A stretch of DNA of 64,000 bases from Syntrophales bacterium (GTDB lineage: Bacteria; Desulfobacterota; Syntrophia; Syntrophales; PHBD01), in NCBI GenBank assembly GCA_963668175.1, contig OY764159.1, positions 4,025,516 to 4,089,515 on the forward strand, read 5' to 3'. The position numbers and the translations under genes are program-made. A model generated the notes under the pieces. The model worked only from the letters and a program-made list of their open reading frames with translations, was not told the origin of the DNA and ran no database searches. Below are positions 1 to 64,000 of the stretch, in pieces (within the stretch, counting starts at the first letter, position 1; each line of letters starts with the position of its first letter).

Positions 1-462
1 GTTGTTTCAATCCATCCGTTATGCCGTTCGCGCATCGCGCTGCATGACGACGACGCAGAAGCACTATCCATGCCAATCGCGACCGGCGGTCACACGAACA
101 GATTTAACTTGTCGAATATAAAAGGTTATAAATCGATTTATTCACCGGCCGTGCGGCTGGACAGGAAGGGATACGGGCCCGGTTTTTCTGCATACGCTTT
201 TTCACAGTGCGAACGGGGCTACACAACCGGGAGCGCCCAGTAGCGGCTTCGAAAACTACGGCCGGCCTTTGCGATTCCGTTGAGACAACCTTGATCATTG
301 ACCGCCTTGGTGATATAAGGGCTATGCAGTAAATATTCTCTTTCCTTTTCCTTAACTGGCATCCTTTGCAGTCAAATTGCATTCTTTACGCCGGACGCGC
401 CATCAAGCCTTCCGGACGTGGTTCAGTCATCATTTTCATAATCTATTATGAGGATTCGATCG

Positions 463-2130
463 ATGCTTCATGAACCTACTCACCTGGAAATGAAACAGGA
501 AATTGAAGATTTCAAAGAAGCCCTGGCGGCGCAGAAACAGATTGAAGAAGCCCTCAGGGAAAGCAAGCAGATCTACAAAATGATCTCCGAAAAATCGTTT
601 GCCGGCATCTATGTCGTGCAGGACGGTAAATTCCGTGCCGTCAACCCCAGTGCCGCCTTCTATGCCGGATACACGATAGGGGAGTTAACCGGAATGAAAT
701 CGGACTGCATCGTCCATCCCGACGACCGTCTCCAAGTTAAGCGCGATGCCCGCGCCATGCTGCGGGGCGAACGGGTATCGCCCTATGAATTCCGGATCAT
801 CACGAAAGACGGTCAAATACGCTGGATCATGGAAACGGTGACGTCCATATTCTTCGAAGGGCGGCCGGCCATCCTCGGCAATTCGATGAACATCACCGAT
901 CGCAAGCAGATCGAAGAACGATTGAAGGAGTCCGAAAACCTTTACCGGGCCATCTTCGAGACGACACCCGCGGCGACCATCATCGTCGAAGAAGATACGA
1001 CCATCTCCCTCGTCAATTCGCAATTCGAAAAGCTTTCCGGCTACCGCAAAGAGGAGTGGGAAGGTAAGAAGTCGTGGACCGAGTTCGCAGCACCCAAAGA
1101 TGTCGAACGCATGATGCATTATCATCACCGGCGGCGCACGAGCCCCGGCCTGGTACCCCGGAATTACGAATTCAGCCTCATCGACAGTCTCGGCCGCACG
1201 CGGGAAGTGACACTCATCGTCGATATGATTCCGGGGACGAAGAAGAGCGTCGCCTCGCTGCTCGATATCACGGAACGCAAGAGGTCCGAGGAAAAGATGC
1301 TGGAGAGCGAGAACCTGTACCGGACCATTTTCGAAACCACGGGCACGGCAACCATCATCGTGGAAGAAGACATGACGGTATCCCTCGTCAATACGGAGTT
1401 CGAGAAGATGTCCGGGTCACCCAAATCCTGCTGGGAGGGAAAGAGAAGCTGGACGGAGTTCGCATCGAAAAAGGACGTTACCAGAATGAAGAAGTACCAC
1501 TTCGCCCGGAGGGTGGACCCCAATCTGGCGCCCCGAAACTATGAATTCGGCTTCATCGACCGGCAGAAAAACCTCAAGGACACCATCATCACCATTTCAA
1601 TGATCCCCGGAACCAAGAAGAGCGTGGCTTCCTTTGTCGATATCACCGAACGGAAACGGGCCGAAAAGGAATTGAAAAAAAGGGAGGCGGAACTGCAGAT
1701 CAATTCCGCCAACCTGCAGGAGGTCAATACGGCCCTCCGGATTCTTCTGAAGCAAAGGGAAGAGGACAAGAACGAATTGGAAAGCAAGGTCCTGTCGAAC
1801 GTCAAGGAGCTGGTTCTGCCCTATATCGATAAGATCAAGAAGCTTCGCATGGACAAGAGGGGACTGGCCTATATCGAAAGCCTCGAATCGAACCTGAAGG
1901 ACATCATCTCGCCGTTTTCCTACAAGCTGTCCTCCCAATATCTCAATCTGACGCCGAAGGAACTGCAAGTGGCCAACCTGATCCGGGAGGGAAAAACGAG
2001 CAAGGAGATTGCCGAAATGACCAATGTCTCCCGCAGCGCCATCGATATCCACCGTTACCGCATCCGGAACAAGCTGGGACTGAACAACAAGAAAGCGAAT
2101 CTCCGTTCATACCTGTCATCTTTCACATAA
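463..2130 (+). CDS. PAS-domain LuxR/FixJ-type HTH transcriptional regulator
   Basis: ORF 448..2130. I prefer the ATG at 463 because GAGGA lies 8 nt upstream; 448 is the alternative. It has three PAS-like modules, a coiled-coil linker and a C-terminal LuxR HTH (LTPKELQVANLIREGKTSKEIAEMTNVSRSAIDIHRYRIRNKLGL). Confidence 0.85.
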   Translation: MLHEPTHLEMKQEIEDFKEALAAQKQIEEALRESKQIYKMISEKSFAGIYVVQDGKFRAVNPSAAFYAGYTIGELTGMKSDCIVHPDDRLQVKRDARAMLRGERVSPYEFRIITKDGQIRWIMETVTSIFFEGRPAILGNSMNITDRKQIEERLKESENLYRAIFETTPAATIIVEEDTTISLVNSQFEKLSGYRKEEWEGKKSWTEFAAPKDVERMMHYHHRRRTSPGLVPRNYEFSLIDSLGRTREVTLIVDMIPGTKKSVASLLDITERKRSEEKMLESENLYRTIFETTGTATIIVEEDMTVSLVNTEFEKMSGSPKSCWEGKRSWTEFASKKDVTRMKKYHFARRVDPNLAPRNYEFGFIDRQKNLKDTIITISMIPGTKKSVASFVDITERKRAEKELKKREAELQINSANLQEVNTALRILLKQREEDKNELESKVLSNVKELVLPYIDKIKKLRMDKRGLAYIESLESNLKDIISPFSYKLSSQYLNLTPKELQVANLIREGKTSKEIAEMTNVSRSAIDIHRYRIRNKLGLNNKKANLRSYLSSFT

Positions 2131-2681
2131 TATTACATTTTATGTATAATATTTATCGAGTTATTTTAATATTGCATTTTATTCCCTCTTTTCCTAAATC
2201 TTACATACTTCTCAATCAACACTTTCTACGCCGGCTGCGACTGAACAAGATACAGTCTGTCGGGAATTCAGTCGTATTCATATTCACATAGATGATTCAC
2301 CCATTCATACGGTTCGCTTCGTAGTGCCTGATTGCGTGCGAAGGTGAAAGTACCTCAAGCAGTCTTAAGAACAATATATTCTCCACTTAACGGACATGTG
2401 CACGGTCATGGGGGATGCCTGAGGATGATCGGCGAAGTCGGCAAAGCGCCGACCGTCGTACCTTTATCCCGCTGAGCGGCTATCAAATTCATGGTTGGCA
2501 GGGCGTTATTCGCCGCGCTGTATCTTCTTCTGTCTCTTGGAAGAATTACGGAAGAAGGATTGTAGCGTGCGGAAGCAAGATGGTGTATATGAAGCCGATG
2601 TTCCAACCATGCAGTTAAAAACCGATCATCAGTGGCACGAACGGCCCAGGCCGTAAAAAAATACAATGAAGGAGATTTATC

Positions 2682-3536
2682 ATGGAAATCAAGAAGGTCT
2701 GCGTATTGGGAGCAGGATTGATGGGAAACGGCATAGCGCAGGTGTGCGCCCAGGCGGGCTATACGGTGACGCTTCGTGACATCGAGCAGAGGTTCATCGA
2801 CGGCGGCATGAAGACGATCACGAAGAACCTGAGCAAGGACGTGGAGAAGGGAAAACGGAGCCAGGAGGAGATGGACGCGATCCTCGGCCGGATCAAGCCG
2901 ACGCTGGATATGAAGGAAGCGGCGACGGGGGCGGACATCGTCGTGGAAGTCGTGATCGAAGTGATGGACGTAAAGAAGCAGGTTTACACGGAACTGGAAA
3001 AGATCGTTCCGGACCACTGTCTCTACTTCACGAACACGTCGGGACTGAGCATTACGGAGATGGCGGCGATCACGAAACGGCCGGACCGTTTCATCGGGAC
3101 GCACTTCTTCAACCCGGTGCCGGTGATGCGCCTGCTTGAGATCATCCGGGGTTACGAGACGTCGGAGGAGACGCTGGAGACGGCGAAAGCCTGGGGGAAG
3201 AAGATCGGCAAGGAAGTGATCGTGGTGAAAGAGGCGCCGGCGTTTGCGGTGAACCGGATCCTGTGCGTGATGCTGAACGAGGCGTTCTTTGCGCTGGACG
3301 AGGGGATAGCGACGGCGGAGGATATCGACAAGGGGATGGTGCTGGGCTGCAATCATCCGATCGGCCCGCTGGCCCTGTCGGACCTGGTGGGCAACGAGAC
3401 GCTCCTGCGGGTGGTGGAAGGTCTGCACCGCGAGCTGGGGGACAAGTACCGTCCGGCTCCGCTGTTGAGGAAACTGGTGAGGGCGGGCCGCTACGGCAGA
3501 AAGACGGGCAAAGGGGTTTACGAATATACGAAGTGA
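2682..3536 (+). CDS. hbd: 3-hydroxybutyryl-CoA (3-hydroxyacyl-CoA) dehydrogenase
   Basis: 284 aa with an N-terminal Rossmann motif ([16 protein letters not shown]). Length and sequence are Hbd-like throughout. AAGGAG lies 7 nt upstream of the ATG. Confidence 0.9.
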
Positions 3537-3699
3537 TTGTTGCGGCCGCACTGGAAAAGAAACCGGGGGGAGTCCCATGCGGCAGACGGATAAGGCAGAC
3601 AAGGAAAGGAGGTGAAGACGTAGTAAGCGGGCAGCAGATTCCTATACGTGAGATCTTATCGACCAGCATTTCGTGAAGTCATCAAAAGGAGGGAACGTT

Positions 3700-5025
3700 A
3701 TGCCAGTCTTTAGCCATTACGTTAAGAACAAATTCAAGAAACCGGCACCCCTGAAGGGCGTCCGGGTTCTTGAAGTATGCACGCTCCTGTTCGGACCGTC
3801 CGGTCCGTCATTTCTGGCCGAGATGGGGGCCGAAGTGATCAAGATCGAATTGCCGCCCATGGGCGACGTAACCCGCTCCCTGAACCCGTTCGGATGGTTC
3901 TACAAGGAGCAGTCGCCGATGTTCATGCATATCAATCCGAACAAGTATTATATGGCCCTGGATCTCCATATCGACATCGGACAGCAGATATTCAAGGAAC
4001 TGGCGGCCAAATCCGACATTATCGAATTCAACTTAAGACCAGGCGTCACCCGCCGCTGGAACATCGGCTACGAACAGATCAGGGAGGTGAATCCGGGCAT
4101 CATCTACATCGAAAAGAACGGTTTCGGTCAGTGGGGTCTCTACGCCGAGCAGGACCGGCCCTCAAATGACGGAGCAGCCCAGGCCCTGGCCGGATATGCG
4201 TGGATGTCGAGTTTTCCGGGCCGCCCACCGCTGAAGCAGGCCATCTGGATCTGCGATTACTACGGCGGCCTCATGGGCGAAGTAGCCGTCCTAGCCGCTT
4301 TGCACCACCGCAAAAAGACCGGCAAAGGTCAGTTCATCGAAATGTCGCAGATAGAAAACATCATGAGAACGATGGGCTGGGTATGGCCTTATCAGCAATT
4401 CACCGGCAAAGGCGTCGATCCGGTGGGGAACCGCGACATGTGCATCTGCCCGGCCGATACGTTCCTCTGCAAAGACAATCTGCTTGTTGCCCTTGCCGCC
4501 CCGGCGCCCGACGAATTCAAGGGGCTGTGCATCGCCATGGGGAAGCCCGAACTGGCTGAAGACCCCCGTTTCAAGGAACATACCGTCCGCCTGAAGGACG
4601 AAAACGCCTTGGCCATCCTTTCAATCATCGCCGACTGGGCCAGGACGAAGACCGCGGAAGAAATCGAAAATCTCGGTAAAGTAAACTGTTTTTCCGCCAC
4701 AAGGCTCCACAACGCCAAGGACATGAACACCGATCCACACCGCCGTGAGCGCGATTTCGTCAAAGAGATCGACGATCCCATGTACGGCTGTTATATGGAG
4801 CATGAATTTCCGGTCATGATGTCGAAAACGCCGCCGAAGATCAAATGGACGGTCCGGCCGGTGGGTTTCGACAACGACTACGTCATGGTGAAAATCCTCG
4901 GAAGAAACCAGGCCCAGATCGACGAATTATACATGCACGGCGTTCTGGGGAGATGGAAAGACCAACAGGGACGGCGGCCGCCGTCGGACTGGGACCAGCA
5001 ATCCGGTCTTATCATAAGGAGGTGA
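3700..5025 (+). CDS. CoA-transferase family III (CaiB/BaiF type), paralogue 1
   Basis: The N-terminus is typical of the family (LKGVRVLEVCTLLFGPSGPSFLAEMGAEVIKIELPPMGD). The start is moved from the GTG at 3673 to the ATG at 3700, which follows AAGGAGGG by 6 nt. Confidence 0.85.
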   Translation: MPVFSHYVKNKFKKPAPLKGVRVLEVCTLLFGPSGPSFLAEMGAEVIKIELPPMGDVTRSLNPFGWFYKEQSPMFMHINPNKYYMALDLHIDIGQQIFKELAAKSDIIEFNLRPGVTRRWNIGYEQIREVNPGIIYIEKNGFGQWGLYAEQDRPSNDGAAQALAGYAWMSSFPGRPPLKQAIWICDYYGGLMGEVAVLAALHHRKKTGKGQFIEMSQIENIMRTMGWVWPYQQFTGKGVDPVGNRDMCICPADTFLCKDNLLVALAAPAPDEFKGLCIAMGKPELAEDPRFKEHTVRLKDENALAILSIIADWARTKTAEEIENLGKVNCFSATRLHNAKDMNTDPHRRERDFVKEIDDPMYGCYMEHEFPVMMSKTPPKIKWTVRPVGFDNDYVMVKILGRNQAQIDELYMHGVLGRWKDQQGRRPPSDWDQQSGLIIRR

Positions 5026-5031
5026 TTCATT

Positions 5032-6381
5032 ATGGCAGACCATAAGAGACCCAAATGGGCGGACTGGGCGGACTATATCAGGGCGCAGGACGATCCGTTG
5101 AAGAACTTCGAGAAGCCCGAGGCGCTCGACGATCTCGTTGTCCTGGACTTGAGCTCGCGGAGCATGGCCGGATGCTATTGTTCATCGCTCCTTGCGGAAT
5201 TGGGTGCCTTGACGATCCGTATCGAACAGCCAGGGGGAGACCTTGTCAGGACGTATTCCCCCAACGGCTTCATGCACCGAGACACCGGTATGGCCTATCT
5301 CCAGGAAGGCCGCAACAAATACCATATCACCCTGAACCTGGAAACCGAAGAAGGCAGGGACATCCTCAAGGCGCTGGTCGCCAACGCCGACATCCTGATT
5401 GAAACCTACCCGGCGGGCAAGATGGATCAATGGGGCATCGGTTATGAAGCCTTAAGCGAAATCAACCCAAGACTCATTTTCACGTCGATAAGCGGCTACG
5501 GCCAATTCGGGCCGGAAAGCGGGCGCAACCAGTACGACTACGACAATGTCTCCCAGGCACGTTCAGGCGTTCAATATGCCACCGGCGAAGTCCTGCCGGA
5601 AGGGAAGACGCTGGCAGACATGCCCTATGCGACATCCACCAAGGCCGGACCATGGATCGCCTGGGCCACTTCCGGCACTTTCGGGGCCGTCGGCATCCTC
5701 GCTGCCGTCTATTACCGAGAACTGACCGGCGAAGGTCAGGCCATCGACATTGCCACACCGGAAGCCTACGAACGGCTCAACGATTACATGCTTCACTGGT
5801 ATGCCGACCAGGGCGTCGTCAACGAGCGCTTCGGCAACCTCGACACCTGCCTGTGGCTCTACGGATTCTATCCCACCAAAGACGGCGGCGTCTTCCTCGG
5901 GGGGCTGCGGCTGGAGATGTGGAAGGCCTTCGTGGACATCATCGGCAAATACGACGAATGGGGCGCCGACCAGTGGACATCGCTGGCGCCTTTCATGAAG
6001 AAAGACTGGCAGCTCAAATATCAATCCATGATCAACCCGGAAACGGAGAAATACACCAGTCACGAATTGACGGAAAAGTCCATCGAATACGCCAAAAGCG
6101 GGCGCCTGGCGCCGATCACGCCGGTAGTGGCCGAAATCGTCCCGCCCCAGAAAACCATGCAGGACGAGGTGTGGCGTGACCGCGGCATCTTCACCCCCGT
6201 CCAGGACCCGGTCTACGGTTCCGTGATATGCGCCCAGTCGCAGTGGAAATCGACAGAAACGCCCCCGCGGACCAAGTGGGTCTGCCGGCCGGTGGGATTC
6301 GACAACGGTTACATCTATCTGAAATACCTTGGCTTCGGCCCGGTGAAACAGAAGGAATTGGAAGAAAAGGGCATCATTTAA
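5032..6381 (+). CDS. CoA-transferase family III (CaiB/BaiF type), diverged paralogue 2
   Basis: 449 aa, beginning 6 nt after paralogue 1, with an AGGAGG RBS. It has the same fold signature (LDDLVVLDLSSRSMAGCYCSSLLAELGALTIRIEQPGGD) but lacks the GP loop motif. Confidence 0.8.
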   Translation: MADHKRPKWADWADYIRAQDDPLKNFEKPEALDDLVVLDLSSRSMAGCYCSSLLAELGALTIRIEQPGGDLVRTYSPNGFMHRDTGMAYLQEGRNKYHITLNLETEEGRDILKALVANADILIETYPAGKMDQWGIGYEALSEINPRLIFTSISGYGQFGPESGRNQYDYDNVSQARSGVQYATGEVLPEGKTLADMPYATSTKAGPWIAWATSGTFGAVGILAAVYYRELTGEGQAIDIATPEAYERLNDYMLHWYADQGVVNERFGNLDTCLWLYGFYPTKDGGVFLGGLRLEMWKAFVDIIGKYDEWGADQWTSLAPFMKKDWQLKYQSMINPETEKYTSHELTEKSIEYAKSGRLAPITPVVAEIVPPQKTMQDEVWRDRGIFTPVQDPVYGSVICAQSQWKSTETPPRTKWVCRPVGFDNGYIYLKYLGFGPVKQKELEEKGII

Positions 6382-6387
6382 GGAGGC

Positions 6388-6419
6388 CTTTCGCAGGGAA
6401 ACCGGTTTACCTGCGAAGG
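6388..6419 (+). other. GC-rich stem-loop just downstream of the CoA-transferase stop codon (no U-tract)
   Basis: CTTTCGCAGG (6388-6397) pairs with CCTGCGAAGG (6410-6419). The stem is 10 bp with one G-U pair and a 12-nt loop. Confidence 0.5.
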
Positions 6420-6464
6420 GCGGCACCATAGCACCAAGTGCGGCGAAAGCGAAGAAATAAGTCC

Positions 6465-6489
6465 CCGGCCCGGATGATGTCCGGGCCGG
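6465..6489 (+). other. Perfect 10-bp GC-rich stem-loop (no U-tract)
   Basis: CCGGCCCGGA tgatg TCCGGGCCGG. The arms are perfectly complementary. Confidence 0.55.
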
Positions 6490-6589
6490 TACGATGATCC
6501 ATAACAGCCTTGCGTGTATTATAGCGGTACGTGAGGTCGGCTTGGCGTATCGTCTGTAATAAGATTAACGAAAAGGAAAGGATGGAGAA

Positions 6590-7732
6590 ATGGATTTTGA
6601 ATTGACGGAAGAATTGAAGATGTTGAAGGAGATGGCGTACAAGTTTGCCGTGGCGGAAATGACGTCCATCTCGAAGGAATGCGACGAACACGAGAAATAC
6701 ACGCCCGAGGTCCGGAAGAAGGCGGCGGAAAACGGCCTCGTCGGGGCCTGGGTCCCGGAGGCATACGGAGGCGCCGGTGCCGGCATCCTGGGCAACTCGA
6801 TCATCACGGAAGAACTGTCGAAGGTCGACATGGGGATCGGGCTCAACATCGTGGCGGCGACCTTCGGTTGCGAATCGATCATCCAGTACGGAACGGAAGA
6901 GCAGAAGAAGACCTATCTGCCGCCCGTCTGCGCCGGGGACTGGGTCAGTGCGGGGGCGTTCACGGAGCCGAACGCCGGCACGGATGTCGCGGGTTACAAG
7001 ACCCGTGCGGTGAAGGACGGATCGGACTACGTGATCAACGGCAACAAGATGTTCATCACGAACGGGACGGTCTGCGACTTCATGGTGACGCAGTGCATCA
7101 CGAACCCGGAAGAGAAGAAGCACAACAGCTTCTCCCTGATCATCATCCCGGCCGACGCCAAAGGCGTGACTCGGAACAAGATTCACGGGAAGATGGGCAT
7201 CCGGTCGAGCGATACGGCGGAGATCGCCCTGGAGGACGTGCGAGTTCCCCAGACGAACCTGGTCGGGAAGGAAGGCCGCGGCTTCATCCAGTTGATGCAC
7301 TTCTTTGATACGACGCGCGTCATGGTGTCGGCGCAGGGCTTGGGCCTGTCGGAGGCCTGCCTGGAGACGAGCATCAAGTACGTGAAGGAGAGGACGGCAT
7401 TCGGGTTGCCGCTGGGCGGCTTCCAGATGACGCAGAAGAAGCTGACGGAGATGGCGATCATGATCGAGGCGCTTCGCGGTTTGATCTACAAGTCGGCATG
7501 GCTGATCGACGTCGGCCGTCCGGACTACCATCTGGCGGCGATGGCGAAGTTCTACAGCGGCCAGACGGCGGTGTTCTGCGCAAACGCCGGCGTGGAACTG
7601 CACGGGGGTTACGGCTACATCGACGAGTATTCGGTGCAGAAGTGGTACCGCGATGCGAAGATCCTGGAGCTGTACGAGGGCACGAAAGAAGCGGAAATCC
7701 TGACCATCGGCAGAACCCTCCAAACCAAATAG
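6590..7732 (+). CDS. acyl-CoA dehydrogenase (short/medium-chain type)
   Basis: 380 aa. It carries the ACAD C-terminal signature YEGTKEAEILTIGRTL, plus FTEPNAGTDVAG and GKMGIRSSDTAEI. An RBS-like GGATGGAG lies upstream. Confidence 0.9.
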   Translation: MDFELTEELKMLKEMAYKFAVAEMTSISKECDEHEKYTPEVRKKAAENGLVGAWVPEAYGGAGAGILGNSIITEELSKVDMGIGLNIVAATFGCESIIQYGTEEQKKTYLPPVCAGDWVSAGAFTEPNAGTDVAGYKTRAVKDGSDYVINGNKMFITNGTVCDFMVTQCITNPEEKKHNSFSLIIIPADAKGVTRNKIHGKMGIRSSDTAEIALEDVRVPQTNLVGKEGRGFIQLMHFFDTTRVMVSAQGLGLSEACLETSIKYVKERTAFGLPLGGFQMTQKKLTEMAIMIEALRGLIYKSAWLIDVGRPDYHLAAMAKFYSGQTAVFCANAGVELHGGYGYIDEYSVQKWYRDAKILELYEGTKEAEILTIGRTLQTK

Positions 7733-7955
7733 GATCGGAGACAAACCCGACAGGAACCAGGCTCCCGTCGGGAGGCGTTAAGACACAGAATATTTATTCA
7801 GCAAAACGTGTTTCATCGCAGCACCAGGAAGGGTGAATTCCTCTTCACCCGGCGCTCCCTGCCTCTTTCCTATGAAACCGCGGAAGAAGGAAGCAGAGAG
7901 TGGGGACAAATGTTCATTCACATCCCTATCTATCTTAATAAGGAGGTACGACAAC

Positions 7956-9602
7956 ATGGCAGCTTATTTCAGTCCCCTATCCAACGAGGATAAAGCCAAA
8001 TTCAATTTCATCAACAAAGAGAACCTCGAATTCCTGATGAACCGTTACAACAAGGTGAACCGCTGGGTGATTGCCGATATGATCCGGCGAAGCGCCTATC
8101 ACTATCCCGACAAGAAGGCCCTGATCTTTGGTGACCAGGTTCTGACTTATAGAGAGCTCGAAGCGGCGTGCAACCGGACGGCCAACGCCCTCCTCGGCCT
8201 GGGCGTGAAGAAATACGACCGCGTGGCCATCCTCGCCCATAATACGGTCGATCATGTGCTGACCTGGATGGGATGCGCCAAGATCGGCGCCATCTACCTG
8301 GCCGTCAACTACCTCCTCCGGGGCAAAGACATATCCTACTGCATCAATCACTCGGAAAGTAAGGTGTTCATCATCGAGGACGCTCTCTATGACCTCATGA
8401 AAGATGTCATAGACGACATGCCCACCGTAAAGACTTTCATCTGGTCGCGGCAGGGTGCCAGCAAGCCCCCCGTCAGCGATCGGTTTCTCGATTTCGAACC
8501 ATGGTACAAAAAGGGATCGGACAGCGAACCGGATGCCGAACTGCATATCGAAGAACCCTGCCAGATGACCTACACCAGCGGAACGGAATCGCTGCCGAAG
8601 GGCGTCATCATCAGCAATCAGGCCCTCATGGCCGAATATATGGGCTGTATCATCGACGGGCAGTACGACGAGGACGACATCAATATCAACGCCCTACCCA
8701 TCTACCATTGCGCCCAGCGCGACGTTTTCATGAACCCCATCTTCTGGGTGGGGGGAACGAACGTCCTCATGGCACCCGATATCGGCATGATCCTGAAGAA
8801 CATCCAGGACTACAAGGCAACGATGTTCTTTGCGCCGCCGACGGTCTGGATCGGCATGCTCCGTCATCCCGATTTCACCAAGTACGACCTCTCCAGCCTG
8901 AAAAAATGCTATTACGGGGCATCCATCATGCCCGTCGAAATCCTGAAGGAGATCATGGAAAAGGTGCCAGGGGCCAGGATTTACAACTACTACGGACAGA
9001 CGGAACTGGCACCGTACCATACCATTCTCAAAGCGAAAGACGCCCTCAAGAAACTCGGCTCGGCAGGTCTGGGCGGCCTCAATATGGAAACCCGCCTGGA
9101 AGACGACGACGGCAAACCGATCGGTCAGCCCGAAATCCCCGGCGAGATCTGCGGCAAAGGCCCTCACGCCCTCATCATGTATTTCAAAGAGCCGGACAAG
9201 ACCGATGCCGCCATGAAGGGAGGGTGGTTCCACTCGGGCGATATCGGTGTGATGGACGAGGACCGCTACATCACCGTCGCCGATCGCAAAAAGGACATGA
9301 TCAAGACCGGCGGCGAGAACGTGCCGACCCGCGAGGTGGAGGAGGCCATTTATCTCGATAAACGCGTCCAGGAAGTGGCGGTCATCGGCCTGCCCGATCC
9401 GAAATGGGTGGAAAAAGTGGCGGCGATCATCGTTGCCAAGCCGAACACAACAATTACCGAAGAGGAGATCATTACCCATTGCCGCAAGGAGTTGGCGGGA
9501 TTCAAAGTTCCCAAGAAGGTGATCTTTGTCGATCAACTCCCCAAAACCCCGACGGGCAAAATTTTGAAGCGGGAGATGCGGGTCATGTACAAGGATAAAT
9601 AA
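7956..9602 (+). CDS. AMP-forming acyl-CoA synthetase/ligase
   Basis: AMP-binding motifs are present: TYTSGTESLPKGV, YGQTE and GDIGVMDEDRYITVADRKKDMIKTGGENV. The start is moved from 7833 to the in-frame ATG at 7956, which follows AGGAGG (7941-7946). Confidence 0.85.
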   Translation: MAAYFSPLSNEDKAKFNFINKENLEFLMNRYNKVNRWVIADMIRRSAYHYPDKKALIFGDQVLTYRELEAACNRTANALLGLGVKKYDRVAILAHNTVDHVLTWMGCAKIGAIYLAVNYLLRGKDISYCINHSESKVFIIEDALYDLMKDVIDDMPTVKTFIWSRQGASKPPVSDRFLDFEPWYKKGSDSEPDAELHIEEPCQMTYTSGTESLPKGVIISNQALMAEYMGCIIDGQYDEDDININALPIYHCAQRDVFMNPIFWVGGTNVLMAPDIGMILKNIQDYKATMFFAPPTVWIGMLRHPDFTKYDLSSLKKCYYGASIMPVEILKEIMEKVPGARIYNYYGQTELAPYHTILKAKDALKKLGSAGLGGLNMETRLEDDDGKPIGQPEIPGEICGKGPHALIMYFKEPDKTDAAMKGGWFHSGDIGVMDEDRYITVADRKKDMIKTGGENVPTREVEEAIYLDKRVQEVAVIGLPDPKWVEKVAAIIVAKPNTTITEEEIITHCRKELAGFKVPKKVIFVDQLPKTPTGKILKREMRVMYKDK

Positions 9603-9761
9603 CAAGCATCTTCACGGTTAAACGGAAAAACAGAGGCACCGGGCGGACGGCTGCGGCGAAAGGGCCGCGGCTCTTCGCCCGGACATTTCGATCATAGATT
9701 GAACCGCACCTGCCAGATGCGCAGCATACAAACGATTATACGGCAATGCAGGAGGTAAAAA

Positions 9762-11012
9762 ATGAAAGATGTGGTCATCGTATCCGCCTGCCGCACAGCC
9801 ATAGGCGGATTCGGAGGAACGTTAAGAGACATGAATCTTGCAACCCTGGGCTCCGTGGCCATGAAGGAGGCCGTGAGAAGGGCCGGGATCGATCCGGCCT
9901 TGCTCGGTGATGTCCGCTTCGGCTGCTGCCGGGAGCCCGTCGATACATTGAACGTCGCCCGGATTTCCGCTCTCATGGCGGGAATTCCCGAGGAGGTCAC
10001 CGCCGTCACGATCAACCGGGTCTGTATCTCGGGGATGGAAGCCGTCCAGTCGGGAATGGCCATGATCCAGGCGGAGATGGTGGATGCCGTTCTCGCCGGC
10101 GGCATGGAACATATGTCCGGAATAACTTATTCCGTGCCGAATGCCCGCTGGGGATGCCGATTTCAGGACCAGGTCTTCGTAGACGATATCGTTCATGCCC
10201 TCCATGCCGGCTCCCATGTCCTGCGCGGACTTGAACAGGGGCCGATCAAGGAAGGAGCGATCGTCGACAAGTTTCGCGGTAAACCTTACATCATGGGAAT
10301 CACGGCCGAATTGATCGCTGAAAAATACAACCTGTCCCGGGAAGCAATCGACGAGGTCGCCCTCCGGAGCCACAACAATGCCGAGCGGGCGACCGTCCAG
10401 GGCGATTTCCGGGATGAGATCGTCCCGCTCGAGCTTCCCCAGAAGAAGGGAAAACCGCCCAAGATTTTCGACAAGGACGAACATTTCCGGCCGGGACTCA
10501 CCATGGAGGAACTGGCCTCACTGCCTCCGGCTTTCATCCCCAAAACCGGGAAGGTGACAGCCGGCAACTCATCCGGCGTCAACGACGGGGCGTCCGCCAT
10601 GGTGATTATGTCGGCGGACAAGGCCCGCGAGTTGGGGCTCAAACCCATCGCCAAAATCAAGGCGGTGGGCAGGGGCGGTTGCCACCCTTCCATCATGGGT
10701 ATGAGTCCCGTACCGGCGGTCAAGGACCTTCTCATCAAGTCGCACCTCAAGCTCAGCGATTTCGAGCTGATCGAACTCAACGAGGCCTTCGCCGCCCAAT
10801 ACCTGGGCCTGGAACGGGAACTGGGGTTGAATCGCGAGATCACGAATGTCAACGGTTCCGGCTGCGGTCTCGGCCATCCGGTAGGATCGACCGGCTGCCG
10901 GATCATGGTCACGCTCCTTCATGCCATGAAGAAACGGGGCAAGACCCTGGGGCTGGCCACCCTCTGCGGAGGCGGAGGCGTGTCGCTGGCGACGGCCTTG
11001 GAAATGATGTAA
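9762..11012 (+). CDS. acetyl-CoA C-acetyltransferase / thiolase
   Basis: Thiolase motifs are present: NRVCISGMEAV (nucleophile Cys), NGSGCGLGHPVGSTGCRI and CGGGGVSLATALE. An AGGAGG RBS precedes it. Confidence 0.9.
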   Translation: MKDVVIVSACRTAIGGFGGTLRDMNLATLGSVAMKEAVRRAGIDPALLGDVRFGCCREPVDTLNVARISALMAGIPEEVTAVTINRVCISGMEAVQSGMAMIQAEMVDAVLAGGMEHMSGITYSVPNARWGCRFQDQVFVDDIVHALHAGSHVLRGLEQGPIKEGAIVDKFRGKPYIMGITAELIAEKYNLSREAIDEVALRSHNNAERATVQGDFRDEIVPLELPQKKGKPPKIFDKDEHFRPGLTMEELASLPPAFIPKTGKVTAGNSSGVNDGASAMVIMSADKARELGLKPIAKIKAVGRGGCHPSIMGMSPVPAVKDLLIKSHLKLSDFELIELNEAFAAQYLGLERELGLNREITNVNGSGCGLGHPVGSTGCRIMVTLLHAMKKRGKTLGLATLCGGGGVSLATALEMM

Positions 11013-11030
11013 CTGCATGTTGACAACCGA

Positions 11031-11069
11031 GGGCCGGTCCGTTGCGCTTTCGGATCGGCCCTTTCTGTT
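11031..11069 (+). terminator. Rho-independent terminator ending the CoA cluster
   Basis: GGGCCGGTCCG (11031-41) pairs with CGGATCGGCCC (11051-61). The stem is 11 bp with one G-U pair and a 9-nt loop, and is followed by TTTCTGTT. Confidence 0.7.
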
Positions 11070-11140
11070 ATGGATGAAACAACCGCGTCCCTTTTCATCT
11101 ATCCGGATATGTCCGGCCCCACCGATTGCCCCAAGTCACG

Positions 11141-11169
11141 TTGCAAAGGACGGGATCTTCTGTTATAGA
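11141..11169 (+). promoter_or_regulatory. candidate sigma-70 promoter
   Basis: TTGCAA, a 17-nt spacer, then TATAGA. It lies about 20 nt upstream of the 11190 ORF. Confidence 0.3.
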
Positions 11170-11189
11170 TTCTGTCAACGTCGCCGATC

Positions 11190-11576
11190 ATGGAGGGAAT
11201 CGCCGTGCCTTTGAACAAAAGCATCGCCGTATGGGTTGCCGGCATCGTTCTGGTGCCGGTTCTTGCCGTCGTCATCTATACGTGGATTGCCCTGACCTGG
11301 AGCTATGCAACAGGGGAACGGGCCGGATACGTGCAGAAGCTGTCCAAGAAGGGCTGGGTCTGCAAGACATGGGAAGGGGAAATGGCGCTGGTGACGATGC
11401 CCGGCACGGTCGCCGAAAAATTCTACTTTACCGTCAGGGACGATGCCCTGGCGCAGAAGCTCAATTCCCTCGTCGGAAAACGTCTCACCGTCTCTTACGA
11501 GCAGCACAAAGGCCTGCCGACGACGTGTTTCGGCGAAACGGAATACTTCGCCACATCGGTGAAAGTGATCGAATAG
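11190..11576 (+). CDS. hypothetical protein with an N-terminal transmembrane anchor
   Basis: 128-aa ORF with a hydrophobic segment (IAVWVAGIVLVPVLAVVIYTWIAL). The start could instead be the GTG at 11205, which follows GGAGGG by 6 nt. Confidence 0.6.
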   Translation: MEGIAVPLNKSIAVWVAGIVLVPVLAVVIYTWIALTWSYATGERAGYVQKLSKKGWVCKTWEGEMALVTMPGTVAEKFYFTVRDDALAQKLNSLVGKRLTVSYEQHKGLPTTCFGETEYFATSVKVIE

Positions 11577-11666
11577 GGACGATCATACCGCCTGTGAAGA
11601 AGCCACGCAAGGGCTATCCCTATCCCCTTTAACTATTGCCGGTTACCGACCGTCAAATGAATGCTA

Positions 11667-12092
11667 CTAAAAACGGAAGATAACCCAAGGTGACGCCGAC
11701 GGCTCATCTTTCCGCACCCCTTCCTCGTTTCGCTTCTGGCTTAACTCATTTTTATCGATAAAGCCGTCACGGTTCTTGTCCAGGTTCTTAAACTGCGTCA
11801 TGGAACCCTTTATGAATTCTTCCCGGGATAGCCTGCCGTCTTTATTGGTATCCCACGCCTTAAATAACTTCTTGCCGTCGCGAATGCCCATAGCCTTGAA
11901 CTCGTCCCAATCCAGATATCCGTCATGGTTCTTGTCAAGTCTGTCAAAGAGTTTTCCTGCCGCGTCCCGGTACTCTTTTCGGTCGATCTTCTTGTTGCCG
12001 TCGGCGTCGATTCCGCCGAATAAGTCGTCTTCGGCAAACGCCGGGACCGCGACCATGACTGCCATCAAAACCGTTATGAACATTCTGAGCAT
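11667..12092 (-). CDS. exported EF-hand calcium-binding protein (4 EF-hand loops)
   Basis: It has a signal peptide (MLRMFITVLMAVMVAVPAFA) and four DxDxDG-type loops: DADGNKKIDRKE, DKNHDGYLDWDE, DTNKDGRLSREE and DKNRDGFIDKNE. An AAGGAGAG RBS precedes it. Confidence 0.85.
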   Translation of the reverse strand: MLRMFITVLMAVMVAVPAFAEDDLFGGIDADGNKKIDRKEYRDAAGKLFDRLDKNHDGYLDWDEFKAMGIRDGKKLFKAWDTNKDGRLSREEFIKGSMTQFKNLDKNRDGFIDKNELSQKRNEEGVRKDEPSASPWVIFRF

Positions 12093-12204
12093 CGTCTCTC
12101 TCCTTATCCTGAATCATTTCCCGTACGGGGAAGTCTTCCATATCCCGGTCAATTAGTCAACTCTAGCCTTACACTCGTGTGTAATCATTTTCCGCAATAC
12201 CCCA

Positions 12205-12233
12205 TTGACGGTCAGGCAGCATTTCCTTATACT
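12205..12233 (+). promoter_or_regulatory. candidate sigma-70 promoter with a ~160-nt leader
   Basis: TTGACG, a 17-nt spacer, then TATACT. It points towards the 12398 CDS. Confidence 0.45.
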
Positions 12234-12397
12234 GAAAACTGATGCGGATTCTGCATTGCTTACGCAGGATATGCATGAAAAGAAAAGGAGGAATCGTATT
12301 CCCCGTCGGACGCGCAAGTTCCGGTCCGGATTAGATCGTATGCGTCAGGTTGGCATACGCGTACTCACGATCCATCAGCTATCGAGGGAGGGCACCC

Positions 12398-13354
12398 ATG
12401 ATCAGAACCAGAATAACGGAATTGTTCGGCCTGCGTTACCCCATCATCCAGGCGGGCATGGTCTGGACCAGCGGCTGGCGGCTGGCGGCCGCCGTAGCGG
12501 AAGCCGGGGGACTGGGCCTCATCGGAGCCGGCTCCATGACGCCCGAACTGCTCCGGGAACACATCCATAAGATCGGGCAGGCAGGAACAAAAGGGGTATG
12601 GGGGGTGAACCTGCCCATCTTCTTTCAGTATGCCGACGACATGGCGAGGGTCATCACGGAAGAAGGCGTGAAGATCGTCTTCACTTCGGGCGGAAGTCCC
12701 AAGAAATATACGGGACGGTTCAAAGACGCAGGCATCAAGGTCGTGCATGTCACTTCAACGCCGGAACTCGCGTCGAAATGCGAAGAGGCGGGCGTGGACG
12801 CCGTCGTTGTAGAAGGTTTCGAGGCAGGTGGACATAACGGGCGGGACGAACTGACAACCCTCGTCCTGGTTCCCCAGACCAGGGACGCCGTAAAAATTCC
12901 GGTGATTGCCGCCGGAGGCATCTACGACGGCCGCGGCGTGGCCGCCGTCCTGGCCATGGGGGCGGACGGAGCCCAGATCGGGAGCCGGTTTGCGGCAACG
13001 GTCGAATCAAGCTGTCATCCGAAATTCAAGGAGGCCATGGTCAAGGCCTCGCCGACCGACACGTTTCTCATCCTGAAAAAAATGATCCCCGCCCGGGTCA
13101 TCAAGAACGAGTGGTATGAGCGGATAGCGGAGGCGGAAGGCCGGGGCGCGTCGCAGGAAGAGTTGCTGCAGTTGATCGGCGAAAAGCGAACCCGGCTGGG
13201 TATGTTTGAAGGCGAGCTTCACGAGGGAGAACTGCAGATAGGACAAATCGCCGGTGCGATCCACGACGTGAGACCTACGGGAGAACTCGTTCACGAAATC
13301 GGCAAGGAGTGCGAGCAGGTACTGCAAAATCTCCACGGAAGGATCGTGGCCTGA
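12398..13354 (+). CDS. nitronate monooxygenase / FabK-like FMN-dependent enoyl reductase family protein
   Basis: The N-terminus is typical of the family (LFGLRYPIIQAGMVWTSGWRLAAAVAEAGGLGLIGAGSM). Also present are VVVEGFEAGGH and VIAAGGIYDGRG. The start is moved to the ATG at 12398, downstream of GAGGGAGG. Confidence 0.85.
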   Translation: MIRTRITELFGLRYPIIQAGMVWTSGWRLAAAVAEAGGLGLIGAGSMTPELLREHIHKIGQAGTKGVWGVNLPIFFQYADDMARVITEEGVKIVFTSGGSPKKYTGRFKDAGIKVVHVTSTPELASKCEEAGVDAVVVEGFEAGGHNGRDELTTLVLVPQTRDAVKIPVIAAGGIYDGRGVAAVLAMGADGAQIGSRFAATVESSCHPKFKEAMVKASPTDTFLILKKMIPARVIKNEWYERIAEAEGRGASQEELLQLIGEKRTRLGMFEGELHEGELQIGQIAGAIHDVRPTGELVHEIGKECEQVLQNLHGRIVA

Positions 13355-13378
13355 CAGGTGATACACAATCCCGCCGAA

Positions 13379-14182
13379 TCAGAAGAGACACGTCTCGCCG
13401 GCAAGGGGCTTCCACTCGAACCACGCCCCGAGAGCGAGACGGTCCGCCCACTGGTCGATCATCGCCCGGTCCCCCTCGTGACTGTCGGGATAATCGTTCT
13501 CCGTTATCCTCGCCAGGGAGCTTCCTTCAAAGATGAAAACCGTACTATGGTAGGGCGCGACAAGGTCGAGCTGGAAAAAGTCTTCCAAGACCTTGAAATA
13601 GACGTAGTTCATGATATTGGATGCCCGGTAAATCTTTGACGGCATGACGCTTCCAACATCCAAAGATATCGACATAACGGCGACGGCCCGCTGGTCATTC
13701 AAAGCCTTGATCTGCATGTCCCTGAGAAAAGGAAAACTACCGCAGATCCATCTGTTGATCATAATCTCCGTGGGCATCCTCGTCAGTTGGTAAACAAGTC
13801 CTTCATACCACATCACGATCATTTGCCTTATCTTGTCTTTCCCGTAGAAGGCGGTAAGTCGGTGAATCTCGTCGTCCATTTCCATGAGATAAGCCATCAT
13901 GGTCCGCTTGTTGGCTACGGGAACATACCGGTTTTCAGCGTCAGCCCCATAAAGCCTCAGGATATGGCCGCACCGGCTGACGATGGCGTAGTCGATTTGC
14001 CCACCCAGTTTACCGTTATAATAAAGCTCATGGAAGGACGAATCCGGCCCGGCCAACCTGATCCGGACAGGGACCGTCAAATCCTTCTTCTCCACATAGT
14101 GAAATGGTTTCAGGGATATCTCTTCCACTTTCCTGAGAACGGCCCGGACGGTCTCCGGTAGATCGAGCGGCATTGGCTTCAT
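13379..14182 (-). CDS. hypothetical protein (no recognisable domain)
   Basis: 267-aa ORF with ordinary globular composition, converging on the previous gene. I recognise no motif. Confidence 0.65.
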   Translation of the reverse strand: MKPMPLDLPETVRAVLRKVEEISLKPFHYVEKKDLTVPVRIRLAGPDSSFHELYYNGKLGGQIDYAIVSRCGHILRLYGADAENRYVPVANKRTMMAYLMEMDDEIHRLTAFYGKDKIRQMIVMWYEGLVYQLTRMPTEIMINRWICGSFPFLRDMQIKALNDQRAVAVMSISLDVGSVMPSKIYRASNIMNYVYFKVLEDFFQLDLVAPYHSTVFIFEGSSLARITENDYPDSHEGDRAMIDQWADRLALGAWFEWKPLAGETCLF

Positions 14183-14327
14183 ACCTTAAGGGATTGCATC
14201 CATGACCGGGGCGCGGCATCGTCAACCGTCTGTCTTGAGCCCACCGGTCGTTGAAGGACAACCTAACGATTCCGACTCTATCAGCGTTTTGATGACTTCT
14301 CCCTCACTTTAAGAAAAGGAAGAGGCG

Positions 14328-14594
14328 ATGTCAATGACAGACCTTACAATTCTCAAGACCCCCTCAAATCAAAGAAAGAAATTCCTTGGCTGTATAAAGA
14401 ACCGCGTAACGGTGTTCGCACTGCAAAAACCGCTACGCAGCAAATATCCCGTAAACCGGCCTTTGCATCTAATCTTTCCAGATGACCAGATCGACTTATC
14501 GCTAACAATATCAAGGCATTTCATTAATTCTCCACATTCTGTCCAGTCTGGCACGAATTGTGTTCATATAATTTCTCAAAACGGTGCGGCGTGA
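14328..14594 (+). CDS. possible small hypothetical protein
   Basis: 88 codons stay open in an AT-rich stretch, where stop codons should be frequent. AGGAAGAGG lies just upstream of the ATG. No motif is visible, and the ORF overlaps the candidate promoter at 14548. Confidence 0.25.
   Translation: MSMTDLTILKTPSNQRKKFLGCIKNRVTVFALQKPLRSKYPVNRPLHLIFPDDQIDLSLTISRHFINSPHSVQSGTNCVHIISQNGAA
14548..14571 (+). promoter_or_regulatory. candidate promoter: perfect sigma-54 -24 box with a weak -12, overlapping a perfect sigma-70 -10 hexamer
   Basis: TGGCACG at 14548-14554. At the correct GG-N10 spacing the -12 reads gTGt instead of TTGC. TATAAT at 14566-14571 has no good -35. The site lies 75-95 nt upstream of the ATG at 14645. 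Confidence 0.25.
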
Positions 14595-14644
14595 CATGTA
14601 AAGCTCGTCTCCGTAATATTTCAGATATTCACAGGGAGGCTGTT

Positions 14645-15079
14645 ATGGCAAAGAAAAAGACCGTAAGGAAAATGCATGACGTGGACCGCAGCTTCAGCAA
14701 AGCCGATGAGACGGATAAAGGCTTATGGCTGGAGGCTTTTGATAAATACTACGAAGAGAATCTGGCGGTCTCGGAAGAGACCTTATCTCACAGAGATGAA
14801 GCCGAACCTCAGCCCCCCGGCCTTTACGGGGTGGAAAACCTCTTCAATGGAGAGATGGAGGCCATTCTGGTCCTGGGAACGGCCGACAAGACCAAATCCA
14901 TCTCGCAAGCCGTCAAGTCCCAGCAGGGAATTGCAGCCTTTACACTGGCCTACGCGGGCCGCGGCGTTTTCAGATACGCCTTGCCTTCGGAAGAGGAGTC
15001 CATCACCGGTTCCCTCAGGCTTATGCCGAGCGATCCGGCAAGGGTCGGGAACAGTTCCGATACTCTGAGGCAGTGGTAA
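14645..15079 (+). CDS. hypothetical protein
   Basis: 144 aa counted from the ATG that follows GGGAGG; the ORF track starts earlier, at 14558. A strong terminator follows it. No domain is recognised. Confidence 0.6.
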   Translation: MAKKKTVRKMHDVDRSFSKADETDKGLWLEAFDKYYEENLAVSEETLSHRDEAEPQPPGLYGVENLFNGEMEAILVLGTADKTKSISQAVKSQQGIAAFTLAYAGRGVFRYALPSEEESITGSLRLMPSDPARVGNSSDTLRQW

Positions 15080-15160
15080 CGTCCAAGGCTGTCGGAGGCC
15101 ATCCGCTCAAATCGTACCGACATCGGATGTTTTTTATCCCGCGATTCAGCGCGAATTCCT

Positions 15161-15193
15161 ATCCCCCTTTCTTCTCGGAAGGGGGATTTTTTT
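15161..15193 (+). terminator. Rho-independent terminator
   Basis: ATCCCCCTT pairs with AAGGGGGAT in a perfect 9-bp stem with a 9-nt loop, followed by TTTTTT. A weaker hairpin plus T-run (CATCCG...CGGATG TTTTTT) sits just upstream at about 15100-15135. Confidence 0.8.
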
Positions 15194-15273
15194 GCGGGAA
15201 TGCCCCGGGAGGGGAGTGCGTATTTTCATGGCGGCGCCGGTCTCCTTGACTAACCTTCCTTTTGCTTATATCA

Positions 15274-15282
15274 TGGTATAAT
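15274..15282 (+). promoter_or_regulatory. candidate extended -10 promoter (TGgTATAAT)
   Basis: TGGTATAAT lies 21 nt upstream of the kinase ATG at 15303. Confidence 0.3.
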
Positions 15283-15302
15283 TAAAAAAGCGGCGGTTCC
15301 TC

Positions 15303-16826
15303 ATGGAAACCTTTACTCTCGCGGCCATCAGCCTGACGATAGCCATTTCCCTGACCATCAACAAGAAAAGGGACGGCCTGCAACTCTCTTTTGCCGCGCT
15401 CTGTTTGGCTGTTTTTTTTCACAAAAGCGGGGTTTTCTTCCATGACTTGCTGAAAAACCCTTTCTGGAAAATGATCGCCGATATGGGTCTCGTCGCGACG
15501 GCACCGCTCGCAATCCGTTTTACATCGGCCCTGTCGAACGGACTGAGTTTCCTCACCCCCAAATGGACCGTATCCGCGACCTTCATGGCCGTTCTGCTGT
15601 CCGCGGCCACCTTCACGCCCCTTGACCGCTGGCTTTATATGGACACGGTTCTCCGGACATTTTCATTTGGTATGCTGGGTCTCTGTTATCTCGCACTGCT
15701 TCATTATACAAAATCCAAAGTGGCCGGTATCGAAAGATGGAGGTTTATTTATCTGTCGACAGCCTGTACGGTCTCAGCCGTCTTGAGCCTTCTCGATTTG
15801 TTCCATTACTTCGGTTATAATTTTCCCCGTTTGTCGGATATCGTCATTGCCGGTCTCCTCTATTTTGTATTCATGTTCATCACCCATCACCGTCTTATAG
15901 AAATTCAGGAGTTGATGGCCCGAGCCCTCTTTATCGCCATTCTAACGATGTTTGCGGCGATTGCCATCTATTCCGTTATCGGACTGTTCGGCATGGGCGT
16001 CACCCTGCCGTTCACCCCGGTTCTGCTGGCTTCCTTTATCATCGTCATTTCCATCAGCCCTTTCCGGGAAATTCTGGAGAAACTGTTCGGCAAACTTTAC
16101 CCGGACAGCAAAGACCTGTTCACGTCCATGTTTACCTTTGACGAAAAAATCGAGCGCGAAAAATCCGTGATGCTGGAGGAAATGGCTCCCGTCCTTGCTC
16201 ACGAGATCCGCAACCCCCTAGGATCCATCAAAGGTGCGGCGCAGTATCTGCGCTCGGAGGCAACGACCGAGGAAAACGAGAAACTCCTGGACGTCATCAT
16301 TGAAGAGGTCAACAGATTGAACAGTGTTGTTTCGCAGTTCCTCGACTTTGCGAAACCTTATACGTTGACGCTGAAGCCGACGGATATCAACCAAATCATC
16401 GAAAAGGCCGTTTCGATCATCAAGGCCAATGACATATCCGGAAAAATAACCATAGAGAGAGAACTTCGGCCTCACCTGCCGCCGATCATGGCAGACCAGG
16501 AACAGATCATCCAGGTGATCCTGAATATCGCCTTCAACGGCATTGAAGCCATGCCGGAAGGCGGAACGCTCACATTCAGAACGACCAAGATCGCAAGCGA
16601 TGTAGGCGACGCCATAGGAATCTCCATCCGCGACACGGGCGCAGGCATCAAGAAGGAGGAGATGATCAACATTTTCAAGCCGTTTTTTACGACCAAGGAA
16701 CGCGGCGTAGGGCTTGGATTGGCCATCTGCCGGAAAATCATCAAGACCCATGGCGGCCATATCCGCGCCAAGTCCATCGTCGGACAGGGAAGCATCTTTT
16801 ATATCAGATTGGGCACGGCCTATTGA
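15303..16826 (+). CDS. membrane sensor histidine kinase (NtrB-like transmitter)
   Basis: The N-terminal half is polytopic and hydrophobic. An H-box (LAHEIRNPLGSIKGAAQYL) and HATPase motifs (NGIEAMPEGG, IRDTGAGI, GVGLGLAICRKII) are present. Confidence 0.9.
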   Translation: METFTLAAISLTIAISLTINKKRDGLQLSFAALCLAVFFHKSGVFFHDLLKNPFWKMIADMGLVATAPLAIRFTSALSNGLSFLTPKWTVSATFMAVLLSAATFTPLDRWLYMDTVLRTFSFGMLGLCYLALLHYTKSKVAGIERWRFIYLSTACTVSAVLSLLDLFHYFGYNFPRLSDIVIAGLLYFVFMFITHHRLIEIQELMARALFIAILTMFAAIAIYSVIGLFGMGVTLPFTPVLLASFIIVISISPFREILEKLFGKLYPDSKDLFTSMFTFDEKIEREKSVMLEEMAPVLAHEIRNPLGSIKGAAQYLRSEATTEENEKLLDVIIEEVNRLNSVVSQFLDFAKPYTLTLKPTDINQIIEKAVSIIKANDISGKITIERELRPHLPPIMADQEQIIQVILNIAFNGIEAMPEGGTLTFRTTKIASDVGDAIGISIRDTGAGIKKEEMINIFKPFFTTKERGVGLGLAICRKIIKTHGGHIRAKSIVGQGSIFYIRLGTAY

Positions 16827-16870
16827 GACGCGTCCTTGACACGACAAACATTCCATAATAGATCAAACCT

Positions 16871-18238
16871 ATGAAAAATATCCTCGTAGTTGACGATGAA
16901 TTAAATATGCGCCTCGTTCTGAAGGCCATGCTGAAGAAGGAGGGATACGACGTCGTCCTGGCATCCGACGGCGCCGAGGCTCTGGACATTCTCAAAAAGG
17001 AGGAGATAAGCATTGTGGTGTCCGATCTGAAGATGCCCAGGCTCGACGGAATGGAACTCCTGGAGAGGGTATCCCAATCGTGGCCGTCCATACCGGTCAT
17101 CATCATCACGGCCCACGGCACGATCGCTACTGCGGTCGATGCCTTGAAAAAAGGCGCTTTCGATTACATCACAAAACCCTTCGAGCAGGACGAACTGAAG
17201 AACATCATCTTTAAAGCCATCAAGACCAAGACCTTAAACGAAGGCGAAGCCCTCTTCCGGCCGGACGATATCGAACGTTACGGCATTATCGGCAACAGCA
17301 AAGTCATGCTGGAGACATACGATGTCATTAAAAAGGTCGCCCCGACGACAACGACGGTGATGATTACGGGAGAGACGGGAACGGGAAAGGAACTTATCGC
17401 CAATGCCGTTCATGTGAACAGTCCCCGGCGTCAGAACCCCTTCATCAAGATCAACTGTGCCGCTATCCCGGAAAATCTCATGGAGAGCGAACTCTTCGGC
17501 TTCGAGAAAGGGGCTTTCACCGGCGCCGTCGTCGGCAAACCGGGGAAATTCGAACTGGCCCATAAGGGAACCCTGTTTCTGGACGAAGTGGGAGAATTAT
17601 CCAAGGAGATGCAGGTCAAAATCCTGACCGTGATCCAGGACCATCAATTCGAGCGGGTCGGCGGAATCCGCACCATCAAAGTCGATGTGAGGCTGATTAC
17701 CGCGACCAATCGCAATCTGCGCCAGGACGTGAAGAACGGAACCTTCCGGGAAGATCTTTTCTACAGGCTCAATGTTTTCCCCATTCACGTTCCCCCGCTC
17801 AGAGAGCGAAGAGAGGATATCCCGCTTCTCGTCGACTATTTTCTGGACAAATTCAACAAGAAGCTGAACCGCTCCGTCAAATCGATCGAACCGGCCGTCA
17901 TGGACATCCTGGAACAGTACGATTGGCCAGGAAATATCCGGGAGTTGGAGAATTTCACGGAAAGACTCGTGCTTATGGCCCAGGGAGAAACTATCGGGCC
18001 CCAGGATATCCCCGGTGAATGGAAAACAGCCGCGGAATCGTCGATCCTGGTTAAATCGGACGACCGGAAGACAGCCCTGAAAGACTGGATCAAAAACCAG
18101 ACGGAAGAAATAGAAAAACAGATGATCACAAAAGTCCTCGACGAATGCGGAGACAATGTGACCAGGGCGGCCAAGCAACTGGGCATGAGTAGAAAGGGAC
18201 TCCAACTCAAGATGATTAAGTATGACCTCCGGAAATAG
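16871..18238 (+). CDS. sigma-54-dependent response regulator (NtrC family)
   Basis: It has a receiver domain (ILVVDDE...VSDLKMP), an AAA+ domain (GETGTGKE) with the GAFTGA loop (ESELFGFEKGAFTGA), and a C-terminal Fis-type HTH (NVTRAAKQLGMSRKGL). Confidence 0.95.
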   Translation: MKNILVVDDELNMRLVLKAMLKKEGYDVVLASDGAEALDILKKEEISIVVSDLKMPRLDGMELLERVSQSWPSIPVIIITAHGTIATAVDALKKGAFDYITKPFEQDELKNIIFKAIKTKTLNEGEALFRPDDIERYGIIGNSKVMLETYDVIKKVAPTTTTVMITGETGTGKELIANAVHVNSPRRQNPFIKINCAAIPENLMESELFGFEKGAFTGAVVGKPGKFELAHKGTLFLDEVGELSKEMQVKILTVIQDHQFERVGGIRTIKVDVRLITATNRNLRQDVKNGTFREDLFYRLNVFPIHVPPLRERREDIPLLVDYFLDKFNKKLNRSVKSIEPAVMDILEQYDWPGNIRELENFTERLVLMAQGETIGPQDIPGEWKTAAESSILVKSDDRKTALKDWIKNQTEEIEKQMITKVLDECGDNVTRAAKQLGMSRKGLQLKMIKYDLRK

Positions 18239-18332
18239 CCAAAATCATGCATGAAATTACTCACCAAAAGACGAATCTCTTTTTAATATTGCTGACGCTT
18301 AAACTTATATGGCGAAGAAATCCGTCCGGTTA

Positions 18333-18361
18333 TTGACACCTGCCGCAAGACAGTGTATCAA
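18333..18361 (+). promoter_or_regulatory. candidate sigma-70 promoter
   Basis: TTGACA, a 17-nt spacer, then TATCAA. It lies immediately upstream of the 18370/18391 start codons. Confidence 0.3.
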
Positions 18362-18369
18362 TATATAAA

Positions 18370-19296
18370 ATGCATGCGGCGGATGAATGTATGAGCTCCA
18401 GTTATCCCATACAGCTGTCACAGCTTATCAGACCAACGCCGAAAGCCATCCTCGCAGAGGTCCGAAAGATTTTCTGCTATCACTATCCCAGCAAATATTT
18501 CATTGACGTCTATAAGAATTATACGCTTATCAAGCAGCTCTTCGAAGGGAAATTCCCCGGCTACAGGGCGTGCAATACCCATTATCACGATTTCATGCAC
18601 ACGATTACCATCCTGCTCAGCGCAATCCGGCTCGTCGACGGGTTCAATCTCAAGAATGATGCTCTGCCGGTTCATGCAGCCGCGAATCTCCTCAACGCGG
18701 CCCTTTTCCACGACACGGGATACATCCAGGAAGCATGGGACCAAACAGGCACCGGCGCAAAGTACACGTCCACCCACGTAGGCAGGAGTATCGAATTCCT
18801 GACCAAGCACCAGGCTGTTTTTATCATCGATCCGAACCAGTTGGAGAACATCAGCAATATCATTCTGTGTACCGATTTGGGAGTCGACATAGACTCCATT
18901 GCATTTTCCTCGACGGAAGACAGGATGATCGGCTTTATGCTCGCGACATCCGACCTGCTGGCCCAAATGTCCGACCGGGCATACCTGGAAAAGTTGCTTT
19001 TCCTCTATTACGAATTCAAGGACGGGGGAATTGAAGGGTTCGATTTTGAATTCGATATCCTTCGCAAAACGACTGTCTTTTACGAATTCATGAAAAAACG
19101 CCTCACCGAGACATGCGGAAGCGTCTATAACAATGCCCAAATCCATTTCGAAAAGAGATACATGATCGATCAGAACCTCTACATGGAAGCGATAGAACGT
19201 CACATGGTCTATCTTTATAAAATCATCGAGGACGACAGCACCAACTTCCGCCATAAATTGCGGCGGGGCGCCTGGGTACACACCTATCCTGCGTGA
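18370..19296 (+). CDS. HD-domain (metal-dependent phosphohydrolase-like) protein
   Basis: An H...HD...D pattern is present: YHDFMHTITILL, AALFHDTGY and TSDLLAQMSD. The start may be the ATG at 18391 (MSSSYPI). An almost equally long antisense ORF (18418..19350) is judged an artefact. Confidence 0.7.
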   Translation: MHAADECMSSSYPIQLSQLIRPTPKAILAEVRKIFCYHYPSKYFIDVYKNYTLIKQLFEGKFPGYRACNTHYHDFMHTITILLSAIRLVDGFNLKNDALPVHAAANLLNAALFHDTGYIQEAWDQTGTGAKYTSTHVGRSIEFLTKHQAVFIIDPNQLENISNIILCTDLGVDIDSIAFSSTEDRMIGFMLATSDLLAQMSDRAYLEKLLFLYYEFKDGGIEGFDFEFDILRKTTVFYEFMKKRLTETCGSVYNNAQIHFEKRYMIDQNLYMEAIERHMVYLYKIIEDDSTNFRHKLRRGAWVHTYPA

Positions 19297-19399
19297 CGGA
19301 CATACCTGCATACCGCCTGATGCATCCCCCTTGAAAGAACAAGACCTCAACAGAACGGAATCGCCCTATACAATGTCGCATATTTACGGAGAAAAATGA

Positions 19400-19837
19400 A
19401 TGCAGACCCTGGAGAGAGCAATCGCCATCGCGGCAGAGGCCCATGCGGGCCAGATCGATAGAATCGGTGCCCCTTATATCCTGCATCCCTTAAGGCTCAT
19501 GATGAAGATGGACTCGATTGGCGGCATGATCGTCGCCGTGCTTCACGATGTCGTCGAAGACAATATCGCATGGCCCCTGCCGAGATTGCACCAGGAAGGG
19601 TTCGGCCGGGAGATTATCGACGGTGTCGATGCCATGACGCGGAGACAGGACGAGACGTACCCGCAGTACATCCTCAGGGTTGCGGAGAATAGGCTCGCGA
19701 AGGCGGTGAAGATGCATGATCTGGAAGACAATATCAATATCAGAAAATTCATAGAACAGACCGAAGAGGACCGATACAGAATCAGGAAATACGAGAGTGC
19801 CCTGAATACGCTGAAGGCGATGGAAGCAGGCACCTGA
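19400..19837 (+). CDS. small stand-alone HD-domain protein of the RelA/SpoT-hydrolase type
   Basis: 145 aa. AIAIAAEAHAGQIDRIGAPYILHPLRL and VLHDVVED match the (p)ppGpp-hydrolase HD signature. GGAGAA lies upstream. Confidence 0.8.
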   Translation: MQTLERAIAIAAEAHAGQIDRIGAPYILHPLRLMMKMDSIGGMIVAVLHDVVEDNIAWPLPRLHQEGFGREIIDGVDAMTRRQDETYPQYILRVAENRLAKAVKMHDLEDNINIRKFIEQTEEDRYRIRKYESALNTLKAMEAGT

Positions 19838-20127
19838 TGAGGACTTGCCCGTTCAACGTATCAAGCGATACCCTCCAGGCAGATTGTTGCTTGCTTTATC
19901 GGCCACTTTTTTGTGATGAACATAGCCTAATGACTTTCACCGCCTGGGCGTCCGTTCTTCCATATAATACCTCGATTTTCCGTTCATTTGATCAGACTCT
20001 TGTTGTTGCATCGCCCTTCTGATAGAATTTGGACATGATCTTCCGGGCAGGGGCTTCCGGGTTGTCCTCATATGCGGGGCATTGAAGTCATGCCGCGAAC
20101 CATATTACAACGAAAGAGACGACGGCG

Positions 20128-21042
20128 ATGCCCAGTCGGTATCTTTATTCTGCTGATGATATCAAGAAAGCCTATGAGCAGACCGCCGACCACGTCCGGA
20201 CAAGAAATATCATCACACAATATTCCATAAATCAAAGCGATATCAGAGATATAGCTCTTGAGGGCCTTGCTCTGTCATGGGCGAGGCATATCCTGGAATT
20301 GGGTTGCGGCTATGGAGCTTTTACGAATAAACTCGCCGGTCGTCTTCATCATGATGCGGAAATTACCGGAATCGACATGGTCGCCGAAAACGGGCCCCAT
20401 TTTTATGCCGTTGTGGACGCCCTGGGGTATCGCTGCTCGTTCATTCACGGCAACGCATCTCTGATCAAACGCATGGCAACAGACAGCTTCGATCTCGTTA
20501 TTGCGAGTTATTCCCTCTATTTCTTTCCCCAGTTGATAGAGGATATCGCCCGTATTCTCAACCCCGAAGGCGTCTTCGTCGTCATAACCCATTCCCGGCA
20601 CTCGCTCGTCGAGATTCTTGAATTCATTCCCAAGTGTCTGACTAAAATGGGCCTCGGCCGTCCGGGAAGAACCCGCCTGGCCCGCCTATTCGACGTCATC
20701 TCCATGGAAAACGGGCATAGGAAGCTCGCCCTCTATTTCGACAGGATAGAAACCGTCCTCTATAAGAACAGATTGATGTTCTCTCGGGAAGACATCAAGG
20801 ACTGCCTGGACTACATCATGAAAAAAGATACCCTTCTCTTCAAGGATATCGAAGATAAGTATCCTCTGCAAAAAGAAACTATACGCTCACATTTCTACAA
20901 TGACCTGAATCAATACATCATGGAAAAGGGATTCCTGTCCGTGACGAAAGACGATGCTATTTTCCGCTGTTACCATCCTTCAATCAGGCAGCGCAGAAGA
21001 CCGAAGCGAAAGAAGAAACCAGAAGTCGTCTCGAATCAATAG
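20128..21042 (+). CDS. class I SAM-dependent methyltransferase
   Basis: Motif I (ILELGCGYGAF), the post-I acidic residue (ITGIDMV) and LVIASYSLYFF are present. The C-terminal tail is basic (RQRRRPKRKKKPE). Confidence 0.8.
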   Translation: MPSRYLYSADDIKKAYEQTADHVRTRNIITQYSINQSDIRDIALEGLALSWARHILELGCGYGAFTNKLAGRLHHDAEITGIDMVAENGPHFYAVVDALGYRCSFIHGNASLIKRMATDSFDLVIASYSLYFFPQLIEDIARILNPEGVFVVITHSRHSLVEILEFIPKCLTKMGLGRPGRTRLARLFDVISMENGHRKLALYFDRIETVLYKNRLMFSREDIKDCLDYIMKKDTLLFKDIEDKYPLQKETIRSHFYNDLNQYIMEKGFLSVTKDDAIFRCYHPSIRQRRRPKRKKKPEVVSNQ

Positions 21043-21369
21043 TATTAATGAGGACATGCCGGAACGGATTTGTATTACAATATTATCTTCGAATCTTATT
21101 CGATAGTTAAGTTCTATCTCTGCTTTTCATAGTACTTTACTATTTGATGACTTTGGGGTGATACAACTTTTGTGATACAGGCAATATTTTAGTTATCCTC
21201 ATATGTTAACGTGTATGTACGGTCAAAAGATGGGCCACGGACCATGGATGAGCTTGTTATCGTCCCGGGAAATATGATATTGTTTATCATCATTGCCGGA
21301 TGATATTACAATATCGAAATCGCGGCAGCAACGCAACGAACGCAGGACGGCTGCCTGACAGAATGTGAC

Positions 21370-23754
21370 ATGCGGGAAACACTGACAAAAAGTACTTCCG
21401 AAAACCATCGCTACCACATCGGATGGACGGAAGACGCCTATCAAGGATCTTGCATATGTACCTGGCCGGATGGCAGCCGATACGAAGGTCAGATTGAACA
21501 TGAACACTTTCACGGCCAAGGAAAATTCACATGGCCGGACGGCAGCAGTTACGAAGGAGAATGGGAACTTGACCTTCCGCATGGTCAGGGTACATTCACT
21601 TCTGCTGACGGTAAGGAATTATCCGGCGAATGGATCCTTGGTCATGCCGTTAAACCCAAACCCACCGAAGCTGAATTAGCACAACAAAAGGCTGAAGAGG
21701 AAGCCAGGCTAAAGGCCGAAGAAGAGGCACGCCTCAAAGCCGAAGAGGAAGCACGGCTCAAGGCCGAGGAGGAAGCACGGCTCAAAGCCGAAGAGGAAGC
21801 CCGCCTCAAAGCTGAAGAGGAAAGCAGACGCAAGGCCGAAGAAGAGGCACGGCTCAAAGCCGAAGAAGAAGCCAGGCTTAGAGCTGAAGAGGAAGCCAGA
21901 CTCAAGGCTGAAGAAGAGGCACGGCTCAGAGCTGAAGAGGAAGCCAGACTCAAGGCTGAAGAAGAGGCACGGCTCAGAGCTGAAGAGGAAGCCAGACTCA
22001 AGGCCGAGGAAGATGCCCGCCTCAGAGCCGAAGAGGAAGCCCGCCTCAAAGCTGAAGAGGAAAGCAGACGCAAGGCCGAAGAAGAGGCACGGCTCAAAGC
22101 CGAAGAAGAAGCCAGGCTTAGAGCTGAAGAGGAAGCCAGGCTCAAGGCCGAAGAAGATGCCCGCCTCAGAGCTGAAGAGGAAGCCAGGCTCAAGGCCGAA
22201 GAAGATGCCCGCCTCAGAGCTGAAGAGGAAGCCAGACTCAAGGCCGAGGAAGATGCCCGCCTCAAAGCCGAAGAAGAAGCCCGCCTCAAAGCTGAAGAAG
22301 AAGCCCGCCTCAAAGCTGAAGAAGAGGCACGGCTCAAAGCCGAAGAAGAAGCCCGCCTCAAAGCTGAAGAAGAGGCACGGCTCAAAGCCGAAGAAGAAGC
22401 CCGCCTCAGAGCTGAAGAGGAAGCCAGGCTCAAAGCCGAGGAAGAAGCGCGACTCAGGGCTGAAGAGGAAGCCAGACTCAAGGCCGAAGAAGAAGCCCGC
22501 CTCAGAGCTGAAGAGGAAGCCAGACTCAAAGCCGAAGAAGAAGCCCGCCTCAGAGCTGAAGAGGAAGCCAGACTCAAAGCCGAAGAAGAAGCCCGAATCA
22601 AGGCTGAAGAGGAAGCCGGACGCAAGGCCGAAGAAGAAGCCCGAATCAAGGCTGAAGAGGAAGCCGGACGCAAGGCCGAAGAAGAAGCGCGAACCAAGGC
22701 TGAAGAGGAAGCCAGACGCGAGGCCGAGGAGGAGGCACGGTTCAAAGCTGAAGAGGAAGCCAGACGCAAGGCCGAAGAAGAAGCCCGCCTCAGAGCTGAA
22801 GAGGAAGCCAGACGCGAGGCCGAGGAGGAGGCACGGCTCAAAGCCGAAGAGGAAGCCAGACGCAAAGCCGAAGAAGAAGCCCGACTCAGAGCTGAAGAGG
22901 AAGCCAGACGCGAGGCCGAGGAGGAGGCACGGCTCAAAGCCGAAGAGGAAGCCAGACGCAAAGCCGAAGAAGAAGCCCGACTCAAGGCCGAAGAAGAGGT
23001 ACGGCTCAAAGCCGAAGAAAAAGCCAGACTCAAGGCCGAGGAGGAAGCCCGAATCAAGGCTGAAGAAAAGGCACAGACTAAGACAGAGGAACAACCCCCT
23101 TCCGAAGACCAGGCAGCCATGATGCCCGGTCAGGGTTCTATCAATCTACCAGACGGCAGCAGATATATTGGAGAACTGAAAAAAGGAAATCCCCACGGTC
23201 AGGGCATCATGACCTACCCAACTGGTGAGAGATACCTCGGTGATTGGAAAAATGGACGGAGAGACGGTCAAGGCAGCCTGATTTTACCCGACGGCTCAAC
23301 CTATACAGGCCGCTGGAAAAAAGACAAAAGAGACGGCGAAGGCACCATGACCTTTGCAGACGGCAAGAAATACATTGGAGAATGGGGCGACGATCAATAC
23401 AATGGGACAGGCACAGAAACAACCGTCGATGGTAAAAAGTATGAAGGTCAATTCCAGGACGGAAAGTACCATGGTGAAGGAACCCTGACCCTCCCGGATG
23501 GCAAGAAATACGTGGGACAATTCCTTAACGGTTTTTCAAACGGCAAAGGAGTACTGGCTTTTAACGAAGGCCGTTACGAAGGAGAGTTCTTAAACAACAA
23601 ATACCATGGTTACGGGACTCTGACTATGAAAGACGGCAGACGATATACCGGTTTTCTGGAAAATGGTCTGCCGCATGGACAGGGCACCATGCTTCTAGCC
23701 AACGGCAAGAAATATATAGGGGAATTTATTAACGGCCGTTTCGTTGAGAAATAA
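21370..23754 (+). CDS. MORN-repeat protein with a ~465-aa central (AEEEARLK)n charged-helix repeat
   Basis: 794 aa. There are about 3 MORN units at the N-terminus ([22 protein letters not shown]...) and 8-9 at the C-terminus ([23 protein letters not shown]...). About 58 octads lie between them. No signal peptide or TM segment is visible. Confidence 0.85.
21691..23090 (+). repeat. in-frame tandem repeat: 24-bp unit with 48/96/240-bp higher-order copies
   Basis: The unit gcYgaagaRgaagcccgcctcaRa is iterated about 58 times. Positions 21787-21899 are identical to 22027-22139. 48-bp units recur at 22594/22642 and 96-bp units at 22801/22897. Confidence 0.95.
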
Positions 23755-23975
23755 CCGACCTAAGTCCGTTGAAGTCGATATTGGATCAGAACATATTAAA
23801 GGGCTGCTGTAAGAAACCCGCCTAATATGATACTGCGAGACCGTCACGAGGTTTGATTTGATGACGTCGTCACAAAGCAGATTGAATACCGGGCAAACAA
23901 GCGGCATTTCGACTATCTCTGGGCGGAAACCGCGCTGACTCAACTACAGCCCATCTTTATCCGGATAATCGCCGC

Positions 23976-24560
23976 ATGAGAGACCAGTTAAAACAGATCA
24001 TACAGAACGAAGAAAAACGGAGCCTCGTTAATTTCGAATGGTCCGACAACCTCTACGAAGGGGAAGGATACTGCACATTGCCCGACGGAGGAACATATAA
24101 CGGACAATGGAAGGAAGGCCATTTTGAAGGGACGGGCACATATACTTGGGCCGACGGGACGAAATACGAAGGCGAGTGGCGTAACAACCTGCCTGAAGGT
24201 ATGGGTATCATGACACTCCCTGATTCAAGTCGTTATGACGGGGAATGGAAGGAGGGCTACGCTGAAGGGGAAGGAACGGAGACCCATCCGGACGGATCGG
24301 TTTACAAGGGCTCATGGAAAAGGGGAGCCAAGGACGGCTCCGGTCACATGACCTATTCCGACGGCAAACAATATACCGGGGAATGGAAGGATGACAAGTG
24401 CCACGGGCAAGGAACCCTGATCTTCACCGACGGTTCCAGCTACAAGGGGGAATGGCAGGACAACAACATCACGGGACGGGGTACGCTCACATTCTCCGAC
24501 GGGAAGAAATATCTCGGGGAATGGAAAGACGACGAGTTTGACGTCATCGAAATCTTATGA
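23976..24560 (+). CDS. MORN-repeat protein (MORN-only, ~7 repeats)
   Basis: 194 aa made of consecutive Yx-GxW-xGxxxGxGxxxxxDG units (YNGQWKEGHFEGTGTYTWADGTK, YEGEWRNNLPEGMGIMTLPDSSR, and so on). Confidence 0.85.
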   Translation: MRDQLKQIIQNEEKRSLVNFEWSDNLYEGEGYCTLPDGGTYNGQWKEGHFEGTGTYTWADGTKYEGEWRNNLPEGMGIMTLPDSSRYDGEWKEGYAEGEGTETHPDGSVYKGSWKRGAKDGSGHMTYSDGKQYTGEWKDDKCHGQGTLIFTDGSSYKGEWQDNNITGRGTLTFSDGKKYLGEWKDDEFDVIEIL

Positions 24561-24607
24561 TCGCTTTCCCTGTTCCGCTCGACGTTACGTTATCCTCAAC
24601 TGGACAG

Positions 24608-24635
24608 GCTCGGGCTCATTCCCGGGCTTTTTGTT
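24608..24635 (+). terminator. Rho-independent terminator after the second MORN gene
   Basis: GCTCGGG ctcatt CCCGGGC forms a 7-bp stem with one G-U pair, followed by TTTTTGTT. Confidence 0.6.
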
Positions 24636-24643
24636 CCATCCTT

Positions 24644-25842
<1,199 letters not shown>

Positions 25843-25846
<4 letters not shown>

Positions 25847-26352
25847 TTGACTCCGTTTTTAGAATATTTTTCCTTTAATCTTGTCTCCACGATATCCGGT
25901 ACCAGGCCTTTTACCGTTCCCCCAAGACTGGCCGCTTCCTTTATGAGATTGGAACTTGTGTAGAACCACTTATAACCGGTCATCAGGAAGGTCGTTTCAA
26001 CATCCCGGTTAAGGCGCCGGTTTATTAAAGCCATCTGAAATTCATATTCAAAATCGGATACGGCCCGCAACCCTCTTAGGATTACATTAGAACCCGATTT
26101 CCTCGCATAGTCAACCAGAAGTCCATCAAAACAGTCAATCTTAATCCTGTCGCCTCCTTTGATATTTTCGCTTTTGATGACCTCTTCAATCAATTTCATT
26201 CTTTCTTCGACGGAAAAGAGCGACGTTTTGTTGGGGTTGTATGCCACCAAAACGATGAGGCCTTCGAAGATCCGGAGACCTCTTTCAATGATGTCGACAT
26301 GACCATTCGTAATAGGATCGAAAGAACCGGCGTAGACAGCAGTATTTTTCAT
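25843..26352 (-). CDS. coaD: phosphopantetheine adenylyltransferase
   Basis: 169 aa with the signature AVYAGSFDPITNGHVDII. Confidence 0.95.
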
Positions 26353-26371
26353 GAGTGCGGGGAATCTCCTT

Positions 26372-26926
26372 TCAGGAATATCTTATAAAAGATAAGACCG
26401 TATCGCCATATCTCCTTTCATCCGTCATCATCAGCCGGTTATCCCGAAATGCGTCCGCAAGATTTTCTCTCGACGAATGCTGAACAATCACCAAAGCATC
26501 TTCCGCCAAGATGTGACAGTCTTTCAGGAACTCCAGCGTCTGCAAAGCAAGCCCCCGTTCATAGGGGGGATCGGCAAACAGGATTTCGTAAGTATCGTTC
26601 CGCCGGGAAAGCCTGTCAATACCCCGTTTGACCTCATCCGCGACGACTTCGGCCAATTCAAAAAAACCGCAAGTCCTTATATTTTCTCTTATAGCATGAA
26701 CCATCGCAGGGTTCTTTTCCACGAATACGGCCTTTCGAGCCCCCCTGCTTAACGCTTCCAAGCCGACACATCCTGCACCGGCATAGAGATCGAGAAAACA
26801 TTTCCCCTCTACCGGTTGAATGATATTAAAAAGCGCTTCCTTAATCTTGTCAGAGGTAGGCCTGACCGGATGTCCTTTCGGCAAATACAGCCGCCTGCCC
26901 TTGGCCTGGCCCCCCGTTATTCTCAT
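26372..26926 (-). CDS. rsmD: 16S rRNA (guanine966-N2)-methyltransferase
   Basis: MRITGGQAKGRRL, RPTSDKIKEALFNI and the DPPY motif are present. The start is moved to the ATG at 26926, which overlaps the asd stop (ATGA). The 27-codon upstream extension in the ORF track lies inside asd. Confidence 0.9.
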   Translation of the reverse strand: MRITGGQAKGRRLYLPKGHPVRPTSDKIKEALFNIIQPVEGKCFLDLYAGAGCVGLEALSRGARKAVFVEKNPAMVHAIRENIRTCGFFELAEVVADEVKRGIDRLSRRNDTYEILFADPPYERGLALQTLEFLKDCHILAEDALVIVQHSSRENLADAFRDNRLMMTDERRYGDTVLSFIRYS

Positions 26927-27936
26927 AGGTATTTCTTGATCAGAATTTCCGCAATCTGGACGGCGTTCAAGGCCGCACCTTTTCTGATGTTGTCCGAGAC
27001 GACCCACATATTGATGCCGTTGGGTATCGATTCATCCTCCCTGATCCGTCCGACAAAGGTATCGTCCTTGCCGGCGGCATGGATGGCAAGGGGATAGGCC
27101 TTCTCCTGCGGATTGTCGATCACGGTGACGCCGGGGGCCTTTGCCAGAAGGCGCTTCACTTCATCGGCGCTGATTTTCTTCTCCGTCTCGATGTTGACGG
27201 ACTCGGAATGACTGTAAAATACAGGGACTCGCACCGTGGTCGCCGTCACGGCAATAGACGGGTCCATGATTTTCTTGGTTTCATTGACCATCTTCATCTC
27301 TTCTTTTGTGTAGCCGTTGTCGATAAATACATCGATCTGGGGCAGGCAGTTGAAGGCTATCTGATGGGGATAGACCTTGACCTGGGGCTCCCTGTTGCTC
27401 ATAATGGCCAGTACCTGCTTCTCGAGTTCATCGATGGCTTTCTTACCGGTTCCCGAAACAGCCTGATAAGTCGATACGACGATTCTTTTTATCCGGACGG
27501 CGTCGTGAATCGGCTTCAAGGCGACGACCATCTGAATGGTCGAGCAGTTTGGATTGGCTATGATACCTTTGTTTTTATACATTGCAATCGCTTCCGGATT
27601 GACTTCCGGGACAACCAGGGGAATATCCGGGACCATCCGGAAAGCACTCGTATTGTCAACGACTACACACCCGGCTTTTGCGGCTATCGGTGCAAATTTC
27701 TCGCTGATGCTTCCGCCCGCGGAAAACAGACCGATTTGAACTCCGGCGAATGAATCCTCTTTCAGCACTTCAACCGGATATTCCTTTCCCCGGAATTCGA
27801 GTTTAATCCCCAGCGAACGTTCGGACGCGAGCAATTTAAGACTCCCGACAGGGAAATCCCTCTGTTCCAGAGTCTTGATCATTTCGTTCCCGACAGCACC
27901 AGTTGCGCCCACAACCGCTACGTTAAACTTCCTCAT
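26923..27936 (-). CDS. asd: aspartate-semialdehyde dehydrogenase
   Basis: VAVVGATGAVG and the active-site region NPNCSTI are present. 337 aa, with a GGAGAG RBS. Confidence 0.95.
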   Translation of the reverse strand: MRKFNVAVVGATGAVGNEMIKTLEQRDFPVGSLKLLASERSLGIKLEFRGKEYPVEVLKEDSFAGVQIGLFSAGGSISEKFAPIAAKAGCVVVDNTSAFRMVPDIPLVVPEVNPEAIAMYKNKGIIANPNCSTIQMVVALKPIHDAVRIKRIVVSTYQAVSGTGKKAIDELEKQVLAIMSNREPQVKVYPHQIAFNCLPQIDVFIDNGYTKEEMKMVNETKKIMDPSIAVTATTVRVPVFYSHSESVNIETEKKISADEVKRLLAKAPGVTVIDNPQEKAYPLAIHAAGKDDTFVGRIREDESIPNGINMWVVSDNIRKGAALNAVQIAEILIKKYL

Positions 27937-28023
27937 TGCTTCTCTCCATTTCGTTCAAATTAAAAGGTGCAACAGCAACCCAGGCTGCGGCACCCGAATT
28001 CACACATTTTCTTCTATGAGATG

Positions 28024-28800
28024 TTAGTGATGATTCCGATAGTGCGCCGCTCTCGCATTGGCCTCGGTGATCAACTTCCTGGCGATCTTATAGACCAGCC
28101 AGACCGGTCCCGATAAACTATATCCGACAAAAAAAGTAAAGATCGTAATTTCCGGCTCCATGATGACGATGATCAGTATAACAATAATGGCTACCAACGC
28201 CCGAAACGGTTTCCGGGCAAAGAAATTAAGATCCTTAAAGCTGTAATACTTGATACTGCTGACCATAAAGAGGGACAGCATGGCCACCGCTACCAGCATC
28301 ACCGGATGATTGAAGGTCCCATCCCCATGGAGATGATGGAAGAGAACCATAGTCGCGATCACGGAAGCGGCACCCGGTATCGGAAGACCGTTGAACACCT
28401 TGCTTTCGATAATGCCGATCTGGATATTGAATCTGGCCAGGCGCAACGCCCCGCATGTCACAAAGAGGAATGCCGCCCCCCAACCCCATTTCCCAAAGGG
28501 AGCCAAAGCCCACGTATAGGCAAGTATGGCCGGGGCGACACCGAAAGCCACCAGATCTGACAAAGAATCGAATTCCGCACCGAACTTGCTCGCTGTATTG
28601 GTTATGCGGGCAATTCTCCCATCGAGGCCGTCGAGGACAAGGGCGACCAAAATGGCTATGGCCGCGACGTAATACTGGCCTTTCATCGAGCTGATAATGG
28701 AATAAAAACCGCTGAAGAGGCTTGCGGCCGTGAAGAGATTGGGAAGAACATAAATTCCCTTCTTCATCCCGTCTTTCGTCAATCGATGCTGCTTGTTCAT
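28024..28800 (-). CDS. pssA: CDP-diacylglycerol--serine O-phosphatidyltransferase
   Basis: It carries the CDP-alcohol phosphatidyltransferase motif DGLDGRIARITNTASKFGAEFDSLSDLV and is a polytopic membrane protein. Confidence 0.9.
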   Translation of the reverse strand: MNKQHRLTKDGMKKGIYVLPNLFTAASLFSGFYSIISSMKGQYYVAAIAILVALVLDGLDGRIARITNTASKFGAEFDSLSDLVAFGVAPAILAYTWALAPFGKWGWGAAFLFVTCGALRLARFNIQIGIIESKVFNGLPIPGAASVIATMVLFHHLHGDGTFNHPVMLVAVAMLSLFMVSSIKYYSFKDLNFFARKPFRALVAIIVILIIVIMEPEITIFTFFVGYSLSGPVWLVYKIARKLITEANARAAHYRNHH

Positions 28801-29438
28801 GACAGACCTCCTAAGGGCGTCTCCCCTGCCCTGACCCGGTCACCCACTTTAACGACAACCATCGAATCGGAAGGCAGATATACTTCAACGCGGGAACCAA
28901 AGCGGATGAGGCCGAACCGTTCACCTTTGCTGACCCCCATTCCTTCCTTTATCCAGCACACAATCCTTCGGGCAATCAAGCCGGCTATCTGGACGGCCAT
29001 GATATCCCTGCCGTCGTCGGTGCGGATGACGACGGAATTTCTTTCATTGTTATCGGACGCCTTGTCGAGGTTCGCGGAAAGAAACAACCCCTCATGGTAG
29101 ACGATGGAACGAACTTGCCCCGCATAGGGAGCACGATTGACGTGTACATTAAATACATTCATGAAAATACTGATCTTCTTGAACCGGCCCACGATCAAAT
29201 CGTTCCGTTCCACATCTTCGATGCGGATAACCTTGCCGTCCGCAGGAGAGATGACCATCTTAGGCACATCCGGCGTTTGTCTTTCCGGATTTCGAAAGAA
29301 CCATATGACGAACATCGTGATGCATGAAAGTCCCATCGCCGACCAAACGGCCCCCAGAACGGCCGCGGATACGGAAAATATCGCGAGCGGCAGGATGAAA
29401 GGGTACCCCTCCCGGGCTATGATGCTATCGTGTTGCAT
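28797..29438 (-). CDS. psd: phosphatidylserine decarboxylase (short form)
   Basis: 213 aa with an N-terminal TM segment and a self-cleavage-type FGSRV motif near the C-terminus. It overlaps pssA by 4 nt. Confidence 0.9.
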   Translation of the reverse strand: MQHDSIIAREGYPFILPLAIFSVSAAVLGAVWSAMGLSCITMFVIWFFRNPERQTPDVPKMVISPADGKVIRIEDVERNDLIVGRFKKISIFMNVFNVHVNRAPYAGQVRSIVYHEGLFLSANLDKASDNNERNSVVIRTDDGRDIMAVQIAGLIARRIVCWIKEGMGVSKGERFGLIRFGSRVEVYLPSDSMVVVKVGDRVRAGETPLGGLS

Positions 29439-29544
29439 GAACAGAGGCCCTTTCCGGCACGTAACGTCGTTAATTTAAAATGAATAGTTCCTTGTATATT
29501 AATTCCTGAAATCTGTCAATGTCTTAAGCATGCGGACAATCTCT

Positions 29545-30246
29545 TCAGGAAAGCTCTGCCTGTTTCATTTCCGCTTCGGACAAACGGAGGTAATGGGGCG
29601 TGAAGCTTACGGGATTCAGAGTCCTGCCCTCTTTTATATCCATCATGCCGAGAAGACCGACGGCTGATGCCCGGATAGATTGATGGGCGCTCGACAGGAA
29701 CACGGCCCTGTTCCCCAGAGAGCCGACGATAACTTCTCTGTAAACTTGAGCGCCGTCTCCGAGAAATATGACCTTGTCGAATTCACGCAACTCTCCCAGG
29801 ACATGCTCTATGGACGTCACTTGCTCGGCAACGATCTTCACCGGATGCCCATCCGCACATGGTTTATACAGGGCCGTATAGACCTGACCCTTCCGGGCGT
29901 CAAGAAGCGGACAAACCGGGCAGGCTCCCGAGGCCGCGTTCAGGCTCAGAGCGTCCAGGGTCGATACGCCGGCGATCGGCTTACCTGCCGCCATGGCAAA
30001 ACCCTTGATCGTACCGGCACCGATCCGCAGCCCCGTAAATGAGCCCGGACCTGTTGTACAGGCGAAAAGATCGATGTTTTCAAGAGATTGACCGGTCAGG
30101 CGCATCATCTCGTCAATAGCCGGCAGGAGTACTATGGAATGGTTGACGCCGACATTAATGGTCGCCTCATACAGGATTACATCGTCGGCCAGCAGGGCGA
30201 CCGATGCCGTTTTAGTCGAAGTGTCGATAGCTAGAGTTCGTATCAT
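29545..30246 (-). CDS. tsaB: tRNA threonylcarbamoyladenosine biosynthesis protein TsaB
   Basis: LAIDTSTKTASVAL and TGPGSFTGLRIG are present. The start is moved from the TTG at 30252 to the ATG at 30246, which has GGGGA 6 nt upstream. Confidence 0.9.
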   Translation of the reverse strand: MIRTLAIDTSTKTASVALLADDVILYEATINVGVNHSIVLLPAIDEMMRLTGQSLENIDLFACTTGPGSFTGLRIGAGTIKGFAMAAGKPIAGVSTLDALSLNAASGACPVCPLLDARKGQVYTALYKPCADGHPVKIVAEQVTSIEHVLGELREFDKVIFLGDGAQVYREVIVGSLGNRAVFLSSAHQSIRASAVGLLGMMDIKEGRTLNPVSFTPHYLRLSEAEMKQAELS

Positions 30247-30277
30247 GGACAATCCCCAAATTTATGAAGCAGGCAAG

Positions 30278-31390
30278 TCACTTGCCTGTAAAAAATCTCG
30301 TAAAATCGTTGATTACTTTTATGTTTAACCGATCAATGTCCAGCATAAAGACAAAGATCATCAAGAGGATGAGAAGGACAAAACCGATTTGCTGGGCCAT
30401 TTCCCGCCATTTGATACTGACGGGCCGTCCAATGATCAATTCGATGCCGTAGAACATGAGATGCCCGCCGTCCAACACGGGGATGGGCAGCAAATTGAGG
30501 ATCGCCAGATTGATGCTGAGAACGGCCATGAAGAAAATAAAATCAAGTACGCCTTTCTTGACGGCGGCACCTGCAAGCTGGGCGATGAAGATCGGACCAC
30601 CGAGGCTTTTGGCCGGGGAGATCACGCCTTCCACGAGCTTGACAAAACTGATCACGGTGACCTTCACGAAGAACCAGGTCTGTTTGAGACTTGACCAAAC
30701 GGCTTCCCAGGGATATTGCCGTTCGATCACCGTTTGTGTCGACCTCATGATGCCTATCCGGTAGAGGTCTATTTCTTCCCCGAAAATGTCCTTGTCCTTC
30801 ACCCTGGTAGGCGTCACCTGAAGATCACGTTGCGCACCGTCTCTTTGTACCGTCAGCGTCAGGGTTTTTCCGCGGCTCTCTCCGATCATGACCGACATGT
30901 CGTCCCAGCGGGACACCTTCCTGCCGTCGATGGCGATTACCGCATCGCCCTTCCTTAAATCCGCTTTGAAGGCCGCAGAATCTTTCTGGACTTCGCCGAT
31001 GACGGACGTGTAAACAGGAACGCCGGCCATAAAGATGATCGTAAAAATAACGATGGCCAGAAGAAAATTGAAAACCGGCCCCGCGAGGACGATGGCTATC
31101 CGCTTCCATACCGGCTGCCTTAGAAAGGAGCGTTTTTCATCCTCGGGCGAAAGAACGTCCTGGTCGGACTCGCCAAGGAGCTTGACATAGCCGCCCAGGG
31201 GAATCATGGACAGGAGATATTCCGTTTCTCCGATCTTCTTCCCGGCGATTCTCCGGCCGAACCCCAGGGAAAATTTCAGGACACCGACGCCCAGGCGTTT
31301 GGCCACGATGAAATGGCCGAATTCATGGGCGAAAATAAGGATACCCAGAAGAATAACAACTGCCACAATATTGATAGAGACACCCGTCAT
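30278..31390 (-). CDS. rseP: RIP zinc metalloprotease RseP
   Basis: It has the HEFGHF zinc site in TM1, a central PDZ region and a C-terminal NLLPIPVLDGGH motif. The start overlaps the dxr stop (ATGA). Confidence 0.9.
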   Translation of the reverse strand: MTGVSINIVAVVILLGILIFAHEFGHFIVAKRLGVGVLKFSLGFGRRIAGKKIGETEYLLSMIPLGGYVKLLGESDQDVLSPEDEKRSFLRQPVWKRIAIVLAGPVFNFLLAIVIFTIIFMAGVPVYTSVIGEVQKDSAAFKADLRKGDAVIAIDGRKVSRWDDMSVMIGESRGKTLTLTVQRDGAQRDLQVTPTRVKDKDIFGEEIDLYRIGIMRSTQTVIERQYPWEAVWSSLKQTWFFVKVTVISFVKLVEGVISPAKSLGGPIFIAQLAGAAVKKGVLDFIFFMAVLSINLAILNLLPIPVLDGGHLMFYGIELIIGRPVSIKWREMAQQIGFVLLILLMIFVFMLDIDRLNIKVINDFTRFFTGK

Positions 31391-32550
31391 ATTTTCAATT
31401 CCTCAATGATTCTTATAACTTCTTTTTTGGCCCACATATCGGCGGCCAGAACAGCGTCAATGGTCGGCGACACATTGCATCGATGCTTCGCGAGAACGCT
31501 TTCGATGACGGCCGTCATATCGGTAAACCGGATTTTTCCCGCAAGGAAAGCCTCCACGGCCATCTCGTTTGCGCCGTTTAAGACAGCCGTCATGGTCCCG
31601 CCCGCTCTTCCCGCCTCGTAGGCCAGGCGCAAGTTGGGAAACCTGTCCCAATCCGCTTCCAAGAACTCCAGGGCACCGGCCTCAAGGAGGTTCAGGGCCG
31701 GGGCGGGACAGGGATGTCTTTCCGGATAGGACAGGGCGTACGCGATCGGGATTCTCATGTCCGGACATCCCATTTGCGCAACCACCGAACCGTCGATATA
31801 TTCCACCATGGAGTGGATGATGCTCTGGGGATGGATCTGGACGTGAATGGCATCGTAATCGACATTGAAAAGCCACCTGGCTTCAATAATTTCCAAACCC
31901 TTATTCATCATCGATGCCGAATCGATGGTGATCTTCCTGCCCATCTCCCACTTCGGATGCTTCAAGGCCTGGGCCGGCGTAACATGGACCAGATCATCCT
32001 TGGAGAATTTCAGGAACGGCCCTCCCGAAGCCGTCAGGATCAAGCGCCGGATATCCTGATGCCTGTTTCCCGCCAGGCATTGAAAAATAGCGCTGTGCTC
32101 GCTGTCGACGGGCAGGATGGCAACGCCCTTTTCCTCGGCCATTCTGACGACGATGCTTCCGGCCATGACCATGGTTTCCTTGTTTGCCAGGGCGACGTCT
32201 TTGCCGGCGGCAACGGCTTCCAGGGTCGGGATCAAACCCGCCGACCCCGCCATCGCGGACACGACCATATCGGCCTCTGCAAAGGCGGCCACTTCGCGAT
32301 ATCCGTCCATTCCGAAACGGATCTCCGTTCCATTCGAGCGGCCAAGCATTGCCCCTAGTTGCCCGGCACACGGTTCATCGATAACCGCGGCCACGGCAGG
32401 CCTGAATTCGTCGATCTGCTCCTTCAGCAGGGTCGTATTTTTCCCGGCGGCCAGGGCGACGACCTCAAATCGCGAGGGGGCGTGCCGGATGACATCCAGG
32501 GTATTGACGCCTATAGAACCTGTTGAACCTAAAATGGCAATCCGTTTCAT
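31387..32550 (-). CDS. dxr: 1-deoxy-D-xylulose 5-phosphate reductoisomerase
   Basis: MKRIAILGSTGSIGVNTL is present. The start is set at the ATG at 32550, which overlaps the cdsA stop (ATGA). The 109-codon upstream extension in the ORF track runs inside cdsA. Confidence 0.95.
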   Translation of the reverse strand: MKRIAILGSTGSIGVNTLDVIRHAPSRFEVVALAAGKNTTLLKEQIDEFRPAVAAVIDEPCAGQLGAMLGRSNGTEIRFGMDGYREVAAFAEADMVVSAMAGSAGLIPTLEAVAAGKDVALANKETMVMAGSIVVRMAEEKGVAILPVDSEHSAIFQCLAGNRHQDIRRLILTASGGPFLKFSKDDLVHVTPAQALKHPKWEMGRKITIDSASMMNKGLEIIEARWLFNVDYDAIHVQIHPQSIIHSMVEYIDGSVVAQMGCPDMRIPIAYALSYPERHPCPAPALNLLEAGALEFLEADWDRFPNLRLAYEAGRAGGTMTAVLNGANEMAVEAFLAGKIRFTDMTAVIESVLAKHRCNVSPTIDAVLAADMWAKKEVIRIIEELKI

Positions 32551-33359
32551 TGTACCATAAATAGTTGATAGTAGTAAACAAAGGGAGCGATAAAGATAAG
32601 GCAATCCAAACGATCCAGAATGCCGCCATGACCGGGCAGAAGCGTTCCGGAGTCTTTGGAGCCCGAGGCCCTCTTGATCGCCGACTCGCACAAGTCGCCC
32701 AACTGGCCGATGGCGCTTCCGAAGAAACCGATGATTGCCGCATGCGCGACGGGAAACGATTGCAGGAATATCTGCTGAAAGACCACGCAACCGATGACGC
32801 TGCCTATTAAAAGGCCGATCGTCCCCTCCACCGTTTTTCCGGGGCTGACAAGCGGCAGCAGTTTCCGCTTTCCCCATGTCCTGCCCACGTAATAGGCCGC
32901 CACGTCACCGGAAAAAGCCAGACAAAGAATGAAAAATATCCATAATATGCCGTCATGAAGGTTCCGGATGAGGATGAAGTGGGACAGCATGGTGGGTATG
33001 TACATCAGGCAAAGGACGGCCTTGGCAACCGGCAGGATATCGAAGACCGGCTCCTTGATCCGGACTGTAAAGGTAATGAAAACGGACAGAACTGAAAGAA
33101 CGATTACCGCCATGATCAATACCGGATTCCCGGAATAAAACGAGAGCGCGATCAACAGGGCGACGATCAGGCCTTCCGTCTTTTCCCACCGATAGTCCTC
33201 GCCGAATACGAGCCCGTTATACTCATGGACACCCAGCAGAATGACGGCGACAATCATGGCACTGAACACGAAGGGAGAGCCGAAATAGATCAGAGCAAAT
33301 AATAAAGGTACGGCAACCAGTGCCGTGGTCCATCGCTTGATATGGGAAGAAGCCGCCAT
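32547..33359 (-). CDS. cdsA: phosphatidate cytidylyltransferase
   Basis: The signature is SAIKRASGSKDSGTLLPGHGGILDRLD. It is a polytopic membrane protein. Confidence 0.9.
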   Translation of the reverse strand: MAASSHIKRWTTALVAVPLLFALIYFGSPFVFSAMIVAVILLGVHEYNGLVFGEDYRWEKTEGLIVALLIALSFYSGNPVLIMAVIVLSVLSVFITFTVRIKEPVFDILPVAKAVLCLMYIPTMLSHFILIRNLHDGILWIFFILCLAFSGDVAAYYVGRTWGKRKLLPLVSPGKTVEGTIGLLIGSVIGCVVFQQIFLQSFPVAHAAIIGFFGSAIGQLGDLCESAIKRASGSKDSGTLLPGHGGILDRLDCLIFIAPFVYYYQLFMVQ

Positions 33360-33471
33360 ATGTCTCTATCTTGTTTATTGACGCCAGGGATGCGTTTCGA
33401 TCTCCGCCCTTAAAGACCTGCAGGCCATTCCAACCATAAACCGTGTTTTGGTGGGATACAAAAAAATTCAA

Positions 33472-34254
33472 TCACTGCAAAATCGATTTGGGGGCAGTTG
33501 CCGCGGGCCTCTCTGTCTCGGTATCTTCCTTGGTCAACCCGAATCTGCGTTCCCTTTGCTGATACACGGCGATCGCATTCAGCAATTCATCCTTGCTGAA
33601 ATCGGGCCAGAGGACATCGGTAAAATAGAATTCGGTATAGGCCATCTGCCAGAGCAGGAAGTTGCTGATCCGGAATTCGCCGCTCGTCCTGATGAGAAGA
33701 TCCGGGTCGGGCATACCCATCGTATACAGATAGCCCGCGAACATTTCTTTTGTAATCTCATCGGGAGTGAATTTTCCGGCACGGCAATCGGCGATCATCC
33801 CCTTCACGGCCATCACGATTTCATCCCTCCCCCCATAACTGAGGGCGATATTAAGATTCAGACCGTCGTTATGCGCCGTCTTTGCCACAGCGTCACGAAG
33901 CAGTCCCTGGATATTCCGGTCGAGATTTTCCACATCGCCGATAATGACGAGGCGGATATTGTTTTCAAGCATGTCTTCCATCTCGGTCCGGACGTAATCC
34001 TTCAGCAGTCCCATCAGGGCGTCGACTTCCTTGCGCGGTCTCTGCCAATTCTCGGACGAAAAGGCATAGAGCGTAAGGTAGCGGATGCCCAGTTCACGAC
34101 AGGTCTTGACAGTCGCCCGGACGGCTTCCGCACCTTTCCTGTGCCCGGAAACCCTGCCCAGGGTATGCCGCTGCGCCCACCGGCCGTTGCCATCCATGAT
34201 AATGGCGATATGGCGGGGAAGTTTCGTAATGTCAATGCCATGCATATCGTTCAC
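33472..34254 (-). CDS. uppS: di-trans,poly-cis-undecaprenyl-diphosphate synthase
   Basis: HIAIIMDGNGRWA, TLYAFSSENW and RTSGEFRISNFLLWQ are present. Confidence 0.95.
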   Translation of the reverse strand: MNDMHGIDITKLPRHIAIIMDGNGRWAQRHTLGRVSGHRKGAEAVRATVKTCRELGIRYLTLYAFSSENWQRPRKEVDALMGLLKDYVRTEMEDMLENNIRLVIIGDVENLDRNIQGLLRDAVAKTAHNDGLNLNIALSYGGRDEIVMAVKGMIADCRAGKFTPDEITKEMFAGYLYTMGMPDPDLLIRTSGEFRISNFLLWQMAYTEFYFTDVLWPDFSKDELLNAIAVYQQRERRFGLTKEDTETERPAATAPKSILQ

Positions 34255-34818
34255 GGCGTCTCTGCCTTATTAAAGTCGTCACCGAGTAGCATAACATAAG
34301 CGAATAATCAATGCACGTTTTTGCCTTGCAGGTGGCTCATTTTGTCGCCATCGGAAAGATAGTTCATCATGGACCTTGGTCTTTCCTTTGATTTTGTGCT
34401 ATAGGATTTTTGCTGCATTATTATATCCGCATTTTTTGAAAAACCGATTATTCATTGCCAGGTAATCAGATCACAGCGGAATGGTTATACCGTTGTTTTA
34501 TTTAGGACTATTCTTCCAAATGGATTATAGTCGGGCATATTCCGAATATGAGGCGTTTCGTACCTGATCATCGCATCTTCGAACAACCGTCAAGAATGGA
34601 GAAGGATTAACCCGTCACCCGCCCAGCGTCTCTCCCCAATCATCGGCAATGAGGTGGATCCGCGGCCGCGGTTCTCTTAATTTAATCCCGTATGAGGCGT
34701 CATTCGCCTATCCATCAAGTGAATCCGGATCGTCGGCTGATGGGAGTCAAGGATTGACCATGTCCGCAGGAAAGTTTCATAATCATTGTCTATTCGTCCA
34801 ACAGAGGAAAGCAGACTG

Positions 34819-36777
34819 ATGCCGGGAACCCCTCTTCGCATCCTAATCGCAGACTGTTCCGACGACGATTACTCTCCGCTCATCCATTGTTTGAGGGAAG
34901 ACGGTTTCAACCCAGACTGGATGAAAGTGCAGGATGTCGACGCCATGGCCGACTTTCTGCATGACAGGGACTGGGACATCGTCATCTGCAATTACGAAAG
35001 GGACGGCGCCGACGGCCGACGGGTTCTGAAAGTCTGCCGAGAGGCAGGGACCAATGTCCCGCTGATTTTACTCTCCGGGAACAAGAGGAACGAGGATGAA
35101 AGCAAATCGAGTCCGGAAGAAAACTGCTATTGTGCCGGGAAAGAAGAGCTTCCGAAACTTGTATCCGCCGTGGCCGCACAGGCTCATGAAAGAGAAGATA
35201 AAATCGATCCGGCAAAAGGATTGGAGACCCGCCGGCCTCCTCAACGGCAGACCATCGATTTTTTCGAAGAAATGGAGGAACTTTATTGGGAAATTGATCT
35301 CAAGGGAAATTTGATTTTCTTTAATCCATATTTATGCACTCTGCTGCAATATACGCGAGAAGACCTTAAGGAGGCTAATATTCGAACGTTGGTGGACAAC
35401 GACACGGCTGAACGACTGGAAAAGATCGTTCAGAGTATCCATGCGACGGGCAGCCAGGTTAAGTGCGTCGAGTTTGAACTGATTCAAAAGGATGGGACAA
35501 AATGCTGGGTTGAAACATCCGTTGCCCCCTTGAGAGATGCCGGCGGCACGGTTATAGGCCTTCGGGGCATCGGCCGCGATATTTCCTCCCGCAAAAATAC
35601 GGAAACGGATATCCTCCGCTCGCTGAAGGTCGAATCGGTCGGCACGCTTGCCGGAGGGATAGCGCATGATTTCAATAATCTGCTTTCCGTTATTCTCGGC
35701 TATATCTCCATCGCCCGGACGCTGATCGATCCGGAGGAGGAGGCGGCCGTTATGCTCAGGAAGGCGGAAAAGGCCGGATTTCAGGCCACGGAACTTACGA
35801 AACGCCTGATCACCTTTTCCCGGGGAGACGAACCATGGCGGAAATCGACCTTTCTCGCCCCGCTCTTAAAAAGGGCTGCCGATTTCTCTCTGGTTGGAAA
35901 AGATGTCAGTTTTTCCTACTTCATTCCCGAAGACCTCTGGCCGGTCAACATCGATGAAGGCCAGATGTGGCAGGTCGTCCGGAATCTGGTGATGAATGCC
36001 GGCGAGGCCATGCCGGACGGAGGCATTATCACCGTAGCCGCACAGAATATCAATATCGACGAATTCAGCAATCTCCCCCTCCAGGAGGGTTCCTATGTGC
36101 GCTGGAGCGTAACGGACCAGGGAACGGGCATCACGCCGGAACACCTCCCCAAAATCTTCGATCCCTACTTCACGACCAAAGGGATGGGACCCAAACAGGG
36201 TATGGGGCTCGGTCTCGCCATCTGTTTCTCCATTGTCAGAAAACATGGCGGTTTCATCACCGTCGACTCCAAACCCGTCGAAGGCACGACGTTCTATGTC
36301 TATCTGCCCGCATTGCCGACGAGGGAGCAGCAGGATGCGGCCGTCAGCGACGATCGTCTGCTGAGGAAACACCGAATCCTCGTCATGGACGATGAAGAAG
36401 ACATTCGGGATATTTTTAGCAAACTGCTGACCCACCTGGGTTATGACGCCGAACTGGCCGAGGAAGGCAATGAGACCGTCTCCAAATTCAGAGAGGCCAG
36501 AGAAACGGATGTTCCTTTTTCCGCAGTCATCCTGGATTTGACGGTCAAAGACGGCCTCGGCGGCAGACAGACGCTGAAAAAGCTCCTGCAGATCGAGCCT
36601 GAACTGAAGGCGATCATCACAACCAGCTATGCCGACGACCCCATCGTCACCGGCTTCCGGTATTTCGGCTTCGCAGCCGCCTTGGTCAAACCCTTCACCA
36701 TGCAGGAACTGCAGGATTCTCTCGACACCCTTCTCGCCGAGAAGGGCGTGGACGACCTGCCTCTCTTCCGGCGGTAA
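34819..36777 (+). CDS. hybrid sensor histidine kinase (REC-like / PAS / HisKA / HATPase / REC)
   Basis: Present are an H-box (GGIAHDFNNLLSVILGY), HATPase motifs (NLVMNAGEAMPDGG, DQGTGI, GMGLGLAI) and a C-terminal receiver (ILVMDDEEDIRD...ILDLTV). The start is set at the ATG at 34819; the track uses an upstream TTG at 34786. Confidence 0.85.
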   Translation: MPGTPLRILIADCSDDDYSPLIHCLREDGFNPDWMKVQDVDAMADFLHDRDWDIVICNYERDGADGRRVLKVCREAGTNVPLILLSGNKRNEDESKSSPEENCYCAGKEELPKLVSAVAAQAHEREDKIDPAKGLETRRPPQRQTIDFFEEMEELYWEIDLKGNLIFFNPYLCTLLQYTREDLKEANIRTLVDNDTAERLEKIVQSIHATGSQVKCVEFELIQKDGTKCWVETSVAPLRDAGGTVIGLRGIGRDISSRKNTETDILRSLKVESVGTLAGGIAHDFNNLLSVILGYISIARTLIDPEEEAAVMLRKAEKAGFQATELTKRLITFSRGDEPWRKSTFLAPLLKRAADFSLVGKDVSFSYFIPEDLWPVNIDEGQMWQVVRNLVMNAGEAMPDGGIITVAAQNINIDEFSNLPLQEGSYVRWSVTDQGTGITPEHLPKIFDPYFTTKGMGPKQGMGLGLAICFSIVRKHGGFITVDSKPVEGTTFYVYLPALPTREQQDAAVSDDRLLRKHRILVMDDEEDIRDIFSKLLTHLGYDAELAEEGNETVSKFREARETDVPFSAVILDLTVKDGLGGRQTLKKLLQIEPELKAIITTSYADDPIVTGFRYFGFAAALVKPFTMQELQDSLDTLLAEKGVDDLPLFRR

Positions 36778-36819
36778 CGGCAACCGCCATAATATCTGCA
36801 AGGTGCCGTTTGTACAGAC

Positions 36820-37926
36820 TTACAGGAAGCTTTTAAGGGCCTTGAGGAAGCGTTCCACGTTCTCTTTTCTCGCCGTGTGGCCCATGAGACCGATCCGCCA
36901 GATTTTACCGGCCAGCGGACCCAGCCCCCCTCCGATCTCTATCTTGAATTCATTCAGGAGGCGCTTGCGGATCGATGCTTCGTCGATGCCTTCAGGGCAA
37001 CGGACCGTATTCAGCATCGGCAGACGGTAAGGTTTCTCAACGAGCATCTTGAGCCCCATGCCTTCAAGGCCGTCGACGAGCAGTTGATGGCTTTCCCGGT
37101 GCCTTTTGAAGACATTTTCCACGCCTTCATGAAGGATGACAAGAAGGGCCGCATAGAGACCATAGATCATGTTGATGGGGGCCGTATGGTGGTAGACGCG
37201 ATTCTGTCCCCAGTAGTTGGCTATGAGCGAAAGATCGAGATACCAGTTCGGGACTTTCGTCTTCCGGCTGCCGAGCTTCGCGAGGGCTTTTTCCGAAAAG
37301 GAGAGCGGGGCGAGCCCGGGCGGGCAGGAAAGGCACTTCTGGGTGCCGCTGTAAACGGTGTCGATATGCCATTCGTCCGCACGAACCGGAATGCCGCCAA
37401 GGCTGGTAACGGTATCGACAAGATACAGCGTATCCGAACCTTTCAGGAGGTTGCCGATGTCGCTCACGGGATTCATCACGCCGGTGGACGTCTCGGCGTG
37501 AACAACGGCTACGATGCGGTAGGATTTCTCTTTGATCTTCTTCCCGACGGCATCAAGTACGACGGGCGTTCCCCAGGCAAATTCCAGGGTATCCACTCTG
37601 GCCCCCAGCCTCGCGGCGACCTCCTGCATCCTCATGCCGAAAACGCCGTTAATCAGGATCAGGACATCGTCCCCGGGCTCTACGAGATTCACAAACGACG
37701 CTTCCATGCCAGCCGAACCCGTGCCCGATACTGGCAGGGTCAGGGTGTTTGCCGTATTCATCAATTGCCGGAGCATTTCCTTCACGCCATCGGCAATCTT
37801 CAAGAAATAAGGGTCCAGGTGTCCGATCGTCTTGCATCCCAAGGCGCCGTATACTTCCGGCGGAACGCACGAGGGCCCCGGCCCCATGAGCAGTATTTCT
37901 TCCAAGTCGTCCAGCAGATTTTTCAT
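36820..37926 (-). CDS. class V aminotransferase (serine-pyruvate / alanine-glyoxylate type)
   Basis: LLMGPGPS is present, and the PLP-lysine region is YSGTQKCLSCPPGLAPL. The start is set at the second ATG (37926), 6 nt after GAGGAGG. Confidence 0.9.
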   Translation of the reverse strand: MKNLLDDLEEILLMGPGPSCVPPEVYGALGCKTIGHLDPYFLKIADGVKEMLRQLMNTANTLTLPVSGTGSAGMEASFVNLVEPGDDVLILINGVFGMRMQEVAARLGARVDTLEFAWGTPVVLDAVGKKIKEKSYRIVAVVHAETSTGVMNPVSDIGNLLKGSDTLYLVDTVTSLGGIPVRADEWHIDTVYSGTQKCLSCPPGLAPLSFSEKALAKLGSRKTKVPNWYLDLSLIANYWGQNRVYHHTAPINMIYGLYAALLVILHEGVENVFKRHRESHQLLVDGLEGMGLKMLVEKPYRLPMLNTVRCPEGIDEASIRKRLLNEFKIEIGGGLGPLAGKIWRIGLMGHTARKENVERFLKALKSFL

Positions 37927-38063
37927 TACCATCCTCCTCAAGTCACTGATTGGAGACGTTCGTCTTCCGGATACAGCCGAATATCCCGTATCATGACACA
38001 AATATGGCTTATCGTCCAGACGTTTGGATTAATACATTTCGGGACAAGGACATTCCGCCGCTG

Positions 38064-39944
38064 TTATGCCGCCTGAATCCTCAGTTCCTCACGCCCCGAT
38101 TTCGGCTTGGCAACGTCAATTGCCACTTTCACCGGTTCCGGTTCGTGAACGTCCTCACATCGTCCTCCTTTCAGGAATTCGGAGACTATTTGCAGATACT
38201 CGGAAAGAAGCTGACGGCTGACGACAAAAATATGCCCGATGTTCTTTTCGATCGTCCGGTTCAAGCCGCCACGCGTCACCATGACGTTCCCGTCCTGCTG
38301 CAACCCCCAGGTCTGGCTGGCGACGCACGAACCCGGAGGCGCGATGGGGTCACGGGACCCACGGTAATCGAAGATGCACACCCCACCCGCGCGCAGGGCA
38401 TCCAGATTGACCGGCTTCCCGTCCAGATCGGGATTGCTTGAAGGCAGGCAGTAGGTCCCTTCGAAAAGCTGGTTGCCGAGGAAAAATTTCTGAATCCATT
38501 CCTGGTGTGCCTTTGCCGGGAATTTGGTCCCGTGGGTCAGCCAGTACAGGAAGGGAGCCGAATCTTCTATGGCGTGGGGATAGATAGCCCGGCCGTAGAA
38601 ACCGGAGAGAACCGTATAATGTACGCCGGGCTGAATTTCGTTCATCCCGAAATCGATGACCTGGGGGGGAATATTGACGGCGCCGAACAGCTCCTTCATG
38701 ACATAGGCATCGTAATTCTGGCGGATGAAGGACCGCATGGCGCCGTGCCCGCTTTCTTCGTCGTCGAATTTGACGGGAGAGGCCATCAACGCCAGCTTGC
38801 GAATATCCATCTCCTTCCCCGCAGCCATCCGCTCCTCTGCTCGTCTGGCCAGGTAGGGCACCATCAGGGTCCCTCCCATGCAATACCCCATGACGGAGAT
38901 TTCGGCCCTGGGATGCTTCTTCCTGATAAGCGTCAGATAATGATCGTGAACGGCCTTTCCGAAGTAGTCGAGCCCCAGGCGGGTATCATCGGCCCCGGCC
39001 TCGCCGAAATCGACGAGATAAATGACATATCCCTCCTTCTGCATGCCTTCGACCACGGATTTGCCCTCGGCAAGATCGAACAATTCGGGTTTGTTGATCA
39101 ATGGCGTCGAGAGATAAAGGATCTGACCGTTGGACTTAACACCCGATGGCAAGGGGTAATAACGGAGCCTGACGTTATGCATCTTCGATCCCCTGACGAT
39201 TTCGTATCGCGAGAAGCCGATCTTGCCGCGAGTGAAACGCTCCGAATACTCCTTGGGGTCGAAGGCATTGGCCTTGTATAGGCTTTCGAAACGGAGACGG
39301 TTCTCGGCAAGGTACTCCTCGAAGGTCATGGCATCCGTCCCGTCTTTATTCTTTTTCATATAGGGAAGTTCTTCGCCGTCAAGGGGCGTTTCGGTGATGA
39401 CCACGAGAAGGGTCTTGAGGAGCTCTTTCATGGCCTTCAGTCTCGTTATCCCCATCGCATTGTAGTTGTGCTCCATCTGGGCGAATTCCTGGACATACTC
39501 CTTCAGCATCTGATGGCCGTCTTCCGTCGTGGAAATGCGGCGGGCCTTCTCGCGATCGAACTCCCCGTCTTTCATGAAATACCCGCTGAGATAGTAAAGG
39601 AGGCGTGCATAGTTTTTATAGATCCAGCCGTTCAGGTCCCGAAAAAGGTCCGGTTCCCTGCCCGATCGTACGGCAATCCTGGCATGGGCCTTGATAGGTT
39701 CCGTCACAAGGGCCCGGAAAAAGGTGTTCTGTAAACTCGCCCATACGGATAACGGACCGAACAACTGATAATTCTGGCTGATGGATTCAAGGAACTGCTG
39801 ATACTGAAAAAAGGACTTGGTCTCGGCACCGGCCAGTTTGCTCTTCCAGGGCATGGCCGTAGGAATGCCCCACCGATTGTCGGCAGGCGTGATACCCATC
39901 TGAATTAAAAGACTGCTTGGCGCTATTCTGTCTTCAGCTTCCAT
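38064..39944 (-). CDS. phaC: polyhydroxyalkanoate synthase-like alpha/beta hydrolase (long form, PhaC-like)
   Basis: The lipase-box has Cys in place of Ser (VMGYCMGGT). Downstream Asp (GSRDPIAPPGS) and His (NIGHIFVV) sit at the usual spacing. An N-terminal extension of about 280 aa is present. An AGGAGGG RBS precedes the gene. Confidence 0.7.
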   Translation of the reverse strand: MEAEDRIAPSSLLIQMGITPADNRWGIPTAMPWKSKLAGAETKSFFQYQQFLESISQNYQLFGPLSVWASLQNTFFRALVTEPIKAHARIAVRSGREPDLFRDLNGWIYKNYARLLYYLSGYFMKDGEFDREKARRISTTEDGHQMLKEYVQEFAQMEHNYNAMGITRLKAMKELLKTLLVVITETPLDGEELPYMKKNKDGTDAMTFEEYLAENRLRFESLYKANAFDPKEYSERFTRGKIGFSRYEIVRGSKMHNVRLRYYPLPSGVKSNGQILYLSTPLINKPELFDLAEGKSVVEGMQKEGYVIYLVDFGEAGADDTRLGLDYFGKAVHDHYLTLIRKKHPRAEISVMGYCMGGTLMVPYLARRAEERMAAGKEMDIRKLALMASPVKFDDEESGHGAMRSFIRQNYDAYVMKELFGAVNIPPQVIDFGMNEIQPGVHYTVLSGFYGRAIYPHAIEDSAPFLYWLTHGTKFPAKAHQEWIQKFFLGNQLFEGTYCLPSSNPDLDGKPVNLDALRAGGVCIFDYRGSRDPIAPPGSCVASQTWGLQQDGNVMVTRGGLNRTIEKNIGHIFVVSRQLLSEYLQIVSEFLKGGRCEDVHEPEPVKVAIDVAKPKSGREELRIQAA

Positions 39945-40483
39945 ATATATCCCTCCTGTCTTGCTTATTCAAATTAAGCATTCCGCAAGGAATGGATTGC
40001 CTGATCGCTGATCTTATTCACTCTGCTTTGCTGCCTTGTGAACGGCATCTATGGAAAACTAGCGAATCACTCTAGAATAACTTTGAACTTTATGGGACCG
40101 ATTCGGAACAGATCTGTTGTCGCTATAGAGTTCGCGATCAGCGGACGTTGCTGAAAAAAAAGCCGTCCGCACTCACGAATCCCTTTCATGCGCTAGGGGA
40201 AAAAGCGCCGGGACTGCTGCATGAGCGGTGCGTTTGTCAAGCCCGGCTCCAATCTTGAAATGGCTGCCGTACGACAGTAAAAGGTCCTCTTGGATCTTTT
40301 GGGCATATCATATCCGGCAAATGCGGGATATGTCAACTCAATTCTCGATTCCGCCGCGACTGCTGAGGGTCGTATTTCAGGATACTGATTACTCCGTTGG
40401 TCATTCTCTCCTTGACAGCATGAGCCGGATCATCTTATCTTCATGATATCTTAACGATTACCCGGGAAAAAGGATCCGTCGCC

Positions 40484-40933
40484 ATGCCCCCCACAACCAC
40501 CAAGAAAGTTTGTTCCTCCTGCGGCGCAGTTCAGGAATGTTACCGCAATCCCATTCCCACCGTCGACATCATCATCGAAATGGATGACCGCCGTATCGTG
40601 CTCATCAAGCGGAAAAACCCTCCCTATGGATGGGCCATACCGGGAGGGTTTGTCGATTACGGGGAATCGCTGGAAGACGCCGCCGTAAGGGAGGCGAGGG
40701 AGGAGACGGGACTCGATGTCACGCTGATCAGCCAGATGCATACCTACTCGAAGCCGGACCGGGATCCCCGGCAGCACACGATCAGCACCGTCTTTACAGC
40801 CAGAGCCTCCGGAACACCGAAAGCCCTGGACGATGCCCTGGAAATCGGACTTTTCGATGAGGACCATCTCCCATCCCCCCTGGCATTCGATCACCGGTTT
40901 ATTCTCGGGGACTATTTCCGTTCCCGGCCGTGA
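40484..40933 (+). CDS. NUDIX hydrolase
   Basis: The Nudix box is [24 protein letters not shown]. Confidence 0.9.
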
Positions 40934-40970
40934 CAAACTGGCGACCATGATCCGCACGGACCGCTGGCAA

Positions 40971-42836
40971 TCATACATCTTCGCCCCACAGGGCGTCCCT
41001 CAGTCCGGACGTCCGCTCGATCCGGCGGGCCGCCGCGGCCCGGAAGACCGCCTCGTCGCTCCACAACTCGGCCAGGATCTTCGCCCTTGTAACGGCCGTA
41101 TAGATAAGTTCCCTCGTCAGGACGGAATTGTCCCGCTCCGGGAACAGGATCAGGACGCGGTCGTACTCTGACCCCTGACTCTTGTGGACGGTCATGGCAT
41201 AGGCGGTTTCATGCTCGGGAAGCCTCAAGGGATGGAATATCCTTATCCCTCCCCCGGCATCCCTGAAGGCTACCTGCAATCCTTCCGGCGCATCGGGATC
41301 GCGAACCATGATGCCGATGTCTCCGTTGAAAAGAGCCATTTGATAATCGTTTCGCGTAACCATGACAGGTTTTCCCGGATAGTAGCGCGTCCCGGGCGGG
41401 ATCAGGCGCATCTTCCGCAGCATGTCTTCAACGATGTCGTTGATGCCGACCACGCCGTAGCGTCCCTGTCTCAGCGCACACAATATACGGAATGTTTCAA
41501 ATCGCTCGAAGATTTCAAACGGTTCCAACCCTTCTTCAACCGCTTTAAAGTAGTCAAGAAGAGATTCGCCGACGGCATCTCGCAATGCTCCCTGTAATCG
41601 GCCCGCTGGGGGCAGCGTCGCCCAACGGACGTCCTGATAATCAGTCCTTCTCAGGATATCCCAGGCGGCAATCCCGTCGCCGTTGTTCACCGCCTTGCTC
41701 AATCGCGCGATGCCGCTCGATTCGCCATAGCGGAAATTCTGTTCGAGGGAAACGATGCCGTCCCGAAGCCCTCCTGCGGCGAGCTTTGGATCGGAGCCAA
41801 TCTCCATGGCGGTGAACTCGCAAACCCGGCCGGCAAAATCCCCGGAAAAGAGATTGGGGTTTCCGCTGCCGCAGATATCCCCGAGAACGGCGCCCGCTTC
41901 GACCGAGGCCAGTTGATCCTTGTCCCCCAGGACGATGATTTTAGCCTGCGGACGGACGGCTTCAACCAATTTGGAGAAAAGCGGCAGGGCGATCATGGAA
42001 GCTTCGTCGACGACCACGACGTCGTAAGGAAGGGGGTTCCCGGCGTTATGGCGGAAGTAGGGCGATCGAGGAATGGTTCCCAGAAGCCGATGCACCGTCG
42101 ACGTCTTATCGGGAATGGCGGTGCGGATATCCTCGGAGCAGGCGAGTTTCTCCTTCGCACGGCCGACGGCCTCCTGCAAGCGGACGGCGGCCTTCCCGGT
42201 AGGTGCCGCAAGGGCGATCCGCAACGGCTTCCCCTTGGCCTGTTCGAGCAGGAGCGCCAGAATCTTGGCCACGGTCGTCGTTTTGCCCGTTCCGGGACTG
42301 CCGGAAATGACGGTGAAGCTGTTCAGGACGGCCGATACGGCGGCCACCGCCCGCCAATCGGCGCCCGGCGCCGGTTTGGAAAGAAAAAACCTGGAAAGTC
42401 CGTCCTTCAGCAATGTGGCATCCAATCCCGGCAGTATGGACGCAGATCTTGGTCCTGTAACGCGCCGGAGGATATGATCGATGAGGCTCGTTTCATACTT
42501 CCAGTAGCGGTAGAGATACAATCGCGACTTGTCGTCGAGAATCAAAGGCCTGTAATCGCCCGGCCTTCCCACAACATCGGCGGATTCCAGACAGGCCCTC
42601 CACGATCCGGCATCAGGACAGACAACCGTATCATGACCGCCATCTCCTCTCCTCACAATCCTTCCCGCAACATCGGAAAGCCGAATGCAGATATGGCCGT
42701 TCCTGGTGTCTGAGCTGACAAGGGCCGCTGCCAGATAAAGCGCTTCGCTTTCGCTGCCGGATAAATCCTGCATGAACCGGGCAAAGACCGCATCCAGTTC
42801 GTTTAATTCCGCTTCAATGACGCGCTCCGTCTTCAT
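40971..42836 (-). CDS. recD: exodeoxyribonuclease V alpha subunit
   Basis: It has the Walker A motif SGSPGTGKTTTV, DVVVVDEASM, and C-terminal SF1 motifs (AYAMTVHKSQGSEYD). It starts 12 nt downstream of recB. Confidence 0.9.
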   Translation of the reverse strand: MKTERVIEAELNELDAVFARFMQDLSGSESEALYLAAALVSSDTRNGHICIRLSDVAGRIVRRGDGGHDTVVCPDAGSWRACLESADVVGRPGDYRPLILDDKSRLYLYRYWKYETSLIDHILRRVTGPRSASILPGLDATLLKDGLSRFFLSKPAPGADWRAVAAVSAVLNSFTVISGSPGTGKTTTVAKILALLLEQAKGKPLRIALAAPTGKAAVRLQEAVGRAKEKLACSEDIRTAIPDKTSTVHRLLGTIPRSPYFRHNAGNPLPYDVVVVDEASMIALPLFSKLVEAVRPQAKIIVLGDKDQLASVEAGAVLGDICGSGNPNLFSGDFAGRVCEFTAMEIGSDPKLAAGGLRDGIVSLEQNFRYGESSGIARLSKAVNNGDGIAAWDILRRTDYQDVRWATLPPAGRLQGALRDAVGESLLDYFKAVEEGLEPFEIFERFETFRILCALRQGRYGVVGINDIVEDMLRKMRLIPPGTRYYPGKPVMVTRNDYQMALFNGDIGIMVRDPDAPEGLQVAFRDAGGGIRIFHPLRLPEHETAYAMTVHKSQGSEYDRVLILFPERDNSVLTRELIYTAVTRAKILAELWSDEAVFRAAAARRIERTSGLRDALWGEDV

Positions 42837-42848
42837 GCCCCTCGTCCC

Positions 42849-45800
42849 TTATGAATCCGCAATGAGTTTCGAACACAATGTTTCTATGTTCTTCTGCCCG
42901 GGCAGATCGTAATACACGCCGCATGTGGGTCCCGTGGACGGGTCGAGGCCCCTCAGGAAAAGATAATAGACGCCGCCGAAGTGCCGGCTATATTCATAAC
43001 CGGGCAGGCGGACCTGAAGGTAGCGGTGAAGGGCGACTGTATACAGATGATACTGGAGAAAATAGAAACTGCCGCTCATAACCCCGGATAAGGCCTCCCG
43101 GTTGTAGGATTCCAGACGGTCTCCCAGGTAATTCGACTTCCAGTCCACCAGAAAATAGCGGTCCTGATGGCGGAAGATCATATCCATGAAACCCCGCATG
43201 TAGCCGCTTGTCGTGCTGAAACGAAGGCGCCCCATCTGCTCCCGGACAACGTCCGGAATTCCCCCGATGCCGCAATCGGCAAACAGGCCGGACAGGCTTT
43301 GGGTCGATATGGAACGCAGGGGGAAGTAGAAGCCCATTTCGTCCATTCGCCCGTTTGATCCGATGGAAGACAGCTTCAGGGGGTCGTCCGCAGCATCGAG
43401 GGGGCAGTCGATCATATTGTTGAACATGCGCAAAACGGCCCCTTCCCAGCCTGGATCGAATCCATGTTCCTTAAGGACATTGCAGATAGTCAGGCTGACC
43501 GTCTCGTCTTTCCGATCGCGGAAATCGAGTTTTTCCAACAGGGCATGGAGGCATGTTCCGGCCCTCGTTCCCCTGGGAAAATCCAGAATATTGCCGCTGA
43601 TTCGTGGAGAGGCATTCTCGCCGGGGCCGGCAAACGGACCGGACCGATCTTCGGCCGCAAGCGAATCGTGGTCGGGAAGATCGCTGCTTTGGGGCCGTCC
43701 CGAAACGAGAAAAGAGAAACTGGTCACCTTCCAGGTACGATCGATCCTGCCGCCGAACGTCCGGCAGGCAAGCATCTCCCCTCCTTTCACGGACCGGCTG
43801 TACGGAAAGCTGCGTCCCTCCGGCATGACGGATACGGAAAGGCATCCTCCCGATTGCCCGGCCAGTTTGACCAAATCCTCATACATGTCCTTATCGGACA
43901 GCGCTTTATAATCTTCTACCATGGCCGGGATAGAACCGTCTGCGGCCGGTTTCCGCCGGTCGTGAAGCAGGTAGAACGGGGCTGACGTCCCCGCCTGGTT
44001 GAAGCGGCCCCAGACGAAGCAGCATCTATGTTTCGCCCTGGTAAGGGCAACGTAGAGCAGCCGGATGTTTTCGCCGAGCAATTCCCGGACGGCGTAGTTC
44101 TTATGTTCATCGACACGTTCCGAACCGAGATCGCACACGGGGAGCCGGCCATCGCTTTCATCGTGAAAAAGAAAGGGCGTTTTCCTGATTTCGGCACCGT
44201 CCCAGGCGAAGGGGCAGAACACAACCGGATACTCCAGCCCCTTGCTCTTATGGATGGTGATGATTTTGACGGCGTTGTCATCGCTTTCAAGACGCATCTG
44301 GTGCTCTTCCCGGACCGTTCCTTCATGGCGCCTCTGCGCCGCCAGCCATTTCAGGAGACCGGTCATGCCAAGATTTCCTTCCACGGTTTCGCGATGCAGG
44401 ATCTCGGAAAGCTGCAGGAGATTGGTCAATCTCCGCTCCCCGTCCTGCAGGGCAAGAAGCCTGCCCCGAACGCCCTCGGAACCGAGCCATTGCCGGAACA
44501 TCTTCATGAATCCCCTCTCCCGCCATAACTCATGATATCTCTTGAAACGTTCCAGATACCCTCCCCATGCCGTTTCATCGGTCATGAGCCGGTCGAGCTC
44601 CGATCCGCTGACGCCCATAACGCCCGTGGCCAGCGCCCGGCGAATCTTCCGCTCATTGCCGGGCTCGGCGGCTGCGGCTAGGATCAGTTCGATCTCCTCC
44701 GCCTCGCAAGAGGTGAAAATATTGTCGGCACTGCTGACGACACAGGGAATGCCGAGGGAACGCAGGGCTTCCTGCATTCTCAGCACATCCCTGTTCTTCC
44801 TGACCAGGACGGCTATGTCGCCCGCCGTCAGGGGTTGATCTCCGATATGGGCCTTTCCCTGTCTGGCAAAATCAAGGAGGCGGGATATCTCCGCCGCGAC
44901 GGCCCGGGTAACGCGCTGCCTGGCTTCTTGTTTATTCATCGGCCGGTCGGATTCGGAAGGAACGAACCATACTGTCAAAGGCGCATCTTCCTGCGGACCG
45001 AGACGGCAGGAGGTACGCTCGGAAGCCACTCCCGCTTCCGCGGGATAAAAGCCGATCTCGTCGTAAAGGAACGGGTTCTCCCTGCGGGAGAAGAGGGCAT
45101 TGACGGCGCCGATGAGCTTCGCGTCCGCGCGCCAGTTCTTCCTCATGCTGTACCTGGCATCGACATGGGCCGCCGCTTTCATATAGGCAAACAGATCGGC
45201 CCCGCGGAAACTGTAGATGGCCTGTTTGGGATCGCCGATCAGGAAGAGGATATTGCCCCCTTCGCCGAAGACGGACTGGATGATGGCATATTGGGCGGGA
45301 TCCGTATCCTGAAATTCGTCGACGAGGGCCGCCTTGTATTTTTCTCGGATGGCTGCTGCGAGGGTTACGCCTGTCCGCCCCGTCAGTGCCGATTTCAGGC
45401 GGGTCAGCAGATCGTCATAGAAGAGGATGTTCATCTCTGTCTTCCGGGCCGGCAGTTCGCGGCGGACCGTACGGATCAATTCAGCCTTCAGAAAGAGGAG
45501 GTATCGGTCGAGGAGATTCTTCAGGGCATCCGCCTTTTCCCGGATCGATTGACACAAAGGGAATACGTCATGAACCGGCGGATTGCAGCCTTTTTTCATC
45601 GAACACGCCAGTTTCTCCGTCGTGAACTTCTCGATCTCATCGGGCGGGAGGAAATAACGTCCCGGGGATGACAGATAGCCGTCGACGGCCGTCATGAACC
45701 GGTCGACGCGTTGTCCATAGATGTTGGCCTTGAGCCCGGGGTCCGTCAGTTTATCCCGCACTTCTTCCCTGGATTCCGGCCAGGCGGCGGCAAGGCGGCT

Positions 45801-46466
45801 GAAATCGGTTTTAATCGCGTCAAGGAGTACCTTTATAGTGTCCATCGACGGGACTTCGACATCAGGAACGACGCGGGTATCGCCATCCAGTGCTTTATCC
45901 GGCACAAGGTCATACAGGGCTTCGGGGTGAAGGCCGTTCATCAGCACGTATCCGCCAATCTCGGGAAGGGCGTCGTAAAGATGGGTCCGCCAGAAATCCT
46001 CGACGATCTCCCTCTTGATATCTTCCTGATCGGTGACCATCCTGGCGTCGAAGAATGTGCCGCTTTCGAAAGCGTGCTCCTGCAGCATCCTCTGGCAGAA
46101 TCCGTGGATCGTATAAACGGCGGCCTCGTCGAAATTACGCAGGCTGTCCTGCAAGCGGCCGAGGACGACGCGGCGGTCCCGCTCGTTCGGGCAGCGGGCG
46201 ACCAGTTCCTCGAGAAAGGGATCTCCGCTTCTTCCTTCGGAAAATGCCGAGACAGCGTCCTTGAGATTCCTGCGTATCCTGCCTTTCAGCTCCTCGGTCG
46301 CGGCAACGGTGTAGGTCATCACGAGGATTTGTCCGGGAACAAGCCCCTTTTCCGCAACCAGGCGGACATAGAGGCCGGCGACGGCATAGGTCTTTCCCGT
46401 CCCGGCCGCAGCTTCGATCAGGTTGATTCCCGCAAGGGGACATTCAATCAAGTCAAATTCTTTCAT
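42849..46466 (-). CDS. recB: exodeoxyribonuclease V beta subunit (UvrD-type helicase + PD-(D/E)XK nuclease)
   Basis: 1205 aa. Present are AAAGTGKTY, DEFQDTDPAQ, and the C-terminal nuclease motif GFMDMIFRHQDRYFLVDWKSNYLG. Confidence 0.9.
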   Translation of the reverse strand: MKEFDLIECPLAGINLIEAAAGTGKTYAVAGLYVRLVAEKGLVPGQILVMTYTVAATEELKGRIRRNLKDAVSAFSEGRSGDPFLEELVARCPNERDRRVVLGRLQDSLRNFDEAAVYTIHGFCQRMLQEHAFESGTFFDARMVTDQEDIKREIVEDFWRTHLYDALPEIGGYVLMNGLHPEALYDLVPDKALDGDTRVVPDVEVPSMDTIKVLLDAIKTDFSRLAAAWPESREEVRDKLTDPGLKANIYGQRVDRFMTAVDGYLSSPGRYFLPPDEIEKFTTEKLACSMKKGCNPPVHDVFPLCQSIREKADALKNLLDRYLLFLKAELIRTVRRELPARKTEMNILFYDDLLTRLKSALTGRTGVTLAAAIREKYKAALVDEFQDTDPAQYAIIQSVFGEGGNILFLIGDPKQAIYSFRGADLFAYMKAAAHVDARYSMRKNWRADAKLIGAVNALFSRRENPFLYDEIGFYPAEAGVASERTSCRLGPQEDAPLTVWFVPSESDRPMNKQEARQRVTRAVAAEISRLLDFARQGKAHIGDQPLTAGDIAVLVRKNRDVLRMQEALRSLGIPCVVSSADNIFTSCEAEEIELILAAAAEPGNERKIRRALATGVMGVSGSELDRLMTDETAWGGYLERFKRYHELWRERGFMKMFRQWLGSEGVRGRLLALQDGERRLTNLLQLSEILHRETVEGNLGMTGLLKWLAAQRRHEGTVREEHQMRLESDDNAVKIITIHKSKGLEYPVVFCPFAWDGAEIRKTPFLFHDESDGRLPVCDLGSERVDEHKNYAVRELLGENIRLLYVALTRAKHRCCFVWGRFNQAGTSAPFYLLHDRRKPAADGSIPAMVEDYKALSDKDMYEDLVKLAGQSGGCLSVSVMPEGRSFPYSRSVKGGEMLACRTFGGRIDRTWKVTSFSFLVSGRPQSSDLPDHDSLAAEDRSGPFAGPGENASPRISGNILDFPRGTRAGTCLHALLEKLDFRDRKDETVSLTICNVLKEHGFDPGWEGAVLRMFNNMIDCPLDAADDPLKLSSIGSNGRMDEMGFYFPLRSISTQSLSGLFADCGIGGIPDVVREQMGRLRFSTTSGYMRGFMDMIFRHQDRYFLVDWKSNYLGDRLESYNREALSGVMSGSFYFLQYHLYTVALHRYLQVRLPGYEYSRHFGGVYYLFLRGLDPSTGPTCGVYYDLPGQKNIETLCSKLIADS

Positions 46467-46730
46467 GGCATAAGCGTCCGAACGGCATGCGGATATCTCG
46501 TCCGTGTCTCAACATTCTTGAACCGGCATCTTCCCCCATTTCGCCGACTTGAAATTAACATCCTCTTAAGGTAAGAGACTAAAGATCATGGCGCAAAAGG
46601 AGAGAAACCCGACTTTATTGATATTTTCCCGTACCGGGACTATAGAGCAGGCCCCTGGCCGTGTCAACGGAAAAGGACCGGATCACGTTCCGGTTCATGG
46701 AGAAGAATCAAAGCGCAAAAGAGGGATACA

Positions 46731-47282
46731 ATGATATTCAAAGCCATAGAATACGCCACCAAGGTCCATTCAGGGCAATACCGCAAAGCGACCCGGATAC
46801 CCTACATCATTCATCCCCTCGCCGTCGCCCGGATTCTGATCGAACAAGAGTCGCGTACGGAGGTTGTTTGTGCAGGCATTCTGCACGATACCCTGGAGGA
46901 CACGCGGGCAACCGTCGAGGAAATCGACCTGCTGTTCGGGAAGGAAGTGGCCGATCTGGTCCAATCCGTATCGGAGCCGAACAAGTCGGATCATACCTGG
47001 GAAAATCGCAAGTCTTACACGCTCAAACACTTGAGGTCGGCACCACCCGAGACGCTGCTCATCACCCTGGCCGACAAGTTCGACAATATCATGTCCATCC
47101 GCAGCGATTACGACCGAATGGGGGAAACCCTCTGGAAGCGTTTCAACCGGCCGAAAGAGAAACAGCAATGGTACTACGAGGCCTTGGCAATCCTCTTTTC
47201 CGAACGGATGAGTCACGGCGGCTTCGCGATCCTCGCCCGCCAGTTCAAGACCGAAGTGGAGCTTGTCTTTAAAAAGGCATGA
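46731..47282 (+). CDS. small stand-alone RelA/SpoT-type HD hydrolase (small alarmone hydrolase-like)
   Basis: 183 aa. AIEYATKVHSGQYRKATRIPYIIHPLAV, AGILHDTLEDT and ITLADKFDNI are present. Confidence 0.85.
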   Translation: MIFKAIEYATKVHSGQYRKATRIPYIIHPLAVARILIEQESRTEVVCAGILHDTLEDTRATVEEIDLLFGKEVADLVQSVSEPNKSDHTWENRKSYTLKHLRSAPPETLLITLADKFDNIMSIRSDYDRMGETLWKRFNRPKEKQQWYYEALAILFSERMSHGGFAILARQFKTEVELVFKKA

Positions 47283-47371
47283 TCCCCCGGCCGCAACGTC
47301 GAGGCATCAAGGCCGGCCCATGATGCGGCAGGCAGCACGCATCTTGTAAGCCGAAACCTATTATCCCCCTA

Positions 47372-47620
47372 TCACTTGCCGTAATACTTGACAAGGGCGT
47401 CCTTGACGGCTTTCTCTTCCTCGGGCGTTAGCTTGAGGCCCCGGGCTTTCATGCCAAATACGATGCCGTCCCACTCCTCCGCCGTCCGCTTTTTCTGATA
47501 GACCACCGACGATGAATGGCAGGACGAACATTTCTGCTCGAGAATTTCCGGCTTGCCCGAGCACCCAAAGAGAAAGACGGCCAGAAGCGGCCAGAAGACA
47601 TATCTCGTAATACGCATCAT
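47372..47620 (-). CDS. small monohaem c-type cytochrome lipoprotein
   Basis: It has a lipobox (LFGCSG), one CxxCH motif (CSSCH), and a C-terminal RTAEEWDGIVFGM...LTPEEEKAV..YY pattern. That pattern resembles haem-binding domains of quinohaemoprotein amine dehydrogenase alpha-subunit type. An AGGAGG RBS precedes it. Confidence 0.7.
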   Translation of the reverse strand: MMRITRYVFWPLLAVFLFGCSGKPEILEQKCSSCHSSSVVYQKKRTAEEWDGIVFGMKARGLKLTPEEEKAVKDALVKYYGK

Positions 47621-47703
47621 AGTGCCTCCTTGAAGACATTCGATTTATTACATGATATACGGACGCAGGGCTGCCTGCAATAGAAAAACCTCCGGGATAC
47701 CGC

Positions 47704-48486
47704 TTACTGAATGACAAAATCGAAGTAGCGATCGGGATAGGGCTCCTTTTGCAAAGTGAAGTGCCACCATTCTTCAGGCAGGTTCTTAAAACCATGCTTG
47801 TCCATGAGCACTTTCAGGAGCATCCGGTTGATGCGATGCCTGAGAACGACATCCCTGTTTTCCGGGTGGGAAAGCTCGTGGAAGCAGTCGAATCCGGTCC
47901 CCATGTCGATGCTGTTGTCCTTGAACCGCTTATCCGCCGGAAGAAAACACTCCGCGAGCTCCTGACCGGGGACATACGCCTCCTGCTCGGGCTCCGGCAG
48001 GGGAACGATGGTCAAATCGACAGTACTGCCCCGGCTGTGCCCCGAACGACTGGCAATATAGCCGTCCCGGAACAGATTCTTCTTGTCGACGGTCGGATAG
48101 AATTCCTTCTTCGTTTTGATATCGGAGACGTCCTTCGCCCAACGGACAAAATGATCGACGGCCCGTTGTGGGCGATAGCAGTCGTAGACCTTCAATGTCA
48201 AACCGAACCGGTTCAGTTCCACCTGCACACGGGAAAGGGCAAGGGCCGCATCCCTCGTCAGGATGCACTTCGGGGCCTGATAACCGTCCACTTGCTGCCC
48301 CACGAAATTATGGGGTCCAAAATAGCGGATATCGAGAAGAATTGAAGGCGCCACATCCCGGAGGTCCGCAAATCCATCCGGAAGGCGGCTTTCCGGGCGG
48401 GCAGACGGAGGTAAAGCAGCGCGGGTTATCAGAATCGCCATGAGGCAAAAAACATATATTTTAGCATTCAGACCCGTCCTTGTCAT
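47704..48486 (-). CDS. D-alanyl-D-alanine dipeptidase (VanX/DdpX, M15 family), exported
   Basis: SRSGHSRGSTVDLT and EWWHFT are present, with an N-terminal signal-like segment. The start is moved to the ATG at 48486, which follows AGGAG. The track's extension overlaps the recC 3' end. Confidence 0.85.
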   Translation of the reverse strand: MTRTGLNAKIYVFCLMAILITRAALPPSARPESRLPDGFADLRDVAPSILLDIRYFGPHNFVGQQVDGYQAPKCILTRDAALALSRVQVELNRFGLTLKVYDCYRPQRAVDHFVRWAKDVSDIKTKKEFYPTVDKKNLFRDGYIASRSGHSRGSTVDLTIVPLPEPEQEAYVPGQELAECFLPADKRFKDNSIDMGTGFDCFHELSHPENRDVVLRHRINRMLLKVLMDKHGFKNLPEEWWHFTLQKEPYPDRYFDFVIQ

Positions 48487-48515
48487 GCTTACTCCTTTCC
48501 TGTTCCATCCTCGCA

Positions 48516-51500
48516 TCAGATTTTCGTCAAGTGGGCGACCAACGGCATCAATATGCCGTCCGAAACCTCCCGAAATGCGTCGTCGATCGGGTCGGCGTCC
48601 CGAAAGCATAACCGATAGGCTGCATCGGAGCCCTCTCCAGAGTATATATCGTTCCCCATCCAGACGCGGCGGGCGGATGCCGTGGCCTCATCGCCTCTTT
48701 TCCGCCCCAGATGCGCCTGCTCGGCATAGTGCCACGACGTTTCGGGGAAAAACTTCAAGGGCTGCGTCAATCCGCGGTTATAAAGATGAAGGAGGTATGC
48801 CAGATGATTTTCGGCCTCCTCGACCGGATCGATGCGCCAGGCCTGGTTACGGCAGAGAACGAGGCTCTGCCGGGGATAAGCTGTTTTACCCATGCAGTTC
48901 AGTATCAGATGGCGGATCCACGCCGCAAGCAGATCCTTCCCCTTTAGATCGGCATACCGCAGATGGATCAGCGCCCCGGCGAATATGGAACCGATCCGCC
49001 CCGTCAGGGTCCACGCGTCTACCGTCAAATTGATATCGAGCGGCGGCATCTCGCCGCCTTCCATAAATCGCCGCACTTGATGAACAAATATCGATGTTCC
49101 CTCCGAAAGTTCATGGTATTGGAACAGTCCCACGCTCCCGTGAGGCAACACGCCGGCTGCCTTGAAGGCGGGCCAGGATGCCCCTGTATCATGTCCCTGG
49201 AAAGATTTTTCGACGAGGCGCTGTGCGAGCAGATACCTGTCCAGGCCCTCCATCCGGAAAGGTTCCGCTTCCGCAAGCGTTGCTTCCGGTTCTTCCAGGA
49301 TCATGTGCAAACGCTTTTCCAGGAGGTAGCGCGCCGGGTTCCGAAAGAAGGCAATCAATTGATCCGTATCGACAGCGGTCTCCTCCGGCAGCGGATCGGG
49401 TAACCGGGACGGGATGAAGGCTTCCCGACACCGTCCTTCCTGAAGAAGCATGGCCGCGGCTAGGCAATTCTGGGAGGAATAGCTGAACAAGCGCCCATCA
49501 TTCTGAAAATAACGGGGATTGAAGGCCTGCAGCCTATGCTCGGTGACGAGAAACTCCTCCATAGTCCTCCCGTCGGCGGTTCTGAATCCTTGTTCGATAT
49601 AATCCATAAGTTCCGATACCAGCACGGAGGGCGGGATTACGGCGTTGTCTTCGATGCTCTGGCCGACGTAACTGATATAGAACCTCTTCCTGGCCGACAG
49701 CAATGCTTCGATAAAGAGATAGCGGTCGTCGTTCCGCCGGGACCGGTCGCCCGCCCGGGGATATTTCGCGATTAAATCGAATCCCAAGTGATGGGCCTGA
49801 CGGGGATAGCTCTGATTGTTCATCCCGAGAAGACAGATCACTTTGAAGGGCACGCTCCGCATAGGAAGCATGGCGCAGAACGTGACATCGCCCGTCATGA
49901 AGCCCCAGCCGCCTTCGTCCCTCGTCAATGCCGACTCGAGAGCCTTTCTGATAACGGGCATTGCTATCATCTCTCCAACGCCGGCATCATCTTCCATCTG
50001 ACCTAGGTCCTGAACGGTCCGGCGAATAAACTGGATGTCACGTTCGGTCCCCTCCTCGGCAAGGAAAAAAGTCTCCAGGAGGTCGTCCAGCTTCCGGCTC
50101 CAGTCCTTAAGCGTTCCGGGAGAGTCGAGGCTTTCCGTTTTCGCAAAGAGATGATCCATGAAGGCGCTGAATTTCCCCAGCACGGAGGATTCCTCCCCTT
50201 CAATCCCGTCGTAAGGCAGTATCCCTTTGAACAAATGATCGCCCTCGCCGGGCATCGCATACCCGAGAAGAAGTCTGTGAAGTCCCGCTTTCCACGTGTT
50301 TTCCGGATAGGGAGGGAGGCCTCGCTTCTGCCGGTGTCTTTCATCCATGCCCCACCGTATGCCGGATGCGGCTATCCAATGTCGGATCAATTCGACATCG
50401 ATTTCGTTAAGGCCGAAACGACGGTGGACACAGTCGAGTTCCAGAATCGACATGACCGCCGCCGAGCTGTAACGGCTCGCCAGCAGATCGAGAATCATCA
50501 GGAAACCGTTCGCGATCCTGCTGTCGGACTTCACGCCGCGGTCGGCGATACTGAAAGGTATGCGGTGCGTTTCCGGTGTCTTCGAGGCGTCATCGCCGGC
50601 CGATTCGAACACGGCGGTGATGTAGGGTGCATATTCGTCTATGTCCGGCGTCATGACCAGGATGTCTTTGGGAAGAAGACGCGGGGCCTGCTCGAACATG
50701 GCGAGCAAGTGGTCGTAGAGGACCTCCACCTCCCGCATCGGGCTGTGGCAGGAATGAATCCCGATGGACTCGTCGTCCGGACATATGACCATCCCGGATA
50801 ATTCGGGTCTGCTGCGGTCCCGCAAATTAAGGATATCGGACTGGACGGCGGCAAGGACCGTATCTTCTCCCGGATCATCGTAACGATCCCACTCCTCCGT
50901 CTCAATATCGAGGATATAGGATATGAACTCCCTGCCCAGGGTGCCCAGGGAGGACAACAGGGGATTCCCCCTTTCGAGGTAAAGCAAATCGTCGGATGTG
51001 TCAGCTCCCCGCCGTCGCCGGTAACGTTCCTGAGCCCGGCTGATCTGACGGTCCGTACGGATATCGAACCAGAACTCCCGGCATGGATTCATGAGAAAAA
51101 GATTGACTTCGACACTCCCGGCCACAGCCCGGAAGATATCCATAAAAATGTGCGGCAGCGACGAGATGCCGAAGATGGAAATCCGCTCGGGAAGGTTGAA
51201 GACTGAAGACGCCTTTCCCCTTGCCTCAGATATCAAGGATTGCTTCAGGATAGCAGGATGTACGCCGGCCGTTTCCTTGATTAAAGCGCGAAAAACGGCG
51301 GCCTGCCATATCTCGTCGGGATGCGTTATTTTGCCTTCCGCCCAGGCTGAAAGCATATCGGGGCGGTAGACCAGATACTGGTCCATCAGACCGGCAATGC
51401 GCTTCGCGAGTTCGTAAAGCTTCAGGCGATCCCGATCATCTTTCAGATAGGCACGAAGAGGCTCGAATCCTTCCCGGCCGATAAGGCCTGGCAGCAACCG

Positions 51501-51791
51501 CATGATTCGCCACGCCATAACCGGCGGATCGAAGCTCCTGCCGCCGGCGGGACCATCGACGATGTTTTCGCCGATCTCCGTCATGAAGTTCTTGGGAAAG
51601 GGAAAACGAACGTTGGCGCAGACACCTTGGACCCTGGCCAGTTCCATGGATATCCATCGCTCCATACCCCGGCTCTGGACAATGATTATCTCCGGGACAA
51701 AGGGAGACGGCAGAGGCTTCTTCAACACCTCGGCGAGTTTTGCAACGAGGATTTCCATCCGGTTGCTTGTATAGACTTTAAATCCAGCCAT
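48516..51791 (-). CDS. recC: exodeoxyribonuclease V gamma subunit
   Basis: 1091 aa. The N-terminus (FKVYTSNRMEILVAKLAEVL...PEIIIVQSRGMERWISMELA) is collinear with the RecC N-terminus. Confidence 0.9.
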   Translation of the reverse strand: MAGFKVYTSNRMEILVAKLAEVLKKPLPSPFVPEIIIVQSRGMERWISMELARVQGVCANVRFPFPKNFMTEIGENIVDGPAGGRSFDPPVMAWRIMRLLPGLIGREGFEPLRAYLKDDRDRLKLYELAKRIAGLMDQYLVYRPDMLSAWAEGKITHPDEIWQAAVFRALIKETAGVHPAILKQSLISEARGKASSVFNLPERISIFGISSLPHIFMDIFRAVAGSVEVNLFLMNPCREFWFDIRTDRQISRAQERYRRRRGADTSDDLLYLERGNPLLSSLGTLGREFISYILDIETEEWDRYDDPGEDTVLAAVQSDILNLRDRSRPELSGMVICPDDESIGIHSCHSPMREVEVLYDHLLAMFEQAPRLLPKDILVMTPDIDEYAPYITAVFESAGDDASKTPETHRIPFSIADRGVKSDSRIANGFLMILDLLASRYSSAAVMSILELDCVHRRFGLNEIDVELIRHWIAASGIRWGMDERHRQKRGLPPYPENTWKAGLHRLLLGYAMPGEGDHLFKGILPYDGIEGEESSVLGKFSAFMDHLFAKTESLDSPGTLKDWSRKLDDLLETFFLAEEGTERDIQFIRRTVQDLGQMEDDAGVGEMIAMPVIRKALESALTRDEGGWGFMTGDVTFCAMLPMRSVPFKVICLLGMNNQSYPRQAHHLGFDLIAKYPRAGDRSRRNDDRYLFIEALLSARKRFYISYVGQSIEDNAVIPPSVLVSELMDYIEQGFRTADGRTMEEFLVTEHRLQAFNPRYFQNDGRLFSYSSQNCLAAAMLLQEGRCREAFIPSRLPDPLPEETAVDTDQLIAFFRNPARYLLEKRLHMILEEPEATLAEAEPFRMEGLDRYLLAQRLVEKSFQGHDTGASWPAFKAAGVLPHGSVGLFQYHELSEGTSIFVHQVRRFMEGGEMPPLDINLTVDAWTLTGRIGSIFAGALIHLRYADLKGKDLLAAWIRHLILNCMGKTAYPRQSLVLCRNQAWRIDPVEEAENHLAYLLHLYNRGLTQPLKFFPETSWHYAEQAHLGRKRGDEATASARRVWMGNDIYSGEGSDAAYRLCFRDADPIDDAFREVSDGILMPLVAHLTKI

Positions 51792-52075
51792 TCCTTGCGG
51801 CCAAGCCTCCCCCGCCGTTGTTTTTCACCCCTCAGGTTTGTGCGGACCGTCTTATTGGTACTTCACTTCCCCTATCTTTTCAAGGACAAACCGATGACGA
51901 CGAATGCCCCCCAGCCGATACGAAAGCAATCGCCGAAGTTACGCCGGTTACGTCTTATACATCCTGGCGGATGATCGCGGCATCGTCCTGATGATGATGG
52001 GGATTTCATTTTACGATGGACGGCGCGCACTTATGGCGCATCACGCCTGCAAGTGAAGACGAGAAGACGGTTGAA

Positions 52076-52097
52076 GGGATGGCAGAAAAGCCATCCC
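52076..52097 (-). terminator. candidate terminator hairpin downstream of the ATPase gene
   Basis: GGGATGGC agaaaa GCCATCCC forms a perfect 8-bp stem, 60 nt past the stop codon. On the minus strand it is followed by a moderately T-rich stretch (TTCAACCGTCTTCTCGTCTT). Confidence 0.4.
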
Positions 52098-52157
52098 CGG
52101 ATGATGGGATGTCGATGGATCAAACGAATTCGGGAGACTTTCTATCGACCCGGGAAT

Positions 52158-52910
52158 TCAGCCCCGTTCGCGGATCAGCATGGTCGCCGGGTCCAGGCGC
52201 AAAGACGGCGAGGCCGGCGTGCCCTTCAGGGTCTGAATGTGGATCTCGGATCCCTCGGCCTCGAGCTGAAGCACCAGATCGAAAAGATCGATTACATGAA
52301 GCATAAGGACGGGCATGCCCCCCGCTTCCGGTTTCTTGTGCCGGTGCGTGTGGACCGTGAACCAGACTCGGACCCCCGTTTTCTTGGAAACGTTCTTGAG
52401 TTCCGCGATAGGGTCCCGGCCGGAATCGCCGAAGGGAAATCCGTCGATGATGACGATCTCGGGAGAAAAGATATTCTGCACTTCCAGGTCCGTGACCCGT
52501 TCCATCAATTTCGGTACGCTGAACCCCTCTGCTTTGAATGTCATGATGAAGCGGTTGGGCTGAATGGATTCCCACAGCGTATTGACCTGCTGCACTTCAT
52601 ATCGCCTGGCCAGATCCTGAAAGAGCTCGCGGTACCACAGGTCTACCTTGTTGACAGGGTCGCTGAGACTGATATGGAGGACTTTCCTGTTTCTCATCAT
52701 GGCGTTCAGCGCGAGTTGTACGAGCAGGGCCGTTTTACCGATCCCGGCCGGGGCCAGGATAGCGCCGAACCCTCCTTCCGGCAGGATGTCGTCCGTTGTA
52801 TCCTCGGCAAATTTTAATGGATTGCGTAAGATAAGATCCTTTTTCAGCATGATCATATTCCTATTTCGAATGTCGATTACCGTTGCTGGCGGTTTGATGA
52901 CGGTCTGCAC
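52158..52910 (-). CDS. RecA-superfamily (KaiC/DnaB-like) P-loop ATPase, function unknown
   Basis: It has Walker A (LAPAGIGKTALLVQLAL) and Walker B-like (PEIVIIDGF) motifs. The track start is a GTG; the in-frame ATG at 52850, 8 nt after AGGA, is an alternative. It lies 43 nt downstream of the EF-G paralogue. Confidence 0.65.
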   Translation of the reverse strand: MQTVIKPPATVIDIRNRNMIMLKKDLILRNPLKFAEDTTDDILPEGGFGAILAPAGIGKTALLVQLALNAMMRNRKVLHISLSDPVNKVDLWYRELFQDLARRYEVQQVNTLWESIQPNRFIMTFKAEGFSVPKLMERVTDLEVQNIFSPEIVIIDGFPFGDSGRDPIAELKNVSKKTGVRVWFTVHTHRHKKPEAGGMPVLMLHVIDLFDLVLQLEAEGSEIHIQTLKGTPASPSLRLDPATMLIRERG

Positions 52911-52953
52911 TTCTATCCATGCTTCCTTTATCTATGTCTGTCGGCATGAAGTT

Positions 52954-55041
52954 TCATGCGGCATTCTTCTTACGGGCGGCCACCTCTTCCGCAATCTTTT
53001 CCGCGATAGAGGCAGGGACCAGTTTGTAAAGGGCGAATTCCATGGTGAACTGGGCCTTCCCCTGCGTGGCCGAACGCAGGACCGTGGAGAAGCCGAACAT
53101 CTCCGCCAGGGGAACCTGCGCTTCCACGACGCACATGGTCCCTTCGTCCTGAGCGCCGACGATCATGCCCCGGCGCTGATTCAGGAGCCCCATGACGGCC
53201 CCCTGGAATTCCGTCGGGGTTTCGATTTCAACCTTCATGATGGGCTCGTGAATGACAGGCTTGGCCTTCGAATATCCCTCGCGGAAGGCCCCGCGGGCCG
53301 CCGCCTGGAAGGCGATATCGGACGAATCGACGGCATGGAAGGCGCCGTCGTTGATGGTGATCTTCACGCCGGTCACCGGGAACTCCATCTTCGGTCCCTT
53401 CACCAGGCATTGCCGGAACCCCTTCTCACAGGCCGGAATGAAGTTGGTGGGAATGGCCCCGCCGACAATCTTGTTTTCAAAGATGAAATCGGCTTCCGGT
53501 ACGGGTTCCATAAACCCGGCCACGCGGCCGTACTGTCCGGAGCCGCCGGTCTGTTTCTTATGCGTATAATTGAATTCCGCCCGCTGCGTGATCGTCTCGC
53601 GATAGGCCACCCGTGGATTGCCTGTATTGACTTCGGCGGAATATTCGCGGCGCATGCGCTCCACGTAGACTTCCAGATGAAGTTCCCCCATCCCTTCGAT
53701 GATTGTCTCGTTCGTTTCCTGATCGACATAGGTCCGGAAGGTCGGGTCCTCCTTGGTGAAGCGGTTGAGGGCCTTCGACATGTTGATCTGCGATTTGTTG
53801 TCCTTCGGAACGATGGCGAGGGAAATGACCGGTTCCGGAACGAACATGGAGGTCATGGTCAGATTGATTCCTTGCGACACGAAGGTGTCCCCGGAGGAAC
53901 ATTCGATGCCGAAAAGCGCGCCGATATAGCCGGCCGGAATGGCCTCGATCTCCTCCATCTGGTCGGCGTGCATGCGCACGACGCGGCCCACCTTGACCTT
54001 CTTGCCGCTCCTGGCATTGACGATCGTCGATCCCTTGGCGACCGTCCCCTGGTAGACGCGGATATAGGTCAACTGGCCGTACATGCCGTCTTCAAGTTTG
54101 AAAGCCAGAGCCACGACGGGCTGATCGGGGTCGGTCGACAGCGTCACGGGTGCTTCGTTATCGTCCATATCGAGGGCTTCGTTAACCACGTCCGACGGAC
54201 AGGGAAGGAAACTGGTCACTGCATCCAAGAGGGGCTGGACGGCCTTGTTCTTGTATGCCGACCCCATCAGGACCGGCGTCAGTTTTCGCGCCAGGGTCCC
54301 CTTGCGCAGCGCGTCGACGATCATCTCCTCGGTGACGTCGCGCTCCTCAAGGACCGCTTCTGTCAATTCATCGGAAAATGCGGAAGCGGCATCGATCATT
54401 TCGTCCCGCTTCGCCTTGGCCTGTTCCAGGAGTTCGGCGGGAATGGCTTCCCTGACGACTTCCTCGCCGTTTTCGCCTTTAAAATAGACGGCTTTCATGG
54501 CTATCAGGTCGACGACGCCCTGAAAATCGGTCTCCAGGCCGATCGGCATCTGCAAAGCCACGGCGTTATGGCCCAGTTTTGTCCGGAGCTGTTCCGTCAC
54601 CCGGGAAGGATTGGCACCGCTGCGGTCACACTTGTTGATAAAGGCGATGCAGGGCACCTTGTATCTTTTCATCTGCTGATCCACCGTGATGGATTGCGAC
54701 TGGACCCCGCCCACCGAGCAGAGAACGAGCACGGCGCCGTCGAGGACGCGAAGGGAACGTTCCACTTCGATGGTGAAATCGACATGGCCGGGTGTGTCGA
54801 TGATGTTGATTTCGTGGCCGAGCCACTCGCAGAAAGTCGCGGCCGAAGCAATGGTGATCCCGCGCTCTTTTTCCAGTTCCATGGAATCCATGGTGGCCCC
54901 GACGCCGTCTTTTCCCTTGACGTCGTGAATGGCATGGATTCTTTTGGTATAATAAAGAATTCGTTCCGTGAGGGTCGTCTTGCCCGAGTCGATATGGGCA
55001 CTGATCCCGATATTTCTGACTTTCTTAAGATCGCTTTTCAT
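52954..55041 (-). CDS. fusA: elongation factor G (stand-alone paralogue, not in an rpsL-rpsG-fusA-tuf context)
   Basis: Present are the G-domain [22 protein letters not shown] and NKCD, plus full-length domains II-V. The start is set at the ATG at 55041 (MKSDLKK). Confidence 0.95.
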
Positions 55042-55063
55042 AATCCCTTCCCTTTGCAGCAAT

Positions 55064-55096
55064 AAAAAAAATCCCTCACATATTGCTCATGAGGGA
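55064..55096 (-). terminator. intrinsic-terminator-like hairpin plus T8 inside the fusA-paralogue leader
   Basis: On the minus strand, TCCCTCA tgagcaatatg TGAGGGA is followed by TTTTTTTT. It ends 22 nt before the start codon. Confidence 0.5.
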
Positions 55097-55132
55097 CTCA
55101 ACCATTCATGATACTCTAAAATAAAGTTCCTC

Positions 55133-55161
55133 AATATGCTATAAATAAAACTCATTGTCAA
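55133..55161 (-). promoter_or_regulatory. candidate sigma-70 promoter for the fusA-paralogue leader
   Basis: On the minus strand: TTGACA (55161-55156), a 17-nt spacer, then CATATT (55138-55133). Confidence 0.35.
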
Positions 55162-55458
55162 CAAAAATATCGCTATTAATATATATTTTTTTGGAGTGAT
55201 TGTGTCGCTCCAACCCCACATCATCCAGGACAATCATAAATCATGCCATGACCATATCTTTCTATATTGTTGATAATAAAGGATATTCAATTAACGTTCT
55301 TAAGCGAATGCGGCCATTTTGTCTATTATTCCGGATCGCGTCCGGATCATTCGGACAGGTATTTGATGTTCCCAAAACATTTATCTTCCCATGGGGTTTG
55401 AAATTAGGGCATGGTGTGGTAAAGAAAACGGCATCGGTTTACAAGACGCAGAGATCGG

Positions 55459-56727
55459 ATGAAAACCATGGATTATACGATCCATTCAACGGCGGATTAT
55501 CACCTTGCGGACATCGACACCCTGGGATGGGAGTTGACGGTGTGCAACGCCCTTCACAATCCTGAAAGTCCATGCAGAAGAGCCCTGACCCGAAACGCTT
55601 CTTACGGAGAGCATCTCTACGATTTTCTGACGGGCTTCATGCCCATAGGCGAATTTACCCGCATCATGGAAATCGGGGGCGGCTATGGAGTGCTCATGAA
55701 GGACTTCCTGTTGAAAAAGAAAGGGGTCAGGGCCACCATGCTGGACATATCGCCTTTTCTTTTATCGAAACAGCAGGAGACCCTCTCCGGGTTTAACGCC
55801 ACATATGTCTGGGCCGACTTCCTGGCCGCCGAAGAAGACCTCATCAAAGGTCACGACCTCGTCATTCTGAACGAAAACCTGGGCGATTTTCCGATGCATC
55901 TGGACATCGACCGGACGGCGTTGTTCTCCCGTTCTCATGATGCGGATGCCGCCATGCAGGAAGTGCGTCGTCTTTTCGAGACCTACGCCCTGGAAATGCC
56001 CGGTCAATCACCCTTTCATTTTAACACCGGCGCAGTTCTGGCCGTAGAGAAGCTCTGTCGCCTGCAAGTGCCGTTCATCTTCATCGGCGAACACAGCTGC
56101 GAAGCTTCCGTTCCCGATCCATACCGAAGACTGATCCGGATAAGCGCTCCCGGCCAGCCGGAAAGGATCGCCCTCAAAGGCCACGACGAATATACGATCC
56201 GTTTCTCCCATCTGGACAGAATCGCCTCCTGCTTCCATTATCGTGTCGTCAGGGGCCCCTTTGCCGATATTCTCCCCTTCAGTCTTACCGACAGACTGCA
56301 TTGGCTCATGTCGCTGCCCGCTGCCGAAAGCGACGACGGGGAAATCGTCCGCCATTTCATCGAAGACCTTTTTCAATACGAGTACCTGATCCTGATCCGT
56401 GAAAAAGCGGGGATTGATACGCCGACATGCAGGCGTTGCGGAAAGTGCTGTCTGGCAGATTTTCGCACGTACGTAACCGAGGGCGACCTGCGGCGCTGGC
56501 GGCGGGAAGGGCGGGACGATATCCTGGCCTCCCTCGAAGAGCCCCGGGTCGTCTGGGCGGGGGACCATTTCGTGTCCATCACGGACGAGAAATGCCTCAG
56601 CGCCTGCTCGCAGCTCTTCCGGCAAGACGGCCTGCCCGCCTGTTCCATCTATGCGACGAGACCGGATACATGCCGGCAATTCCACCCCGGCCTTTCGGAG
56701 ATATGTCCTCAATTCTGTCCGCGATGA
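55459..56727 (+). CDS. fusion protein: MidA/NDUFAF7-like SAM methyltransferase domain + YkgJ-type CxxCxxCC Cys-cluster domain
   Basis: The N-terminal part has IMEIGGGYGVLMKDFL and LVILNENLGDFPMH, which resembles the MidA ANE..DA.P motif. The C-terminal part has CRRCGKCC ... CSIYATRPDTCRQF. Confidence 0.7.
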   Translation: MKTMDYTIHSTADYHLADIDTLGWELTVCNALHNPESPCRRALTRNASYGEHLYDFLTGFMPIGEFTRIMEIGGGYGVLMKDFLLKKKGVRATMLDISPFLLSKQQETLSGFNATYVWADFLAAEEDLIKGHDLVILNENLGDFPMHLDIDRTALFSRSHDADAAMQEVRRLFETYALEMPGQSPFHFNTGAVLAVEKLCRLQVPFIFIGEHSCEASVPDPYRRLIRISAPGQPERIALKGHDEYTIRFSHLDRIASCFHYRVVRGPFADILPFSLTDRLHWLMSLPAAESDDGEIVRHFIEDLFQYEYLILIREKAGIDTPTCRRCGKCCLADFRTYVTEGDLRRWRREGRDDILASLEEPRVVWAGDHFVSITDEKCLSACSQLFRQDGLPACSIYATRPDTCRQFHPGLSEICPQFCPR

Positions 56728-56764
56728 GCAGGAACATTCCCACATACATGCGCCATCGATACGC

Positions 56765-57889
56765 TTAATCCAGACGCTTCCGGAAACGGAACACCGCCCC
56801 GGCGAACACGATGACGCCCATGATGGCCAGGGCCAGATACTGGGGCCAGAGGATATCGAAGCCCACGCCTTTCAGGAACAATCCACGGATAATCACGAGA
56901 AAGAAACGCAGCGGGTCGAGGAGGGTTATCCACTGAACGACGACGGGCATGTTGGCGATCGGAAAGACGAAACCACTCAACATGAAAAAGGGCAAAATGA
57001 AAAAGAACGTCGTCATCATCGCCTGCTGCTGGGTGGCGGAAATGGTGGAGATGAAAAGACCGATGCCGAGTGTCGTCAGGAGAAAGAGGCAGGTGGCGGC
57101 GAAAAGCAGCCAGAAACTCCCGTAAAAGGGAATATCGAACCAGATGACGGCCAGGACCGTCACGATGACCATTTGAAGAATCGCAATGACGGCATACGGG
57201 ATTGTTTTGGCCAGGACCAGCTCGATGGGCCTCATGGGCGTCACGATGAGCTGTTCCATGGTGCCGACTTCCCTCTCCTTGATGATCGCCATGGAGGTAA
57301 AAAGCAGCGATATGATCATGATCAGGACGGCGACGATCCCGGGCACGAAAAAGTTCCGGCTGTCGAGATTCGGGTTGTACCAGGAGCGGATGCGGACATC
57401 CGTCCTGCCGTATTCCATCTTCTGGGGATAAAGCTCCCTGATCAGCGTCTGGTTGAACATATCGAGCACGAGTTGGGTATAGGCTATCCTCACGGAGGCC
57501 ATGTTGCTCATGCTGCCGTCGGCGAGGACCTGGATGGCGGCGGTGTCTCCCCGACGGATTTTGTCGCTGAAATCGGGGGCGACCTTGACGGCCATGTCTA
57601 TTTTGCGTTTGAGGAGCAACTCTTCCAGGTCTGCGGCATTCTGTGTATAATGGGTTACCCGGAATATCTTATTCGCGTTCAGCGAATCGGTCAGCATCCG
57701 GCTTTCCCTCGTTTGCGCCTGATCCAGGAGCCCCACCTTGATCAGCCGCACGTCCGTGGACATAACATACCCGAAAATCATAAGCTGGATGAGGGGCGAC
57801 ATGACCAGGAGCCTGATGTTCTTGGGATCCCGGAAGAGCTGAATGAACTCTTTGCGCACCATTTCACGAATCCGAAGCCAGCAGATCAT
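56765..57889 (-). CDS. ABC-2 type transporter permease
   Basis: The N-terminus has REMVRKEFIQLFRDP, followed by a large extracytoplasmic loop and 5 C-terminal TM segments. The start ATG at 57889 overlaps the upstream stop (ATGA). Confidence 0.85.
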   Translation of the reverse strand: MICWLRIREMVRKEFIQLFRDPKNIRLLVMSPLIQLMIFGYVMSTDVRLIKVGLLDQAQTRESRMLTDSLNANKIFRVTHYTQNAADLEELLLKRKIDMAVKVAPDFSDKIRRGDTAAIQVLADGSMSNMASVRIAYTQLVLDMFNQTLIRELYPQKMEYGRTDVRIRSWYNPNLDSRNFFVPGIVAVLIMIISLLFTSMAIIKEREVGTMEQLIVTPMRPIELVLAKTIPYAVIAILQMVIVTVLAVIWFDIPFYGSFWLLFAATCLFLLTTLGIGLFISTISATQQQAMMTTFFFILPFFMLSGFVFPIANMPVVVQWITLLDPLRFFLVIIRGLFLKGVGFDILWPQYLALAIMGVIVFAGAVFRFRKRLD

Positions 57890-59022
57890 GACATTCCCTC
57901 TTTTTTCAGTTTCATCAGCGTCACGAAGGACATGACGGCGAGCATGGCGCAAAGGATGAGGAAAGAAGGCCATAGATAATGCATGCCCAGATTGCGCAGG
58001 AAAAGACCGTTAAGGATGTCGATATAATAAGTCGCCGGGATGATGGCCGAGAAAATCTGCAGGACGAGCGGCATGTTCTCACGGGGAAATACGAAATCGG
58101 ACAGGAGGAGCGAAGGCAGATACGTCGCCATGATGGCAATCTGGTTGGCCACAAGCTGGGACTTGGTCGCGATGGATATCAGCAATCCCAGGCTCAGGGC
58201 GACCATGATGTAGAGCGAAGATGCCAGCATCATCAGGAGGAAACTCGATTTCATGACAATTCCGAACAGGACCTGTCCCATGAAAACGGCCACCAGACTG
58301 TCCGCCAGGGCTATGAAGAAATAGGGTATGGCCTTCCCCAGAAGGAATTCGCTTGCCTTGACCGGAAGGGAGAGGATGGTCTCCATTGTGCCGTTTTCAT
58401 ATTCCCTGGCGATCACGAGCGACGTGAGCATGGCGGCCACGATCATGATGATGACGGCGATGATGCCCGGTACGATGAAGTTCCGGCTTTCGAGGTCTTC
58501 GTTGAACCAGACCCTGATCCGTCCCTCCACCGGCGTCTTGATCGGGTCCCTTCCCTGCCGGTTCAGATAACGGAGCAAGTTGTTCTGATTGTATCCCTCG
58601 ATGAAGGCGTTAATATAACCGCGGGAGATACTGCCGAAGTTCGGGTCGCTGCCATCGAGCAGGACCTGCATCGAGGCCTCGCGGTCCGCCCGCATGTTTT
58701 CGGTCCAATCCGGCGGGATGACGACGGCCAGCGTGGCCCATCCTTCGTCAAGGTAACGGGCAGCCGCCGTGTCGCTGGGAAGGCTGCCGATGACGTCAAA
58801 GTAAGATGAAGCGCCAAGTTTGTGGATAAAATCGCGGCTCAGGGGTGTTTGGTCCCGGTCTACGACGACGACTTTGATATTGTCCACGTCCAGGCTTAAG
58901 GCATACCCGAAAAGGAGGATGAGCAGGAGCGGCAGGGCAAAGGCCAGATAAAGGCTCCGGAAATCCCGGATCAGATGGTAAAACTCTTTGCGGGCCACCG
59001 CCTGGATATGACGGACGTTCAA
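57886..59022 (-). CDS. ABC-2 type transporter permease (paralogue)
   Basis: The architecture matches the previous permease (AVARKEFYHLIRDF...). I propose a TTG start at 59022 overlapping the ATPase stop (TTGA). The longer ORF in the track runs inside the ATPase gene. Confidence 0.8.
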   Translation of the reverse strand: MNVRHIQAVARKEFYHLIRDFRSLYLAFALPLLLILLFGYALSLDVDNIKVVVVDRDQTPLSRDFIHKLGASSYFDVIGSLPSDTAAARYLDEGWATLAVVIPPDWTENMRADREASMQVLLDGSDPNFGSISRGYINAFIEGYNQNNLLRYLNRQGRDPIKTPVEGRIRVWFNEDLESRNFIVPGIIAVIIMIVAAMLTSLVIAREYENGTMETILSLPVKASEFLLGKAIPYFFIALADSLVAVFMGQVLFGIVMKSSFLLMMLASSLYIMVALSLGLLISIATKSQLVANQIAIMATYLPSLLLSDFVFPRENMPLVLQIFSAIIPATYYIDILNGLFLRNLGMHYLWPSFLILCAMLAVMSFVTLMKLKKEGMS

Positions 59023-59774
59023 TGGTCGTGCCTCGCCATCAATTTGATGAAGGTATCCGACAGGGTCGCTTCGGGCCGGTCGGGATAGGTCTCGCGGATG
59101 ATCTCCGCGGGGCTGCCGATGGCCACGATCTTTCCTTCGTTGATCATGACAATCCGCTCGCAGTTGAGGGCTTCGTCCATGTAATGGGTTGTCACGAAAA
59201 CCGTCACACCGTCTGCCGCCAATTGCTTGATAAAGTCCCAGAAATGCCGACGGGTTATCGGATCGACGCCGGAAGTGGGTTCGTCCAGAAACAGGATATC
59301 GGGCCGGTGCAGGAGGGCGCAGCCCAGGGCCAGGCGTTGCCTCCAGCCGGGAGGGAGTTCCCGCGTCAGCCTCGTGCGGACATCCTGGAGACGGGCCATG
59401 TCCAGGGTCCAGGCGATACGCTCTTCCCATTGGTCCCGGGGCACATTGTAGACACCCAGGTAAAAACGGATATTTTCGAAGGGCGTCATGTCCTCGTAGA
59501 GAGAAAATTTCTGGGACATGTAACCGATGGCCGTCTTGATCTCTTCCGGCTGGCGGCGGATATCGAATCCCGCGACCGTTCCTTCGCCGGATGTCGGCGT
59601 GATGATGCCGCAGAGCATGCGGATCGTCGTAGATTTTCCCGATCCGTTCGGCCCCAGAAAACCGAAGATTTCACCTCTTTTCACGGAAAAGGAGATCCTG
59701 TCGACGGCAACGAAGGCACCGAACCTTTTTTCCAGACGGTCGACGGATACGGCGTCAGGGCTCGTGTTTTTCAT
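59019..59774 (-). CDS. ABC transporter ATP-binding protein
   Basis: Walker A (GPNGSGKST), the signature LPPGWRQRLAL and Walker B (ILFLDEPTSGVD) are present. Confidence 0.95.
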   Translation of the reverse strand: MKNTSPDAVSVDRLEKRFGAFVAVDRISFSVKRGEIFGFLGPNGSGKSTTIRMLCGIITPTSGEGTVAGFDIRRQPEEIKTAIGYMSQKFSLYEDMTPFENIRFYLGVYNVPRDQWEERIAWTLDMARLQDVRTRLTRELPPGWRQRLALGCALLHRPDILFLDEPTSGVDPITRRHFWDFIKQLAADGVTVFVTTHYMDEALNCERIVMINEGKIVAIGSPAEIIRETYPDRPEATLSDTFIKLMARHDH

Positions 59775-60519
59775 CGCTCAACTCTTCTTCAAGCTCCTGG
59801 ATGCGCTGGACCGTGGCTTCCTCCAACGTGGTATATGACGACTTTATCTCCGCGGGTGTCCCGATGGCCAGGATACGCGCCCGGTGCATGAGCGCCAGAT
59901 GATCGCACATCTCTCCCTCGTCGAGGTAGGCCGTGGAGACGACGATCGTCATCCCGTTTTTACGCATCTCCATGAGGATGTCCCAGAATTCCCGGCGGGA
60001 AACAGGGTCCACGCCGTTCGTCGGTTCGTCCAGGATAAGCACGCGCGGCTCGTGGACCAGCACGCAGGCTAGGCCCAGTTTTTGTTTCATACCTCCCGAG
60101 AGATTGCCCGCCGGCCGGTCCAGAAAAGGAAGGAGATTCGAAAAACCGAGATAGCGGTCGCGCCGCGCCTGGCGTTCCGCCCCGTAGATATTGAAGATAT
60201 CCATGAAGAAGCTCATGTTTTCCGCGACGGTCAGATCCTGATAGAGACCGAAGCGCTGGGGCATGTAACCGATCAGCGGCTTGATCCGCTTTTTCTCCTT
60301 GACGGTATCCATGCCGGCTACGAGAATGGTCCCGGACGCAGGCCGAAGCAACATGGCGATCAATCTCAAAAGCGTGGATTTGCCGGCGCCGTCGGAGCCG
60401 ACGAGCCCGAAAATCGTCCCTTTCGGGACCGCAAGGGAAACCTCGCGAACAGCCACGGTCTGGCCGAATTTCATGGAAACACGGTCTACCGTGATTGCGG
60501 CATCATCGTAACCAGGCAT
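59755..60519 (-). CDS. ABC transporter ATP-binding protein (second NBD)
   Basis: Walker A (GSDGAGKST), the signature LSGGMKQKLGL and Walker B (VLILDEPTNGVD) are present. It overlaps both neighbouring genes. Confidence 0.95.
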   Translation of the reverse strand: MPGYDDAAITVDRVSMKFGQTVAVREVSLAVPKGTIFGLVGSDGAGKSTLLRLIAMLLRPASGTILVAGMDTVKEKKRIKPLIGYMPQRFGLYQDLTVAENMSFFMDIFNIYGAERQARRDRYLGFSNLLPFLDRPAGNLSGGMKQKLGLACVLVHEPRVLILDEPTNGVDPVSRREFWDILMEMRKNGMTIVVSTAYLDEGEMCDHLALMHRARILAIGTPAEIKSSYTTLEEATVQRIQELEEELSDEKHEP

Positions 60520-61510
60520 CGGCGGGCATACCGGATTTTAGAATCAAGTCTGGATTGGGAATGGAGACTTTGACGAGATAGACGAGTTTAACCCTTTCCT
60601 TGTGGGTCTGAATGATCTTGGGGGTGAATTCCCCTTCGGGAGAGATGAAGGAGACCTTGCCCTTGAAGACCCTGTTCGGAAAAGTATCGATCTTGACATC
60701 GACGTTCTGACCCGGTTTCACCTTGCCGATTTCCGTTTCGTCGACAAAGATCTTGAGATCGACGGTGGACAAATCGGACAGGGTCATGATCTCCCGGCCG
60801 ATATTCAATACCTCTCCCGGCTCGACGCTGCGGCTCGTGATCACTCCGCCGTAGGGCGCCAAAACCCGGGCATACTTCAGTTGAATCGCCGTCTGGTCGG
60901 TGGCGGCTTTTGCCGCCTTCGCCGTCGCCTCGATGGCGGCGATCTCCCTCCTGGTCACATCCATGCGGGCCAGATTGCTTTTGGCCTGCTGCAAAGACGC
61001 TTCGGCCTCTATTAATTTCGATCTGGCCGTGTCGTAGTTCAGCTTGACGGCATCCCGCTCTTTTTCGCTGACCACGCCTTGGGAAAAGAGCTGCGTATAA
61101 CGTTCGTTGTTCTTCCGGGCGTCTTCCGCGGCAACCCTGGCCGCGGCGACATTGGCCTGGGCCCGGACAACATCGTCGGGCAGGGTTTTTTCATAAATGG
61201 CTAGGACCGTCTCCTGCTGCTGCCGGTTTTTGATCGCACTTTCATAATTGGCTTCGGCCTGTTCGTGACGGGCTTTCAGCTCCGACGTTTCGAGTTCCAC
61301 CAGGACCTGGTCCTTCTCGACGGTCTGCCCTTCCTTGACAAACACCTGCACGACCCGGCCGCCCACCTGGAACGACAAATGGGATTGGGTGGCCTCGATC
61401 GTCCCGGAGTAATAGTGCTCGGCCTGCTGCGACCGCCACTGGCCGAAGTAGACGAGAACCCCTACACCTATAAGAAGAATGGCAAATCCGACGATGATCT
61501 TCTTTTTCAT
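60503..61510 (-). CDS. HlyD-family membrane fusion protein
   Basis: It has an N-terminal TM anchor, a long coiled-coil hairpin region, and a C-terminal beta-barrel with the ending GMPADAWL. Confidence 0.9.
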   Translation of the reverse strand: MKKKIIVGFAILLIGVGVLVYFGQWRSQQAEHYYSGTIEATQSHLSFQVGGRVVQVFVKEGQTVEKDQVLVELETSELKARHEQAEANYESAIKNRQQQETVLAIYEKTLPDDVVRAQANVAAARVAAEDARKNNERYTQLFSQGVVSEKERDAVKLNYDTARSKLIEAEASLQQAKSNLARMDVTRREIAAIEATAKAAKAATDQTAIQLKYARVLAPYGGVITSRSVEPGEVLNIGREIMTLSDLSTVDLKIFVDETEIGKVKPGQNVDVKIDTFPNRVFKGKVSFISPEGEFTPKIIQTHKERVKLVYLVKVSIPNPDLILKSGMPADAWLR

Positions 61511-61573
61511 ATCCCCACTACCGGTCGATGCAATAACGGCTGTCCGCCGGATATCCTAAAGACGGATTCCCCG

Positions 61574-62923
61574 TTAGGGCAGCCTCGACGCCATGGCCCG
61601 TTCCAGCCTGGCCAGGCTGATGTTGTAATCCCCAAGGGCGGTGAAATAATCGGATTTCGCCCTGGTGAGGAGAGTCTGGGCATCCAGGACGTCCGTCGAG
61701 GTACCCACCTGTTCCTTGTAGCGCTCCTTGCTGATCCGGAAATTCTCTTCGGCCTGCTCGATGGCGGCTTTGGTAACCTGGATCTGTTTCTCCGCCTCGT
61801 GGGCCGACAGCCAGGCGTTCTTCAGATCCAAAGCAACCTGATCCCGTATATTCTGCAGACTGTCGTTGACCTGATTTTCCACGGAGCGTCTGTAGTCGAC
61901 CCTGTATTTCGTCCGGCCCCATTCCCAAAAGTTCCAGTTGGCGGCAACGCCTACGTACCAGCTTTCCCGGTCTTTATAGACGGTCCCGTTGAGGCTTCCC
62001 GTATCGCCGTATCTTTCGTAATGGCCGAGCAGGTTGACGCTGGGGAAAAACTCGCTCTGGGCCACCTTGACCAGGCTCTGGGCCTGATCGACCCTCTTGG
62101 AATACGACCTGATCTCGGGACGATTCTCCAGGGCGGTTTTCAGGCAATCATCGAGGGGCATGGTCATAGGTTTATATGCGAGGATGTCCTCAACCCTGGT
62201 CGGCGTATTAATGTTGCGTCGCAGAATCGTGTTGAATTTCGACTTGGCCATCTCAACGCCGTTGTCGGCCTTCACCATCGATTGCCGGCCGTTGGCAAGC
62301 TCCACTTCGGCCCTGAGCAGATCGTTGCGCGGAATGAGACCGACATCGAAGAAACTCTGGGCGGTATCGCGGTGCGCCTTTAACAGTTCCACCGATTGCA
62401 CGGCAACGTCGAGAAGCCTCTCGGCCTTCAGGATGTTGAAATAGGAAATCTTGACGTCCTGAACGAGATCCAGGGTCGTCGCAGATTCATCGTAGCGGGC
62501 GATCTCCGAACCGGCCCTGCCCGCCTGGTAGTTGGCCAGAATGCCTCCGCCGGCAAAAAGGGGCTGCCTCGCTTCCAGTGCCCAGGTATAGTTGTTCTGC
62601 GTGCCGCTGACGATATACCCTGCCGGAAGCAGGGGCGGAATGCCGGGGAAATAGAATATGGGTTCGTTGTTATATCTGAGATAATTGTAGGAAGTGCTCA
62701 ATTTCGGCAGAAAGCCCGTAAAGGCCTCCTTCTTCTGGGAATCCGCGCCGAAAACCCCCTCTTTCGCCGAGTGGACAAGAACGCTCTGCTTCAAGGCAAT
62801 ATCGATGCTTTCCTGCAATGTGAGGACCGGTCCGCTGTCGGCGGCGACGGCCGTACCGGAAAAGATCGCGGCACCCAGCACGACCAATGCGCATCCACAC
62901 CATAATCTTTTCAAGGAGATCAT
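61574..62923 (-). CDS. TolC-family outer membrane efflux protein
   Basis: It has a signal peptide and two internally repeated halves rich in coiled-coil helices. Length and pattern are typical of outer membrane factor (TolC-type) proteins. Confidence 0.9.
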   Translation of the reverse strand: MISLKRLWCGCALVVLGAAIFSGTAVAADSGPVLTLQESIDIALKQSVLVHSAKEGVFGADSQKKEAFTGFLPKLSTSYNYLRYNNEPIFYFPGIPPLLPAGYIVSGTQNNYTWALEARQPLFAGGGILANYQAGRAGSEIARYDESATTLDLVQDVKISYFNILKAERLLDVAVQSVELLKAHRDTAQSFFDVGLIPRNDLLRAEVELANGRQSMVKADNGVEMAKSKFNTILRRNINTPTRVEDILAYKPMTMPLDDCLKTALENRPEIRSYSKRVDQAQSLVKVAQSEFFPSVNLLGHYERYGDTGSLNGTVYKDRESWYVGVAANWNFWEWGRTKYRVDYRRSVENQVNDSLQNIRDQVALDLKNAWLSAHEAEKQIQVTKAAIEQAEENFRISKERYKEQVGTSTDVLDAQTLLTRAKSDYFTALGDYNISLARLERAMASRLP

Positions 62924-62946
62924 TTGAGCCTCTTTCGATTCTAAGG

Positions 62947-63660
62947 TTATCCCTGTTTATTCATCTGCTTCAAAATCGCCTCGACATCCACATTATTGAC
63001 AGCCTGTGCGCTTCCCCCTTCGGAACCGGCCTTCTCCTGCTCGCAGGCCGTCGACTCCATGATCCCGTCGATATCGACGTCCTCGCCCCTGGTGAAGGGA
63101 AACAAAGGATAGAAGGATATCTCTCCAACGGAAACCTCCAGATAGAACCGATGGCTGCTGGCCGTTTTGAAGGACATCTTCCTCAGGAGGGGACGATAGA
63201 TACCCGCTTCGATCGCAATTTCGACGGCTTCATTGACAACCAGCATTTTCGGCTGGCTTTGGCTGACGAAGATGGTCGTATCTTTTTCCAGATCCACCCG
63301 GAATCTGCCGATGCATTGGTTCATCAGCTCGCCTAGGCTGTTAGCGACTTCGTCGGCCGTATGATTGCCGGCAAGATCTTCCTCCGGCATGCCCATTCCG
63401 ACAAGATATCGCCTGTAAATCTCCATGGCCGCCTCCGCCGAGAAATTCATGACGATGAGCCCCGTAAAGTCGCCGCCAAACAGGACGAAGCAACCGATAT
63501 CGGGTTTCAGACACGTCTTTTCTATCTTCTGCACCATCGGGGAGAAGGTGATGGAGGAATTCGTCGCTGCCGCCAGGGTGCTCTGGATCGAACCGCACAG
63601 AATCTTGAAGATATCGTCCGTCGTTACCAATTTACTGCCTTTCTTGTTCTTCTGTACCAT
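62947..63660 (-). CDS. hypothetical protein encoded between the TetR regulator and tolC
   Basis: 237-aa ORF with no signal peptide or TM segment and an acidic C-terminus. No motif is recognised. Confidence 0.7.
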   Translation of the reverse strand: MVQKNKKGSKLVTTDDIFKILCGSIQSTLAAATNSSITFSPMVQKIEKTCLKPDIGCFVLFGGDFTGLIVMNFSAEAAMEIYRRYLVGMGMPEEDLAGNHTADEVANSLGELMNQCIGRFRVDLEKDTTIFVSQSQPKMLVVNEAVEIAIEAGIYRPLLRKMSFKTASSHRFYLEVSVGEISFYPLFPFTRGEDVDIDGIMESTACEQEKAGSEGGSAQAVNNVDVEAILKQMNKQG

Positions 63661-63678
63661 GTTTCGCTCCTTGCTCTG

Positions 63679-64000
63679 TTAAATGCGCCTCAGCGCCTTG
63701 ATTACCATCCTGCCGATCTGGGCGGCAAAAGGCCCCACCAGCTTGTCGCCCGGAAGGATGAGATCACCTGCCATATCTTTGTATCTTTCCCGGATGGGAA
63801 ACGTCATTTTGTAGACGGCCAGGGTGCTCACAACCATTAAATGAAGCGACAGCGGTGCCGTTTCTGCAAAAACGCCTGAAGATATGCCCTCATCAAGTAC
63901 CTTTTTTACAAGATCAATCATCCTGGCGAAATCCTCCAGGACAAAGGCATCCGGCAGATTCCCGCCGCCGGTGGCAATTTCCCTCATCATCAGCGGAGGC
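63679..64000 (-). CDS. probable TetR-family regulator, C-terminal part only (gene runs off the window edge)
   Basis: The frame stays open to the window edge. The sequence is all-helical and resembles a TetR ligand-binding domain, and it sits at the head of an efflux operon. The HTH part would lie beyond 64000, so the family call is inference. Confidence 0.45.
   Translation of the reverse strand, partial: PPLMMREIATGGGNLPDAFVLEDFARMIDLVKKVLDEGISSGVFAETAPLSLHLMVVSTLAVYKMTFPIRERYKDMAGDLILPGDKLVGPFAAQIGRMVIKALRRI

What the first reader, a model, noticed from the sequence alone, without database searches (positions are those of the whole stretch)
21370..23754. Junctophilin-like 'molecular ruler': two MORN modules separated by a ~465-residue ER/K-type charged helix
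**Seen in the sequence.** The 794-aa ORF has about 3 MORN units at the N-terminus and 8-9 at the C-terminus. They are separated by about 58 consecutive octads of consensus AEEEARLK. Within the octad lattice every acidic residue has a basic partner at i+4 (E2-R6, E4-K8, R6-E10, K8-E12). A and L are strong helix formers.

**Inference.** The 8-residue period is out of phase with the heptad needed for a coiled-coil seam. This is the signature of ER/K single alpha-helices rather than coiled coils. At 0.15 nm rise per residue, about 465 residues would give a rigid spacer of roughly 70 nm.

**Established knowledge.** MORN repeats joined to a long helix are the design of eukaryotic junctophilins, which tether membranes. 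An E/K/A-rich helix also forms the spanning domain II of TolA.

**Why it is interesting.** No signal peptide or TM segment is visible, so the protein would act in the cytoplasm. I know of no characterised bacterial protein with this MORN-spacer-MORN layout. It could set a fixed distance between two membrane or protein surfaces.
Basis: partly seen in the sequence, partly recalled or inferred. Interest (0 to 1): 0.75.

Follow-up and report, generated by a model that had tools for sequence, protein, structure and literature searches.

The report
Bacterial MORN protein split by giant charged helix
A bacterial gene encodes a MORN-repeat protein whose repeat array is interrupted by 58 near-perfect AEEEARLK units, predicted to form an unusually long single charged alpha-helix that acts as a semi-flexible spacer, not a fixed-length ruler.

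Summary
ORF 21370..23754 (+) encodes 794 aa: three MORN hairpins, 58 in-register AEEEARLK octads (aa 108-571), then nine MORN repeats. There is no signal peptide or TM segment.

The octads are a real, selected coding feature. Variation among units sits at third codon positions, and 26 identical peptides are written by 15 DNA versions. Charge pairing at i+4 is 2.6 times the shuffled value. There is no heptad signal, and AlphaFold2 predicts helix 100-418 and 430-563. An ER/K-type single alpha-helix is therefore well supported by sequence, though not by experiment.

The "junctophilin-like rigid 70-nm ruler" reading is only partly supported:
- Orthologs keep both MORN ends and a co-located ~190-215-aa MORN-only partner gene, but their spacers differ in kind and in length (464 to ~935 aa).
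- Spacer kinds are ER/K octads, degenerate charged helix, heptad coiled-coil-like repeats and P/G-rich low complexity.
- The same octad occurs in many unrelated proteins.
- With the published ~15 nm persistence length, rms reach is ~40 nm.
- There is no TM anchor, and the MORN module is closest to MORN1.

New finding: the spacer is a clean 492-aa insertion in an inter-hairpin loop of a MORN array paralogous to the partner. This is the position of junctophilin's joining region. The repeat count is not confirmed by a spanning read. Function is unknown.

The parts
21284..21312 (+). sigma-70-like promoter match in the AT-rich intergenic region upstream of the long gene (weak)
   Evidence: 9 of 12 consensus matches. 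No sigma-54 -24/-12 match lies upstream.
21370..23754 (+). Long MORN-spacer-MORN gene, 794 aa
   Evidence: The start agrees with the orthologs and with the paralogous partner.
21370..21648 (+). N-module (aa 1-93): N-terminal cap motif plus 3 MORN beta-hairpins
   Evidence: AF2 strands 26-89, with block pLDDT 71-92 over aa 21-90. Collinear from Met1 with the partner protein (40% identity). 40-48% identical among the 4 full-length orthologs.
21649..23124 (+). Insertion relative to the partner MORN array (aa 94-585, 492 aa): short linker, octad array, P/S/E/Q-rich linker
   Evidence: Deleting aa 94-585 gives one top HSP across the junction with the partner. Partner 1-189 aligns at 44% identity, E 6e-55.
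21691..23082 (+). 58 octads (AEEEARLK)n, aa 108-571: predicted ER/K-type charged single alpha-helix. DNA periods are 24, 48 and 240 bp.
22603..22674 (+). Octads 39-41 with two Gly-containing units (AEEEAGRK; G417, G433): possible hinge
   Evidence: AF2 helix break at aa 419-429 and pLDDT < 50 at 413-435. Unit list.
23083..23127 (+). Flexible linker [15 protein letters not shown] between the helix and the C-module
   Evidence: AF2 pLDDT < 50 at 561-588. A comparable short non-helical linker is present in all 11 orthologs.
23128..23751 (+). C-module (aa 587-794): 9 MORN repeats. Repeats 6-8 are the most conserved.
   Evidence: Block pLDDT mostly 88-96. Conservation per repeat is 0.61-0.85, highest in repeats 6-8. 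Best PDB matches are MORN1.
23976..24560 (+). Partner gene: 194-aa MORN-only protein (cap plus ~7 repeats), paralogous to the long protein's MORN array. Sequence-confirmed immediately downstream in 7 orthologous loci.
24606..24639 (+). Intrinsic-terminator-like hairpin plus T-run after the partner gene. None lies between the two genes on the + strand.

Best explanation
**What it is.** The gene encodes a cytoplasmic MORN-repeat scaffold protein. Its roughly 12-repeat MORN array is paralogous to the small MORN protein encoded next to it. The array is interrupted in an inter-hairpin loop after repeat 3 by a 492-residue insertion made almost wholly of 58 AEEEARLK octads.

**Shown.**
- The octads are translated in this frame and kept by purifying selection on the peptide.
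- They have the dense E-R/K i+4 and i+3 pairing, the lack of a hydrophobic seam and the predicted continuous helix that define ER/K-type single alpha-helices.
- Orthologs keep both MORN parts and the partner gene, but change the spacer's sequence, physical type and length.

**Inferred.**
- The helix is monomeric and works as a very long, highly soluble, semi-flexible spacer or tether. Its contour is ~70 nm and its rms reach ~40 nm, possibly hinged at two Gly-containing units.
- It holds a small 3-repeat MORN head and a 9-repeat MORN head tens of nanometres apart.
- The heads are protein-protein interaction modules, as shown for MORN1. The conserved repeats 6-8 are candidates for self-association or for binding the partner.
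- The spacer grows and shrinks by in-frame unit duplication (24, 48 and 240 bp). What is selected is 'long, non-sticky and extended', not a fixed length.
For: **Frame and selection**
- MORN modules flank the array in the same frame.
- Among the 58 units, minor-allele counts are 37, 29 and 156 at codon positions 1, 2 and 3.
- There are 35 DNA versions for 14 peptides, and 15 DNA versions for the 26 exact AEEEARLK copies. Synonymous to non-synonymous codon differences are 4889:2108.

**SAH hallmarks**
- 64% of residues are charged.
- 235 opposite-charge i+4 pairs against 91 +/- 7 in shuffles, and 129 at i+3.
- Hydrophobic power at period 3.5 has z = -0.9, and at most 25% of a/d positions are hydrophobic.
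- AF2 predicts helix 100-418 and 430-563 at pLDDT ~70-80.
- De novo AEEEXXX repeats form SAHs experimentally (PMC5347031).

**Insertion**
- One collinear HSP crosses the deletion junction.

**Family**
- P0002, L001 and P0332 are full length. L002 and L037-L042 are cut by contig ends inside the spacer.
- C-modules are 51-65% identical.
- A partner with confirmed MORN sequence lies downstream in 7 other loci.

**MORN as a protein-protein module**
- PMC7725318. The best sequence and fold matches are MORN1.
Against: - There is no experimental evidence of helicity, monomeric state or expression. No RNA run was found.
- AF2 confidence in the helix is only moderate and pTM is 0.33.
- The array is Arg-rich, and Arg-rich de novo SAHs aggregated in vitro (PMC5347031).
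- Some orthologs have heptad signals in the spacer: P0332 z = 5 to 8, L040 windowed z = 7.9. The ancestral spacer may therefore have been a coiled coil.
- Two orthologs use P/G-rich low-complexity spacers, so helicity itself may not be what is selected.
- Whether the two MORN parts stay apart or re-dock into one sheet could not be tested.
- The unit number is not verified by a spanning read.
Confidence: 0.55

Rival explanations
1. Looped-out insertion. The N- and C-modules re-associate in cis into one continuous MORN beta-sheet, as junctophilin MORN1-6 and 7-8 do around the joining region. The spacer then projects as a giant loop or hairpin, acting as an entropic bristle, steric shield or binding platform rather than separating two heads.
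For: - The spacer is a clean insertion in an inter-hairpin loop of an array collinear with the partner.
- Junctophilin's joining region lies between MORN6 and MORN7, is low-complexity, and leaves a continuous 19-strand sheet (PMC8916002).
- All spacer kinds seen in orthologs (low-complexity P/G-rich chain, coiled-coil-like repeats that could form a hairpin, hinged helix) are compatible with a loop.
- A Gaussian-chain estimate of my own, from the rms distance, puts the effective end-to-end concentration near 10 micromolar.
Against: - A 464-residue helix of ~15 nm persistence length resists tight closure.
- The Gly hinge (aa 417-433) divides it unequally (about 318 and 134 residues), so it would make a poor hairpin.
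- Each module consists of complete hairpins and is predicted to fold on its own.
- No contact information was available from the models.
Confidence: 0.2
2. One reading: a rigid, fixed-length (~70 nm) molecular ruler or junctophilin-like tether that sets the distance between two membranes or surfaces through lipid-binding MORN ends.
For: - Two MORN modules sit at the ends of a long predicted helix.
- The spacer is long in every ortholog, at least 464 aa where complete.
Against: - Spacer length and type are not conserved: 464, ~670, ~715 and ~935 aa, with L040 at 679 aa or more, and four physical kinds.
- SAHs are semi-flexible, so rms reach is ~40 nm (PMC5347031).
- MORN1 repeats did not bind membranes (PMC7725318).
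- There is no TM anchor.
- The MORN module is closer to MORN1 than to junctophilin.
Confidence: 0.08
3. The helical spacer is an oligomerisation element (a two-stranded or higher coiled coil), so the protein is a parallel or antiparallel rod-shaped dimer.
For: - Ortholog P0332 has ~65-aa amphipathic repeats with significant heptad periodicity (z = 5.0 global, 8.0 windowed).
- L040 has local heptad signal (z = 7.9).
- Pfam lists a faint Tropomyosin hit for P0332.
Against: - In the window's array Leu recurs every 8 residues, advancing 80 degrees per unit around the helix.
- Power at periods 3.5-3.75 is nil, and at most 25% of a/d positions are hydrophobic.
- A period of 4.0 cannot form a coiled-coil seam.
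- Net charge of -53 would repel a parallel partner.
Confidence: 0.1
4. The octad array is a mostly disordered polyampholyte linker. Only length and solubility matter, and the helix is marginal in vivo.
For: - Orthologs P0002 and L001 have P/G-rich (17-22%) non-helical low-complexity spacers.
- The same octads are a generic filler in many unrelated proteins.
Against: - The array has 24% Ala and 9% Leu, no Pro and only 2 Gly.
- The charges are perfectly phased at i+4.
- Purifying selection acts on the exact pattern.
- AF2 predicts helix.
- Designed AEEEXXX repeats are highly helical (PMC5347031).
Confidence: 0.07

Closest known systems
[quoted passage not shown]
   Same: - E/R/K/A-rich composition with dense i+4 and i+3 salt-bridge pattern.
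- No hydrophobic seam.
- Links two functional modules.
- The AEEE-start of the unit matches designed SAH repeats (PMC5347031).
- A eukaryotic myosin-head protein among the repeat hits carries 11 similar octads (P0026).
   Different: - 8-residue unit instead of 7.
- 464 residues, against the 25-200 usually quoted (PMC5347031, PMC10602382).
- Near-perfect tandem repetition.
- Net charge -53, and Arg outnumbers Lys.
- Bacterial host.
- Not tested experimentally.
Junctophilins (JPH1-4)
   Same: - A MORN array interrupted by a low-complexity insertion between two repeats (the joining region), plus a long helix in the same protein.
- MORN sequence and fold similarity: E ~1e-21, TM ~0.5.
   Different: - No C-terminal TM anchor.
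- Split is 3+9 repeats, not 6+2.
- The helix is the insertion itself, not a backbone helix following the array.
- Bacterial and cytoplasmic.
- Closer to MORN1 than to junctophilin.
MORN1 of Trypanosoma, Toxoplasma and Plasmodium (PDB 6T4R, 6T68, 6T69, 6T6Q)
   Same: - Best sequence match (E 1e-42) and best fold match (TM 0.72-0.76, 36-38% identity) for the 9-repeat C-module.
- MORN1 dimerises tail-to-tail through its last repeats and acts as a protein-protein module (PMC7725318).
   Different: - MORN1 is an uninterrupted 15-repeat array with no spacer.
- Dimerisation of the bacterial module is not tested.
TolA domain II
   Same: A long E/K/A-rich helical spacer. NCBIfam TolA_full (TIGR02794) scores 116 bits on the octads, above its cutoff of 59.
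   Different: - The match covers only profile positions 120-233, the low-complexity helix.
- No N-terminal TM anchor, and no match to any part of the TolA models outside that helical stretch.
- A TolA label would be a misannotation.
Variable linkers where length rather than sequence matters (for example the FtsZ C-terminal linker; from my own knowledge, not tested here)
   Same: A spacer between conserved modules whose sequence, composition and length drift freely between species.
   Different: Here the spacer is much longer, and in this genome it is an ordered-helix-type repeat.

Membership tests
MORN repeat proteins (Pfam PF02493) | Tandem ~23-residue YxGxW...GxG repeats that form beta-hairpins | tested here: met
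   Pfam E 5e-59 with 8 stretches. AF2 gives 3 + 9 hairpin repeats; the C-module blocks are mostly pLDDT 88-96. Foldseek TM is 0.75 to MORN1.
ER/K single alpha-helix (SAH) | High E/K/R content with dense opposite-charge pairs at i+4 and i+3 and few same-charge pairs | tested here: met
   64% charged. 235 opposite-charge i+4 pairs against 91 +/- 7 in shuffles, with 10 same-charge pairs. At i+3 the counts are 129 and 3.
ER/K single alpha-helix (SAH) | No hydrophobic seam (no heptad or hendecad periodicity) | tested here: met
   Power at periods 3.5, 3.6 and 3.67 has z about -1. At most 25% of a/d positions are hydrophobic. Leu advances 80 degrees per octad.
ER/K single alpha-helix (SAH) | Predicted continuous helix without tertiary contacts | tested here: inconclusive
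   AF2 predicts helix 100-418 and 430-563 at pLDDT ~70-80, but pTM is 0.33 and no contact map was available.
ER/K single alpha-helix (SAH) | Monomeric and highly helical in solution, with weakly cooperative melting | not testable with these tools
   Needs CD, AUC or SAXS.
Junctophilin | C-terminal transmembrane anchor | tested here: not met
   The maximum 19-residue hydropathy is 0.25, and the protein ends inside the last MORN repeat.
Junctophilin | Eight MORN repeats split 6+2 by a joining region | tested here: not met
   The split is 3+9. The principle of an insertion in an inter-repeat loop is shared.
Junctophilin | Backbone alpha-helix after the MORN array, packing in its glycine valley | tested here: inconclusive
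   The helix lies between the MORN parts. Whether its Ala stripe packs on a MORN sheet could not be read from the models.
Junctophilin | Closest sequence or structure relatives are junctophilins | tested here: not met
   JPH1/2 score E 1e-21 to 1e-22 and TMt 0.45-0.56. MORN1 scores E 1e-42 and TMt 0.72-0.76 in the better-fitting entries.
TolA | N-terminal TM anchor (domain I) and C-terminal domain III | tested here: not met
   There is no hydrophobic segment. The NCBIfam match is confined to profile positions 120-233. Pfam finds only MORN plus low-complexity artefacts.
Canonical coiled coil | Heptad a/d hydrophobic core | tested here: not met
   for the window. The feature is met in ortholog P0332 (z = 5 to 8).

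The most novel reading that the evidence does not exclude
The long protein and its small paralogous partner form a previously unrecognised bacterial cytoplasmic tethering or scaffolding system. A MORN array was split by a giant spacer so that its two halves can bind in trans (half-array to half-array, or to the partner). This would build chains or meshes with spacing of tens of nanometres, or leash a client structure.

The lineage has swapped the spacer between single alpha-helix, coiled-coil-like and low-complexity chains while keeping reach. The window's 464-residue array would then be one of the longest natural single alpha-helices.
Probability: 0.15. Interest if true: 0.75.

Novelty: new variant of a known kind. 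Interest (0 to 1): 0.5.

Why it matters
- **An extreme natural SAH candidate.** SAH domains and MORN repeats are both known. A near-perfect 58-unit (464-residue) natural ER/K helix is more than twice the usual quoted upper length. It is a ready-made, selection-tested substrate for SAH biophysics: stiffness, Arg/Lys balance, and the effect of an 8-residue rather than 7-residue unit.
- **A natural experiment on linkers.** Within one orthologous family the same position between conserved modules holds an SAH-like array, a charged helix with heptads, a coiled-coil-like repeat or a P/G-rich low-complexity chain. This shows what a long linker has to provide.
- **An entry point into bacterial MORN proteins.** No bacterial MORN protein appeared among solved structures in my PDB searches, and I know of none that is functionally characterised. 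The conserved two-gene module gives a tractable place to start.
- **A practical annotation warning.** The array scores above the NCBIfam TolA cutoff, and it breaks metagenome assemblies. It also creates long spurious ORFs in other frames.

Tried and rejected
**Homolog searches that misled or fell short**
- The full-length homolog search was swamped by the low-complexity repeat. It was useful only to show that the octad is generic, and to fish out P0002, P0011 and P0054.
- The search with the spacer deleted returned only generic MORN proteins. All listed hits fell within roughly 0.57-1.75 times the query length, so I infer a length filter that excluded the true orthologs.
- The exhaustive phmmer search of the C-module was dominated by long multi-repeat MORN proteins. 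Only P0002, P0011 and P0332 are orthologs.
- The genome-contig scan gave one ortholog (L002, a Syntrophaceae MAG). The other 34 loci were generic MORN proteins (checked).

**Look-ups that found nothing**
- The exact-sequence look-up of the 794-aa protein is not on record.
- Organism identity is hidden. The window belongs to a 4.57-Mb contig.

**Queries that could not be made**
- The search for homologous proteins with P0002 failed twice.
- As a result, more full-length orthologs and a taxonomic placement were not obtained.

**Read data**
- Run X9 does not contain this organism. X5, X6 and X7 hold only fragments or a ~93-95% relative.
- No RNA runs were found.
- No read spans the array.

**Other negative or uninformative results**
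- The Pfam Cornifin and DUF2345 hits and the NCBIfam TolA hit are rejected as composition artefacts.
- No PADLOC hit for either MORN protein, no Rfam hit in the window, and no sigma-54 promoter upstream.
- The AF2 mini-construct gave no usable information on N-C docking, because contacts and PAE are not returned.
- The PDB sequence search with the octads gave only incidental charged helices.
Full report
**1. The observation**

The ORF at 21370..23754 (+) is real and encodes 794 aa. A parse in register finds exactly 58 consecutive octads at aa 108-571 (DNA 21691-23082). The consensus is AEEEARLK, and A1, E2 and E3 are invariant. E4 holds in 52 of 58 units, A5 in 55, R6 in 55, L7 in 42 and K8 in 42. 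Tandem Repeats Finder reports one array (period 48, 28.7 copies, 85% matches, no indels). It is the only tandem array in the whole window.

Pfam finds MORN repeats (E 5e-59). Its Cornifin and DUF2345 hits fall on the octads and are composition artefacts. AlphaFold2 secondary structure and my own repeat parse give three beta-hairpin repeats at the N-terminus and nine at the C-terminus. There is no hydrophobic segment: the maximum 19-residue hydropathy is 0.25.

E3 has Leu, not a base, at i+4 and i-4, and pairs only at i+3 and i-3.

**2. Is the array a real, selected coding feature?**

Yes, on three grounds.
- The MORN modules on both sides are in the same frame.
- Among the 58 DNA units, minor-allele counts are 37, 29 and 156 at codon positions 1, 2 and 3.
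- There are 35 distinct DNA units for only 14 peptides. The 26 exact AEEEARLK copies are written in 15 ways, Arg6 uses five codons, and synonymous codon differences outnumber non-synonymous ones 4889:2108.

So the peptide pattern is under purifying selection. The long ORFs in other frames and on the other strand (492, 461 and 369 aa) are by-products of the repeat.

Higher-order periods of 48 and 240 bp (92% identity between 21691-21990 and 21931-22230) show that the array grows by block duplication.

Short-read unitigs from four runs of the same sample break inside the array. Their depths match the assembled multiplicity: depth relative to the flank is about 0.9 per assembled copy. No read spans the array, so the exact unit number stays unverified.

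**3. Single helix, coiled coil or disorder?**

- The array is 64% charged, 24% Ala and 9% Leu, with no Pro and two Gly. Net charge is -53.
- Opposite charges at i+4 number 235, against 91 +/- 7 in shuffles. Same-charge pairs number 10.
- Hydrophobic periodicity is nil at 3.5-3.75 (z about -1) and huge at 4 and 8.
- Leu advances 80 degrees per unit around an ideal helix, and at most 25% of heptad a/d positions can be hydrophobic. A period of 4.0 cannot make a coiled-coil seam.
- AlphaFold2 (3-sequence alignment) gives helix 100-418 and 430-563 at pLDDT ~70-80. The only break falls exactly at the two Gly-containing units AEEEAGRK.

Designed AEEEXXX repeats form stable monomeric single alpha-helices. 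The same paper gives a persistence length of ~15 nm and typical natural lengths of 40-200 residues, and notes that Arg-rich designs aggregate (PMC5347031).

An ER/K-type SAH is therefore the best-supported structure. It would be a worm-like chain rather than a rigid rod: contour 69.6 nm, rms end-to-end ~40 nm. It is also unusually long and Arg-rich.

**4. Relatives**

The full-length search was dominated by the repeat. Of the 120 best hits, 48 carry 10 or more AEEEARxK-type octads next to unrelated domains. These include:
- Piscirickettsia salmonis FtsY, in which my motif parse finds an unbroken run of 29 AEEEARLK units;
- response regulators with DUF4388, GGDEF and TIR domains;
- PilB and HEAT-repeat proteins;
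- diatom PDZ proteins;
- a eukaryotic protein with a myosin head.

The octad is thus a generic, recurrent spacer solution.

True orthologs were recognised by the C-terminal MORN module (51-65% identity, ending ...GEFxNG[RK]FV).
- P0002: 1013 aa.
- L001 ORF 8870..12583: 1237 aa. P0011 is its truncated gene call.
- P0332: 976 aa, from NCBI MAG GCA_964632285.1.
- L002 (Syntrophaceae MAG) and metagenome contigs L037-L042. All of these end inside the spacer, presumably because the repeat breaks assembly.

All four full-length proteins have the N-terminal module, which is 40-48% identical among them. All eleven have the nine-repeat C-module (L042 lacks one repeat), with repeats 6-8 the most conserved.

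| Ortholog | Spacer kind | Length | Evidence |
|---|---|---|---|
| Window | AEEEARLK octads | 464 aa | |
| L037 | AEEEA[RK]RK octads | contig-cut | |
| L042 | AEEEAR[LI][KR]-like units | contig-cut | |
| L040 | Degenerate charged helix, local heptad signal (windowed z = 7.9) | 679 aa or more | |
| L002, L038, L039, L041 | Degenerate charged helix | contig-cut | |
| P0332 | ~65-aa amphipathic repeats, clear heptad periodicity (z = 5-8) | ~670 aa | |
| P0002 | P/G-rich low complexity | ~715 aa | |
| L001 | P/G-rich low complexity | ~935 aa | |

The MORN ends are conserved while the spacer's sequence, physical type and length are not.

**5. A conserved two-gene module and the origin of the spacer**

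A MORN-only gene of ~190-215 aa lies directly downstream in the window (23976..24560), L001, L002, L037-L040 and L117. The window has a terminator-like hairpin only after this second gene.

The partner's first ~96 residues are collinear from Met1 with the long protein's N-module, at 40% identity. When aa 94-585 are removed, the long protein aligns to the partner in one top-scoring HSP that runs straight across the junction. Partner 1-189 aligns at 44% identity, E 6e-55, with GEWKEGYAEGEG matching GEWILGHA|PGQG.

The spacer is therefore a clean 492-residue insertion into an inter-hairpin loop of a MORN array paralogous to the partner.

No other gene context is shared between loci. In the window the neighbours are:
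- upstream: a histidine kinase, a sigma-54 response regulator, two HD-domain proteins and a SAM methyltransferase;
- downstream on the other strand: aspartate aminotransferase, CoaD, RsmD and Asd.

**6. Comparison with known systems**

The C-module's best solved relatives are trypanosome and apicomplexan MORN1 (E 1e-42; Foldseek TM 0.72-0.76). Junctophilin-1 and -2 are more distant (E 1e-21 to 1e-22; TM 0.45-0.56). No bacterial MORN structure was among the matches.

MORN1 repeats are protein-protein modules that dimerise tail-to-tail through the last repeats. They did not bind membranes (PMC7725318).

Junctophilins have eight MORN repeats interrupted between repeats 6 and 7 by a low-complexity joining region that leaves a continuous sheet. 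They also have a backbone helix, a divergent region and a TM anchor (PMC8916002). The window protein fails the junctophilin membership tests: no TM anchor, a 3+9 split, and MORN1 rather than junctophilin as the nearest relative. Its spacer does occupy the topological position of the joining region.

NCBIfam's TolA model scores above its cutoff, but only on the helical low-complexity stretch. The TM anchor is absent, and neither TolA model matches outside that stretch.

**7. Most likely mechanism**

I take the protein to be a cytoplasmic two-headed MORN scaffold. A giant ER/K single helix keeps a small 3-repeat head and a 9-repeat head tens of nanometres apart. It acts as a soluble, semi-flexible and extensible tether, possibly hinged at G417/G433. 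The heads would bind proteins, with self-association or the partner as the first candidates.

| | Status |
|---|---|
| Anatomy | Shown |
| Selection on the peptide | Shown |
| SAH sequence hallmarks | Shown |
| Insertion origin | Shown |
| Family pattern | Shown |
| Monomeric helicity | Inferred |
| Independence of the two heads | Inferred |
| Binding function of the heads | Inferred |

The main rival is that the two MORN parts re-dock in cis and the spacer is a looped-out appendage, as in junctophilin. I could not test this because the models return no contacts. The fixed-length ruler, coiled-coil and pure-disorder readings are less likely for the reasons above.

**8. Verdict**

The feature is real and striking, and its structural reading (SAH) is sound. 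The 'junctophilin-like molecular ruler' label overstates both rigidity and kinship. It is a new variant of known kinds: an exceptionally long ER/K helix inserted in a bacterial MORN array, within an uncharacterised two-gene MORN family.

Interest is moderate (0.5). It offers good material for SAH and linker biophysics and a first handle on bacterial MORN proteins, but there is no functional lead yet.

Noticed in passing
window 21642..23120 (-), 21709..23094 (-), 22013..23122 (+, other frame): The stop-free repeat creates spurious ORFs of 492, 461 and 369 aa in other frames (Ser/Ala-rich, Phe/Gly/Leu-rich and Lys/Pro-rich). Gene callers could report them.
   Followed up: partly
window 21691-23082 (protein aa 101-211 best stretch): NCBIfam TolA_full (TIGR02794) scores 116 bits on the octads, above its curated cutoff of 59.45. 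JGI labels several unrelated octad-bearing proteins 'membrane protein involved in colicin uptake'. This is a systematic misannotation risk for ER/K repeats.
   Followed up: yes
P0007 (Piscirickettsia salmonis FtsY, 592 aa): The N-terminal domain of this FtsY holds an unbroken run of 29 units of the very same octad AEEEARLK, apparently a convergent or independently expanded spacer. The same unit type occurs in a eukaryotic myosin-head protein (P0026) and in diatom PDZ proteins.
   Followed up: partly
P0002 aa 123-141; L001 ORF aa ~129-147: The two orthologs with P/G-rich spacers have a hydrophobic stretch about 30 residues after the N-module. P0002 has ILDIPVIVVLPVPLSFSAI (hydropathy 2.15) and L001 scores 1.54. 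It is absent from the window protein. It could be a membrane-associating segment or nothing.
   Followed up: no
L030 1831..4185 and L031 4336..7218 (Lachnospiraceae MAGs); P0140; P0054: Other bacterial lineages also have MORN modules separated by long low-complexity spacers. The Lachnospiraceae proteins use acidic Ala/Glu-rich linkers. P0140 is a lipoprotein-signal protein with 3 MORN, ~230 aa of P/E/A-rich sequence and 7 MORN. P0054 combines TIR, ER/K-like repeats and MORN. Split MORN arrays may be a recurrent design.
   Followed up: no
window 20128..21042 (+): The SAM-dependent methyltransferase just upstream matches the PADLOC model mad2 (mads_2) at E 2.5e-16 over part of the profile. No other defence-system component was seen nearby.
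   Followed up: no
window 18370..19296 (+) and 19400..19837 (+): There are two small HD-domain proteins. One is a weak Npun_R2479-type HD metalloprotein. The other is a 145-aa RelA/SpoT-type HD hydrolase domain alone, possibly a small (p)ppGpp hydrolase. They follow a histidine kinase and sigma-54 response regulator pair (15303..18238). L001 also has such a pair about 6 kb upstream of its MORN gene, which is probably coincidence.
   Followed up: no
L037-L042, L002 (contig starts): Every metagenome or MAG contig that carries an ER/K-spacer ortholog ends inside the spacer. This family will be systematically truncated or missing from short-read assemblies and protein catalogues.
   Followed up: partly
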